Shown: one piece after another, positions 1 through 64,000 of the stretch | Layout of the letters: each line of letters starts with the position of its first letter | Numbering within the stretch: position 1 is the first letter of the stretch | From: Octopus vulgaris | Taxonomy: Eukaryota | Assembly: GCA_951406725.2 (NCBI GenBank) | Contig: OX597815.1 | Location: forward strand, 1,736,001-1,800,000 | Reading direction: 5' to 3' | Length of the DNA: 64,000 bases | The notes under the pieces: model-generated | Database searches by the model: none | What the model was told of the DNA's origin: nothing | Seen by the model: the letters and a program-made list of their open reading frames with translations, nothing else | Made by a program: the position numbers and the translations under genes

Positions 1-881
1 CTTTCCCCTGACATTCTAATCCCATGTCTGTGGTGCCACAACTGTGATCTCTCCCTGCAGAGAAGCAGTGGCTTGAACTCCCACCTTTGTTTCACTGAAG
101 AATCTTTCTTAAATTATGTTCAAAACACAAACTTAATAACATTTTCTCATTTAGACGGAAGGTCAATAATTCTGAGAGGAAGGGAGAGATTAGTTGTCTA
201 CACTGACCCCAGAACTTGACTGGTCCCTTCTTTTATCAACCTTGAAATGATAAAAAGTAAAATTGACTTCAGCTAGTTTTGAATTCAGATCAGAGAGTGA
301 CAGAAGAAATACTGTAAGGAATTTGTTCCAATGCTTTAACAGTTCTGTCAATCCACTGCCCTTAATAGCAGAATGGTGATATTAACTCTCTCTCCTCATT
401 ACACATATAATTATGCTAATTAAGATACTGGCTCACTACACTACATTAACACTAATCTTACCGTTCTATCCCTATAATCTCTCAACTGGCACAAGGCACC
501 CCCCCTCCTCCCAGTTGAGGCGTTTTGGGGCTTTTTTTGTCTTGCAAGGTACTAGGTGATCGCCTTGGTGATGGTGCCATGAAAAAGGCACCCAGTACAC
601 TGTGTAAAGTGGTTGGTGTGAGGAAGGGCATCGCAGCCATAGAAACCATGCCACAACAAACAACTGGAACTTGGTACAACTCCTGGCTTTGCAGCTCCAG
701 TTAACCTGTCCAACCCATGTTGAACAATGATGACGTTAATGATGATGATGATTGTTACAGCTATTGGGCAGTGACTGGACAAACCTAAGGGTTAAAAAAG
801 GTTTCTGCCATGACTGCCTTGTCTAGTCATAAGGGAACTAAGCATATCCTGGACTGCCTCACAGACTGTGTCATATTTTAA

Positions 882-1100
882 CCCTTTCGTTACTGTATTT
901 ATTTTGAGATGCTCTGTTTCTTTCAATTACTTTAAACATAACAAAGAATTTAGTAAAATAACTTAGTTATCATTAAGCTGGTGTTTGGTACATAAATTGT
1001 GACTAAGGTTTGGTGGAAGATTTTAATTCAAAACTTATGAAAACAAGACATTTGTACTACAGAGCCAGAGACAGTTTCAGCCAGGATGGTAACGAAAGGG
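882..1100. mobile_element. piggyBac-type MITE
   Basis: TIRs CCCTTTCGTTAC...GTAACGAAAGGG with TTAA on both sides (878-881, 1101-1104). Confidence 0.85.
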
Positions 1101-1176
1101 TTAAGAGAATAGGGAATAGTTTGAGGAAGATTTAACTGCTGTTTCTAACAAGTAGTGGCTCCCTCTCTTCACTATA

Positions 1177-1216
<40 letters not shown>

Positions 1217-4200
1217 TTGACTTGAGAGCAGAGTGAAAGAATGTGTGTTTCCAAATTTGGAATTAGTGATTATCTGAATGTGAAGACAGAGAAGGGAAGG
1301 AGGGAGGGAGGGGTGTGGGAATTGGCAGATGATTCTTTGAAAAGACTAAGTAAGAAACACTAAACCTGACTGTAGATAAAAGAAGTCTCTCTCTCTCTCT
1401 CTCTGTCCCGTCTGTGGTTTCTCTGTTCCAGAAACAGGAATGTTATTATAGAACCAACACAATGTCATTCATACATGGCAGAATTACTATGGAATATTGT
1501 GTGGCAGAATGAAGCTGTGTATTGTGTGGTTGAGGAGTTCTGTACACAGCTCAGATACCGGTTGTTGTTGTTGTTGTTGTTTAGCTCCAGCTTGGCCCTC
1601 ACTGGTCTAACACCATTCCAGTCCATCTTGTCTGGGTTTTTTTCCCTTCCACACAAACTGCATTTGAGGAAGATCTGGCTGCTATTTCTCGCAGCCAAAA
1701 TTATATACATACTGGAAATAGTAGCATCAGAGCCAAGCAGTGATTAGGGACAAATGAACTTTAGGTTAATTAAAATATACCGCCAGACTGCCTCCTGTGT
1801 CCAGTGGCATGTAAAAAGCACCATTTGAGCGTGTTTGATGACAGTGCCGCCCGACAGGCTCCTGTGCCGGTGGCACGTAAAAAGCACCCACTACACACTT
1901 GGAGTGGTTGGTGTTAGCAAGGGCATCCAGCTGTAGAAACCTTGCCAGAACAGATTGGAGCCTGGTGCAGCCTCCTAGCTTGCCAGTCCTCAGCCAAACT
2001 GTCCAACCCATACCAGCATGGAAAGCAGAAGTTAAACAATGATGATGATGATGATGTTTGTCATGTATTTTTTTAATTTCGAAAGGTAAATTCACGGCAG
2101 TTATACCATGGAGTAAAAACTCTCTCTTGGGATAAAAGGTGTAAAAACACTAATCTGTCCAGCACTTCCCTCTAGCGGATCCAGACCAGGTCGTCCACTA
2201 ACACAGTTAGGGTGCTCATGTGTGTGTGTGGTCTAAGGATTAAGTATGTCACACTCATAACTGTGAGCTTGTGGTTCCAATTCCCAGACCAAGAGTGCAT
2301 TGTGTTCTTGAGCAAGACACTTCATTTTTACCTTGCTCCAGTCCACTCGGCTGTAAACAAGGGTCACCCTGCAATGGATCAGCCTTCTGATTAGGGGGAA
2401 ATGTTGGCCTGCTCACTTGGCCAGCAGGGCGACATCATTCAAGAGCTAAAACAATGTGAAGCGCACTGTGACTAGTCATGTATAACAACAGCCAATGGTC
2501 TGGTCGATCATGTGATTACATTATATATATATATATAAAATCATCCTCATTGCTTAACGTCCAGCTTCCATGCTGGCATGAGTGGGACGGTTTCACAGGA
2601 GCCGGCCAGGCTGGAGCCTGCACCAGACTTCTGTGACTGTTTTGGCAGGATTTTTACAGCTGGATGCCCTTCCTAACATCAACCACTCAGCAGAGTGGAC
2701 TTTTACATGCTTTTATGTGGCACGAACACAGGTGAGAGGTTTGGTGATGCTGCAGCCGGTTTGGAGACTGTTTGCGTACCACTAGTTTTGTAATGGTTTT
2801 TATCTTATTTATATGTTTCCTATTTGGAAATGGATAATCAATATATTTTACTTTTGAAGTAGGAATTTATATTTTATTGCCCACAAGGGGCTAAACATAG
2901 AGGGGACAAACAAGGACAAAGGGATTTAGTCGATTACATTGACCCCAGTGCATAACTGGTACTTATTTAATTGACCCCGAAAGGATGAAAGGCAAAGTCG
3001 ACCTCGGCAGAATTTGAACTCAGGAATATATATTGATAAACATGTCACTTATAACTTACTTCTAAGTGTTATCATTATACATAAATCCTAACTCCAGCTA
3101 CATAAACACCATAGCGAGAAATATATACTCTGAAACGCTAACGGACATTTTATGCGTGCATGTATGTTGAAGATAAATAAATTTGTGTTCTTTGAACCGC
3201 TATAAAAAAAATATACAGTTTCATAATTGCAGAAGTAAATTTCATTAACAAGTTGAAGAACGTGAAGAAGGAGAAAATAATTACTACATTAATTAATTTA
3301 TGTTCATTTAGCATTTATAGCACAAATTGGAAAGTAAAGTCATTTTGTTGTAGAGAATTACGACTTAAAATTCACACCAGCTAATCCTTCATACTAACTA
3401 CTGGAGTTCACAACAATTCCTAAAAGTTTTGTTGGATTTTTATCAGAGACATGGCATAAAAAATAGCCAATATCTCAAGGAGTGTCGTGGAGTTTAGTAA
3501 CATCCTACGAACACTGAGTAATTTCCCCCAAAATGGATGCTACAACAACAACAACAAGAGGAACTCACAAACTCTTGTAAAATCTTCACAGAATACAATC
3601 TACAGAATGACCAGGAATGAACTAATATTAGATGATGATGATGATGATGATCCCATCACTGCACTAAACCTATTCTGCTATGTCACTCTGCACAATTGCA
3701 ATACATCCATTAACTGCACACACACACAACTCTGGTGTATGTAGGTTGTACATAAAACTGCATCTGGTTCAATACAAGTAAAAAACCTGCTGTTCAGACA
3801 TGTGATTGAACTGTGAGTATTCAATCAGTCGGGGGGGGGGGGAAGGATCAATGATGGAACTTGGCAACACAAACATAAACAAAACACAAAAATGTAGAGC
3901 AAAAATAAAAACAAAAAAAAACAAAACAAAAAACCATTCTAAGTGATGTCCTGGTGGAGCCAGGTGTAGTTTCCTGGTCTTTGCTGACATTTTTTCATTG
4001 AAAAACTGTGGAAGGTTGCCAAGATCACAATAGATAGAGAGAGAAAGAGAGAGGGAGAGAGGGAGGGGGGAGAGAGAACATGCATGTGTATTGTATAGTT
4101 CCAGTTATTGATTAACTTTGGTTCCCAGAAGTGTTACATTGGAATGATTTATGGCAAGTCTTTGGAATCGTTCACCTCAAAGCTGAACAAATTGGCTGAC

Positions 4201-7200
4201 AGCCATCAAAACTAGCAGTTGCTAATGGTAACAACAACAGCAATAATGTCAATGATAATAATAATAATAATAATAATAATCCTTTCTACTAAAGGTACAA
4301 GGATTGAAAGTTGTGGGGAGGGGGACTAGTTGATTACATTGACCCCGGTATGCAACTGGTACTTAATTTATTGACTCCTGAATGTGAAGATGGACAAAAA
4401 TGCCGCTAAGGATTTTGCCAATTTGCTGCATTAATAATAATAATGATGGTTTCAAGTTTTGGCACAAGGCCAGCAAGTTATGGGAAGGGGATAAATCGAT
4501 TACATTAACCCCAGTGTTTCACTGGTCCTTATTTTATTGACCCCAAAAGGATTAGAGGTAAAGCTGACCTTGGTGGAATTTGAACACAGAATGTAAAGAT
4601 AGGTGAAATGCCTGGCAGCATTTTACCTGACTCACTAACAATTCTGCCACTCACAGCCTTAATAACAACAACAACAACAATAATAATAATAATGATTTCA
4701 AATTTTTGCCACAAGGGCAGCTTAGGGGAGGAGATTAAGTTGATTACGTCAACCCCAATGCGTAACTGGTACTAATTTTATCGACCCCCGTCAGGATGAA
4801 AGGCGAAGTCGTCCTTGGCGGAATTTGAACTCAGAATGTAGCGGTAGACGACATACAGGTAAGCATTTCGCCCGGCGTGCCAACGATTCTGCCAGCTCAC
4901 CACCTTAATAAGGATGATGATGATGATGATAATAATGATAACTAGCAGGACCTGTGGAAATTCCACAGTTATTTTGAAAATTGCATGATGAAATTGTATA
5001 TTTTTCTGAAAGATCTGATTTTTGAGATGTGAAAATCCACATAGGTAATCAATCAATCAGTCTGCTTGCCTACCTACCTACCTACCTTATTTATTTACCT
5101 GTCTTTCTCTCTATCAATCGAAAAATTGTTGAAAAAATGTCCATGCCACGATAAAAAGTTCATAGAAAATGCCAAGTTTTGCAGTTCTTTTATTGGGGAG
5201 GGGAGAGGGAAGAGCTAGAAAAAGAAACCATTTTTTTGTGTTTGTGTGGTAATAAAAATATGAGCGAGTGTACCCAACCGGCCAAGGTACTCTTCTGCCA
5301 CTTTCGGTAACCCTTCCAGTGTGAAATGCCCTGTTGCTGGATAATGCAGTGTTGTGTTTTGTGTGTGGCAGAAGAGGAATCGGAAGCGTTGTGGTCGGTG
5401 AACAGACTTGACAAAAGCCAGCTGAAGTCCACCTACCACTGACAGCCTCTTGTCTTCCTTCAATGTTCAAAGCCATTTACCTTTTACCAAACACATTCTA
5501 CAGGCTGGAGTATCCACCCGGCAAGCGACGCTTAACTGTATTGTTGTGTACAAATACACGAGTCCAGGTAGTGACATTGGGTTGAACAAAAGTTAACCGA
5601 TTGCTGTCTTGTTATTAATGCTGGTAACTCTGTCATGTCACTTTGCATCCGATGAATACAGTTGGTGTTGCCATGTGGTTGCTGTGACTAAATATCATTT
5701 GACCAGACAGTGATTCTGCAGGGCAGTGACCTGAGTCTTGCTAAACAGGGCTACTTAAGCCTAGTAACACAATCAGCAGGGGTCGTGCTTTTAAGGCTGC
5801 TTCTGTCATTCTGTTAGACATGCGGTCATAAGCTGTAGTATGAATTCATTGTGTCCTTAGCAGGCTGGAGGGGTTGGCCAAAAGACTGGGTTCTCTCTGC
5901 TGACCTCTGTCCATTGTTAATGTCATAGTAATGCAGCAGCGGACATAGTTTTTAAAACATAAACAAAGTGATTGACGACTGCCAAATGATAGCAATGGTA
6001 GTTAGCAAAGCGGTTTACTAATGATAAAGCATTCTACCATGGGATTATGAACAAGGGGTGGGAGTAACGTCTGTAACAAACCAATGTCACCCCTAGTATA
6101 TTCTAGGCAATGCCCTCTCCCTCTCTCTTTTTACCACCTCTATTCAATTGTTTCATTAAAAATAAGTGATTGCAAAATTTTTGTTTGAAATATTTTGAAA
6201 ATATTTGTGAAAATCTTTACACTATATCGATATCATCATCATCGTTTACCATACGCTTTCCATGCTAGCATGGGTTGGATGGTTTGACCGGGGTCTGGGA
6301 AGCCAGGAGGTTGCACCAGGCTCCAGTCTGATCTGGCAGTGTTTCTATAGCTGGATGCCCTTCCTAATGCCAACCACTCCGTGAGTGTAGTGGGTGCTTT
6401 TTACGTGTCACCGGCACAGGTGCCAAGGGAAGCTGGCAGTGCCCACAATTGGTTGGTGCTTTTTACATGCCACCAGCACAGGGATCACAGTTACAATTTC
6501 CATTGATTTTATCAGAACAAAATTACTGACAAGTTTTTCCACCTCAAGTTTCATTCCATTCAACCACAAATGTTTCCGGTCGATTGAACAAGGAAAGCTT
6601 TGGCTTGTTGTCTCTATGTCTATATTGACTTTGTGTTTCTTGGTTGGTGATATATTGATTTCATTTAACATATTGATTACAATAATACATCCTGCGTTAT
6701 TTGTTTCCTCATTAGAAATGTTCAACTCAATGTGGGTCATCAGAAGAAAAAAAAAATAAGAAAGATACATGTGAGAGATACAGGAAAGGGAAAGAAGAAG
6801 GGCAAGTGAATTAGGGGAGAGCAGAGCAAAACAAATGAAACACAGAAAGGGGCAGAGAGAGAGTAAGGTTGTTCCGTTATGGCTACACATGAGGGTGGTT
6901 AGGGTATCCCAAGGAGAGAATGATTTACTTTGAAACAATACACTGAACCAGCTTTCACAGTTTGCGAATATTCAGGAGCCAATTGATAATCTTCATGAAA
7001 AAAAAGGGACAAATATATGTAGACAAATATCTCGTGCGAGAACAGTTGTGAAATTCAAAGAGTCAGAGCAGAGCAAAGAGAGAGGAGGACGAAGGAGAAA
7101 AGTGAAGATGCAGGACAAGAGATGGAAAAGAAAGACAAGAAAAAAAGCTTTCAAACTTGGAACAATTCTGTTGAAGGGTTAACCATGAAGACCAATTCCA

Positions 7201-7294
7201 ATAACTTTCTAGAACAAGCTGTCTTGTCCGTCCGTTACACTCATACAATGCAAAGAGTCTCTTCATGAGTGTTTGCTTATATATCAAAACTGAA

Positions 7295-7518
7295 CCCTTT
7301 CGTTACCGTATTTCTGTTGAGATGCTCTGTGTTTCTTTCAATTAATTTTAAATATAACAAAGAATTTAGTAAAATAACTTAGTTATTATCATTCAGCTAG
7401 TGTTAGGAACATAAATTGTGACAAAGGTTTGGTGGAAGATTTTAATTCAAAACTTATGAAAACAAAACATTTGTACTCAGAGCCAGAGGTGGTTTCAGCC
7501 AGGATGGTAATGAAAGAG
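7295..7518. mobile_element. piggyBac-type MITE, second copy of 882-1100
   Basis: Same TIRs and internal sequence; TTAA at the right end. Confidence 0.8.
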
Positions 7519-7875
7519 TTAAAGCTGGCCCTCTGAAATGAGATCTCCAGGTTGCTTTGAAGGGAAGGTAAAACTGGTAGAACTTCATTCTCTCCTCAAC
7601 CAAATATTCTTTGCTACTTCAATGTTGCTTCAGTTTCATTTAACAAAATGTGCTGGCTTTTGTTTCTCTGGGTTGCAAAGAAAACTGAGCCTCAGGCCTG
7701 ACTCCTACATCACACAAGTCTCACACAAACATGACAATTACTAGAAGAAAACCTCAGAGAGAAAGGTGCTTCTGGAAATTATAATTAACTGCCAAAATAG
7801 CATCCATTTGTTATGATTAACTGAGAAAGAAAATAACTGAAAAACAAGAATGCAAAACAAAAGAGTTTAACTTAC

Positions 7876-8136
7876 TTTTGGTAGTGATGTTGGCCTTTCT
7901 CCAGTGTATGGTAAGTCATCGGAATCGGACCCATAGGAGGTGGTCTCGTTTAACGAGACCAAAGGGCTTACTTTAGTTTTATGTATGGAGTTGTGGTTCT
8001 CAGGGGGCTTCAGCAAGATACTCACAGCCCGTAATCCATTGATAATGTGTGGAGGTAAGTTAGTTTCTGCCAACATGTCTGTGATTAATCCATGAGCTTC
8101 TCCGATCACAGTCACTTCGTAATTGGCAGTGGAACT
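7876..8136 (-). CDS. PDE3: Internal coding exon of a PDE3-family (cGMP-inhibited) cyclic nucleotide phosphodiesterase, N-terminal regulatory region
   Basis: Acceptor ttttccttgttgtttcag| and donor AAA|gtaagt; 261 bp, phase 0/0. Translation [45 protein letters not shown]...SDSDDLPYTGERPTSLPK matches the recalled PDE3A/B segment ([33 protein letters not shown]...SDSEE...AIPK). Catalytic exons would lie left of the window. Confidence 0.88.
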
Positions 8137-9051
8137 CTGAAACAACAAGGAAAAGAAAAAAAACGAAGGCATTAGACTGCAACATCTGATAGCGCTTTTT
8201 TTTTTTGTCTCATCCTATAATAAACATTCAAATTGTTGGTGAGAAGGAGAAGTGTGTGTGTGTGCACAGGTGAATGAAGGTTTGTATGCGTTAGGTGTGT
8301 TTATTTGAATTGAATCTTGGTTCAGAGTGACAGGTGAGAAAAATGAGAAACAAACGATAAAGAAACAACCAGAGCTGAGGTAAAAATATTAAGGATTTTG
8401 TCAGAGAATAAATAAAAGAAGCTGAAATGTTGAAGAACAGTTTTAGAAGCAGATTTATATTGTTGTTATTCCATGCATCTTGGAGAATGGCAGCGAAGGA
8501 ACATGTGGGGAGATCTGCAATAAATGGATGAGGAGGAGAGTGATTTGTATAGATTATATCTTCATGAAATGAAGATATGTAACAACAGAGAAAATTACAT
8601 CGTTTAATTGATGATTGCACCCTAAATTGCTTCTGTTGTGCTGAAGACAAAGGCAGAGGATCTGAGTCACAGCTATAAATCCAAAAATTTATGCTGACAC
8701 AATGTTATGAAGGTCACCCAAAATAGAGGTCAAATTCAAAGCAAACTGAAATAAAATTTGTCACACATGAACGCATAGAAAAAGAAAACAGAGAGAATTG
8801 AAACTCAGGACGACATCAGCAGACAATGAAAGAAGAAAAAACAAACAAATTCTGGGTCAAATTTAGTTTTCTGCTAAAAAAATTTTAGGAAAAAATTATT
8901 GAATTATGAGGAAAGCATTTCTAATTAAAACATAATTCACTGTTGAAATGCTTAAATACTCGTTTCTATATTTCTGGGAAGATTTCCATGTAAGACCGGT
9001 TCAACAACTTAATTCTAATTTTGAAGTAATTATATAATGTTTCTTCAGGGT

Positions 9052-9549
9052 CAGTGGTTCTCAACCGCTTTACCTCTGAACCCCTTTGATTACTGTTTTA
9101 CTCAGATGGACCCCCATAGCCGTTCAGTGTTTAAAAACTAGTTTTCTAGAAACTTCTTTCAAAATTCCTATTTTGCTCTTCACACACCAACTTGTGTCGG
9201 CTGAACTGCGTAAAACTGCCAGAGAAAGGAACTTCACTGTTTCTGGCGATAAATACATCAAAAGTAACATTTTTTCATGGGCTCTTAATATATTGTGAGT
9301 CCCAAATTACACTTCGATCGTTGTACAAAACTGTAGATGAACTGTTTACGAAGTATAATCACTTGTTTTCACGAATGTACTAAAGAGATTTGCTCTGATA
9401 TTCTCATTTAAATATGAATAGGTAAATACAGGCGGGTTTGGGCGGTTTGGTCACATTAACCAAAATTTTTTTCGGGCGGCTTTGGTAATGAAAGGGTTAA
9501 TCTTATATGGACCCTAAGGGGTTATATGGATCTAAATTGAGAACCATTG
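9052..9549. mobile_element. hAT-like MITE with a nested piggyBac-like end
   Basis: Termini CAGTGGTTCTCAA...TTGAGAACCATTG; internal ...gtaatgaaagggttaa at about 9485-9500; no clean TSD. Confidence 0.55.
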
Positions 9550-10574
9550 CTTGAGGCAAAGATCACATTTAAAATGACCAGTCTTGGAGAAAAGAGTGTA
9601 ACTAATAAGGAACCCCTTTTATTTTACAGTTGATGTTCCTGTCTTTCAAATCACAAATCACATTTCCAAAGATTTTATAGAATGACATTTCCTTCTAAAC
9701 TTAAATGAAGAAGAAGAAGAAGAAGAATGCTTATGTAATTTAGGTTCCCAAATTGTAGCAGAAGAACCGAAGTAATAATAAAATTCAGGCTCAGTAGAAA
9801 GTTGCATGCTTGGCTCCATTCCTATATAGAGGCCCCCCCCCCAAAAAAAAAACCATCACAGGACATCAGAGCAGAGGATAGGCCTGTGTGTGCGGGGGAC
9901 GTGAGCCTGGCGTGTGATAGTATTAATGGTTTACAGGAAACATATTTAGCATTTTATGCTTTATAAAATATACAATTGTTCTGGCAAATGACAGGATTAT
10001 ATAAAGGCTGAAACATTTTGTACTTCTGTTCATTCACCTCATCAGTATTAGCAAAAAACAAAACAAAAAACATATGTATATTTATATACATGTGTGGAGT
10101 ATATAGGTGTATAGAATGAGTTTTGTCAGCTGCCATAAAGTAGAAGATGTGTACTCTGAGTGTTCAGTTTGATTTAGCACTAAAACTCTGACTTGAACTG
10201 CAAATGGCAAGTGTGGCGTTGAGACTCCCAATTGAAGGCAGACACAAGTGGTTTCTGCTTGAGTGGTTGGAGGGGGGGGGATTAACACAGAAAATGAAAA
10301 AAGAAAAGAAGAAAAACTTCTGCCATCACTTGGAAAAAAAAAAAATTAAACTGATGGAGTCTCCTCTTGTGGCTGTTTCTAGAATAGACAAGCTTGTGGA
10401 TTGGGATATTGAGCAAGGATTCCATAAGCTAGGTATTCCATCATCGAGAGGGGGAGCGGTCAGAGAAATATAAAAATGAAGAAACAACCCCGATCAAGGA
10501 TATTGGTACTTTCCAGTTGAAAAATGAAGGAACGATTAGAGTGGAATGTATATGCATCACATAGTTGCATGCAT

Positions 10575-11289
<715 letters not shown>

Positions 11290-11429
11290 GGGTTGGTGCA
11301 TAATTAACAACTGTTTTATAATTTAATTTACAAAAGTTTTATTTAAAATTCAGAAAACAAAAGTCATTAAATATGCACCAACCCAATATATACACACACA
11401 TATATATAATGTATATGTATATATGTATG

Positions 11430-11484
<55 letters not shown>

Positions 11485-12138
11485 GTAATGTATATACAAG
11501 TGTATATATGTATATAATGTACATAAGTATGTATAAATAATATACATATCTATCTACCTCTAAATAAATATATGTGTATGTATATATATATATATAAACA
11601 CACACACATTAATTCCCTCAGGAGAGATCTTAGGCAATTATTTCTGCCCCGTTAATTCCTTTATATCCTATGTTGATATAAGTAACACTTTTGTTATCAT
11701 TTCTAGTTAAGAGAAGGGTTTAGTGGATTAAATTGATCTCAGTACTTGGCATTGACCCCTAGGTGAGATTTGAACTCAAAATGTTTTGTTTTTCTGCTGC
11801 TTTACTGATTCTACGAATTTAATAATTAAGTAAAATGGTTTTAGATAAAAAATCTTTAAAAAAAAAAAATTTCACAGACACAACGGAAGAGTCTTCGACA
11901 GAAAGAATAGCCAAATATCCTTCAAACTATACCTGACCGTTTTCAGAGAAGAAAGGTCACACCAGACAATGGAGTTCTTAATGTAGACAAAGATGGGGTG
12001 GTCATGGCTAGAATATTTTTAACCTCAGGTGACTGCTGCTGGACCATATCAACTTAACCCTCAAGGAAAGGATCTATATTAAGAGTTACAGAATTGGAAA
12101 TTTTCAGAAATGCACACAAATGACATCAAAGCACTCAC

Positions 12139-12156
12139 CTGTATACAGCTACCCAT
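12139..12156 (-). CDS. Candidate alternative first coding micro-exon of PDE3 (MGSCIQ)
   Basis: Strong Kozak gccATGg and consensus donor CAG|gtgagt; phase 0, in frame with the 8136 acceptor. Confidence 0.6.
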
Positions 12157-12675
12157 GGCCGTAGAATCTGCTCTCTCTCTCTCTCTCTCTCATACACAAA
12201 AAGTGGAATTCCTTAAGCAGAGTAACAGTTTAATGAGATATTGACTAATAATAACGAGTGTAATTGACTTGAGATATTAGCTGTGTTGAAGAGAAAAAGA
12301 GCCGATGGCACGTTTGGCATCAATGAAGCCGTTCTTGAGGCCTGGGAACAAAACAAGAGCTATTCTCTGTTTTGTTTGATTTCTGATATGAAAGCAAACA
12401 CATTAAGTTGTTTGCCCTTCACAGTGAAAGGAGATCTGCACTTGACTCTTCTTTAATCCATCCAGAGAAACCAGCAACTGGCAGGAAACACAGGCAACAA
12501 CTAAACAACCTGCTAAAGGTACCTTAAAATGTCATTGTTAAGGTATAACCCACCCCTCAACCCCCCCGACCCATTTCTCACAGGTACTTTATTTCCTGTA
12601 GGGAATATCAAAATTAAAACTATCATTACAAATAGTTAAATAACTCATGTGGCATTAAATAGTCTATATATATAT

Positions 12676-12930
12676 ATAATTATTAAAATTATAAATTAGG
12701 CTATCTACGAGATACCACCATGCTGAAAATAGCAGCCATGAACCTACTCTAAAACCACCTTAAGTTTTCATACAACAACAGTCGGTTCATGGCTGCTATT
12801 TTCAGCATGGTGGTATCTTGTAGAGACCCTAATTTATAATTTTAATAATTATTACCTTTGAAGTTATTTTTTCCATGCTGACCCCTTGATAGGTTCGTTA
12901 TTTTATTTTAAATTAACGATCTTATCCTTA
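12676..12930. mobile_element. Repeat with about 69-bp inverted arms (12676-12744 / 12784-12852); related copy at about 25750-25995
   Basis: gataccaccatgctgaaaatagcagccatgaacc and its reverse complement 40 bp later; flanked by (TA)n. Confidence 0.55.
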
Positions 12931-13489
12931 TATATATATACATACACAAATATATATAGGGATGGCATTATTAAAATACTGTCACGAGTGGCAAGCGAAT
13001 TATCAGCCGTACAGCCAAATTTATAAAATATATACATACAATATTAGATATGTATATATATATATATACACACAAGGGCACTACATGAGCACCTACATCG
13101 CTAAAAATAGATGTCAAAAATACTTCTGTGCCACCGAATAGTCACAAATCTGCTACAGACATGATAGGAAAGAATTTCAGTGAACAATAAAGTCTTACCT
13201 CTGCTAGGCAGTGAAATCATAATTGCTGTTGCGTTTAAATAGCCCCCCCCCCCCAAGTTAATCAATGTTATTGCATACAATGGCAACTCTTGTACAACCA
13301 CATTCGGTAATTAAGCATTTAATAATTGAAACCAACCCCAAAGCCTGGCCAGAATATTCTACCTGTTTCATGTTCAAACCAGCCAGATTCTGTCTGTCAC
13401 ACATACCCTACAATGTCAAGTTTTAAATAAACAATCACGTCATCAAAGTCTCAAAGCTACAGGATAATGCCAGATTAATTCAAAATGTG

Positions 13490-13915
13490 GAGTGTGCGAG
13501 ATCGTTGCCGGAGCAACAAGCTGGCCTCCGTGCTGGTGGCACGTTAAAAAGCACCATTCAAGCATGATCATTACCTGCGTCGCCTTACTAGCACTTGTAC
13601 TGGTGGCACGTGAACAAAACATTCGAGTGAGGTCATTGCCAGTGCCACTGGACTGGCTCCTCTGCAGGTGGCACATAAAAAGCACCTTTTCAGTGTGGCC
13701 ATTGCCAGTACCACCTAACTGGCCCTCGTGCCAGTGGCACGTAAAAGCACCCACTACACTCTTGGAGTGCTTGGTGTTAGGAAGGGCCTCCAGCCGTAGA
13801 AACTCTGCCAGAACAATATTGGAGCTTGGTGTGGCCGTCTGGTTCGCCAGCCCTCAGTCAAATCGTCCAACCCATGCCAGCATGGAAAGCGGATGTTAAA
13901 CGATGATGATGATGT
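13490..13915 (+). mobile_element. RTE LINE 3' UTR fragment
   Basis: Repeated ggtggcacgtaaaaagcacc units, ggaagggc(a/c)tccagc motif and (gat)n tail. Further + copies at about 570-755, 1780-2056, 19795-20235, 23895-24228 and 58905-59050. Confidence 0.8.
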
Positions 13916-14093
13916 GAAGCAATAAGCATTAGATTGGACAGAGTAATGCAAAGAAGGGGTAATTGCAGTGAAAATATATGTTGAGGGAAACTATTGATTA
14001 ATCTATTTAACGAGGGTCATTGGAGAGCAATAAAAAGAACAAGAGTTCTGGAATGAAATGATTGAATGACTTTGGTTTGGTTGTCTCTCCCAA

Positions 14094-14690
14094 ACCACCA
14101 CCACCACCACCACCACCACCACCACCACCACCACCAATACTATCACCGTCACTACAACATGGGCCACCACCACCACCACCACCACCACCAATACTATCAC
14201 CGTCACTACAACATGGGCCACCACCACCACCACCACCACCAATACTATCACCGTCACTACAACATGGGCCACCACCACCACCACCACCACCAATACTATC
14301 ACCGTCACTACAACATGGGCCACCACCACCACCACCACCACCAATACTATCACCGTCACTACAACATGGGCCACCACCACCACCACCAATACTATCACCG
14401 TCACTACAACATGGGCCACCACCACCACCACCACCACCAATACTATCACCGTCACTACAACATGGGCCACCACCACCACCACCACCACCAATACTATCAC
14501 CGTCACTACAACATGGGCCACCACCACCACCACCACCACCAATACTATCACCGTCACTACAACATGGGCCACCACCACCACCACCACCACCAATACTATC
14601 ACCGTCACTACAACATGGGCCACCACCACCACCACCACCACCAATACTATCACCGTCACTACAACATGGGCCACCACCACCACCACTACT
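14094..14690. repeat. Minisatellite, 11 units of (CCA)n-ATACTATCACCGTCACTACAACATGGG (about 51 bp)
   Basis: Identical non-CCA cores; only the CCA copy number varies. Confidence 0.95.
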
Positions 14691-15037
14691 ACTGTGGTTG
14701 TTTTTCTGAATCTGGAGAGAAATACAAAGGAAACAAATTGTTTCTGTAATGTAGAGGGGGGGGGGAGGCTGTGAATGGTGACCATTGTTAACAGGACATT
14801 GGTGTTGTGTCCTTTGTCAATGGCCGAGGCTGTTGACAGAACTTTCCAGAGACTAATTATAGCTGAAACAATAAAGGAGAAGAAGAAGATGATGACCTGT
14901 GAGGAGGGGGGGGGGGGAGGGTCAGTGGAGGGGCTGGGGAGAAACAAGGGACATCACCATCATCATCATCATCATCACCAGAGTTCTGTGTGTGCACGTG
15001 CGTGCGTGTGTGGTTGCTTTGTAAGCTTGGTCACATT

Positions 15038-15408
15038 ACACACACGCATGCACCTACACATGCACACACACGTGCACAGATGCACACACACACACGCACG
15101 CACATACACGTATGCACACACAGACACACACATGCACACACACACGCACAGATGCACACACACACACGCACGCACATACACGTATGCACACACAGACACA
15201 CACATGCACACACACGTGCACAGATGCACACACACACACGCACGCACATACACGTATGCACACACAGACACACACATGCACACACACACGCACATACACA
15301 CGCGCACATACACGTATGCACACAGACACACACATGCACACACACACGCATATACACACACACACACGCACACACACACACACGCATGCACACACACACG
15401 CACACACA

Positions 15409-15452
<44 letters not shown>

Positions 15453-15490
15453 TGCACACACACACGCATGCACACACACACACACACACA
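15038..15490. repeat. Degenerate CA-rich higher-order repeat
   Basis: Recurrent cacagatgcacacacacacacgcacgcacatacacgtatgcacaca block. Confidence 0.9.
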
Positions 15491-17239
15491 TTTCCCTCAA
15501 CCCCGTAACAATGAAGGGAACTGCTGCAAGATCCGATTGACCTTCCCAAAATAAAAAGCAGTCTTGTCTCTCGAACCACAAAAGTCAGTCTTGAAAAAAA
15601 AAAAAAAGGAAGGATACACAGGGTAACCTGACCCTAGGTCAGAACCAGTGCTTATCAACCAGGGTCCTTTTGGCGTCCATATATTGCTTGTACTCCTACA
15701 ACCCACAAAATATTTTAAACAATCTTTTTCATCGTTTGACAGTGAAACACTGAATCGTTTGACATCAATGTCCACAGAAGTAGAGTCTGTCTGTTACACA
15801 TGGTTTGATGTGGAGAAAGATTACGAAAGGGCAAAGGATGGACGATCAGTGTTGGATGTATGTTTGGGGGTAGAAGTGACTGTAAGAACACGATGTACAG
15901 AAGGAGGAATTTCGGGTGGGGGTGGGCAGGTGGCTAACGGAACTGCAGTAGACACGAGTTGATAGAATGTGGGTGAAAAAAGGCTTTACAAGTAACTTCC
16001 TTCTCGAAGACCAGTTCTAACAACAGATGACATCACCTTTCATTGCAACACAACACTGCACACATACACACACACACACACAAACACATACAGACAAAAA
16101 CACACACACAAACACACCCTCTGATGTCATCAACTTAAAAACCCCTTCATGACAAACTTGTTCTTTAACAGAGAACTTGAAACTATTTGCCAATGGAGAG
16201 AGTGTAACCTAGAATTCTTCTTCTACCTCCTCCTCCTCTTCATCCACTTTTCTATACTGGCGTGGGTTGAACAAGATTTATTGAGGCAGATTTTCTACAG
16301 CTGGATGCCCTTCCTGTTGCTAACCCTCACCTGTTACCAAACACGGAAAGACATCCCACAAGGCCAGCTGGAAATACATGACATTCATTTATAACAATCA
16401 CACAATATCAAGTCAAAGAGACACAAGTACAGATACCTGTGCAGATATATATCACCATCATCATCATTGTCATTAGCACCACCCCCATCATCATCCCACC
16501 CTCGCCATCATCGTCATTAGCACCACCACCACCACCACCACCACCACCACCACCACCACCACCACCACCACTATCATCATCATCACCCCCCCCCCCACCA
16601 TCATCGTCATTAGCATCCCCACCCCCACCATCATCATCCCCCACCACCACCATCATCGTCAGTAGCACCACCACCACCACCACCATCATCAAGCATCTGT
16701 TGTCCATGCTGGCATGGGTTGGACAGTTTGACTGGACTGGCATGCTGGAAAGCTGCACCAGGTTCAAGTCTTATTCGTCATGGTTTTCTATGGCTGGATG
16801 CCCTTCCTAATGCCAACCCCTCCAGGAGGGTAATGAGTGCTTTTATGTGCCACCGGCCCATCCACTCACAAGGCTTTGGGTCAGCTTGAGGCTGTAGTAG
16901 AAAACACTTGCTCAAGATGCCATGCAGTGGGACTGAACTTGGAGACATAAGGTTGGCAAGCAAACTCCTTCACCACACAACCACGTATATTAATTATAAA
17001 AGCTTGTTACATGACACACTAATTTTTTTATGTAGAACAAAACTCTCCTCAGAGTATCAGCCGCCCCAGCCTTACCTACCAGAAAGCTTTATCAAAACTA
17101 TGAACATTCCCTCCTCACCACAAAAGCAAAACAGACCAACTGAAATATTTCCCTACAACAAGAAATTCTGCTTCTCTCAACACGCAACCTCTCTTCACGT
17201 CCATTCAAAGCAGCCACCTCTCCTCATTGTTCTCTCTCT

Positions 17240-17633
17240 CTTTTACTCTTTTACTTGTTTCAGTCATTTGACTGTGGCCATGCTGGAGCACCGCCTTTTA
17301 ATCGACAACTCGACCCCGGGACTTATTCTTTTGTAAGCCCAGTACTTATTCTATCGGTCTCTTTTTGCCGAACCGCTAAGTAACGGGGACATAAACACAC
17401 CAGCATCGGTCGTCAAGCAATGCTAGGGGGACAAACACAGACATACAAATACACACACGCACATATATATACGTATATACGACGGGCTTCTTTCAGTTTC
17501 CGTCTACCAAATCCACTCACAAGGCTTTGGTCGGCCCGAGGCTATAGTAGAAGACACTTGCCCAGGGTGCCACGCAGTGGGACTGAACCCGGAACCATGT
17601 GGTTGGTAGACAAGCTACTTACCACACAGCCAC
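17240..17633 (-). mobile_element. tRNA-derived SINE family A, near full length (reverse)
   Basis: Reverse complement of the 59671-60087 consensus; other - copies at about 30250-30710, 62090-62415 and 63040-63370. Confidence 0.8.
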
Positions 17634-18079
17634 TTGTGTAAAGTTCTGCCTCAAACTTTACACAAAGCTGTTTGTACAATCCTTTGTTCCCAAACATACA
17701 ATCCTCTGGAAATCCCTTCTTATTCCTCACCTTTTTTGGTACCAAAACACAAATGCTCAAATTCCACGATTTTATGAAACATCAACGATTATGGAATATC
17801 TTTTGGATTCTTTGGATTAAACAGATTCTAAAGAATAATTAAAAAGTTTTCATAGATTCATTGATTGGCACCACTGGATGGTTAAATGCTAATGGTTTAC
17901 AGACAACCTGACGAGGAGAATATGTGTGGGTTTTGGCAAGTCCAAAGGGAGATGGGACCCTAACAAGGTTGGAAACTAGACAGTCATAGTATTATGATAA
18001 GGGCTTATTGCGAGGGGGAGCGAGAAATCTAATGTCTTTGAATCTTGGTGTGTGTGTGTGAAAGATAGATAGACAGATA

Positions 18080-18111
<32 letters not shown>

Positions 18112-18128
18112 TAGATAGAGAGAGAGAA

Positions 18129-18159
<31 letters not shown>

Positions 18160-20519
18160 TAGATAGATAGATAGATAGATAGAGAGAGAAGTATTGTTGC
18201 TGGTTTATAGATGCAACTATGTTGAAATGATTCTCTTTTAAGTGTGAGACTCCCATGTTCTTTGAAGCTGGCAGAATTGTTAGTATGCTGGGCAAAAAGC
18301 TTAGCAGCATTTCATCTGCCGTTATGTTCCGAGTTCAAATTCCACCGAGGTCAACTTTGCCTTTCATCCTTTCGGGATCGATAAAACGAGTACCAGATTT
18401 CATGCCTTGTGGTCATTTAGTCAGGCAGTGAACTGATAGAACCATTAGCAGACTGGGAAGAACACTTAACAGCACTTTGTTCAAATGCCGCCGAGGTGGA
18501 CTTTGCTTTTCATCCTTTCAGAGTTCATGATCATCATTGTTTAACGTCCACTTTCCATGCTGGCATGGGTTGGATAGTTCAACTGAAAACTGATAAACCA
18601 GGGAACTGTACCAGGTTCCAATCTGATTAAGCAAGGTTTCTACAGCTGGATGCCCTTCCTAATGCCAACCACTCCGAGAGTGCAGTGGGTGCTTTATACA
18701 TGCCACTGGCACGGGTGCCATTGACCTGACACTGGCCACAATTACGATTTTACTCGGTTTGACAGCTCTTCCCAGGTACAGCATATCACCCAATGATTGA
18801 AGTGTGCTTTTAATGGGCCAGTTGTGACACTGGCTTCGGCCACAACTACTGATCTTACGTGGCTTGACGGGTTGATAAAATAAAATAACCAGCTGAGTAC
18901 CAGAGTCCATATAATTGATTTAGGGTCTCCTACTCCCCCCCTCCCTGAAATTGCTGGCCTTGTGTCAAAATTTGAAACCAGTATTTTGGCATTTTGTTAA
19001 ATGCAAAGAGAATGTTAGATCTGCCTCAACCACAAACAAGATTTCACGTTCTTTCCGCACTTCTGAAATACCAGAATCATCTCCATTGCTATGCTTTATC
19101 TGAATAAAATAAGCAACAGGCAGCAGAGTCCGATGGAACGGTGCCAAAAACGGTTTGTTGAAGAATTGAATGGCTTCGTTAAACAGATGGCCATTGTTGT
19201 GTTGAGATGTCAGACGAACTGCCGAAGATATATTCCAAGAAACAAGTTACAAACATTATACCATTATTATGAAATATCAAATCATGCAAAAAAAGGCCGA
19301 GAAATATTACAAACAACTACTTTTGTACTTAATTAGTCACGTTTGCACTTAAACTGGGATGGTAAAAACTGATATTACTACATTCAAACTAATTACTAAG
19401 ATGTAGTAGTAGTAGTAGTAAATATTGTTAAATGTTAGGGGACAAAGTGAGAGAGAGAAGTGGCCAGTTAATACAGTGATTAGCTACAGTAACAACTGAT
19501 TGCTGAGGATAACAGCTAAGCTGCCCCAAATTGTTACAATGGCATTTCTGTTGAAAGATTGTCATTTTTGTGATATGGAAATGGAGTAATGGCTTAATTA
19601 GCCAAGTTATTTTGGACAATTACATCATCTTTCAAGGATCTGGAGCACGGTTGTAAGGAAGTTAGTGGTTAATATTCATGGCACCTTGAGCGAGTGTTTC
19701 TACTTTGATACAGCCCTAGTTTGGCCAAAAGCCTTGTGAGTGGATTCAGGAAACAGAAACTGTAAGGAGCCCTTGTTTACACACACACACACAGATCAAA
19801 AGCAAATCAAGATCAAAATGGAAATTGTAGGTTGTGGCCAATGCCAGTGCCGCTTGACTGGCACTTGTGCTGGTGGCACGTAATAAGCACCACTCGAGTA
19901 ATAAGCGCTATTCAAGCATGGGTTGATGTCAGGGCTGCCTGACTGGCTCTCTGTGCCGGTGGCATATAAAAAGGACCATCTGAACATGGTTAATGCCAGC
20001 CCCGCACCACCCAACTGGCCCCTGTGCCGCCTGACTGCTCCCATGCTGGTGACATGTAAAAAGCACCCACTACACTCTTGGAATGGTTAGTGTTAGGGAA
20101 GGCATCCAGCTGTAGAAACCTTGCCAAATCAGATTGGAGCCCGGTGCAGCTTCCTGTCTTGCCAACCCCCAGTGAAACTGTGCAACCTTTACCAGCATAG
20201 AAAGCAGACATTAAACGATTATGATGATGATGATAAGGAGATATATATATATATAAATGATTAAGATGGCTATTTGCAATTTGCAACCAAAAGGCAAGAA
20301 GTCTAGCCATCATTAAAGTGACGGAAGGTGCTTGTGAGCACCAGTCTTGCTAGAAACAACTCTTAGCCACATGAGACACTTTTCTAATGACTGACAAAGG
20401 AGACGAACACCATCCCTACGGCAAGCAAGATGGAGTCATATCAGCACTGATTTCAGATTTGATTAATCTTCACCGGTGATCCATTACTTTGTCACCAAAT
20501 GTTAAAGAACTTAACTCAC

Positions 20520-20732
20520 CATGTCAGTTTGATAGAGGAAACCATAGAAACATTGACCAATTCCAGAAATGGTGAAGTGAGAATTATATATTTCTAGCAA
20601 TGCACCACGGCGTTGCCTGGGTGTTATGACTGACAGATACATTGTATTATTTGTTCCTTTCTTATGGGCAGAATCGGCACACGAGGAGTATGAAGCAAAC
20701 AGCTCTTCCTTATAAACATGTTTTTTGGTCAT
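20520..20732 (-). CDS. Candidate alternative first exon of PDE3 (MTKKH...; internal ATG at 20642 gives MYLSVITPRQRRGALLEIY...QTDM)
   Basis: ATG-initiated ORF in non-repeat sequence ending ATG|gtgagt, phase 0. Confidence 0.45.
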
Positions 20733-23700
20733 TTTCTGATGAAGAACACTGCAGTTTCTGTCTACTAGATTCAGTCACAAGTCTGTGGTTGGCCTAGGGC
20801 TATAGTAGAAAACACTTGCCCAAGGTACCATGCAGGGGTACTGAATGTGGAACCATGTGGTTGGGAAGCAAACCTGTCAACCACACAGTCATTCTTGCAC
20901 CTAATATGTGTGTGTGTTTATGTTTGTTGTTAAATTGAGTATTGTGTCCCACTCTGTCTCATAGTTAGCAGTTCATCAAGCAGAGATCTATAAAATAAAT
21001 GCCAGATTGAAATATGTACTGAGGTCAGTGTGATTGATTAAATTTTCGAAGGTGATGCCCCATCATGGCGACAGTCGAAAGACTAAACCCAGTAAAATAA
21101 TGTTTAAAGACTTAATGGCTTTGAATTTAAGGTAATGGATTAGTAACCACAAGGTAATGAGTTGAAAACTTCATATTGAAGTTCCACTCTGTACGATAAC
21201 CATACATGCACATCTCGGACTCATTGGCTTTCTTTTAAAATTATTGGGCAAAATATTGTGAGAAAAATTACTTTTTTCACCACAGCAAAACACACACACA
21301 GATGCCTCCCTTAGCTAAAGATCTCGAAATTGCGTGACTCGACCTCAGTTTTGAGGTTATTTTTGTAGTAAAAAAAAACAGTTGTTGTGCAAAACACATT
21401 CTTTGTTTGGTAACCGAAAGATTACGGAGTCTTTTGTACCTCAGTTTTCAAATCCATAAGGAACACACACACACACACACACACACACACTGTTTTATAT
21501 ATTAAGATTAGGGTGGCTATTTGCAATTTACAACCAATACACACACACACATGTACACACGTACACGTGTATGTGTGTGTGTATAAGAAGTTGATATCCC
21601 ACCCTATACTTTTGGGTTCATACCCTCAGTATGGAACCCCGAACAACCGTCTTCTACTTTGTCTGCAGGCTGGCAAAAGGCCTGGGGAGTGGATTTGGTG
21701 GTGTGTCTAAGGTGAGGCGGCTAAAGTGAATCTCCAGATTTAGAACGGTTAAAGAGCAAGCCTGAGATGGAGTGGCATGGGAGGAAGGTTTAGAAAGCAT
21801 TGAACTGTTGTGTTCTGAATACTGTATACCAGTGATTAAATGGGGTTTGCCATTCCATGTCTGACAGTAAAACATTTATGAAAGTCTTGAATCATTCTGA
21901 ACATTAGTTCTTGATCCTTTCCTTACATTTTAGCATTTTTCTAAAGACATATCGTCTCTTCCCAACAGCTCAGCCTCTCATGCCAAGAATAAAGTGAAGA
22001 CATAGCAGTAGGACAATGGACAACTGACAAACTGGAGGAATCTTAAAGCAATGGCTTGAAGGTTGCTGCAGCCAAGCCACGAGTCTAAAACTCCTCCACT
22101 TTGTTGGTTTTCCAATATTTGGCTGCTGCTGCTGTCTTCACCGAGGCTAAGTGATTGCAAGGGCTCGCCTAAGGTGCCACCCTAGCCTACAGACCAAACG
22201 AGCAACAGACTCTCCTCTTTATGGTCTGTCATTGATGTGCTGCACTGCAATGTAATTAGTAAAACCACAGTTAACGAGTACAATTAGTAATCACACACGT
22301 ATACAATAGGCTTCGGCACAATCTCCATCGACCGGAATTTCACTGACAAGGCACTGGTCCACCAGAGATTGTAGTGGGAGGCGATTGCAGTTGTAGAAGG
22401 AGCTGCTGGGTGGAGCTGAACCAAGGACTGCATGGAGCTGGAAATCAAACTTCTTAGTTTGGCAGTGAAACCTGTGCCAACTCCATTAAAGAAGAAAGAA
22501 AAGCTAATCCCCCTCCCCCCCACCATTTACATCGTTTCTTATTGATGTCCCAACAACTGGAGGACAATAACGAAGTCCCGCAAGGAGGAGGAGGGGGGAG
22601 CATTGGCCAATAAACGGCTGTTCTTTAATCAGCGGTGCATGTTGTGGGATTAAATTTCTAAATGACGCATATCAGACTATTTTCATTTAATTAATGTTTA
22701 AGTAATTGTGTGTTGACGAACAGACAAAAACACGGTTTGTGACTGTCATCCAGTGCCTGCAGTTCTGAACAGGATTTATCACTTGACATCAATTGAAGTT
22801 GCCTTGAAGGTCTAGTGGACATATTAATCAATGATGACGTCAGCAGACTTGCAAGCGAACAATTACTTGAGGAAGAAACTGAAGACTTTGGAGGTCAAGC
22901 AACGTTTCAAAGTTTCTATCTCAACAGTTTGTCATTAAAACATGACCATCACTGCAGACAACATGTGAAACGGCAAGATGGAATAGTTTGCAGTTATTAT
23001 TTAAGAGAAATGAAAAAGGAAAAAAAATTCCATTTATGGTAAGAAGTTTGCTTTCCAACCGCATGGTTCCAGGTGCAGTCTCACTGTGTGACACTTTGGG
23101 TAAGTGTCCTCTACTATATCCTTGGGCTGACCAAAGCCTTGTCAGTGGATTTGGTAGAAGGAAACTGGAAGAAGCCTACCATATACATATATGTGTCTGT
23201 GAGGGTGGCGAGCTGGCAGAAATGTTAGCACGCTGGGTGAAATGCTTAGCAGTATTTCATCTGTTGTTACGTTTTGACTTCAAATTCCGCCAAGATTGAC
23301 TTAGCCTTTCATCCTTTTGGGGTCGATTAAATAAGTACCAGTTATGCACTGGGGTCGATGTAATTGACTTAACCCCTTTGTCTGTCCTTGTTTGTCCTCT
23401 CTGTGTTTAGCCCTCTGTGGGCAATAAAGAAATAGATATATATCTGTGAGTCTGTCCTCCAACCACCACCACTGCTTGACAACCAGTGTTGGTGTGTTTA
23501 CATCCCTATCATTTAGCACTTTGGCAAAAAGTGACCAATAGAATAAGCTGGGGCTGACTCGTTGGATGAAAATCTTTCAAGGTGGTGCCCCAGCATGGTC
23601 ACAGTCTAATGACTGAACCAAGTAAAAGATTCCATTTAACAGGCTAAAGGTTGGCACCACTTCTACCATTCCACCCATTGATGCTGCCAGCCTCTTCAAC

Positions 23701-24772
23701 CCCAGGTTGTGGTCTTCTATAACAATGCAGAGCAAACACTGTCCTAATTTCAATGAACCATCTTTGTGTCCAATGACCACACAGGGCCACATACTCTGCC
23801 CTCTACATTTCTCCTGCTAGCAGCAACTATTAAATAATCAACAAAAATGTTAGACCTGACCTAAGCAATTTTCGGGCGTTGGACCTCACGAAGGCAAAGT
23901 GGCCAGTGCTGGTGGCACATGGAAAGCTCCTTCTGAGTGTTGACCGAGACTTTTGGCATTATGTGGTGCTTGAGAAGAAGACCCAGCAAGCTAAGTAAAA
24001 CCGCAGAAGTGGCAGACACTGGTGTCACGCAAATTGCACCCATGCTGGTGGCATGTAAAAGCACCCACTACACTCTCGAAGTGGTTGGCATTAGGAAGGG
24101 CATCCAGATGTAGAAACCATGTCAGATCAGACTGGAGTCTGGTTGGTGCAGCCTTCCAGCTTGCCAGCTCTGCTCAAACTGTCTAACCTTTGCCAGCAGG
24201 GACAATGGATATTAAATGATGATGATGAAATTGTTGTGCCTTTGAGTGAAACAATTGTTTTATGTAAAGATGATGGAATGATATTATGCTGAAGCAGAGA
24301 ATGGAAGTTGAATGACGAATGTAGGAGGAGCCAGGTGCCATCTGTGCAGGATGTGTGAGACCACAGATTGATATTTGGTTAAATCTAAAGTGTGGATCCA
24401 CACTGAATAGAAGATGGATGGGTGGGGGTGGGGTGCAGGGCAAAAATGATGAGATTACTTCAAGAAAAAAAGAAAATGTCAATAGGTGCAGGCATGGCTG
24501 TGTGGTAAGAAGCTTGTTTACCAGCCACATGGTTCCGGGTTCAGTCCCACTGCATGGCAACTCGAGCAAGTGTCAACTACTATATCCTTGGGCCAACCAA
24601 AGCCTTGTGAGTGGATCTGGTAAACAACTGAAAAGTTGTGTATGTATATATAATAAGAGTAGAAAATTTGAAGAAATTTTCCACTGGTGGCCAGCATGCG
24701 TAATAAATTCATTAGACAATATATCTTTCATATAAAATAGTGTACGTATTTATACACAAAAGAGCACATGTA

Positions 24773-24823
<51 letters not shown>

Positions 24824-24852
24824 ATATATATAATATATATATATATATATAT

Positions 24853-25440
<588 letters not shown>

Positions 25441-25453
25441 ATATATAACTTTT

Positions 25454-25488
<35 letters not shown>

Positions 25489-26959
25489 CCTTAAAATCCT
25501 TAGCCCGAAGTCCGCGGCCATGCTGGGGCACCACCGCTGTTCTTTTTTGAAAAGGGGAGAATTCACGAAAAAAAAAAGATGAAGAAAACAAACAGATGTA
25601 TTAGTATAACGCTTGGGAATTGAAAAAGTCTTTTACGTTTTGAGCCAATGCTCTTCTATAGAAAGGGACACAGAAAAAACAAGGAGAGAAAAAAAATGTG
25701 TGTAGTGGCTAACGATCTATCATGGCGACGTATATATATATATATACATAAAATTATAATTTAGGGTATCTAAGAGATACCACCACACTGGAAATAGCAG
25801 TCAAAACTTGACTCTAAAACCACATTAAATGTTCATACAGCACCAGGAGAGAAGACAAAATTTAGGGTATCTAAGAGATACCCTAAATTATAATTTTAAA
25901 TAATTATTACCTTTGAAGGTTTTTATTCCCATGCTGGGCACCTGATAAAATCGGTATTTAAATATTGATCTTATCCTATATTGATCTTATCCTAGTTGTC
26001 ACCCAACCTGTTAATTAAATTAGCATGCTGATTTAATTAGCAGGTAATTAGCACGGTGTAGTAATAATAATGAGGACGGTTTCAAATTCTGGCACGAGGC
26101 CAGCATGTTTGGGGGAGGGGTTACATTGACCCCAGTGTTCAACTGGTATTTATACCTGGATTCCATATTCTTTCATGACATCTAAAATGGTAGAGTCAGA
26201 TCACCAGACCGCATTTGGTCAAGTAGTTAGCTCTAGACAAGTCATATATCACCTGTTGTCTTGCAATAAACAGGCTCCATTTTTGGTACACAGAGGTGTT
26301 TGCTGAAATTTCAACCATTACAAGAACGTATGAAATTGGAATGTGTGATAGAGAAACCTTTCAAGTCGCTTCTTCTGATAATCTAAACAAACCTTTCTAG
26401 GGACTGACTTCTCATTTGGTTAAATTCTGTTTCAGTAAAGAATATTTCTAGAATTTCTCACAATTTGAACAATTTAAGGTTTTATGCCAAACCTTCACTT
26501 ACCAGAACTGACCCCCCCCCACTAAATTAAGACACTAGAAATCATAAAAAGATTACAAAAATACTATCATAATTATTGTCTTAACATCCACTTCTCCATG
26601 TTTCAAGGGGTCAAACAAAATTTGCTGTGATTGATTTCTACAGCTGGATACCTTTCCTGTTGCTAACCCTCACCTGCTTCCAACCAAGGTAATATTTCCC
26701 CTCCAGGGCCAGGTATGTTAATGCTGGATAATGGAAAAGATTGTCACTGTTTGTGTCAGTGGCAATTACTTTAATACTACCACACGATGTCAAGATGAGG
26801 AGAAACAAACATACACACAAACACATGTCTATATACGACAGGCTTCTTTCAGTTTCCGTCTACCGCATCCACTCACAAGGCTTTGGTCAGCTTGGGGCTA
26901 TAGAAAAAGACACATGCTCAAGGTGCCACGCAATGAGGCTGGGAAGCAAGCTTCTTTAT

Positions 26960-26990
<31 letters not shown>

Positions 26991-27500
26991 AAAGTTGTAA
27001 AATAAAATTTAGCCAAAAGGCTGAATTGAGAGATTAACGAATTGTTTTTGTTTGTTTGTTTTAAGAGAGATCTTCGTTGTCTTTTGAATACAGAAGGAAT
27101 TTATTATTTCCTGCTAGAAATCTTCAACACGCAGGTTCCAACACAAGATGGCAGAAAAGAAAAGAAAGAAAGAAAAAAAACGAGTTGAGGTTTGATGTAC
27201 TCTAGTCTGCAGACTGCGATGGTTTTACTAAGCCACACTCTCATCATGATGAGAATATCTAATTCAGAGATGAATGATGAGTTCTAACCGTATTCTGTGC
27301 TGTGTCTTGGCTTCCCCTTTATTTAGCACAAGTGTAGAACTGTGGCCGGAAGTGAGGTCAGAGAAATAATTTGATAATTAAAGTTAGATTGTATTATCTA
27401 TTTTGCTGTTTAGGGTGAGTCATTTTATTCTCACAAGCCAAACAGGAACAGAAACAGAGGGGTGGGGAGTGGAAGAGAGAGTGAGAGAGAGAGAGAGAGA

Positions 27501-27531
<31 letters not shown>

Positions 27532-29063
27532 GAACAGACAAAGCAATATGCAAAAAAAAAAAAAAAAAAGAAGCTGTTTGGAAAGCAAATGTAGTTTTAG
27601 GGGATGTTCTGAGACAGATAACAAATATCTGCTAATTTTCTGTTAAAATATTAATATCACCCGAAAAACTGAAGAAATATTTGAAAGAAAAGAAGCCCAC
27701 CTGATGCGACAGGTGAAAAACATTCACTTTAAAATGCACCAATGAACCAACTTATCTGTAGTGTTTCCATGTTTATGATGATGATGATAATAATAATGAT
27801 GACCAATCCATCTACACAGGAATTATTGATGTTTAGCCCCAGACAACCCTGATTGAGTAAGCCTACGACGAAAGACAATCCAGATGTGACTGTTTCAAAT
27901 TTGTTTTGGATGTCCAGAATTACATTTTCTCATATTTTCTTCCAGCTTTCAGCCCTTTTGATGCCGATCCATCAAGAAATGCCCCTGAATCTATGATAGA
28001 AGCTGCTCGTTCTAAAACAAGCAATTAAAATTTTACGTTAATTATGTTGCAAACATCAGCTGAAGAACGACAATGTATTTTTCTAAGTTCTTAGTAATTT
28101 CCAAAATTAACTGAAACAAAGGCAGTGCATTTCATGAAAGGGTTAATTCGGCTATTATTTCTAGCAGGTTATTGGGCCACATAGAGGTTCTTTAAATAGC
28201 TTTTTGTTATGAAGAGACAAAAATAAAAAAAACAGCGTGACAAACTGGTGAGTTGATGAAGTTGATGAATTTAGACTCAATAAACGTTAATTAGAATAAA
28301 ATGACCTTTTAAGGGAATCAACCGACTGGAATGGCTTGGTGACCGTTTCTCACAAGGATGCCAACCAGGCAGAGCAACAAACTTGACCACCAGGAAAACA
28401 AGGCATCACCAGTACTTTAATGAATCAAAATTCCGATCCGCTTGCAGAAAAACCTATAGATACATTGGATTCCAAAACACACTGTTACAAGTGAAAGTTC
28501 CTACACACGACAGAAAGAAGAACAGAGAAATTGTAAACCAAATCCCTTTTTTACTATCTTCATTTCTCCCTTGTTTTTCTCCCTCTTAACTCAGTATGAC
28601 TGAAACTTTGATGATATTTCTTGTCGTCCACGACTAACACTATTGAATTTCCTACATTTAAACAAGTTGCTCAACAGTTTTTATATTATTGACTGTTATG
28701 AACATTTTAAACTTGTCAACATTGAAAGTTTTAAACATGTTTTTCTAATTCATAAGTCTAAATTCTTTACCATTGATAAACAAAAGATATTGTTGAGACT
28801 AGTTTGGTATAAATGTAAATAAATGTATTTTAAACAATTACGAGTTTTTCAAATTTAGGTGCATTTTCAACAACACATTTGCCTATGTATGTATGTATAT
28901 ATATATATATATATATGTATATAAGGATAAGCATATTAAAAGGGGTCTGTGGGAAAACTCATTTAAATAAAAGGGTTGGGAACCACTGCATTACATAGTG
29001 CCCAGGGCAGGCCTTTTGTATATAAAAGTAGTGGGGTTGATTCATTTGACAAAAAAATTGGTC

Positions 29064-29910
29064 AAGCTGGACTTAAGAAGCATCAGATGTGGTGTGCAAG
29101 AGAGACGACTGCGCTGGTATGGACATGTGGTGTGAATGGATGAGGACAGCTGTGTGAAAAAGAGTCACACCCTAGCAGTTGAGGGAATCTGTGGAGGAGG
29201 TAGACCCAGGAAGACTTGGGATGAGGTGGTGAAGCACAACCTTTGAACATTGGGCCTCACCGAGGCAATGACTAGTGACCAAGACCTTTGGAAATATGCT
29301 GTACATGAGAAGACCTGGCAAACCAAGTGAGACCATAAGCTGTGGCCTATGCATACCTTTCTTCCGTTGGACACTAAACTTTGCTTGCAAAGACCTGTTG
29401 AGGCAAGTGAAATCACAATCAAAATAAAATTTGCTGATGTGACCGATGACAGCACCACCTGACAGGCACCCATGCCAGCGGTACATTAAAAGCCTCATCC
29501 GAACGTGATTGTTGCCAGGGCCACTGACTGGCTCTCGTGCTGGTGGCATATAAAAAGCACCATTCGAGTATGATTGTTACCAGAGTCGCCTTATTGGCAC
29601 TTGTGCCAGTGGCATGTTGAAAACAACATTTGAGCAAGGTCGTTACCAGTGCCCTGTGCAGGTGGCACATAAAAAACACCATTTGAGCGTGGCTGTCACT
29701 AGAACAGCCTGACTGGCCCACCTGCCGGTGATACATAAAGGCAGCCACTACACTCTCGGAGTGGTTGGCATTAGGAAGGGCATCCAGCTGTAGAAACTCT
29801 GCCAGATCATGGCTCCAGCCTGGTGTAGCCATGTGGATCACCAGTCCTCGGTCAAACCGTCCAACCCATGCCAGCATGGAAAGCAGACATTAAACGATGA
29901 TGATGATGAT
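29064..29910 (+). mobile_element. 5'-truncated RTE-clade LINE (ORF C-terminus, long 3' UTR, (GAT)n tail)
   Basis: Translates KLDLRSIRCGVQERRLRWYGHVV*MDEDSCVKK..VEGICGGGRPRKTWDEVVKHNL*, with the RTE signatures RLRWYGHV and GRPRKTW; in-frame stops present; ends ccatgccagcatgg...aaacgatgatgat. Confidence 0.85.
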
Positions 29911-30504
29911 ATATTTTAAGTTACCTCTACAGATTTTCTATAGCAGTCAGAGCCAGGACAGCAAGTTACGACATTTTGTATATGAATCTGTCTCTGGAAA
30001 CAATGTGATTGAAGATAGAGAAAATAGGGGATGAGTGTATATACATATCTCAGGAGTTGTTGCCCCTTCTTCAGTAACACATCCAATCCATTAACCATCT
30101 ACTTACACATTACTTAAATACCCACTGAGTTGAAAGATAGATCGACCAATTCACATATTAAAACATGTTCTGGGCAACAAGTGCGTACATATTAATTGCT
30201 GGTTGGGACATGGTATTGTGTTTTGCAACCAGAATATATGACCCAGTATTTTTATTCTTTTATTTGTTTCAGTCATTGACTGCAGCCATACTGGAGCACC
30301 ATCTTTAGGTGACTTATTCTTTGTAAGCCAAGTACTTATTCTATCGGTCTCCTCAGCCAAACCGCTATGTCACGGGGATCTAAACACACCAACGTCAGTT
30401 GTCAAGCGACTGCGGGTGGGACAAACACAGACACAAATAACAAACAAAAATATACACCAAATAAGTTAGGGGTTGTGGATCCAACCCTCTAAGGGATAAT
30501 ATTT

Positions 30505-30546
<42 letters not shown>

Positions 30547-31869
30547 CATACGTCAGGCTTCTTTCAGTTTCCATCTACCAAATCCACTCACAAGGTTTTG
30601 GTTGGTCTGAGGCTGTGGTAGAAGACACTTGCCCAAGGTGCCATGCAGTGGGACTGAACCTGGGACCATGTGTTTATGAAGCAAGCTTCTTTCCACACAG
30701 CCATGCCTTATTATGGACCTTCGAAATACTTGGTAGTATAAAACGGTTGTAAAATGAAATCCTGTGTCTCTACCAGCACTTCAGATATCACACACACGCA
30801 CACAGATACACACACACACACACACATGCACGAACTAACAACCTTTGACCTGCAATTACTGATTGACACATGTGTTAAAGAATACAGAGATGGTGCCAGA
30901 GCGGATTTACATATATGGAAAGTCTTGTTGGAAGAGGAGGAGAATGAGGAGAAGATGAAGAATAACAAGAAGCAACTTGTGTGTGTTGTTGAATGGGTAC
31001 TTAAAAAGGAATAATGGTGAAGAGAGAAAGAATGTGGAAGAAGCGAGCATCCATCGCCAGCGCACGAGATTCGGGGGCAACAATCTTGGTATTGTTCTGT
31101 TGAAGAGGAAACTGAGAAACACTGCTTTCCAGAAATGAAAGGCCTTCTTATATGTATACACGTGTGGCTTCAGACTAATCATCTTCACACACACACACAC
31201 ACACACCATACATGTCTCACCTACTACACATATGGGTGTGTAGTTGGGTGGTTGTTTGTGTGTGTATATATGTATGTGTATATATGTATGTGTATATATA
31301 TCTGTGTGTATGTATATATATATATGTATGTATATATATCTGTGTATATATATATATATGTATGTATATATATCTGTGTGTATGTGTGTATATATATGTA
31401 CACATACATACGTGTATGCATATACACACATATCTTTATATATATTGTATACATATGCACACACACACATATATATATACACTCACACACACACACATAT
31501 ATATACACACTCACACACATACATACACATATAGACTCTACCTACTGTGTATATACACCATACACATAAGTGCCATACACACACACACACACACCCAAGT
31601 GGTGTGTGCCAGTCGTCAGCTCCTGCCGCCGGCCAACAATGCAGCCAGTCAGTTCATCGTCGGAACCCTTCACAACACATAATGTGGGCTTGTTCCACTG
31701 CCACACAATATAACACGTGTTCTTGAAGAGATAGAAAGAACAGAGATCACTCCCTCACGCTCCACCACCACCACCATTGACTTCTTTCAGTAACCTCAAC
31801 TGAGACCAGCACACATTATATTGAGTAGGGAGTATCTTATTAAATTACACACACACACACACACATTAT

Positions 31870-31906
<37 letters not shown>

Positions 31907-31919
31907 GCTTAGTGGTTAA

Positions 31920-32152
31920 GGTGGCCAGCTGGCAGAAACGTTAGCACACTGGGCGAAATACTTAGCAGTATTTTTTCTGCCGTTACGTTCTGAGTTCAAA
32001 TTCCGCCGAGGTCGACTTTGCCTTTCATCCTTTCGGGGTCGATAAATTATGTACCAGTTACGCCCTGGGGTCGATATAATCGACTTAATCCGTTTGTCTG
32101 TCCTTGTTTGTCCCCTCTGTGTTTAGCCCCTTGTGAGTAGTAAAGAAATAGG
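31920..32152 (+). mobile_element. SINE family B inserted into the head of a family C SINE
   Basis: Full B consensus interrupts tggcttagtggtta...ggttagtgtattcgattc; other + B copies at about 18262-18400, 23200-23435, 41925-42145 and 49845-50052. Confidence 0.75.
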
Positions 32153-32504
32153 TTAGTGTATTCGATTCAGAATCCTAAGGTCGGGAGTTCAATCCCTGGT
32201 GGTGCTTTGTGTCCTTGAGCAAGACACTTCATTTCTCATTGCTTCAGTCCATTCAGCTGGCAGAAAATGAGTTGTACCAGTAATTCAAAGGGGCCAGCAT
32301 TGTCACATTCTGTAACATGCAAAACTCCTTGAGAACTACGTTAAGGGTACGTGTGTATGTGGTGTACTCAGCCGCTTGCATATTACTTTCACGAGCAGGC
32401 TGTTCCATTGATCAGATCAAAGTAATCGACGGAGTGCTAGTTTGTTATATATACACACACAAACACATCTAAGTATGTATATTGTGTGCGTGCGTATATA
32501 TGTA

Positions 32505-33145
32505 TATTTTGGAAATATGCTGTGCTTGAGAAGACCCGGCAAGCCAAATGAGACCATAACCTGTGGCCTATGCCAGGGGGGTAACCAGCCCACTTATGCG
32601 TGCCTTTCCTTCATTGGACACTAAACTCTGTTTGCGAAGACCTGTTGAGGCAAGTGAAATCGAAATCAAATACGATGACAGGCATCCGTACTAGTGGAGT
32701 GCTAAGAGCACCATGCAAATGTGATCATTGCCAGAGCGGCCAACTGACTTCCGGGCCGGTGGCACATAAAAAGCTCCATTCAAGCGTGATTGTTACCAGC
32801 GTTGCCTTACTAGTAGTTGTGTTGGTGGCGCATGAAAAAAACATTTGAGCAAGGTCGTTGCCAGTGCCGCTGGAATGGCTCCTGTGCAGGTGGCATGTAA
32901 AAAACACCATTTGAGCGTGGCCGTTGCCAGTACCGCTTCACTGGCCCTCTGGTGGCATGTAAAAAGCACCCACTACACTCTTGGAGTGGTTGGCGTTAGG
33001 AAGGGCATCCAGCAGTAGAAACTCTGACAGATCAAGATTGGAGCCTGGTGAAGCCATCTGGTTTGCCAGTCCTCAGTGAAATCGTCCAACCCATGCTAGC
33101 ATGGAAAGTGGACGTTAAATGATGATGATGATGATGATGATGATA
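32505..33145 (+). mobile_element. 5'-truncated copy of the same RTE LINE (end of ORF plus 3' UTR)
   Basis: Collinear with 29290-29910 (ggaaatatgctgtg...gagaagacc...(gat)n). Confidence 0.85.
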
Positions 33146-33386
33146 GGGTGACTTACGTAATTTGTCACCAATTTATATTTTTAATTTCATACATGCGCAT
33201 TGTTTGTTTTTGATTTTGTCGACTACACAGCATAGTAGGATCAGTTATGCACCATCTGTGGAAAACAGCACTATGATGCAATTCCCTCTGCCAGAAATTT
33301 GGAAATGTACTGTTTGGCATTTGTGTTGGAAGCTCCAATACGAATGTTTCAGAATGTTTGGGTATCAATCTGAGGACATGGACCGA

Positions 33387-33740
33387 GAGTGATAAAAATC
33401 AAACATCCAATCAACATCATGGTGTCTGGAGTGATCGTGACGTTATGCCTCCATTCATCTCCCCACACGACCTCACACTCAACACGGAGGCCTACATCAA
33501 ATACCTGGAGGAGATAGTGTTGCCCTGGATCAAGAGAGTGGCTGCTGGGAGACCCTATGTCTGGTAACAGGACTCTGCACCATGCCACACAAGCAAGAGA
33601 ACCCAGTCATGGCTGTCAGACAATTTCTGTGACCACATCACCCCTAACATCTGGTCACCTAACTCCCCAGACTGCAACCCCCTTGATTATTATGTGTGGG
33701 GTGCAGTTGAGCGAGAGACCAACAAAACTCCTTGTAACAA
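33387..33740 (+). pseudogene. Tc1/mariner DD37D (maT-type) transposase fragment
   Basis: ...YIKYLEEIVLPWIKRVAAGRPYVW*QDSAPCHTSKRTQSWL...WSPNSPDCNPLDYYVWGAVERETN; 37 residues between the second and third catalytic D; premature stop. Confidence 0.85.
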
Positions 33741-34358
33741 TTTGAGTTGAGCGAATCCTCAACATGAGGAGTTGTTTTGTTTTTTAAAGCCAAACACTGA
33801 TTCTGTTGATCTCCTTTGCTGAAAAACATTGGTTGTCAAGCAGTGGTTGAAATGAAATGCACACACACGATGGGTTTCATTTCAGTTTCCTTCAACCAAT
33901 CCCACTCACAAGGCTTAGGTCGATCCAAGGTGACAGTAGAAGACATTTGCCCAAAGTGCCACAGTGGAACTGAATCTAGAGCCATGCAGTGGGTAAGCAG
34001 GCTTCTTACTACACGGGAACGCCTGCACCTAATATATGACAATTGAGGTACTTAAAAAGGCCTTGACGAGAGTCTTTATGCTGTAGTGGTTATATTGGAA
34101 AGGTCACACAAACAGCTTTGGCAATTTTGTGGAATGATTTTGCCTAATGAAACATTTACGATGGAAGATAAACACTTGTGGAGTTCTAGCAATTTTGTGA
34201 TTCAGTTATTAGGGCACCCCCCTCTCTCATGCACACACACACACACATTTATATACATATATGGAATATGTAGAAAAGTTTTGGCCAGAATTGGCCCAAG
34301 CCATAGCTAACTTCATAGCACCAACTGGGAAAGACATTTAGTGTCTGATATTACAGTC

Positions 34359-34362
<4 letters not shown>

Positions 34363-34397
<35 letters not shown>

Positions 34398-34888
34398 TTA
34401 TATATATATATATACATATATAATATACATATATATACATATATAATATACATATGCATTTATAATATACATATATAATATATATATATACATATATATA
34501 CATATATAATATACATGTATAATATATATATATATATATATACATATATAATATACATATATATACAAATGCATTTATAATATACATATATATATTTGTA
34601 TATATATATGTATGTGTATATATATATATATATATACACATATATAATATACATATATATACAAATGCATTTATAATATACATATATATATTTGTATATA
34701 TATATGTATTGTATATATATATATATATATATACACATATATAATATACATATATATACAAATGCATTTATAATATACATATATATATTTGTATATATAT
34801 ATGTATGTGCATATATATATACATATATAATATATATATATGTATATATACATATATAATATATATATGTATATATATGTATATATAC

Positions 34889-34929
<41 letters not shown>

Positions 34930-34986
34930 GTATATATACATATATAATATATATATATAATATATATATGTATATATACATATATA

Positions 34987-35019
<33 letters not shown>

Positions 35020-35021
35020 TA

Positions 35022-35056
<35 letters not shown>

Positions 35057-35202
35057 CATATATATACATATATACATATATATACATATATATATACATA
35101 TATAATATATATATATATACATATATAATATATATATATACATATATAATATATATATATATACATATATAATATACATATATAATATACATATATATAT
35201 AC

Positions 35203-35286
<84 letters not shown>

Positions 35287-35313
35287 TATATAATATATAT
35301 ATATATATATATA

Positions 35314-35396
<83 letters not shown>

Positions 35397-35397
35397 C

Positions 35398-35454
<57 letters not shown>

Positions 35455-36302
35455 CATATATATATACATATATATATATATAATATACATATATATACAT
35501 ATATATATATATATACATATATATACATATATAATATATATATATAATATATATATAATATATATATATATAATATACATATATATACATATATAATATA
35601 TATTGTGTGGTCTCCCCACACAATACAAGGTATCATAAAAGTCGAAGCACCTCAAAGGGCAATCACAAAAAAGATAGATGGCATGACAGGCCTCGACTAT
35701 TGGGGTCGACTAGAAAAGCTAAAACTCTATTCTCTCCAACGTCGTCGTGAGCGCTACATCATCTGCATGATGTGGAAAATATTCCATCAGCATTGCCCAA
35801 ATGATGTTGGCATCACCTTTAAGGTACATCCAAGGCTTGGGCCCCGTGCCATCCGCCCAAAACAAAAATCGCACTCTCATCTCATAACAACAATACGGCA
35901 CAATTATTTCACCTCAATTGGCCCCGCTCTCTTTAACATTACACCAAAACACATTAAAACAGAAACTGACCCTATAGGGTTCAAGAAGTCTTTGGACAGA
36001 TTCCTTCAAGAAATCCCGGATAAACCCCCTACACCCGGATATGTCTCTGTAAACAATAACTCTCTACTTGAGTGGGCCATAGTGCCCAAATTCTGACTTG
36101 AAAGACTTCACCAGGTGGTGCTATTAAGTTAGACATGGCCTGGGCCAATAATGGCGAAACCTATCAAAGTATCAAAGTATCAAAGTATATATATAATATA
36201 TATATAATATATACATATATAATATATATATACATATATAATATATATATATATATATATAATATATATATATATACATATATAATATATATATATATAT
36301 AC

Positions 36303-36345
<43 letters not shown>

Positions 36346-36396
36346 TATATAATATATATATACATATATAATATATATATATACATATATAATATA

Positions 36397-36470
<74 letters not shown>

Positions 36471-36568
36471 TAATATATATATATATATATACATATATAA
36501 TATACATATATATATATAACATACATATATATACATATATATATATATAAATATACATATATATATAA

Positions 36569-36594
<26 letters not shown>
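34363..36594. repeat. Very long (TA)n-derived tract interrupted by the CR1-like LINE
   Basis: TA/TACA/TAA tract at 34389-35602 and 36186-36570. Other large TA tracts at 24770-25038, 39211-39465, 43865-44095 and 58318-58900. Confidence 0.95.
35603..36187 (+). mobile_element. 5'-truncated CR1-group LINE (RT C-terminal domain, 3' UTR, (TATCAAAG)n tail)
   Basis: [53 protein letters not shown]...FKKSLDRFL has the CR1/L2-group C-terminal pattern; open to the stop at 36096; 8-bp repeat tail. Confidence 0.8.
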
Positions 36595-36599
<5 letters not shown>

Positions 36600-37165
36600 G
36601 TGTTTACCTGGAAACTGTGAACAGCACTGGTTACTAACCTGAATGTTGGAAGCCCAAGACTACAGATCTTTATCTGATAATCTGCTGTTATTCAAGAAAT
36701 ATTTCCACAAACAAACTCTGCCTGTGATTATCATTAAACAAATACCAAGCAATGCCTGCTGCCGGTGCTGCCGGTGGTGGTGCTGCCGGTGGTGGTGCTG
36801 GTGTTGTTGTTGATGCCAACTACACAAACACACGCTGCAGTCATTAAATAGCCATCTTGTACAACCAGGCTCTTCAATGCCAACCACACAAATATATTTA
36901 AAAGACCCCCCCCACCTCTCCCTTCACGTCTTTAAAAAAAAAACAAAACGAAAGAAAAAACCCGGAGGAAGTGAACACAGTTTAATTGTGAATGTGTCAA
37001 TGAGTTTTTCGGGACGGTTAGTAATACTAACGAATGAAATGTGTGCGGTTGTAGTCTGAAAGATTTCATTCATCTTGGCTGAAAATGTGGCAGGATGGTG
37101 ATATTGAAGAACTTAACAGAAGCTCTGTCTTGGAGTTCTTCCCATGCCAATCTACAGGGAAGGGC

Positions 37166-37196
<31 letters not shown>

Positions 37197-38053
37197 ACTA
37201 TACTAGAGTAAATGGATTTTTGTAGACATTTAAAACTGGCCGATGAGTGGTCCAGTTGAGCCAATCAATGGAACAGCCTGCTCGTGAAATTAACATGCAA
37301 GTGGCTGAGTATTCCAAAGACATGCATACCCTTTACATAGTTCTTTGGGAGACTCAGTGTGACACAGAATGTAACAAAGCTGGCCCCTTTTTCAAATACA
37401 GGTACAACTCATTTTTGCCAGTTGAGTGGATTGGAGCAACATGAAATAAAGAGTCTTGCTCAAGGACACAATGTGCTACCGGGAATTGAACTCATGACCT
37501 TACGATCATAAACCAAATCCCCAAACCACTAAGCCACGTGCCTTCAGTCACACACACACACACACATTGATAGCAGAAGACTTCATTGATGGAACCAGTC
37601 CCGCTGATTGTTAAGTTCTTTTGAATAAGAAACGCGTGAGGCCCCAGCACCAACGTAGCAAGCATCCACGGTTGGAATTGAAATAGACAAAAAAGAAAAA
37701 GAATGAAACGAAGAAGAACCAAATTAAAATCTTTACCGAGATTTTGACATCACTGCTACTACTACTACTACTACTACTACAACCACCACTATTAATCCCT
37801 CCCTCCCTCTCCGTCCAATCTACATAATGCCACATGTGTCTCTCGGCTTCTCTGTGTTGTAAGAGATAAAACCAAGAGAGCAGACACAACCGGTTCTTGT
37901 GAGTGATTTCAATGTGAAACGAAAAGGATTCCATTCGCATAATTACCTCATGATACGTTAGAAAATTTTAGGACAACAAACATTCTAAATTATGGAGATG
38001 TACTTGCATAGCGAGGGACCTGACCTGAGATCGTGTGCTGGAACGAAAACAAT

Positions 38054-38420
38054 TGCAGCGTGGAAGGTGTTTGTAAGCCATTTAAGAAACACACAAAAGC
38101 CGTTCGATTCACTTCAACATTTAAGTTTAATTTGTCAAAATATTTTCATCGTTTTGAGACTGCGACCTGTTCACTGACAAAATTTGAGACCACGACCTGT
38201 TCACTGACAAAATTTGAGACCACGACCTGTTCACTGACAAAATTTGAGACCACGACCTGTTCACTGACAAAATTTGAGACCACGACCTGTTCACTGACAA
38301 AACTCCGTGCTGCATCTCAAAGCGATGAAAATATTTTGACAAATAAAATTTAAATGTTGAAGTGAATCTAACAGTTTTTGTGTGTTTCTTAAATGGCTTG
38401 TAAACACCTTCCACGCTGCA
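38054..38420. mobile_element. Inverted-repeat element (about 105-bp arms) with an internal 30-bp tandem array; probable Penelope-like pLTR inversion
   Basis: Arm tgcagcgtggaaggtgttt...catcgttttgaga (38054-38159) has a near reverse complement at about 38315-38420; unit tttgagaccacgacctgttcactgacaaaa x5 at 38153-38302. Confidence 0.6.
38131..38181 (-). ncRNA. Hammerhead-like motif with G3:C8 core swap
   Basis: Minus strand TTTGTCA-GTGAACA-G-GTCG(loop)CGAT-GAAA-ATAT-T-T-TGACAAA; 7-bp stem I and palindromic AATATT stem III. Confidence 0.5.
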
Positions 38421-38857
38421 AACATTTTGAAATTATTATTAAAAGAGCTTTCGTGTGTAACGACAGGTGGTACATCATTTTTTTTTTTACTTGCTTCAGT
38501 CATCAGACTCAGGCCATGCTGGGGCAAGGCCTTAAATGATTTTGATCAAACAAATCGACCCCAGTACTGTTTCTTTCTGAAATCGGTTATGTCAGTAATT
38601 AAGTAAGAAATTATTTCTAGCTCTAATTAAACTTTTATCATCATCATCATCATCACCGTTTCATGTCCACTTTTCATGTTTGCAAGGGTCAGGTGGAATT
38701 TGTTGAGGGAGATTTTCTAAAGCTGGATGCCTTTTCAATGGCCAACACTCACCTGTCTCCAAGATAAGGTAATATTTCCCCTCCAGGGCCAGATGAATGA
38801 CACCACTCATATGACTCGGATGCATGCTTACAATCATCACGGGATTTCAGGAGAGGG

Positions 38858-38895
<38 letters not shown>

Positions 38896-39209
38896 CAGTT
38901 TGTTTCAGTTTCCATCTACCAAATCCACTAACAAAGGCGTTTAAGTCAATCTGGGGTTATTAGTAGAAAAGACTTGCCTAAGGTGTTGTGCAATGGGACT
39001 GAACCCAGGACTGACTTTCTTAGCCGCACAGTCATGCCTGGGCTTCTTATGTATCTACACACTTTTTGTGTTTGGTTTGCAAGATTCTTGATGTGAATTC
39101 ATGTGTCGAAACAAATTTTGTTGAGTCTGGGGAGGGTCATTACACCAATGGTAACACATGCACAGGTGAGTGTTACTGTCATTGGCATAATGACTCTCAC
39201 AAGACAACA

Positions 39210-39247
<38 letters not shown>

Positions 39248-39469
39248 TACATACCTATACGTATATACATACATACCTATACATATATATATATACATAC
39301 ATACATACCTATATATATATATATACATATATACACACATATACATACACACATATACATACATATATTTACATACCTATACATATATATATATATATTT
39401 ATATATATATATATATATACATACATACATACATATACATACATACATACATATATGTATATACATATT

Positions 39470-39925
39470 ATCATCATCATCATCGTTTAACGTCCATTTT
39501 CCGCGCTAGCACGTGTTGGACGGTTTGACCGGGGTCTGGGAAACCAGGAAGCTGCACCAGGCTCCAGTCTGATCTGGCAGAGTTTCTACAGCTGGATGCC
39601 CTTCCTAACGCCAACCACTCCGCGAGTGTAGTGGGTGCTTTTTACGTACCACCTGCACAGGTGCCAGGGGGGTCCGGCATTGGACACGATCGGTTGGTGC
39701 TTTTAACGTGCCACCGGCACGGAAGCCAGCCAAGGCAGCGCTGGCATCGGCCATGTTCAGATGGTGCTTTTTATGTGCCACTGGCACAGAAGCCAGTCGA
39801 GGCGGCGCTGGCAACAGCCACGTTTGGATGGTGCCTTTTATGTGCCACCGGCACAGAAGCCAGTCGAGGCGGCGCTGGCAACGGCCACGTTCGGATGGTG
39901 CTTTTTATGTGCCCCCAGTACAGGT
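39470..39925 (-). mobile_element. RTE LINE 3' UTR fragment (reverse)
   Basis: (cat)n followed by gctggatgcccttcctaacgccaacc and 67-bp-period units. Further - copies at about 2540-2735, 6233-6510, 16685-16860, 18528-18870, 40445-40625 and 58120-58320. Confidence 0.8.
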
Positions 39926-41374
39926 GTCAACATCTTATTTTCTTCTCATTTTCCTCTTAACGAATGATGTTACCAGGTTATCTTACGAAACTCTATTTAT
40001 GATACGAGAGTATAGACAGGAAGCACCATGCATGTTACAGTAAACAACAGAGTTGAATGTAAAGATTATGTAAGGACAATCCATATATTTGATACATGAT
40101 ATATGTGTAACATACATGTAATGTTGGGACACACACACACAGATGTAATATATATAACAGGAATCACTTTATGTGTGCCATACAAGAAACATAAAAAAAA
40201 AACTGCATGTGAACAAGAGTGGCACCAACGTGGTGGCCATGGTTATGCAGGACATGCTGAGCCACAATTAGCATTCATCAGTTTTCCTCATCATCCAACA
40301 CCGTGTCACAGAGATGGGGCATAGAACGAAATCAATCATTCTGTGATGGGTTTACATCTACAGAACTAAAAGTGGTTTTCAATGTTAACAAGGAATTTAC
40401 ATTTGACTGTAACTGTTGCCACCTCAGATCCTGCCAACACAGACATCATCATCATCATCATCGTTTAACATCTGCTTTCCATGCTGGCATGGGTTGGACA
40501 GTTTGATTGAGATCTGGAGAGCCAGCGGCCACACCAAGCTCCAATCTGATCTGGCAATGTTTCTGTAGCTGGATGCCCTTCCTAATGCCAACCACTCCAA
40601 GAGTGTAGTGGGTGCTTTTTACCCATTACACTCTTGGAATTAGGAAGGGCATCCAAATCAGATTATTTGGAATCATTTTTGAAGCTCTTTTGAGAAATAC
40701 AAAACCAATAGCCTTTGATATTGCTTTCAAATTTTGGCACAAGACCAACAACTTTGGAGGTGGGAGTGAGCCAATTACATCAACCCCCACCCTAGGGCTC
40801 AACTGAGGCAAAGTATTTGTGAAACCAGATGCAGGTGTTGTTGCCATCTTCTACATGTTTCCAAGTGAGATGATATTCCCCCAAAGTATTGAAAAGTTAA
40901 CAGCCTGGACATATATTTTTATGCTGGGAACTGGAGACAAACAACACCATTTAAAGAGCCTTTTGTTTACAAAGATCACACAGCAGGTGAAGATATGTCA
41001 GGAAGCCAAGATTTACAAACCAGCGAACACAGGGGTATCACACACACACACACACACACAAGCTAGAGCCAGGGCCATAGCAGAATGATGCACTTTGCCC
41101 AAGGTGCTGTGCAGTAGATTTGAAAGTGAAACCATGTGATCAGGAAGTGAACTTGTTAACCATGTGGCCTATTATGCACCTATTATGCGATTATAAAGTT
41201 ATTTGCTAAGAAATCTAGAGACCTCAAAAACCACAATTACATCTCATGCACAGAAAATCTTGCTTAAGGCCGAGACAGAAATTATAAACTGAGACAAAAA
41301 AAAAAGTCCATGCAAAATAAAAAAAAAACAACAAAAAACAAAAACAAAGGCAAAAATAAAAACCTGTAGCTTAC

Positions 41375-41530
41375 ATCAGAGAAACTTCTTTGAACCCGTT
41401 TGTGGTGCCGTGCTTTGCGCACCAACTTGTCTTGGCCTGATTTGGATGCCATTTTATCTGTTCGTGGTCGATTGAGCACGATGGGTTGGCCTGATGGCTC
41501 TGTTGAATGGTTTGAGCGTAATTCAACCAT
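41375..41530 (-). CDS. Candidate alternative first exon of PDE3 (MVELRSNHSTEPSGQPIVLNRPRTDKMASKSGQDKLVRKARHHKRVQRSFSD)
   Basis: GC-richer, protein-like island between A/T tracts; donor GAT|gtaagc, phase 0; second ATG in strong context aaaATGg. Confidence 0.6.
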
Positions 41531-42972
41531 GAAGATTAAGTTCACTTCGCTGATGATTTAAATTGTCTTTTTGTTGTTTTTTTAAAAATATTTTTTTCTT
41601 TTTCAATTTGTGATGAGAAATAGTTTTTGTTTGTCTTTTTTCCAAACTTGATTCATTAAAATCTATTTTCCTAGGAACATTTTGTTAACGAATACCATTG
41701 AAGGAAACAGGAGGAGGAGGAGGAGGAATCTGCTGGGTCTACACAGCACTGAAATGCAACGACAGAAACACAGGGCTAAGTCACAGAGAATCACAGCAAC
41801 AACATCAAATACAGCCTCAACTAATTATAACACCCAACCATCATCATCATCATCATCATTATTGAAACTCTTTAATTGCTGAGTTCAAATCCTTTTATCA
41901 TTATTATTATTAGTAGTATTACCATTAAGATGGCAAGTTGGCAGAATTGTTAGCAGATTGGGTGAAATGCTTAGCGGTTCTGAGTTCAAATTCCGCCGAG
42001 GTCGACTTTGCCTTTCATCCTTTCGGGGTTGATAAATTAAGCACCAGTTATGCACTGGGGTCGATGTAATCGACTTAATCCATTCATCTGTCCTTGTTTG
42101 TCCTCTCTGTGTTTAGCCCCTTGTGGGTAGTAAAGAAATAGGTTAGTGTATTCGATTCAGAATCCTATGGACAATAAAGAAATAGGTATTTTGTCTGCTG
42201 CTACGTTCTGAGTTCAAATTCCACTGAGGTTGACTTTGCCTTTCATCGTTTCAGGGTTGATGAAATAAGTACCAGTTACGCACTGGGGGTCGATGTAATC
42301 GACTAGTCCCTTCCTCTCAAATTTCAGGCCTCATGCCTATAGTAGAAAGGATTATTATTATTATTATTAAGGTGGTTAGCATTCTGGGCAAAATACTTAG
42401 CAGCATTTCGTCCTGAGTTCCAATTTGGCCAAGGTTCACTTTGCCTTTCATCCTTTTGGGGTTGATAAAATAAGTACCAGTTGAGCATTGGGGTTTGAAA
42501 ATTTTTATCATGTTAACAACACAATCCTTACTGATAAGAAATGAAATTTCTAAAATGGGGAGAAAAAATTCAGATGATTGCTTTGGTACAGTTGTAGATC
42601 ACCTATCATGTCTACAGGAGATGTGAGTTCAAGTACCAGGGCTAACCTTAAACTTTTTCTATCAAAGGTTTTCTTTTTAAACCTGATATTAAAAGAGAGG
42701 TAAAAGACTAAAGGATTAGTTTGAAGGACCCAGCAACCCATGTCAAAGTGTGTAAGGTCCCTGGGATCACTTTACAATAAATATACAGAAAGAGTAGAGC
42801 AAAACTCTTTAAAACAGGGAAGAAAATTTAAAACTCAAAACAAGACCAGCTGGAATTCATCTTGCCTTGAAATCTGTAAATTTATAAAAAGGGAATTTTG
42901 CTTTATACAGATTTTGTTCAACTAAAATGTGTTTTACTGCTTTTTTTTTTTTAGGTTTTTACTATAAATACT

Positions 42973-43204
42973 TATTTCTTTTACTACCCACAGGGGGATA
43001 AACACAGAGAGGACAAACAAGGACAAACAGATTAAGTCAATTATATTGACCCCAGTGCATAACTGGTACTTATTTAATTGACCCCGAAAGGATGAAAGGC
43101 AAAGTCGACCTTGGCAGAATTTGAACTCAGAACGTAGCGGCAGACGAAATACCGCAAAGCATTTCGCCCGGCGTGCTAACGTTTCTGCCAGTTTGCTGCC
43201 CTTA
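42973..43204 (-). mobile_element. SINE family B, full length (reverse)
   Basis: Reverse of ...gttctgagttcaaattc...gactttgcctttcatcctttcggggtc...aagtaccagtt...aaagaaat; other - copies at about 2865-3025, 4695-4907 and 44490-44698. Confidence 0.8.
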
Positions 43205-43387
43205 TTACTATAAATACTATAGACGAGATTTTTTATTTTTGAGTTTTCACAAATTAATAATTAGGTTAACAAAAACAGACAGTTTATATTTTTCTACTTC
43301 AAAGAAGCAGAGAAAACCTCTTTATCGAAATATCAGCAAAGTTGACGTTAGAGAGGGCCTAGAACTTATACACACACACATTTGTAC

Positions 43388-43468
43388 CTGTCTATGAGGA
43401 ATCACTAAAACCTTGCGCTCTCCAGATTCTCTTGGTATTTCGCTAAATTTACGTATTCTAATGGTCAT
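43388..43468 (-). CDS. Candidate alternative first exon of PDE3 (MTIRIRKFSEIPRESGERKVLVIPHRQ)
   Basis: gaaATG start; donor CAG|gtacaa, phase 0. Confidence 0.4.
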
Positions 43469-43677
43469 TTCTACAGAGTAAGATAACAGGGTGAGAGTGT
43501 GAGAAGGGGGAGGGTGGAACAAAAGAAATTAAAATAAAAAAGTAGAAGAGTAAAAAGGAGGTGCAAGGAGGGGGGAGGTTGGGTTAATTTTCTGTGATAG
43601 ATTTATGGATTTAAAAGTTTTAAAGGTTCATGGGTGGAAGAGATTAAGGATATAGAAAAGGTTTATGGATACAAAAC

Positions 43678-43713
<36 letters not shown>

Positions 43714-43900
43714 AAGATAGATATATAGATAGATAGATAGAAAGATAGATATATAGATAGATAGAAAGATAGATGCCTGAGACACACCAACCTATTGTAA
43801 TCACTTCTGTAGAAATATGTTGTCTTACAACTTCCTGTTCATCTTTTCATTTTATTATACTTACATATACATACATATATGTGTGTGTATATATACATAC

Positions 43901-44072
<172 letters not shown>

Positions 44073-44993
44073 ATACACATACATACACACACACAAACAT
44101 AGTTATAACGAAAGAGATTGAATATTAAAAAGGGAGTGTAGACTAATTCTTATATAATTCCGAGAAAAACTGAAAGCATTATCTTTACTAGTGGCACTTA
44201 GCAAATACACAAATACTACTACTACTACTACTACTACTAATAATAATAATCCTTTCTACTATAAGCACAAGGTCTGAATTTCTTTTTGGGGGGTGGGGGT
44301 GGGGGTGAGGGTGAGGGTTCATTGGATGATTAGTTCAGCCTCAAAGCTCAATTAGTGCTTTTTTAGTGAATCCCCAAAGGAACAAAGAGTGAAGTTGACC
44401 TTTGTGGAATTTGAACTCAGAACATGAACAAAATGCTATAATAATAATAATAATGATGACGATAATAATAACAATATTAGTAATAATGATTTCAAATTTT
44501 GGTACAAGGCCAGCAATTTCGGGAAGGGGGTGAGTTGATTACATCAACCCCTCAGTGTTTAACTGGTACTTATTTTATTGACCCCGAAAGGATGAAAGGC
44601 AAAGTCAACCTTGGAGGAATTTGAATTCCGAATCTAAAGACGGACGAAATGCCGCCGCCAAGCATTTTGCCCATCATGCTAACCATTCTGCCAGCTCAAT
44701 AACAATAACAACAACAACAATAATAATGATGATAACAACAAACTAATGAAGTTACGTTATCCTAAACTAGAAACAGTAAAGCAAGCAACATCGTTTTCAC
44801 CTTTCGAGTTTGGTGGTACCATCTAAGAATTAATCCAGGCCTTAATTAACCGAATGAACTAACCCCACCCACCCACCACTAATATAGCTATCTTTATGCC
44901 AAAGTTAGAAATAATTCATTAAGAACAAGAGTTCATTACATTATTTACCTTATTTACATTCGACGGATATTTGCCCTCATCTCGTTTGTTGTT

Positions 44994-45042
44994 AACACAA
45001 CGTTTCGGCTGATATCCCCCCCTCCAGCCTTCATCAGGTGTC
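44994..45042 (-). ncRNA. Minimal type I hammerhead ribozyme (Penelope-like element type)
   Basis: Minus strand GACAC-CTGATGA-A-GGCTG(loop)CAGCC-GAAA-CG-T-T-GTGTT. Stem III is reduced to the palindrome AACGTT; triplet GUU. Confidence 0.65.
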
Positions 45043-45751
45043 TTGGGGGAATTTCAAACCTGGGTTCTCATTCCTAAGGTATTTTTCAAAGTTCATTACC
45101 ACAGTTATTATTTCTAAGAGTAACCCTTAGTCTGTTGGCGAGAAGAACACTTGCTGTTGGTATTGAGTGAGATCTTGGAGGGTGGGAGTTCCTGAATTCT
45201 CCCTAAGAAGGACTACATCACTCTCACCCTTTTCTCCCTCCTTCTTTCCTTCTTTGTTTCATTGTATACTTTCTATATTTGCTTTGTTTTCACCATTTCT
45301 TTACCTTTAACCTCCCCACCCCCCGGGCCTCACTCTCCACGTCTCTCTTTGCATTTGTCTCTTCGCCGTGTGCTGCCCTGGTGGGCAAATGAAAGCAACC
45401 GCGATTGTCATTAACGTTTAGAGTTTCCTTTCAGAACAAGAGTTGAGATTTCATTTGACTCTAAAACTTTAAAAGTCTTGGGAGAAATTCTTTGAACTCT
45501 TGAAATAGACACCTTCAACGCCCCCGACCCCCCCGACCCCCCAACTAGCAGAAGGTACAAAACGATGCCACTTGCAGCGGGACGTAGACAAAAGTTTGGT
45601 AAGGAATTGTTACAAGTCACTAAAACAAAAATAACAAACAACAAGTGAAAAAAAACAAAAACAATAAACATATTCTAAATGAACTTACAAAACACTCGGC
45701 GATGACATAGGATGCTGTGTGTGTGTTTGTTTGTTTGTGTTTGTTGCTGTA

Positions 45752-45790
<39 letters not shown>

Positions 45791-47507
45791 CCTCGTTTGA
45801 TGAAGAAAAACAAAAAAAAACTGGAAAGCACGGAGAGTGAAAGACTTCCTGATCCTGTTTGGTGCGAGTGTTTGTGTGTTTGTGTTGCTAAACACCAGTT
45901 GCGTGACGCAAGGCCTTCCTGCGCCAATTAAATGCCTACAGCATGGACAGGCATGAGTGTTTTCACCATCCTTACCAGCAGCCTTTCACGTACGACACTA
46001 GCAGCAGCAGCCACCACCACCACCGCAGCCACCACCACCGCCACCACCACCACCGCCACCACCGCCACCACCACCACCGCCACCACCGCCACTTCTTCTT
46101 CTACTTCTTCTTCCTGTATTACTACCACTGACTGATGACAATTACAAATTTGTATTGACCGATTTGCCTTTATGTTGTTTTTTTGGCTTTTGTTGTTTTC
46201 TTTGTGTTGTGGGTAAAAAAACGAAAACGGTTAAAAACAGAGAGGAATGTCCTGCTTTTTTTTGCCGTAAATTAGGTTTGTTTGAGTTTGAGAAGGGAAA
46301 AAAAATAGTTTAAATTTTAAAACACTTTTGGATGGAAACGAAATAAAGTGAAATAGAAACTAAATTTCTTCTGCTGGAGGCTGTGAAGAATCTCACCGAA
46401 GTGAGGAATGGTAAACATTGATGAAGTAGATTAGAAAAGGAAGAAGAAAAAAACCTTTTAAAAAACAAAACAAATTAATAAGAAATAAAAAAAAACAGCC
46501 AACAAACAGAGCAGTTATAGAATTGGAAGGAATGGTATGAGGAGTAGAGAATGCCAGAGTTTGGAAGAAGTGGGCAGAGGGCTTATCAGAGCCAGGTTTG
46601 GGGTGGGGTAGCCGATAGGGGGGGGGGACTAGCAGAGTTTCTGTTGTCCCACCAAGACTAAGAATCTGTTACAAAATGCACAACATTCTGTCCAAAGAAA
46701 AACAAACAAACAAACACCACCACCCACTGTTACCAATTCTCTTGGACAGCAGCAGCAGCAGACCCAGAGATAATTCTAAACTTTCACAGATAAGGCATTT
46801 TTTTTAGTGAGAAGCTTGAAAGAACTGACTTGACTAATTCAAAAACGATGATAAAAATACCATTGAACACAAGTTTGTTTTTACACACACAACCAGCCTT
46901 TTGGTGGCATGATTCTAGGTTGGAATTGGTGTGGCTGGCCTGGGCAGAATAAGATTACGCTTCTTGGGAAGTGGGGTGGGTCAATGTACAGCTGTAGGGA
47001 ACACATCAGGGTTACTAGCAAGATACCAGGAATACAAAGGGTTGCAGTTATTATGCTTTGGAAGTTCACATCTGATACAGAAACAGAGGGCATTACGTGT
47101 TTGGGGAAAAGGAGAGAATGACGTCTGAACCTGACTCACCCAAAATATTTTAGGTTATTAGAACACAGGTTAATAATGATCAACATAGACAAATACATGT
47201 ATATCAAATACCATACAACATTCAAATATTTGCTACTACCACCGAGACCAACACCTGCGATTAGCTTCACCTGGGTTGGCAAATTCTGGTGGCACGTAAA
47301 AAGCAACCACTACACTCTTGGAGTGGTTGGCATTAGGCATGACATGGACAGCAACAGACTCCCTAATTCATTTAGGCTAACTTTGTTCCTTGAAAGTTTG
47401 GATGGCATCAGTCACAACTCTGCCTCTTAACGAGCTGTCTATTTTCAATGAAGCTAGCTTCGTTCTTATTAGCTTCCAGCAGAATCATTTGTGCAAAAGT
47501 AAGTTCC

Positions 47508-47714
47508 AATACTTTTACTTGCCTCAGGTATACCCGATACACTTCTACTAGTTGTCAGCACTCACTCCTGATTTAATAAATACTTTTACCTGCCTCAGGT
47601 ATACCCGATACACTTCTACTAGTTGTCAGCACTCACTCCTGATTTAATAAATACTTTTACCTGCCTCAGGTATACCCGATACACTTCTACTAGTTGTCAG
47701 CACTCATTCCTGAT
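47508..47714. repeat. 71-bp tandem repeat, about 3 copies
   Basis: aatacttttac(c/t)tgcctcaggtatacccgatacac starts at 47508, 47579 and 47650. Confidence 0.9.
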
Positions 47715-47992
47715 AGAATAAAATTACAACGTTCTCATATTCATTACACAGGCTTCTCAAAAGCACATTTAATGGACTACGGCAACAAACACTTGCATAT
47801 TTCAAACTAGTGACCACTCTCTATTTGATATTCAATATTTCATCTATTCAATAAGACAATCAATACTTCATTTCATTTTACTATATATATATTCTATATA
47901 CATAATAATTGATATAGGATAAAATTTTTTGGGACTTGGTGCTTGCTTCTTCCGTGGGTATGAATAAGTATTTCATTTATATCTCGCGTATG

Positions 47993-48051
47993 TGCCGCTG
48001 AAGAGGGGAAAATTTCTTGTGAATTAACCCCGAAATTGGACCAATACGGTA
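47993..48051 (+). ncRNA. Type I hammerhead ribozyme (canonical core)
   Basis: Stem I TGCCG/CGGTA; core CTGAAGA; stem II GGGG..CCCC; GAAA; stem III ATTG-gac-CAAT; cleavage triplet AUA (after 48046). Confidence 0.75.
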
Positions 48052-48501
48052 ATAACGAATTTTTTAGAGATTTCTATCGGTTTGTTTCGAGACGCATAAA
48101 TTTAATGGTTATCGACAATTTTTTGTTTTCGGCGTATCTGGCATTAGAATTTTTCTTCTGCCCTTATCTTGTAAATTATGTATACTCTATATTCTACATT
48201 AATATTATAAAGGATATAAATAAAACATAAAAAACAGAGTTGGAATTTCTTTGAATAATATATATATATATATATATTATTATCATTAAAGGTGCAAACA
48301 CATCACAACAATATAACCAACTCAGAGTTCCATGTTCTTGTTTGTTGGATAGTTTAGATTGAGAAGCGAGAATGTGAGCAGCACATTTTTGAGATGTTTT
48401 TACAGCTTTCATAATAATAAAGCAGGTTACTCTAGCTCCAGTATTCCAGGACTATTTCCCCCCCACCTTGTTTCATATTTATCTCCTTACTTTGGTATGT
48501 G

Positions 48502-48534
<33 letters not shown>

Positions 48535-48726
48535 GTGTGTGTATTGTTAAATACTCAAAATACGAGACTAGAGAAACAGCCATCAACTGACAAACGGGCG
48601 ATCTTTGTATTTGCTTTGTTTTCCATTTCTGTCTTTCGTTGTTCAAAAGAACAATTCAAGTCCCAGGTACTTCTGCTTCGTACTTTTTTTTGTTGTAAAC
48701 GTTTCATGACGTCCTGTGCCCACATA

Positions 48727-48766
<40 letters not shown>

Positions 48767-48825
48767 CGTACAGATGCAAGTATGTACATATACGTATGTA
48801 TATATGCATATATATTATCTATATT

Positions 48826-49147
48826 ATTATCATTATATCACGTGATCACATGACCGACCAGGCTATCAGATGTTGCTACACATCGCTGGTCACAATGCGC
48901 TTCACATTGTTTTAGCCTTCAAATGACGCCACCCCGCTGGCTAAGCGAGCAGGCCAACAGAAGAAAGAGTAAGAGAAAGTTGCGGTGAAAGAGCACAGCA
49001 GGGATCGCCACCACCCCCTACCGGAGCTGCGTGGGGCTTTAGGTGTTTTCGCTCAATAAACACTCACAACGCCCGGTCTGGGAATCGAAACCGCGATCCT
49101 ACGACCGCAAGTCTGCTGCCCTAACCACTGGGCCATTGTGCCTCCAC
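48826..49147 (-). mobile_element. tRNA-derived SINE family C-like element
   Basis: Minus strand ggaggcacaatggcccagtggttagggcagcagacttgcggtcgtaggatcgcggtttcgattccc (tRNA-like A and B boxes); 3' end shared with the 2212-2520 copy. Related copies at about 32153-32440 (+), 37237-37550 (-) and 62596-62880 (+). Confidence 0.7.
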
Positions 49148-51564
49148 ATTATTTTACATACACACACACACACACACATCCCCCCCCCTTGTAATACACT
49201 TTGCATATATCTAAGCTGCTCTGCTATTTCCCTTCTACATACAGTTGTTGGTCCCTCCCACCCCTGTATACCCTGCATCTAATCTGAGAAGGTGTTGAGA
49301 ATGGAAGAGAGGCAGGCAGAGTGTTGTTGAAGAGGAGACAGACCAAAGCTTATCTTCTTTATTATCGTTTGGTGAGTATTAAGAAACAGCAGGGACTTGA
49401 GAAGGGGGCAGAGCATTTGCGAAACCATCTGGTAACAAAAGAATTCCACAGTGGTTGTATAGGTGGTGGTGGTTGACCTATGTAGAAGTGATTATTTTGG
49501 TGGTGGTCGTTAGAAGCTTTTTCATTGATCGAAAACTATTACACGGTTGATGACAACCAAGTCTCCTGCACCAATGAGAGAGCCTTTAGGGGGTTGGTCT
49601 TCTTGCTAGAAATTGTAGTCAAATTTCCCTTCAATCATAGCTTGTCATTTTAAAGATACAGTGGATAATGTAATCCAAGGTAGGCTATGACTAGAAAAAT
49701 GCGAGATTTTCATTTCTATCAAATTACACCAAATATTTCATTTGTTATAATCTACTTAATTGTATTCATTAATTAAATGCATTCCTTAATTTCATGTTTC
49801 AGTCACAATGTCATTATGTATGAAACTCTCAACTACTGATGTAGGTGAACCGGCAGAAATGCTGAGCGGTATTTCGTCTGCCGTTACGTTCTGAGTTCAA
49901 ATTCCGCCGAGGTCGACTTTGCCTTTTATCCTTTCGGGGTCGATTAAATAAGTACCAGTTATGCACTGGGGTCGATATAATCAACTTAATCCCTTTGTCT
50001 GTCCTTGTTTGTCCCCTCTGTGTTTAGCCCCTTGTGGGCAATAAAGAAATATATATATGAAACTCCACCAGATCATCCAGTGTCAAGGGGTTATGATGTC
50101 AGGGTTCGCTTTGGTTTGTCGGATGACAGCGGCAACCACCACATCACAGGTGATTGAACAGGTAGTTCAAAAGCATGGGAAACTGGTCAAATAAAATAAT
50201 GATTCCAGAAGGTTCTTCCGAGATCATACGATTAAAACGAAAAAAAAAAGGAAAAAAAGATTCGACTTTTTCCACACAAATGAACTAAAGAGTTTAAAAA
50301 AATTGTTGAAAAGATACCAATTTTGGAAAATGAGTTTGGTGGGAGCGTCCACTGCATTTGCTGTCCTATTAGCCAGACCACTGGCAGGAGATATGGCAGA
50401 ATGGTAATCAAACGCTTGTAATGAGGTGAATTGGTGGAATTGATTGAATGAACAAAAAGCAGAAAGAATGTGGAGAAGGAAACCATAGAAATAAATGGTT
50501 AAATTAGTTTTAAAAAGAAAAGGAGCTGCGGAGAGAGATGCTGTATTCTATTCTCACCCGTTCACCACAGAACAATCGATGTTAAAAGGATATTTAGACC
50601 TGCTGAGACAGTGCCCCAGCATGGCCATGAAACAGGTAAAATATAATAAATAGCTTCAGTGAACACGTTTCAAACATCATCAGGTGAGACCTAAAATACT
50701 AATGAAAGATTGGTTTCAAATGTTGACACAAAGCCGGCAATTTCGTGGGGGGTGGAGGAAGGGGAACTGAGTCAATCCACCGCACCCCACCCCACAAGGG
50801 CTTAACTGGTTCTTATTTTATTGACTCCTAAGAGGAATAGCACTAAACATTTTGCCCAGGATGCTGACAATTCTCTCAGTCGGCCACCTGACGGATAATA
50901 ATAATAATAATAGTAGTAGTAGTTGTAGTAGTAATAATAATAATAGTGGTAATAATAATAGTAGTAGTAGTAGTAGTAATTCTTCCCAATTTAAATACAA
51001 GGCCAGCAATTTCGAGGAAAAGAGACAAGTTGATATCATCAACCCCATTACATCACTGGTACTTTGTTGATCCTGGAGCAAAGTTGACCTCAACAGGATT
51101 TGAACTCAGAACGCAAAGCAGCAGAAAAAAAAACACTGCAAAACATTAGTCCCTCCCCCCCCACCTCCCATTTCTAATGATTCTGCAAATCTCTCATTTA
51201 GCAAGAAGGGGTTAGTCAATACCACCAACCCCCAATAAGTGACTGGTACTTTACTGACCTCAGGCAGAATTTTCACCTGACGCGCGCACACTGTGTGAGT
51301 GAGTGTATGAATAGGTATGTGCACATGAGCGTAAATATATTTTTTGTTGCAGTCATCAGTCTAGTGCATATTCTGTCAGTGTCTTTTGCCTAATCACTCA
51401 GCTATGGGAAGGTAAACAAACCAACAACATGTGGCAAGTAGCAGTGGAGGACAAACACAGACACACACATATAGGGAGAGTTTACGAAAAAAAGCAAAAG
51501 ACGAAGACAGGTGGTGTAGAAAACAAACAGATGTATTAGTATAACGCTTGGGAATAGAAAAAGT

Positions 51565-51600
51565 CTTTTACGTTTCGAGCCTATGCTCCTCTACAGAAAG
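51565..51600 (-). ncRNA. Degenerate minimal hammerhead-like motif (A6 replaced by U)
   Basis: Minus strand CTTT-CTGTAGA-G-GAGC atag GCTC-GAAA-CG-T-A-AAAG; more decayed paralog at about 25630-25665. Confidence 0.35.
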
Positions 51601-52906
51601 GAACACAGAAAGAAACAAGGAGAGAAAAAAATGTGTGTATAGAGAAAAGTTAAGAAAGTATAAAGATAAAGTAAGGATAATAATAACAGTTTTACGTAAA
51701 GTTCAAAGGTTTTTTGATGTCGTGGTGCATTGCAAGGATTTCTCATCAAGAGTAGACCCACAGTGATCCGTAGGTAGGAGAGGTGCATGCGCATATATAG
51801 GTACAGGAAGGGCTGTGTGGTAAGTAGCTTGCTTACCAACCACATGGTTCTGGGTTCATTCCCACTGCGTGGCACCCTGGGTAAGTGTCTTCTACTATAG
51901 CCTCAGGCTGACCAAAGCCTTGTGAGTGGATTTGGTAGATGGAAACTGAAAAGAAGCCCGTCATATATATCATCATCATCATGATACATTTACAGTGATA
52001 CCTCAGCAGTTTCAGTTTAATTCGTTCCATGACTGAGCTCGTCTTATGATTTACTCGTTGTACAAATCAATTTTCCCCCTTTGAAATTAACTAAAATATA
52101 ATTAATCCGTTCCAGCCCCTAAAAACCACTCAGAAATAATTTCTTATGGGTTTTAAAACAGAAAAAGGGGTAAAATGGTTATTATAAAAAAGAGAGAATG
52201 CAAAGGAAATATGCAAACTGGTTTTATTAACTGAATTACCTTAAAGATGGGACCATTTGTGTACCTGTACTGTGGATTTCCACTCGAATTTCAAGACAAG
52301 AATTCACACGAGTCTCTGGTCGTACAGCAAATTACTCATACAATGGGGCACTCGCACTGTGAGTTTCTACTGTATGTATGTGTATATATATATATATATG
52401 GAGACCGGTGCAGCATTCTGGCTCGCCAGCCCTCAGTGAAACCCGTCCAGCCCATGCCAGCATGGAAAGCGAACGTTAAACGATGATGATTTTGATTATA
52501 TATATATATATATATAATTATAATTATTATTTGTAGAAAAATACAAACTGGGACAAGAAGGCAAAACACTTAGAAGACGACACAAAAAACACGGACGGGA
52601 CATTCGAAGCCGTCAATCTTCAGTCAAGAACCGGATCATCGTAGCAATTTCGGCTGATTAATCTTGAGATCGCTCCAATCCGGCCAGCCCCAAGGAAAAC
52701 TAAGCTACGAGCATTAGGTTTCTTGGAAAAAGGATCGAATGTATACGAAACAGGGACAGAAAAATGGACGATGCCACACGAATATAAAATACAAAAAACA
52801 ATAATGGTAAAAACAGGACGAAAACAGCAGGTGTCTTACGACTAATAACAGTACAACAAGTTTAGTTGGCGTATTTGGAAAAAAATGCCTTTTCGGCAGT
52901 GGAAGG

Positions 52907-52946
<40 letters not shown>

Positions 52947-53311
52947 GCTGTATTTGATATTATTATAGATGTTTTTATGAGGCAGCAAGCTGGTCCCATC
53001 GATTGTATGTCATGCAAAATGCTTATTAACATATTGTGTGTCTTTATGTTGTGAGTTGAAATTCCACTGAGGTTGACCTTGCTTTTTATCCATTTGGGGA
53101 CGATAGAATAAGTACCAGTTACGCACTGGGGTCGATGTAACCAACTTAGCCCCTTCCTCGAACTTGTTGGTCTGGTGACAAACTTTGAAACCGACATCAT
53201 ACAGGCTTTATAAAAACCAGACATGTAGCACCAAGACTACACACACACACACACACACACACTTGCCAAAAAGAGGAAACAAACCGTTTACAATTAGAAA
53301 AGAAACCTTAC

Positions 53312-53383
53312 TTGACGAATAAAGTCTGTAGTTTGTAAATCTTGGTCGTCAGAGCATTCTTCCATTTCGTATATGGTATCCAT
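53312..53383 (-). CDS. Candidate alternative first exon of PDE3 (MDTIYEMEECSDDQDLQTTDFIRQ)
   Basis: ATGg start in unique sequence; donor CAA|gtaagg, phase 0. Confidence 0.5.
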
Positions 53384-53904
53384 TTGCCCTCTCTCACAGA
53401 TTTTTATCTCAACTGATCAGAAGTGTTTAGACGAGACCAGATCTCTACAGACACTGAAAGGTCAGGTTTTTACAAGAGGCCACACCAAACAATAAAAAAA
53501 AAATAAAGCACTTAGTTACAAAGTTATTGATTCCATGATATTGAAGTGCAAGAACCGGGGCCTTAAACAAAAGGAGGACAGACACAGGATTACTAAAACA
53601 CTGAGCAGCCAAGTACCACTCCAGGTGCAAGTGGTTCCAGGTTCAGTTCCACAGTGTGGCAACTTGGGTGAGTGTCTTCATTACAGTCTGAGGCTAACCA
53701 AAGTCTTTTGAGTGGATTTGGCGAACAGAGACTGAAAGAAGCCCATTGTATATAAGTGTGTGTGTGTGTGTGTTTGTCTCCCACCACTGTTCCTGCAGAA
53801 TTTGAACCCAGAACATAAAGACAAATGAAATGCTGCCAAGCTAACAATTCTGCCAGCTTGCTGCCTTAAATAATAATAATAATAATAATAATAAAAATAA
53901 TAAC

Positions 53905-54475
53905 AAGTATAGACTTGACAGCAAAAAATTGGTATGACCACAAACCTGAAGGCATCATCAAAAATGATAATGCAAAGATCCTGTGAGATTTTATGATTCG
54001 ACAATAAGATAGAGAATAGGAAGCCAGACATATGATGCGACAATAAGATAGAGAATAGGAAGCCAGACATAGTCTTAATTGAGATAGAAAGCAAACAATG
54101 CTGGATCATAGATATAGCATGCCCAGCTGACAACAAGGTATGGGATAAGGAAGATTGAAAAGTCGAGAAATATGACAGGTTGGCTTGGGAGGTTAAGCAG
54201 TTGTGGTCGATGAAAAAGGTAGCAGTAGTAACAATAATTGTCGGAGCCCTGGGAACAGTGAGCAAATATCTCGAGAAGTATGTGGAACAAATAATGGCTG
54301 CAATAAGGGTGGAGCCCTTGCAGAAAACAGCACTGCTTGGAACCACTCAAATGCTCTGGAAGGTGCTCGAAAAATAAGGGGTGTTACTTTAGTTCACTGG
54401 TAGTGAACAGCTGACGCTGTAGTACATCTCCAGCGTTAGAAGCTGTGCAAAGGGAATAAATGATGATGATAATAA
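53905..54475 (+). mobile_element. Dong/R4-clade non-LTR retrotransposon 3' fragment 1 (restriction-like endonuclease)
   Basis: RKPDIVLIE..CWIIDIACPADNKV..KVEKYDRLAWEVKQLW..IIVGALG..LQKTALLGT; stops and a 36-bp internal duplication; follows (TAA)n. Confidence 0.8.
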
Positions 54476-55520
54476 GTGAGTTTAAGCATAATACCCAGGT
54501 TGAACTGTATGAGGGAAGTGCAGCAACTGTAGTTGCAAAGAAGGTGAAATCAACAGCAAAGCAAAATGCATTTGAACAATTGTCTGACAGGTGGGAACGA
54601 AAACCTCTGCATGGCAAATACATGGCCCTTAGCAAACAAGCTGATGCAGACCAGAAGCACATCAGTGGCTACGGAGATCAGGGCTAAAGGCAGAGAGTGA
54701 AGGTTTTATTTTGGCTGCACAAGATCAGAGCTTATTGACCCAGGACTATCAAGCCAATGTGATGAAAAATGGTGTAGACCCAAAGTGCTGATACTGCAAC
54801 GATGGGATAGAAACAGCAGACCACCTAATCTCTGGATGTAAGGATTTAGCACCTGCAGAGTACAAATCAAGACATGACAGAGTTGGCCAATATCTACCTT
54901 GGATAATGTGTCAGCATTATAAAATCAAAAATGGTACAAGCACCACCCTAAGGGAGAAAATGAAACTATTCTTTGGGACTTCCCAGTATGTACAGAGTGG
55001 ACTGTCAAGGCAAACAAACCAGATATTGCTGTGAAAGACCAAAATAATAAAGTCTGTTTATGATTAACATGAACATACTTTGTGACCAGAATATCTCAGC
55101 AAAAGAATTTGATGAGCTCAGAAAATATAAAGATTTGCTAATCGAAATCGAAAAGATGTGGCATCTCAAGATGGTTACAATACCAGTGATTGTAGGAGCA
55201 CTTGGAATGACCAAAAAGGGAACTGAAAATTATCTAAGAATGATCCCTGGCTTACCATCCATGCAGGAAGTGCAAAAGATTGTCTTAACTGGTCATACGT
55301 ATTGAGAGGAACAATGTTGCCGTGAATTTTCTCTCCCTTTTCCCCTTTATTTTCTTTTTTACTTTTTAATTTTTTTTCTGTCTTTCTTCCTCTTTTTCTT
55401 TAACACATGACTTTGTAAATGGACAATTTGGTGGGTTTATTTTAATGGTGTTTCTCTGCCCTAGGTGTCAAGAAGTCACTTGGCAAGAAAGAGAAACAGA
55501 ATTGAAAGATGTTAATGAAA
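54476..55520 (+). mobile_element. Dong/R4-clade fragment 2 (CCHC knuckle plus RLE), degenerate
   Basis: WERKPLHGKY, ESEGFILAAQDQSLLTQ, KC*YCNDGIETADHLISGC, ANKPDI, KYKDLLIEIEKMW..IPVIVGALG; frameshifts; (TAA)n tail. Confidence 0.85.
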
Positions 55521-55560
55521 ATAATAATAATAATAATAATAATGATGATGATGATGATGA

Positions 55561-56046
55561 TTCAGACAAAAATCATGCCTCCTCATTGATATGACTATCC
55601 CAATTGATATAAACGTATCTGTCAAGACCTACCAAAAACTGAGCAAATATAAAGATCTGGATATAGAAATCGGCAAAATGTGGAACCTGAAGACTAAAAC
55701 AATACCTGTTGTCATAGGTGCCCTGGGAATGATAGCAATGATAGCAAAAGGGGCTGATTGCTACCTAGCTCAGATACCAGGAAACCCCAAAATGGCAGAA
55801 ATTCAAAAGATAGTGCTCATGGGAACTGCTCATATCCTACGCAAAATACTTTCTATGTAATCTCAAGTTTTAAAACAAACAATTTTCTTATGGTTTATCA
55901 AACATTCTCTAGAACAACACTATGTACAAAACCAAATATATGGCACCCTAGGCATAACACCAACACGAACTTCCAACTTGTTGTCTCTTGAGGTCTCTGG
56001 GTGAGACTTGGAGCCAACTTGTACAAATGTAAAGCAAAAGTCAAAC

Positions 56047-56050
<4 letters not shown>
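55561..56050 (+). mobile_element. Dong/R4-clade fragment 3
   Basis: CLLIDMTIPIDINVSVKTYQKLSKYKDLDIEIGKMW..IPVVIGALG..IQKIVLMGTAHILRKIL; (TAA)n on both sides. Confidence 0.85.
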
Positions 56051-56079
<29 letters not shown>

Positions 56080-56080
56080 T

Positions 56081-56365
56081 AAGGTACTGAAACCTATTTG
56101 AAAATGATACCAGGCTTACCATCCCTACAGGAAGTGCAAAAAATCGTGTTAACTGGAACGGCTCATGTACTGAGAAGAGCATTATCGCTGTGAAAACAAC
56201 ATCCATTCATAAATTTATTTATTTATTAATTTTTAATACATATTTTATCTGTGAATTTGCGTGTGTAATCTGGGAATGCATACAATGAGCTTCTCTGCCC
56301 TGGGTGTACGGAAATAACACTCGGCGAGAAACGGAAGAAAATTTGAAGAAAGAAGAAAGAAAGAA
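56081..56365 (+). mobile_element. Dong/R4-clade fragment 4 (extreme 3' end, related to fragment 2)
   Basis: KGTETYLKMIPGLPSLQEVQKIVLTGTAHVLRRAL; 3' UTR motif tctctgccct.ggtgt shared with fragment 2. Confidence 0.75.
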
Positions 56366-58318
56366 AAAATAATGATAATAATCATCCTTTCTACTATAGG
56401 CACAAGGTCTGAAATTTTGGAGGAGAATAATTTGTGAAAGATCCAGAGAAATGGCTGAAATGGAAAGCCTTGTAGAGCTCCTAGAGAAAGTTTGTCTCTT
56501 TTAGGGAGAGCAAAGACTATGAGGAGGGTTCCAAGCACTTGAAAGAAAGCTGGAAACTTGTGGATAGCCAAGGTTAGAGGTAGTAACCTGCTACTCACAT
56601 GATTCCTGCCAAGAATGAGACCAAACCGAAATAATAAGAAGCATTCTTGACCTGCAGAAAAGTGCCATCTTGTATTCTGTATATGTGAATGTGGTTTGGG
56701 AATCCACTTTGTAAGTTGATAAATCTGGTTTCAATCTCAGTAGCAATGTTGAGTAAATCGTTAAAATTGGAATAGGGGAATGTCATTGATGGGAAACTGT
56801 GTAGAATCCTCGTGTCTGTGTGTCTGTAGATTTCTGGCCTGATTACTAAGGAAGGGAATTGTATAAGATGGCCATAAGTCAGTGATTCTATAAAACTGTC
56901 AATAGCAGACTCGGGACTAAAACTGTTTGAAGTTAGTGCTCCAGCATGGCCACATTCAAATGACTGAAACCAATTAATGAAATTAAAATAACACTGCACC
57001 ATCTTGGCTGATTAACTGAGGAATTGTTTAATCAAAACTGTAGCAATTAAACCATGTCACCAGCCCCCACCACTCTCCACCACCCCTCGCCACCGCCATC
57101 ACCACCACCACCACCGCCCTCTCTCACTGTCTCAGTACTGTTTATTCATAATAAAAGTCTGCTGTCACCCAACTAAGACAGGACAAGTCTTTAACCAATA
57201 GACCTTTACAGCTGACATTTAACTATTGTGATATGACCCTCCTTTGCCACCACCACCACCACCGCCCTGCCCTGTGAGTCAGCCAGATGAGTTGTATAGG
57301 ATCACACACACACACACAGTCATTATATATGTACATACATTATCAGTGTGAATGCTGACAGTGTCTTGTCAGTTAATAAGATGGCCTCTTCAGGGATTGG
57401 GGCAGAAACGATGATAATGATGATGATGATGGCGATGGTTTATTTGTCCTGCAAAGGGACAATGTAGCAACAAAAGGACACCGCCCCACCCTGTTCACAA
57501 GCAAAAACACGAACTCCACCCCCACCGCTAAAGGTGTACATACACACACCTCCCCAGAGAACATTAACATAAACCTAACAGTGCAGTAAAAACTACCCAG
57601 AAAACATTGAAATAATTCTAATGATGATGATGATGATGATGACAGTGATGATGATGTGTGATGACGATGGTGATGATGATGGTGATGATGATGGTGATGA
57701 TGATGCTGGTGACAGCTTTGTTACACATTGTTCCGAAGCCACAAATGCCACTGATTCGATGACCTCAGCAAGGAACCGTAGCAAATGAAGGGCAAAGTTA
57801 AGTAGGGTAGAATTTGAACTCAGAACCCACGTCCACGTGCTTTTAGTTCAGTCATTGTTTCCGATAACAATCCGTTTTATCTTTCACTAGTTTTACTCCA
57901 CAGGCTGCGGCCATGCTGGGGCACCAGCTTGAAGAATTTTTTGTGGCTCGAAATGACTACGGCTCCTTTTTTTTTTTTTTTTTTTTTTAAAGCTTGGGAC
58001 TTAGTCGTTCAGCAAAAGAGACTGATAGAATAAGTTACGGGGGATGGAAACATACTGACAACAGTTGTCAAGTGGTGGTAGGGGACAAACACAACATAAA
58101 GACACACACACACACACATATCATCATCATCATCATTGTTCAGCATCTGTTCTCTATGCTGGCATGGATTGGACGGTTTGACAGGAGCTGGCCAGTTGGG
58201 GAGCTGTCCAGATTCCAATTGTCTGTTGTGGCATGGTTTCTACAGCTCGATGCCCTTCCTAACATGCCAACCACTTTACAGAGTGTGGACTAGGTGCCAT
58301 TTACATGGCACTGGCATG

Positions 58319-58389
<71 letters not shown>

Positions 58390-58452
58390 GTATGTATATA
58401 TATATATGTATGTATATATATATATATATGTATGTATATATATATATATATG

Positions 58453-58869
<417 letters not shown>

Positions 58870-58870
58870 G

Positions 58871-58901
<31 letters not shown>

Positions 58902-59670
58902 TGCTGAGTGGTTGGTGTTAGGAAGGGCATCCAGCTGTAAAAATCCTGCCAAAACAGTAACAGAAGTCTGGTGCAGGCTTATGCCTGGCTGGCTCCTGTC
59001 ACACCATCTCACCCATGCCAGCATGGAAGGCAGACGTTAAGTGATGATGGTGATACACACACACACACACACACGATGGGCTTCGTTTCAGTCTCTATTA
59101 ACCAAAATCCATTCACAAAGCTTGGGTTGGCCTGGGGCTATAGTAGAAGACACACAAAGATGGACAAAATGCTGCCAAGTCCTCTGGTGTGGGACCGATT
59201 CTGCCAGCTGACCACTTGACAATCAATTATCAAATGCTTTCATACAAAGCTGTCATGGGACACACACACCCCCACACACACAACTATATAACAGGCTTCT
59301 TTCTGTTAACCAAATTCCTCACAGACATTGGTTAACCTGGGGTTAGAATAGAAGACACTCACCTAAGGTGGGATTGAACCCAAAGTAATATGCTTGAGAA
59401 GTGAGCTTCTTAAGTGCCCCCACCTCACATCTGTTTTGTGTGTCTTGGTCATTCTGTCTGTGTGTCCCTATTTAAAACAATAATAAGGCTAACGATGGAG
59501 GGAAACCTCAGCTTCCAATAAATAAGCCTGATCATCATCATCGTCGTCATCATTCAGGGTCCGTTGCCCATGGTGGCAGGGGTTGGATGGTTTGACGAAT
59601 ACTTTATTTCGATTGGTAAACTTTAACATCTATTTCTAGATGTATCCACACACATACACATACACATATA

Positions 59671-60087
59671 GGCGCAGGAGTGGCTGTGTAGTAAGTTGCT
59701 TGTTTGCCAACTACATGGTTCCGGGTTCAGTCCCACTGCGTGGTACCTTGGGCAAGTGTCTTCTACTATAGCCTCGAGCTGACCAAAGCCTTGTGAGTGG
59801 ATTTGGTAGACGGAAACTGAAAGAAGCCTGTCGTATATATATATGTATGTATATATATATGTATATATATGTGTGTGTTTGTGTGTCTGTGTTTGTCCCC
59901 CCCAACATCGCTTGACAACCGATGCTGGTATGTTTACATCCCCGTTACTTAGCGGTTTGGCAAAAGAGACCGATAGAATAAGTACTGAGCTTACAAAGAA
60001 TAAGTCCCGGGGTTGATTTGCTTGACTAAAAAAAAGGCGGTGCTCCAGCATGGCCGCAGTCAAATGACTGAAACAAGTAAAAGAGTA
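59671..60087 (+). mobile_element. tRNA-derived SINE family A, full length
   Basis: A-box tggctgtgt(a/g)gt, B-box ggttcagtccc, then ccttgggcaagtgtcttctac; tail caagtaaaagag. Other + copies at about 24484-24640, 51800-51965 and 60860-61235. Confidence 0.8.
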
Positions 60088-60466
60088 TATCACACACACA
60101 CACACACACATATTGTTGTTGGCTGTGTATAAGTTGCACCCAAGATTTTCAGTTAAAAACCAAGTACAAACAAGAGCTGCTTACACACAGAGGAGGAAAT
60201 AAGGTGGGCCCCCACCCCCACGTGTGTGTGTGTGTGTAAAATGATTTAATTTCTAAGTAATTCTTCTGATTAGTTAGAGGCTGAATTAAAGTTGGGGGGA
60301 GGGGGGAGGGAAGCACATGTGGTTGAACCCACCTCCTTTCTCCACCCCCCACACCCTTTCACTATCTTCCCTACCACCGCCACCCCCAATAAAGATAAGA
60401 GACTCAGAAGGAGACCATTCCTCTGTGCAGGTTGTGTGTGTCCTGTGTCTTGGAACTGGTAACCTC

Positions 60467-60523
<57 letters not shown>

Positions 60524-61233
60524 CAGATGAGTCAGGGCAGAAAGTGGAAAGCATTTGCCAGCAATTGTTTCAATGAATAGACTGACGTCACAGCGTCATC
60601 ATCATCATCATCATCATCACAACATGATAATGCCATGACTGCTGGGAGGGGTGGTGGGTAGGTGGGGTTTTGGTAAAGACCTCCGCCAATACCATTAACA
60701 GACATCAAGTCAGTAGCAGCAAATGCTACTCTACAGTTCTACATTCAATTCAGTGGAGTCATAGAGAACTATGTAAAGTGTAGTGTGTGTGTGTGTTTGT
60801 GTGTGTGTGTGTAGTGTGTGTAATTTGTTGCTAACCCCACTCCAATTTATCTTGTTTATGTGGCAGTGTGGTAAGAAGCTTGCTTCCTGACCACATCATT
60901 CCAGTTTCAATCCCAGTGTGTGACACGTTGGGCAAGTGTTTTCTGCTATGGTCTTGGGCTAACCAAAAGCCTTGAGTAGACTCGGTCGACGGAATCTGAA
61001 AGAAGCGTGTTGTATATACATATATGTGTGTGCATGTTTGTGTTTGTCCCCCTACCACTGCTTGACAATAGGTGTTTGTTTGTTTACATCCCCCTAACTT
61101 AGTGGTTTGGCAAAAGTGACTGATAGAATAAGTAACAGGCTTAAAAACAACAGAAGTTCCTGGGTTGATTCATTTGTCTAAAAACTCAAGAAGATGCCCC
61201 AGTATGGTCGCAGTCTAATGACTAAGACAAGAT

Positions 61234-61279
<46 letters not shown>

Positions 61280-61695
61280 GTGTAGCATAAGACCCTGCTG
61301 TGTTTGATACACCCTGAAGGCCCACCTTGAAAGCAGGTGATAATGTTGTCTTTATTGTTTACTGTTTTTATCTTTTTATTTATCATTTTGTTTTTCTTTC
61401 CAGCCCCCACCAGGACTGGGTGTACACTGACTGCTTTTTTGCTCTAGAAATATTTGCGAGCCTGTTAAAAGAGGGGAAGAAGAAGCTTTTTTTCTGCTGC
61501 ATTTTATCTACAGTGACATTACATAACACACATGCACACCACCACCACAACCACAAGTGGTGGGACTTGTTGTCAAGTAGGGATGATGAACAAAACTAGA
61601 AACAATCATCTTTGACTGTCTCCTCCTCTTCCTTTTCCTCCTTCATATTAAGGAATTATTTAAATTTTTATTTATAATTTTTTTTATTATCTTCA

Positions 61696-62088
61696 CTAGC
61701 AGTATCGCCCGGCGTTGCTCGGGTTTGTTTCGACCCTTTAGAATTGGAATTTTTGAAAAGTAAAAGTATTTTGCATTATGTAGCTTGTTATTCTCTTTAA
61801 GTGAACATTTTTCTGGTTGAAATACATCGAAAAATGGTGACACAGCAGTCAAAAAATCGTAAAAAATATGGATTTTCATAGAAAAAAAAGCACCTTTTTG
61901 ATGTAAATAATTTTTGGTGTTAACATGGTCCGATTTGAATTTTTTCTTCTACGGAAGGAAGAGCAAGCCGTCTTCTATCATACTCTCAATTTTGGTCAAC
62001 TTGCGCCGCAGGGTCTTGGAGGTGATAGTGTTAGTTGAAGGCTGCCAAACCTGCCATACACAGACAACTTCAGCTTTATATATATAGA
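61696..62088 (-). mobile_element. Non-autonomous Helitron
   Basis: Minus strand begins A|TCTATATATATAAAG and ends with hairpin cccgagcaacgccggg followed by gctag|T (5' TC, 3' CTAG, A/T target). Confidence 0.75.
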
Positions 62089-62807
62089 TTTATCTCAGTC
62101 ATTTGACTGCGGCCATGCTGGAGCACTGCCTTTTAGTAGGACAAATTGACCCCAGAACGTTTTCTTTGTAAGCCTAATACTTATTCTATTGGTCTCTTTT
62201 GCTGAACCACTAAGTTATGGGGACAAACACAGACACACAAACACACACATATATATGTCGGGCTTCTTTCAGTTTCCGTCTACCAAATCCACTCACAAGG
62301 CTTTGGTTGGCCTGAGGCTATAGTAGAAGACACTTGCCCAAGGTGCCACGCAGTGGGACTGAACCCGGAACCATGTGGTTAGTAAGCAAGCTACTTACCA
62401 CACAGCCACTCCTACATCTAATATATAAAAACAGAAATAATAACATTGACATTTACAGCTGCAAAGTTTATTTTGTCTTAATTAACCACTTCTCGTTAGC
62501 TGGGATGGAAGAAGTGACGTTGATGGGAGTGGTTGTAGTGCTAGTAGTAAAATCAGTGAAGGACCCTTGTAACATGGGGGTCAATAGTATGAGTGGAGGT
62601 GTGTGGCTCAGTGGTTAGGTGTGTTGTACTTATGTTCTAGTGATCAGGGTTTCGATTCCCAGGCTGGGTGGCACATTGTGTTTTTGAGCGAAACACTTCA
62701 TTTCATGTTGGTGCAGTCCACTCAGTTGTAAATGTCCACCCCTGCAACAGACCAATCATGGGCATAGAAAACTATGTAAAGTGTAGTGTGTGTGTGTCTG
62801 TGTTTGT

Positions 62808-62839
<32 letters not shown>

Positions 62840-63643
62840 AATTGCATCTGAAACCCTGGTCGATCACGTGATCAGTGATTAGGCAGGTTTATTTGATAGA
62901 CTGCCCTGCATGACACACCTTCCACCCGGGTACTTCTCCCTGATCAAACCAAGCAACCATTTTTAACACAGCCCCAACAGAGAACTTCTTGGTACAGCAA
63001 GAGATTTAGGGAACAGTTGGAGATTTTAATCTACTTTATCTTTAACTTGTTTCAGACATTAAACTTGAGGTCATGCTGGGGCACCGCCTTGAAGAACTTT
63101 GAGTCTAACAAACCAACCTGAGCACTGACTTTTTTTGATGAACTGCTAAGTTATGGGAGTATAAACAAACCAACACCAGGTTGTCAAGCAGTGGCTAAGG
63201 ACAAACAGAGACACAATCACACACACACAGAACGGGCTTCTTTCAGTTTCCATCTACCAAATCCACTGACAAGGCTTTGGTAGGCTCGAGGTTGTAGTAA
63301 AAAATACTTGCCCTAGGCTGAACTTGGATCCATGTAGAGAAGTAAACTTCTTACTACACAGACACACCTGCATGGCAAGTTATTGAGAATGAATCGAAAG
63401 GTTTTAGGTTCGAAACCCTAAAATTATGTGTTGTAGATTGCAGCGCAAATTTGCGGGAGAAGAGAAAAGGAGAAAATTCTCAAAATCTCTGCTTCGCGGA
63501 GAGGAGAAAGAATGAAGAGAAGGGAGGTAACTCCTATTGACCAGAAAGCAATTTTGTGAACACTCAGAGGCAGAAAAACCAGGCATTCAGCAGCTGTTAT
63601 TACGGGAAACGATATCATATTGATATCTCTCTTATATAAAACA

Positions 63644-64000
63644 CTAGCAGTATCGCCCGGCGTTGCTCGGATTTGTAAGGGAAATAACTATATAAGCATT
63701 TTTAGAGAGATATAGCGAAAAGATAGCAAATAAATGCATTAAAAATGGAAAAAAAATGATGGTAAATTTTTTTAAAAATCGTTGACTCATTGTAGACATT
63801 TTTAGAGAGTTACTTCCCTTATATAATAGCGGAAAAATGCATTAAAATGGAAAAAAAATGATGGTAAATTTTTTTTAAATCGTAGACGCGTGCTAATACC
63901 CAGAAGGGCTCGATATGAATCACGACTATAAGATACCCGGTTTTGGTTAAACTGCACCGCAAAATGTGGGAGTAGTTAGGAATCTAAATCGTAGGAGACA
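63644..64000 (-). mobile_element. Non-autonomous Helitron 3' part (runs off window)
   Basis: Same ctagcagtatcgcccggcgttgctcgg terminus as 61696 but a different body; internal duplication at about 63732-63782 / 63835-63883. Confidence 0.65.

Follow-up and report, generated by a model that had tools for sequence, protein, structure and literature searches.

The location of a phosphodiesterase (PDE) determines where cAMP is cleared. PDE3 has been described either as held at membranes by transmembrane loops or as partly soluble, and the mammalian PDE3 isoforms differ only at the N-terminus, where the short ones have neither the hydrophobic loops nor the upstream phosphosites (PMC5872358). Lipid anchors are familiar from other PDE families. 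The alternative N-terminus of PDE2A3 targets the enzyme to membranes via myristoylation and palmitoylation (PMC3169605, PMC7590001), PDE9A1/2 have a myristoylation pattern in exon 1 (PMC1647287), and PDE8A and Pde9a are among the proteins with measured myristoylation (PMC10696250). A search of the open-access literature, outside which most subscription papers lie, returned no acylated PDE3 and no paper on an octopus PDE3. The words 'myristoyl' and 'palmitoyl' are absent from PMC5872358, and 'myristoyl' is absent from the first 300,000 of the 708,272 characters of a large PDE review.

Here we describe a candidate alternative first exon of the Octopus vulgaris PDE3 gene, which would give the enzyme a short leader with a predicted acyl anchor. 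PDE3A1, PDE3A2, PDE3A3, and PDE3B belong to the same family as the octopus gene and share with it the principle of isoforms that differ at the N-terminus. In mammals, the short forms result from downstream starts in the same frame and gain no new residues, whereas the separate octopus exon would add a new leader. The octopus candidate would resemble PDE2A3 in the use of an alternative N-terminus as a dual-acyl membrane anchor. However, PDE2A3 is a GAF-domain PDE2 that has been tested experimentally and in which acylation adds an anchor; the predicted octopus form would replace a polytopic transmembrane anchor. PDE8A and PDE9A are myristoylated, as predicted for the octopus form, but belong to other PDE families.

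The window analysed is a 64,000-nt stretch of the O. vulgaris genome (G000:C2:1736001-1800000). Its shared PDE3 exon (Table 1) is 100% identical over 87 residues to P0002, a record named O. vulgaris cGMP-inhibited phosphodiesterase, and the other named matches of this exon are PDE3s or hypothetical proteins. The junction at 8136 is also present in P0003, an unnamed Logan-derived protein that is 92% identical over the shared exon. The remaining PDE3 exons and the catalytic domain lie beyond the window start, with the catalytic-domain exons at C2:1.711-1.716 Mb on the same strand. This domain is a class I PDE catalytic domain (PF00233), the best matches are named cGMP-inhibited PDE3, and the long form has a hydrophobic N-terminal region. 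The assignment of the host gene to PDE3, made earlier from the letters of the window, is supported by the identity to P0002 and by the catalytic domain downstream. The P0002 model follows the exon located about 8.0-8.55 kb beyond the window start (L004 and neighbours) only to about -8359, and P0003 and other molluscan proteins align over the same exon to about -8550; P0002 may use a premature donor there or may represent a shorter splice form.

The annotated first exon encodes residues 1-281 as a single exon at C2:1991175-1992017, 247 kb upstream of the shared exon. Between these exons lies an intron of 247,038 nt, and the candidate sits within it, 4.0 kb upstream of the shared exon. Hydropathy of the annotated N-terminus peaks at residues 61-206. 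Exon 1 also carries the PKA/14-3-3-type sites RRRSSS and RRTSLP, which would correspond to S292-294 and S312 of human PDE3A (PMC5872358), as judged by spacing in a turtle sequence. Two further sites, RRSLPP and RRMSTSTW, are found downstream of the shared exon.

Table 1. Features of the octopus PDE3 locus, in window positions.
Feature	Position	Strand	Basis
Shared PDE3 exon, 87 codons, residues 282-368 of P0002, phase 0 at both ends	7876..8136	-	sequence, protein match
Polypyrimidine tract and AG acceptor, common to the annotated transmembrane isoform	8137..8160	-	sequence; junction present in P0002 and P0003
Would-be intron, 4,002 nt, GT...AG	8137..12138	-	predicted splice
Splice donor CAG/GTGAGT, 8.8 bits; its CAG is the Gln6 codon	12133..12141	-	donor scoring
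Coding part of the candidate alternative first exon, six codons MGSCIQ (Gly2, Cys4, Gln6), phase 0	12139..12156	-	sequence, donor and chance analysis
Start context gccATGg	12153..12159	-	sequence
Candidate 5' UTR, single-copy, in-frame stops upstream	12157..12548	-	copy-number and ATG scan
(AG)10 microsatellite, just past upstream ATG 12193	12171..12190	-	sequence

On the minus strand, the candidate reads gcc (12159-12157), ATG (12156-12154), GGT AGC TGT ATA CAG (to 12139), and gtgagt (12138-12133), which agrees with the preliminary description of a Kozak-type start and a consensus donor 18 nt apart. The ATG is the sole one in 12548-12150 with a purine at -3 plus G at +4. An in-frame ATG, stops upstream of it, and a phase-compatible donor are all present. 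The 18-nt coding stretch ends in phase 0, as does the shared exon, so that the in-frame join from 12139 to 8136 with Gln at position 6, also proposed in the preliminary description, holds for the frame, with the junction itself predicted. The acceptor tract ending at 8137 contains 18 pyrimidines in 20 positions. Over 422 nt upstream of the donor, the sequence is single-copy save for the (AG)10 microsatellite. Taken together, the MGSCIQ codons, which sit in the first PDE3 intron, likely form the coding end of an alternative first exon, and we regard a real exon here as probable.

The candidate 5' UTR contains five out-of-frame upstream ATGs (12535, 12461, 12403, 12320, and 12193), which may damp translation if the UTR is 400 nt long. 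The frame opened by ATG 12193, at the edge of the (AG)10 microsatellite, runs over 12193-12149 on the minus strand and overlaps the main ATG. A change in the length of (AG)10 would shift this frame; one extra unit would bring it in frame and bury Gly2. A G-rich run resembling GC/GT boxes occupies 12572-12550 on the minus strand and adjoins the edge of the contig cover at 12548, with AT-rich sequence at 12640-12700. This run is possibly an internal promoter. A possible 29-nt microexon starting at 12167 was discarded, with 0 pyrimidines in the 20 positions upstream and a length that is not a multiple of three.

The leader was compared with the N-myristoyltransferase motif MG[^DEFRWY]X[^DEKR][ACGST][KR], in which K/R at position 7 is not obligatory (PMC9018777). 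It conforms at Gly2, Ser3, and Ile5, fails at position 6, where Gln lies outside [ACGST], and has no K/R at position 7, which would be Ser7 from the shared exon if spliced. Given the mismatch at position 6, the leader was not filed as a canonical N-myristoyltransferase substrate. Cys4 lies within positions 3-5 beside Gly2, which is the layout of dually acylated N-termini such as those of PDE2A3, RNF11, G-alpha-i/o, and the Src family. In a model heptapeptide, Cys4 is efficiently palmitoylated, and moving Cys to position 4 directs it to plasma membrane and endocytic compartments in mammalian cells and to the plasma membrane in Drosophila S2 cells (PMC9018777). In the same paper, Arg, Asn, Phe, or Val at position 6 leaves the G-alpha-o heptapeptide largely cytosolic, with Asn6 abolishing membrane binding; Gln is not among the residues tried. 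Of the myristoylation sites measured in HeLa cells, 12/75 fall outside [ACGST] at position 6 and 0/75 have Gln6 (PMC10696250 supplements 2 and 3, counted by eye). The mouse sites include Gln6 in 1/58, namely Slc25a42, which is listed as myristoylated (PMC10696250 supplement 3, counted by eye). The accessible part of PMC7048800 adds nothing further on Gln6. The earlier caution that Gln6 weakens the prediction was therefore sound, since Gln is both outside the motif set and rare in the measured sites. The Gln6 codon is at the same time the CAG of the donor, which suggests that splicing and acylation place competing demands on one position in a six-codon exon.

Two unrelated proteins, RNF11 and flotillin-2, have the same layout of Gly2 plus Cys4 as the octopus leader. 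RNF11 is described as carrying myristate on Gly2 and palmitate on Cys4 (PMC7697665), and it appears in the measured list with Cys4, Lys6, and Ser7 (PMC10696250 supplement 2). It thus shares with the octopus leader a non-canonical residue 6 followed by Ser7, but this residue is Lys rather than Gln. Provided that the exon is real, we consider acylation of the leader somewhat favoured.

The main competitor to an acyl anchor is that the exon is real and that Gln6 makes a poor myristoyl-transferase substrate, which would yield a largely soluble PDE3 without transmembrane segments, comparable to mammalian PDE3A2/A3 and to the molluscan short isoforms that do not start with MG. Several points agree with such a product: Gln6 is found in just 1/133 listed sites, 19/20 molluscan short records have no Gly2 start, and PDE3A2/A3, which lack the hydrophobic loops, are partly cytosolic (PMC5872358). 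Moreover, the donor CAG explains Gln6, and the start context, with its G at +4, partly explains Gly2. However, the pairing of Gly2 with Cys4 would then be coincidental, acylation occurs with a non-canonical position 6 in RNF11 and Slc25a42, and chelicerates keep full-motif leaders at the homologous junction. We judge the soluble product unlikely, though the strongest of the alternatives. The reading we prefer, tentatively and at somewhat less than even chances, is an alternative first exon joined in frame to 8136 that yields a short PDE3 with predicted Gly2 myristoylation and Cys4 palmitoylation.

The comparative evidence concerns 48 hand-picked records of NCBI origin with a non-transmembrane leader. 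Near-duplicate isoforms, Logan/ENA intron read-throughs, deuterostomes, and the chelicerate records P0188, P0153, and P0138 were left out of this set. In lophotrochozoans and chelicerates, the homologous junction accepts several alternative N-termini. An MG start, with the leader joined at this junction, occurs in 11/18 chelicerate records from nine species (P0154, P0189, P0191, P0195, P0201, P0209, P0211, P0216, P0219, P0223, and P0224). Named examples are Parasteatoda XP_015904147.1, Argiope XP_055946632.1, Limulus XP_022244169.1, and Ornithodoros XP_064490059.1. The leaders have 7 residues in four spider species, 31 in Limulus, and 18 in four tick species, where a cassette may or may not follow. 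Each of the 11 agrees with the myristoyl-transferase motif at all six positions, carries K/R at position 7, and lacks Cys among its first six residues. A Gly2 leader at the junction is, at the level of database sequences, a conserved feature of chelicerate gene models, and these leaders offer a firmer prediction of myristoylation than the octopus site.

Elsewhere, MG starts were fewer: 3/28 lophotrochozoan records (two Lingula isoforms and one low-quality chiton model), 1/20 molluscan short records, and 0/2 tardigrade records. The Lingula MGLQ leader is ambiguous and may be an intron read-through. Vertebrate records that begin with MGHSEW depart from the motif at positions 5-6 and were left uncounted. 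In P0285, an unnamed vertebrate-type PDE3 fragment, Gly2 and two Cys stand just before the shared-exon motif; this could be an intron read-through.

The chelicerate short PDE3 is like the octopus candidate in having a short Gly2 leader at the homologous junction instead of a transmembrane N-terminus. The two differ in that the chelicerate leaders, which are database models with predicted acylation, combine the full motif and K/R7 with no Cys, whereas the octopus leader combines Cys4 and Gln6. With leaders of 6-7 residues and the chelicerate ones free of Cys, the likeness is to be read as a parallel to the octopus site rather than as demonstrated homology. The preliminary description had proposed a lipid-anchored PDE3 isoform that replaces the transmembrane N-terminus. 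This proposal stands in so far as the annotated N-terminus has hydrophobic segments and other protostomes swap N-termini at the junction, chelicerate Gly2 leaders included; the octopus splice and its acylation keep the status of predictions.

Two further types of short leader recur at the junction in molluscs, brachiopods, and nemerteans, one with an Arg-rich R-x-x-S-E ending and one A-V-Q-C-D-like. No octopus counterpart of either was found in the intron by motif scan or by tblastn with 25 leaders (best E 0.31). Oysters and abalone have cassette exons of 9-10 residues at the PDE3 junction.

A second alternative to the preferred reading is that start and donor are a chance arrangement in a 247-kb intron that never serves as an exon. 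Donors were scored with an approximate frequency matrix. The intron contains 159 donor-like sites of at least 4 bits, and 61 of them have an in-frame ATG, which speaks for the chance reading. Only four donors reach at least 8.5 bits, and the candidate is the only one of these four with an in-frame ATG; it also outscores the annotated exon-1 donor (7.3 bits). The intron was then resampled 150 times with a third-order Markov model. An MG exon with Cys at positions 3-5 arose in 7.3%, 1.3%, and 0.7% of replicates at donor thresholds of at least 6, 7.3, and 8.5 bits, respectively, and any MG exon in 31%, 9.3%, and 1.3% (2/150), figures that flatter the site, since the criteria were set after it had been seen. 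At 4 bits, an MG exon with Cys at 3-5 arose in 29% of replicates, and the real intron has two. The antisense strand of the intron has no such exon at 6 bits or more. A tight pattern modelled on the site matched once in the 2.8-Gb genome, at the site itself, and its reversed control 0 times; by a rough estimate, about one match is expected genome-wide by chance, so that only the position inside the PDE3 intron is informative.

Other MG candidates in the intron were set aside. Those at 29473 and 117205 (donor at least 4 bits) lie in repeats, with 6 and 32 other matches in 304 kb, and the former is the second MG plus Cys candidate of the intron at the 4-bit threshold. The candidate at 150743 has a weak donor and sits in low-complexity, purine-rich sequence, and the MG at 241137 is preceded by an upstream in-frame ATG. 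A second open phase-0 candidate exon was noted at about G000:C2 1,977,012-1,977,242 (window-relative 241012-241242), 14 kb below exon 1, with a donor of 6.3 bits. Over the part tested, 304 kb contain no further copy of it, and its internal MG follows an upstream in-frame ATG inside a CA/GT repeat.

No cephalopod protein with an MGSCIQ N-terminus was present among the matches listed (68/68, the best 120 of 652, 109/109, and 37/37) or among the members listed for 30 clusters. This would be in keeping with a chance site; as no record named for another Octopus species was among the matches, the absence of a cephalopod counterpart is uninformative. Metagenome scans for the MGSCIQ exon and the shared exon gave 0 confirmed loci.

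Words of 11900-12700 were contained in 7 of 24 listed runs, 0 of which are recorded as RNA, and DNA-type runs under three organism labels contain 49-65% of the words. Four runs were mapped on 12000-12600; they come from one study, are RNA by guess only, and were chosen for containing this stretch. Each gave one contig of depth 3-5 (12297-12548, 12134-12326, 12328-12478, and 12297-12471). Within 12000-12600, a range that does not include the acceptor at 8136, the four contigs showed no joints and no loose ends, and no contig cover was found below 12134 or above 12548. The only contig that reaches the donor runs 5 nt unspliced into the would-be intron, an overhang too small to be taken as bridging, yet unlike the spliced form. 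A 2-nt gap occurs in the X2 contig near the region of (AG)10 and ATG 12193. The unspliced cover of 12134-12548 weakly fits a long first exon and fits pre-mRNA or DNA equally well, as the contigs show neither start nor strand.

The contigs would be expected of a chance site if they derive from unspliced pre-mRNA or DNA, and the missing joint, the 5-nt overhang, and the post hoc criteria point the same way. Against chance stand a donor among the four best of the intron, a strong start context, single-copy sequence, a distance of 4 kb from the acceptor, the restriction to the sense strand, and the rarity in simulation of an MG exon with a donor of at least 8.5 bits. We therefore hold a chance arrangement to be improbable.

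Finally, the donor could belong to an internal exon that begins at 12280 or 12341, being preceded by a non-coding exon and giving the same protein, or else acting as a stop-containing cassette that down-regulates the long transcript; both AG sites have pyrimidine tracts (15/20 and 14/20) and both entries hit stop codons before 12139 in the exon-1 frame, but the X1, X2, and X4 contigs cross these sites with more than 31 letters on either side and no joint, and a cassette needs no strong-context ATG in frame with the donor, so we regard this as very unlikely. With these two plausible acceptors taken into account, the MGSCIQ exon is likely a first exon.

Under the preferred reading of an acylated short PDE3, an internal promoter near 12.55-12.7 kb would start a transcript whose 5' UTR spans about 400 nt, and the strong donor would join 12139 to 8136. 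After removal of Met, N-myristoyltransferase would acylate Gly2, probably inefficiently owing to Gln6. A DHHC enzyme would then palmitoylate Cys4, which would favour the plasma membrane or endosomes rather than the ER-type location that the transmembrane form has. The product would have roughly 730-880 residues (range from P0002 and P0003) and no transmembrane segments. It would retain RRSLPP, RRMSTSTW, and the catalytic domain, and would lose the exon-1 phosphosites. We propose that, with these phosphosites lost and the anchor changed, cAMP would be cleared in a different compartment under different control.

A wider reading, which we put forward with slightly more reserve than that for the octopus exon, is that protostome PDE3 genes have an unremarked class of lipid-anchored isoforms, in which a tiny alternative first exon puts an acyl anchor in place of the transmembrane, PKA/14-3-3-regulated N-terminus. 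Chelicerates would use myristate and a basic residue, and the octopus myristate and a reversible palmitate on Cys4 despite the Gln6 imposed by the donor. The choice of promoter would then shift PDE3 between the cAMP pools of the ER and the plasma membrane. Firmer ground is offered by the comparison across animals, namely annotated spider, tick, and horseshoe-crab PDE3s with full myristoylation motifs at the junction. If the octopus exon is real, it adds an isoform missing from the single O. vulgaris record returned and provides a natural test of how well Gln6 is tolerated beside Cys4. The surprise would be moderate, as the acyl-anchor strategy is familiar from PDE2A3, PDE8A, and PDE9A. All likelihoods given here are matters of judgement.

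Elsewhere in the genome, G000:C24:27.90-28.85 Mb contains about 12 PDEase_I matches on both strands, one of them broken in two. Eleven of these span the whole domain without introns, in open frames of 923-1168 aa, and the cluster forms a tandem expansion of apparently intronless phosphodiesterase genes.
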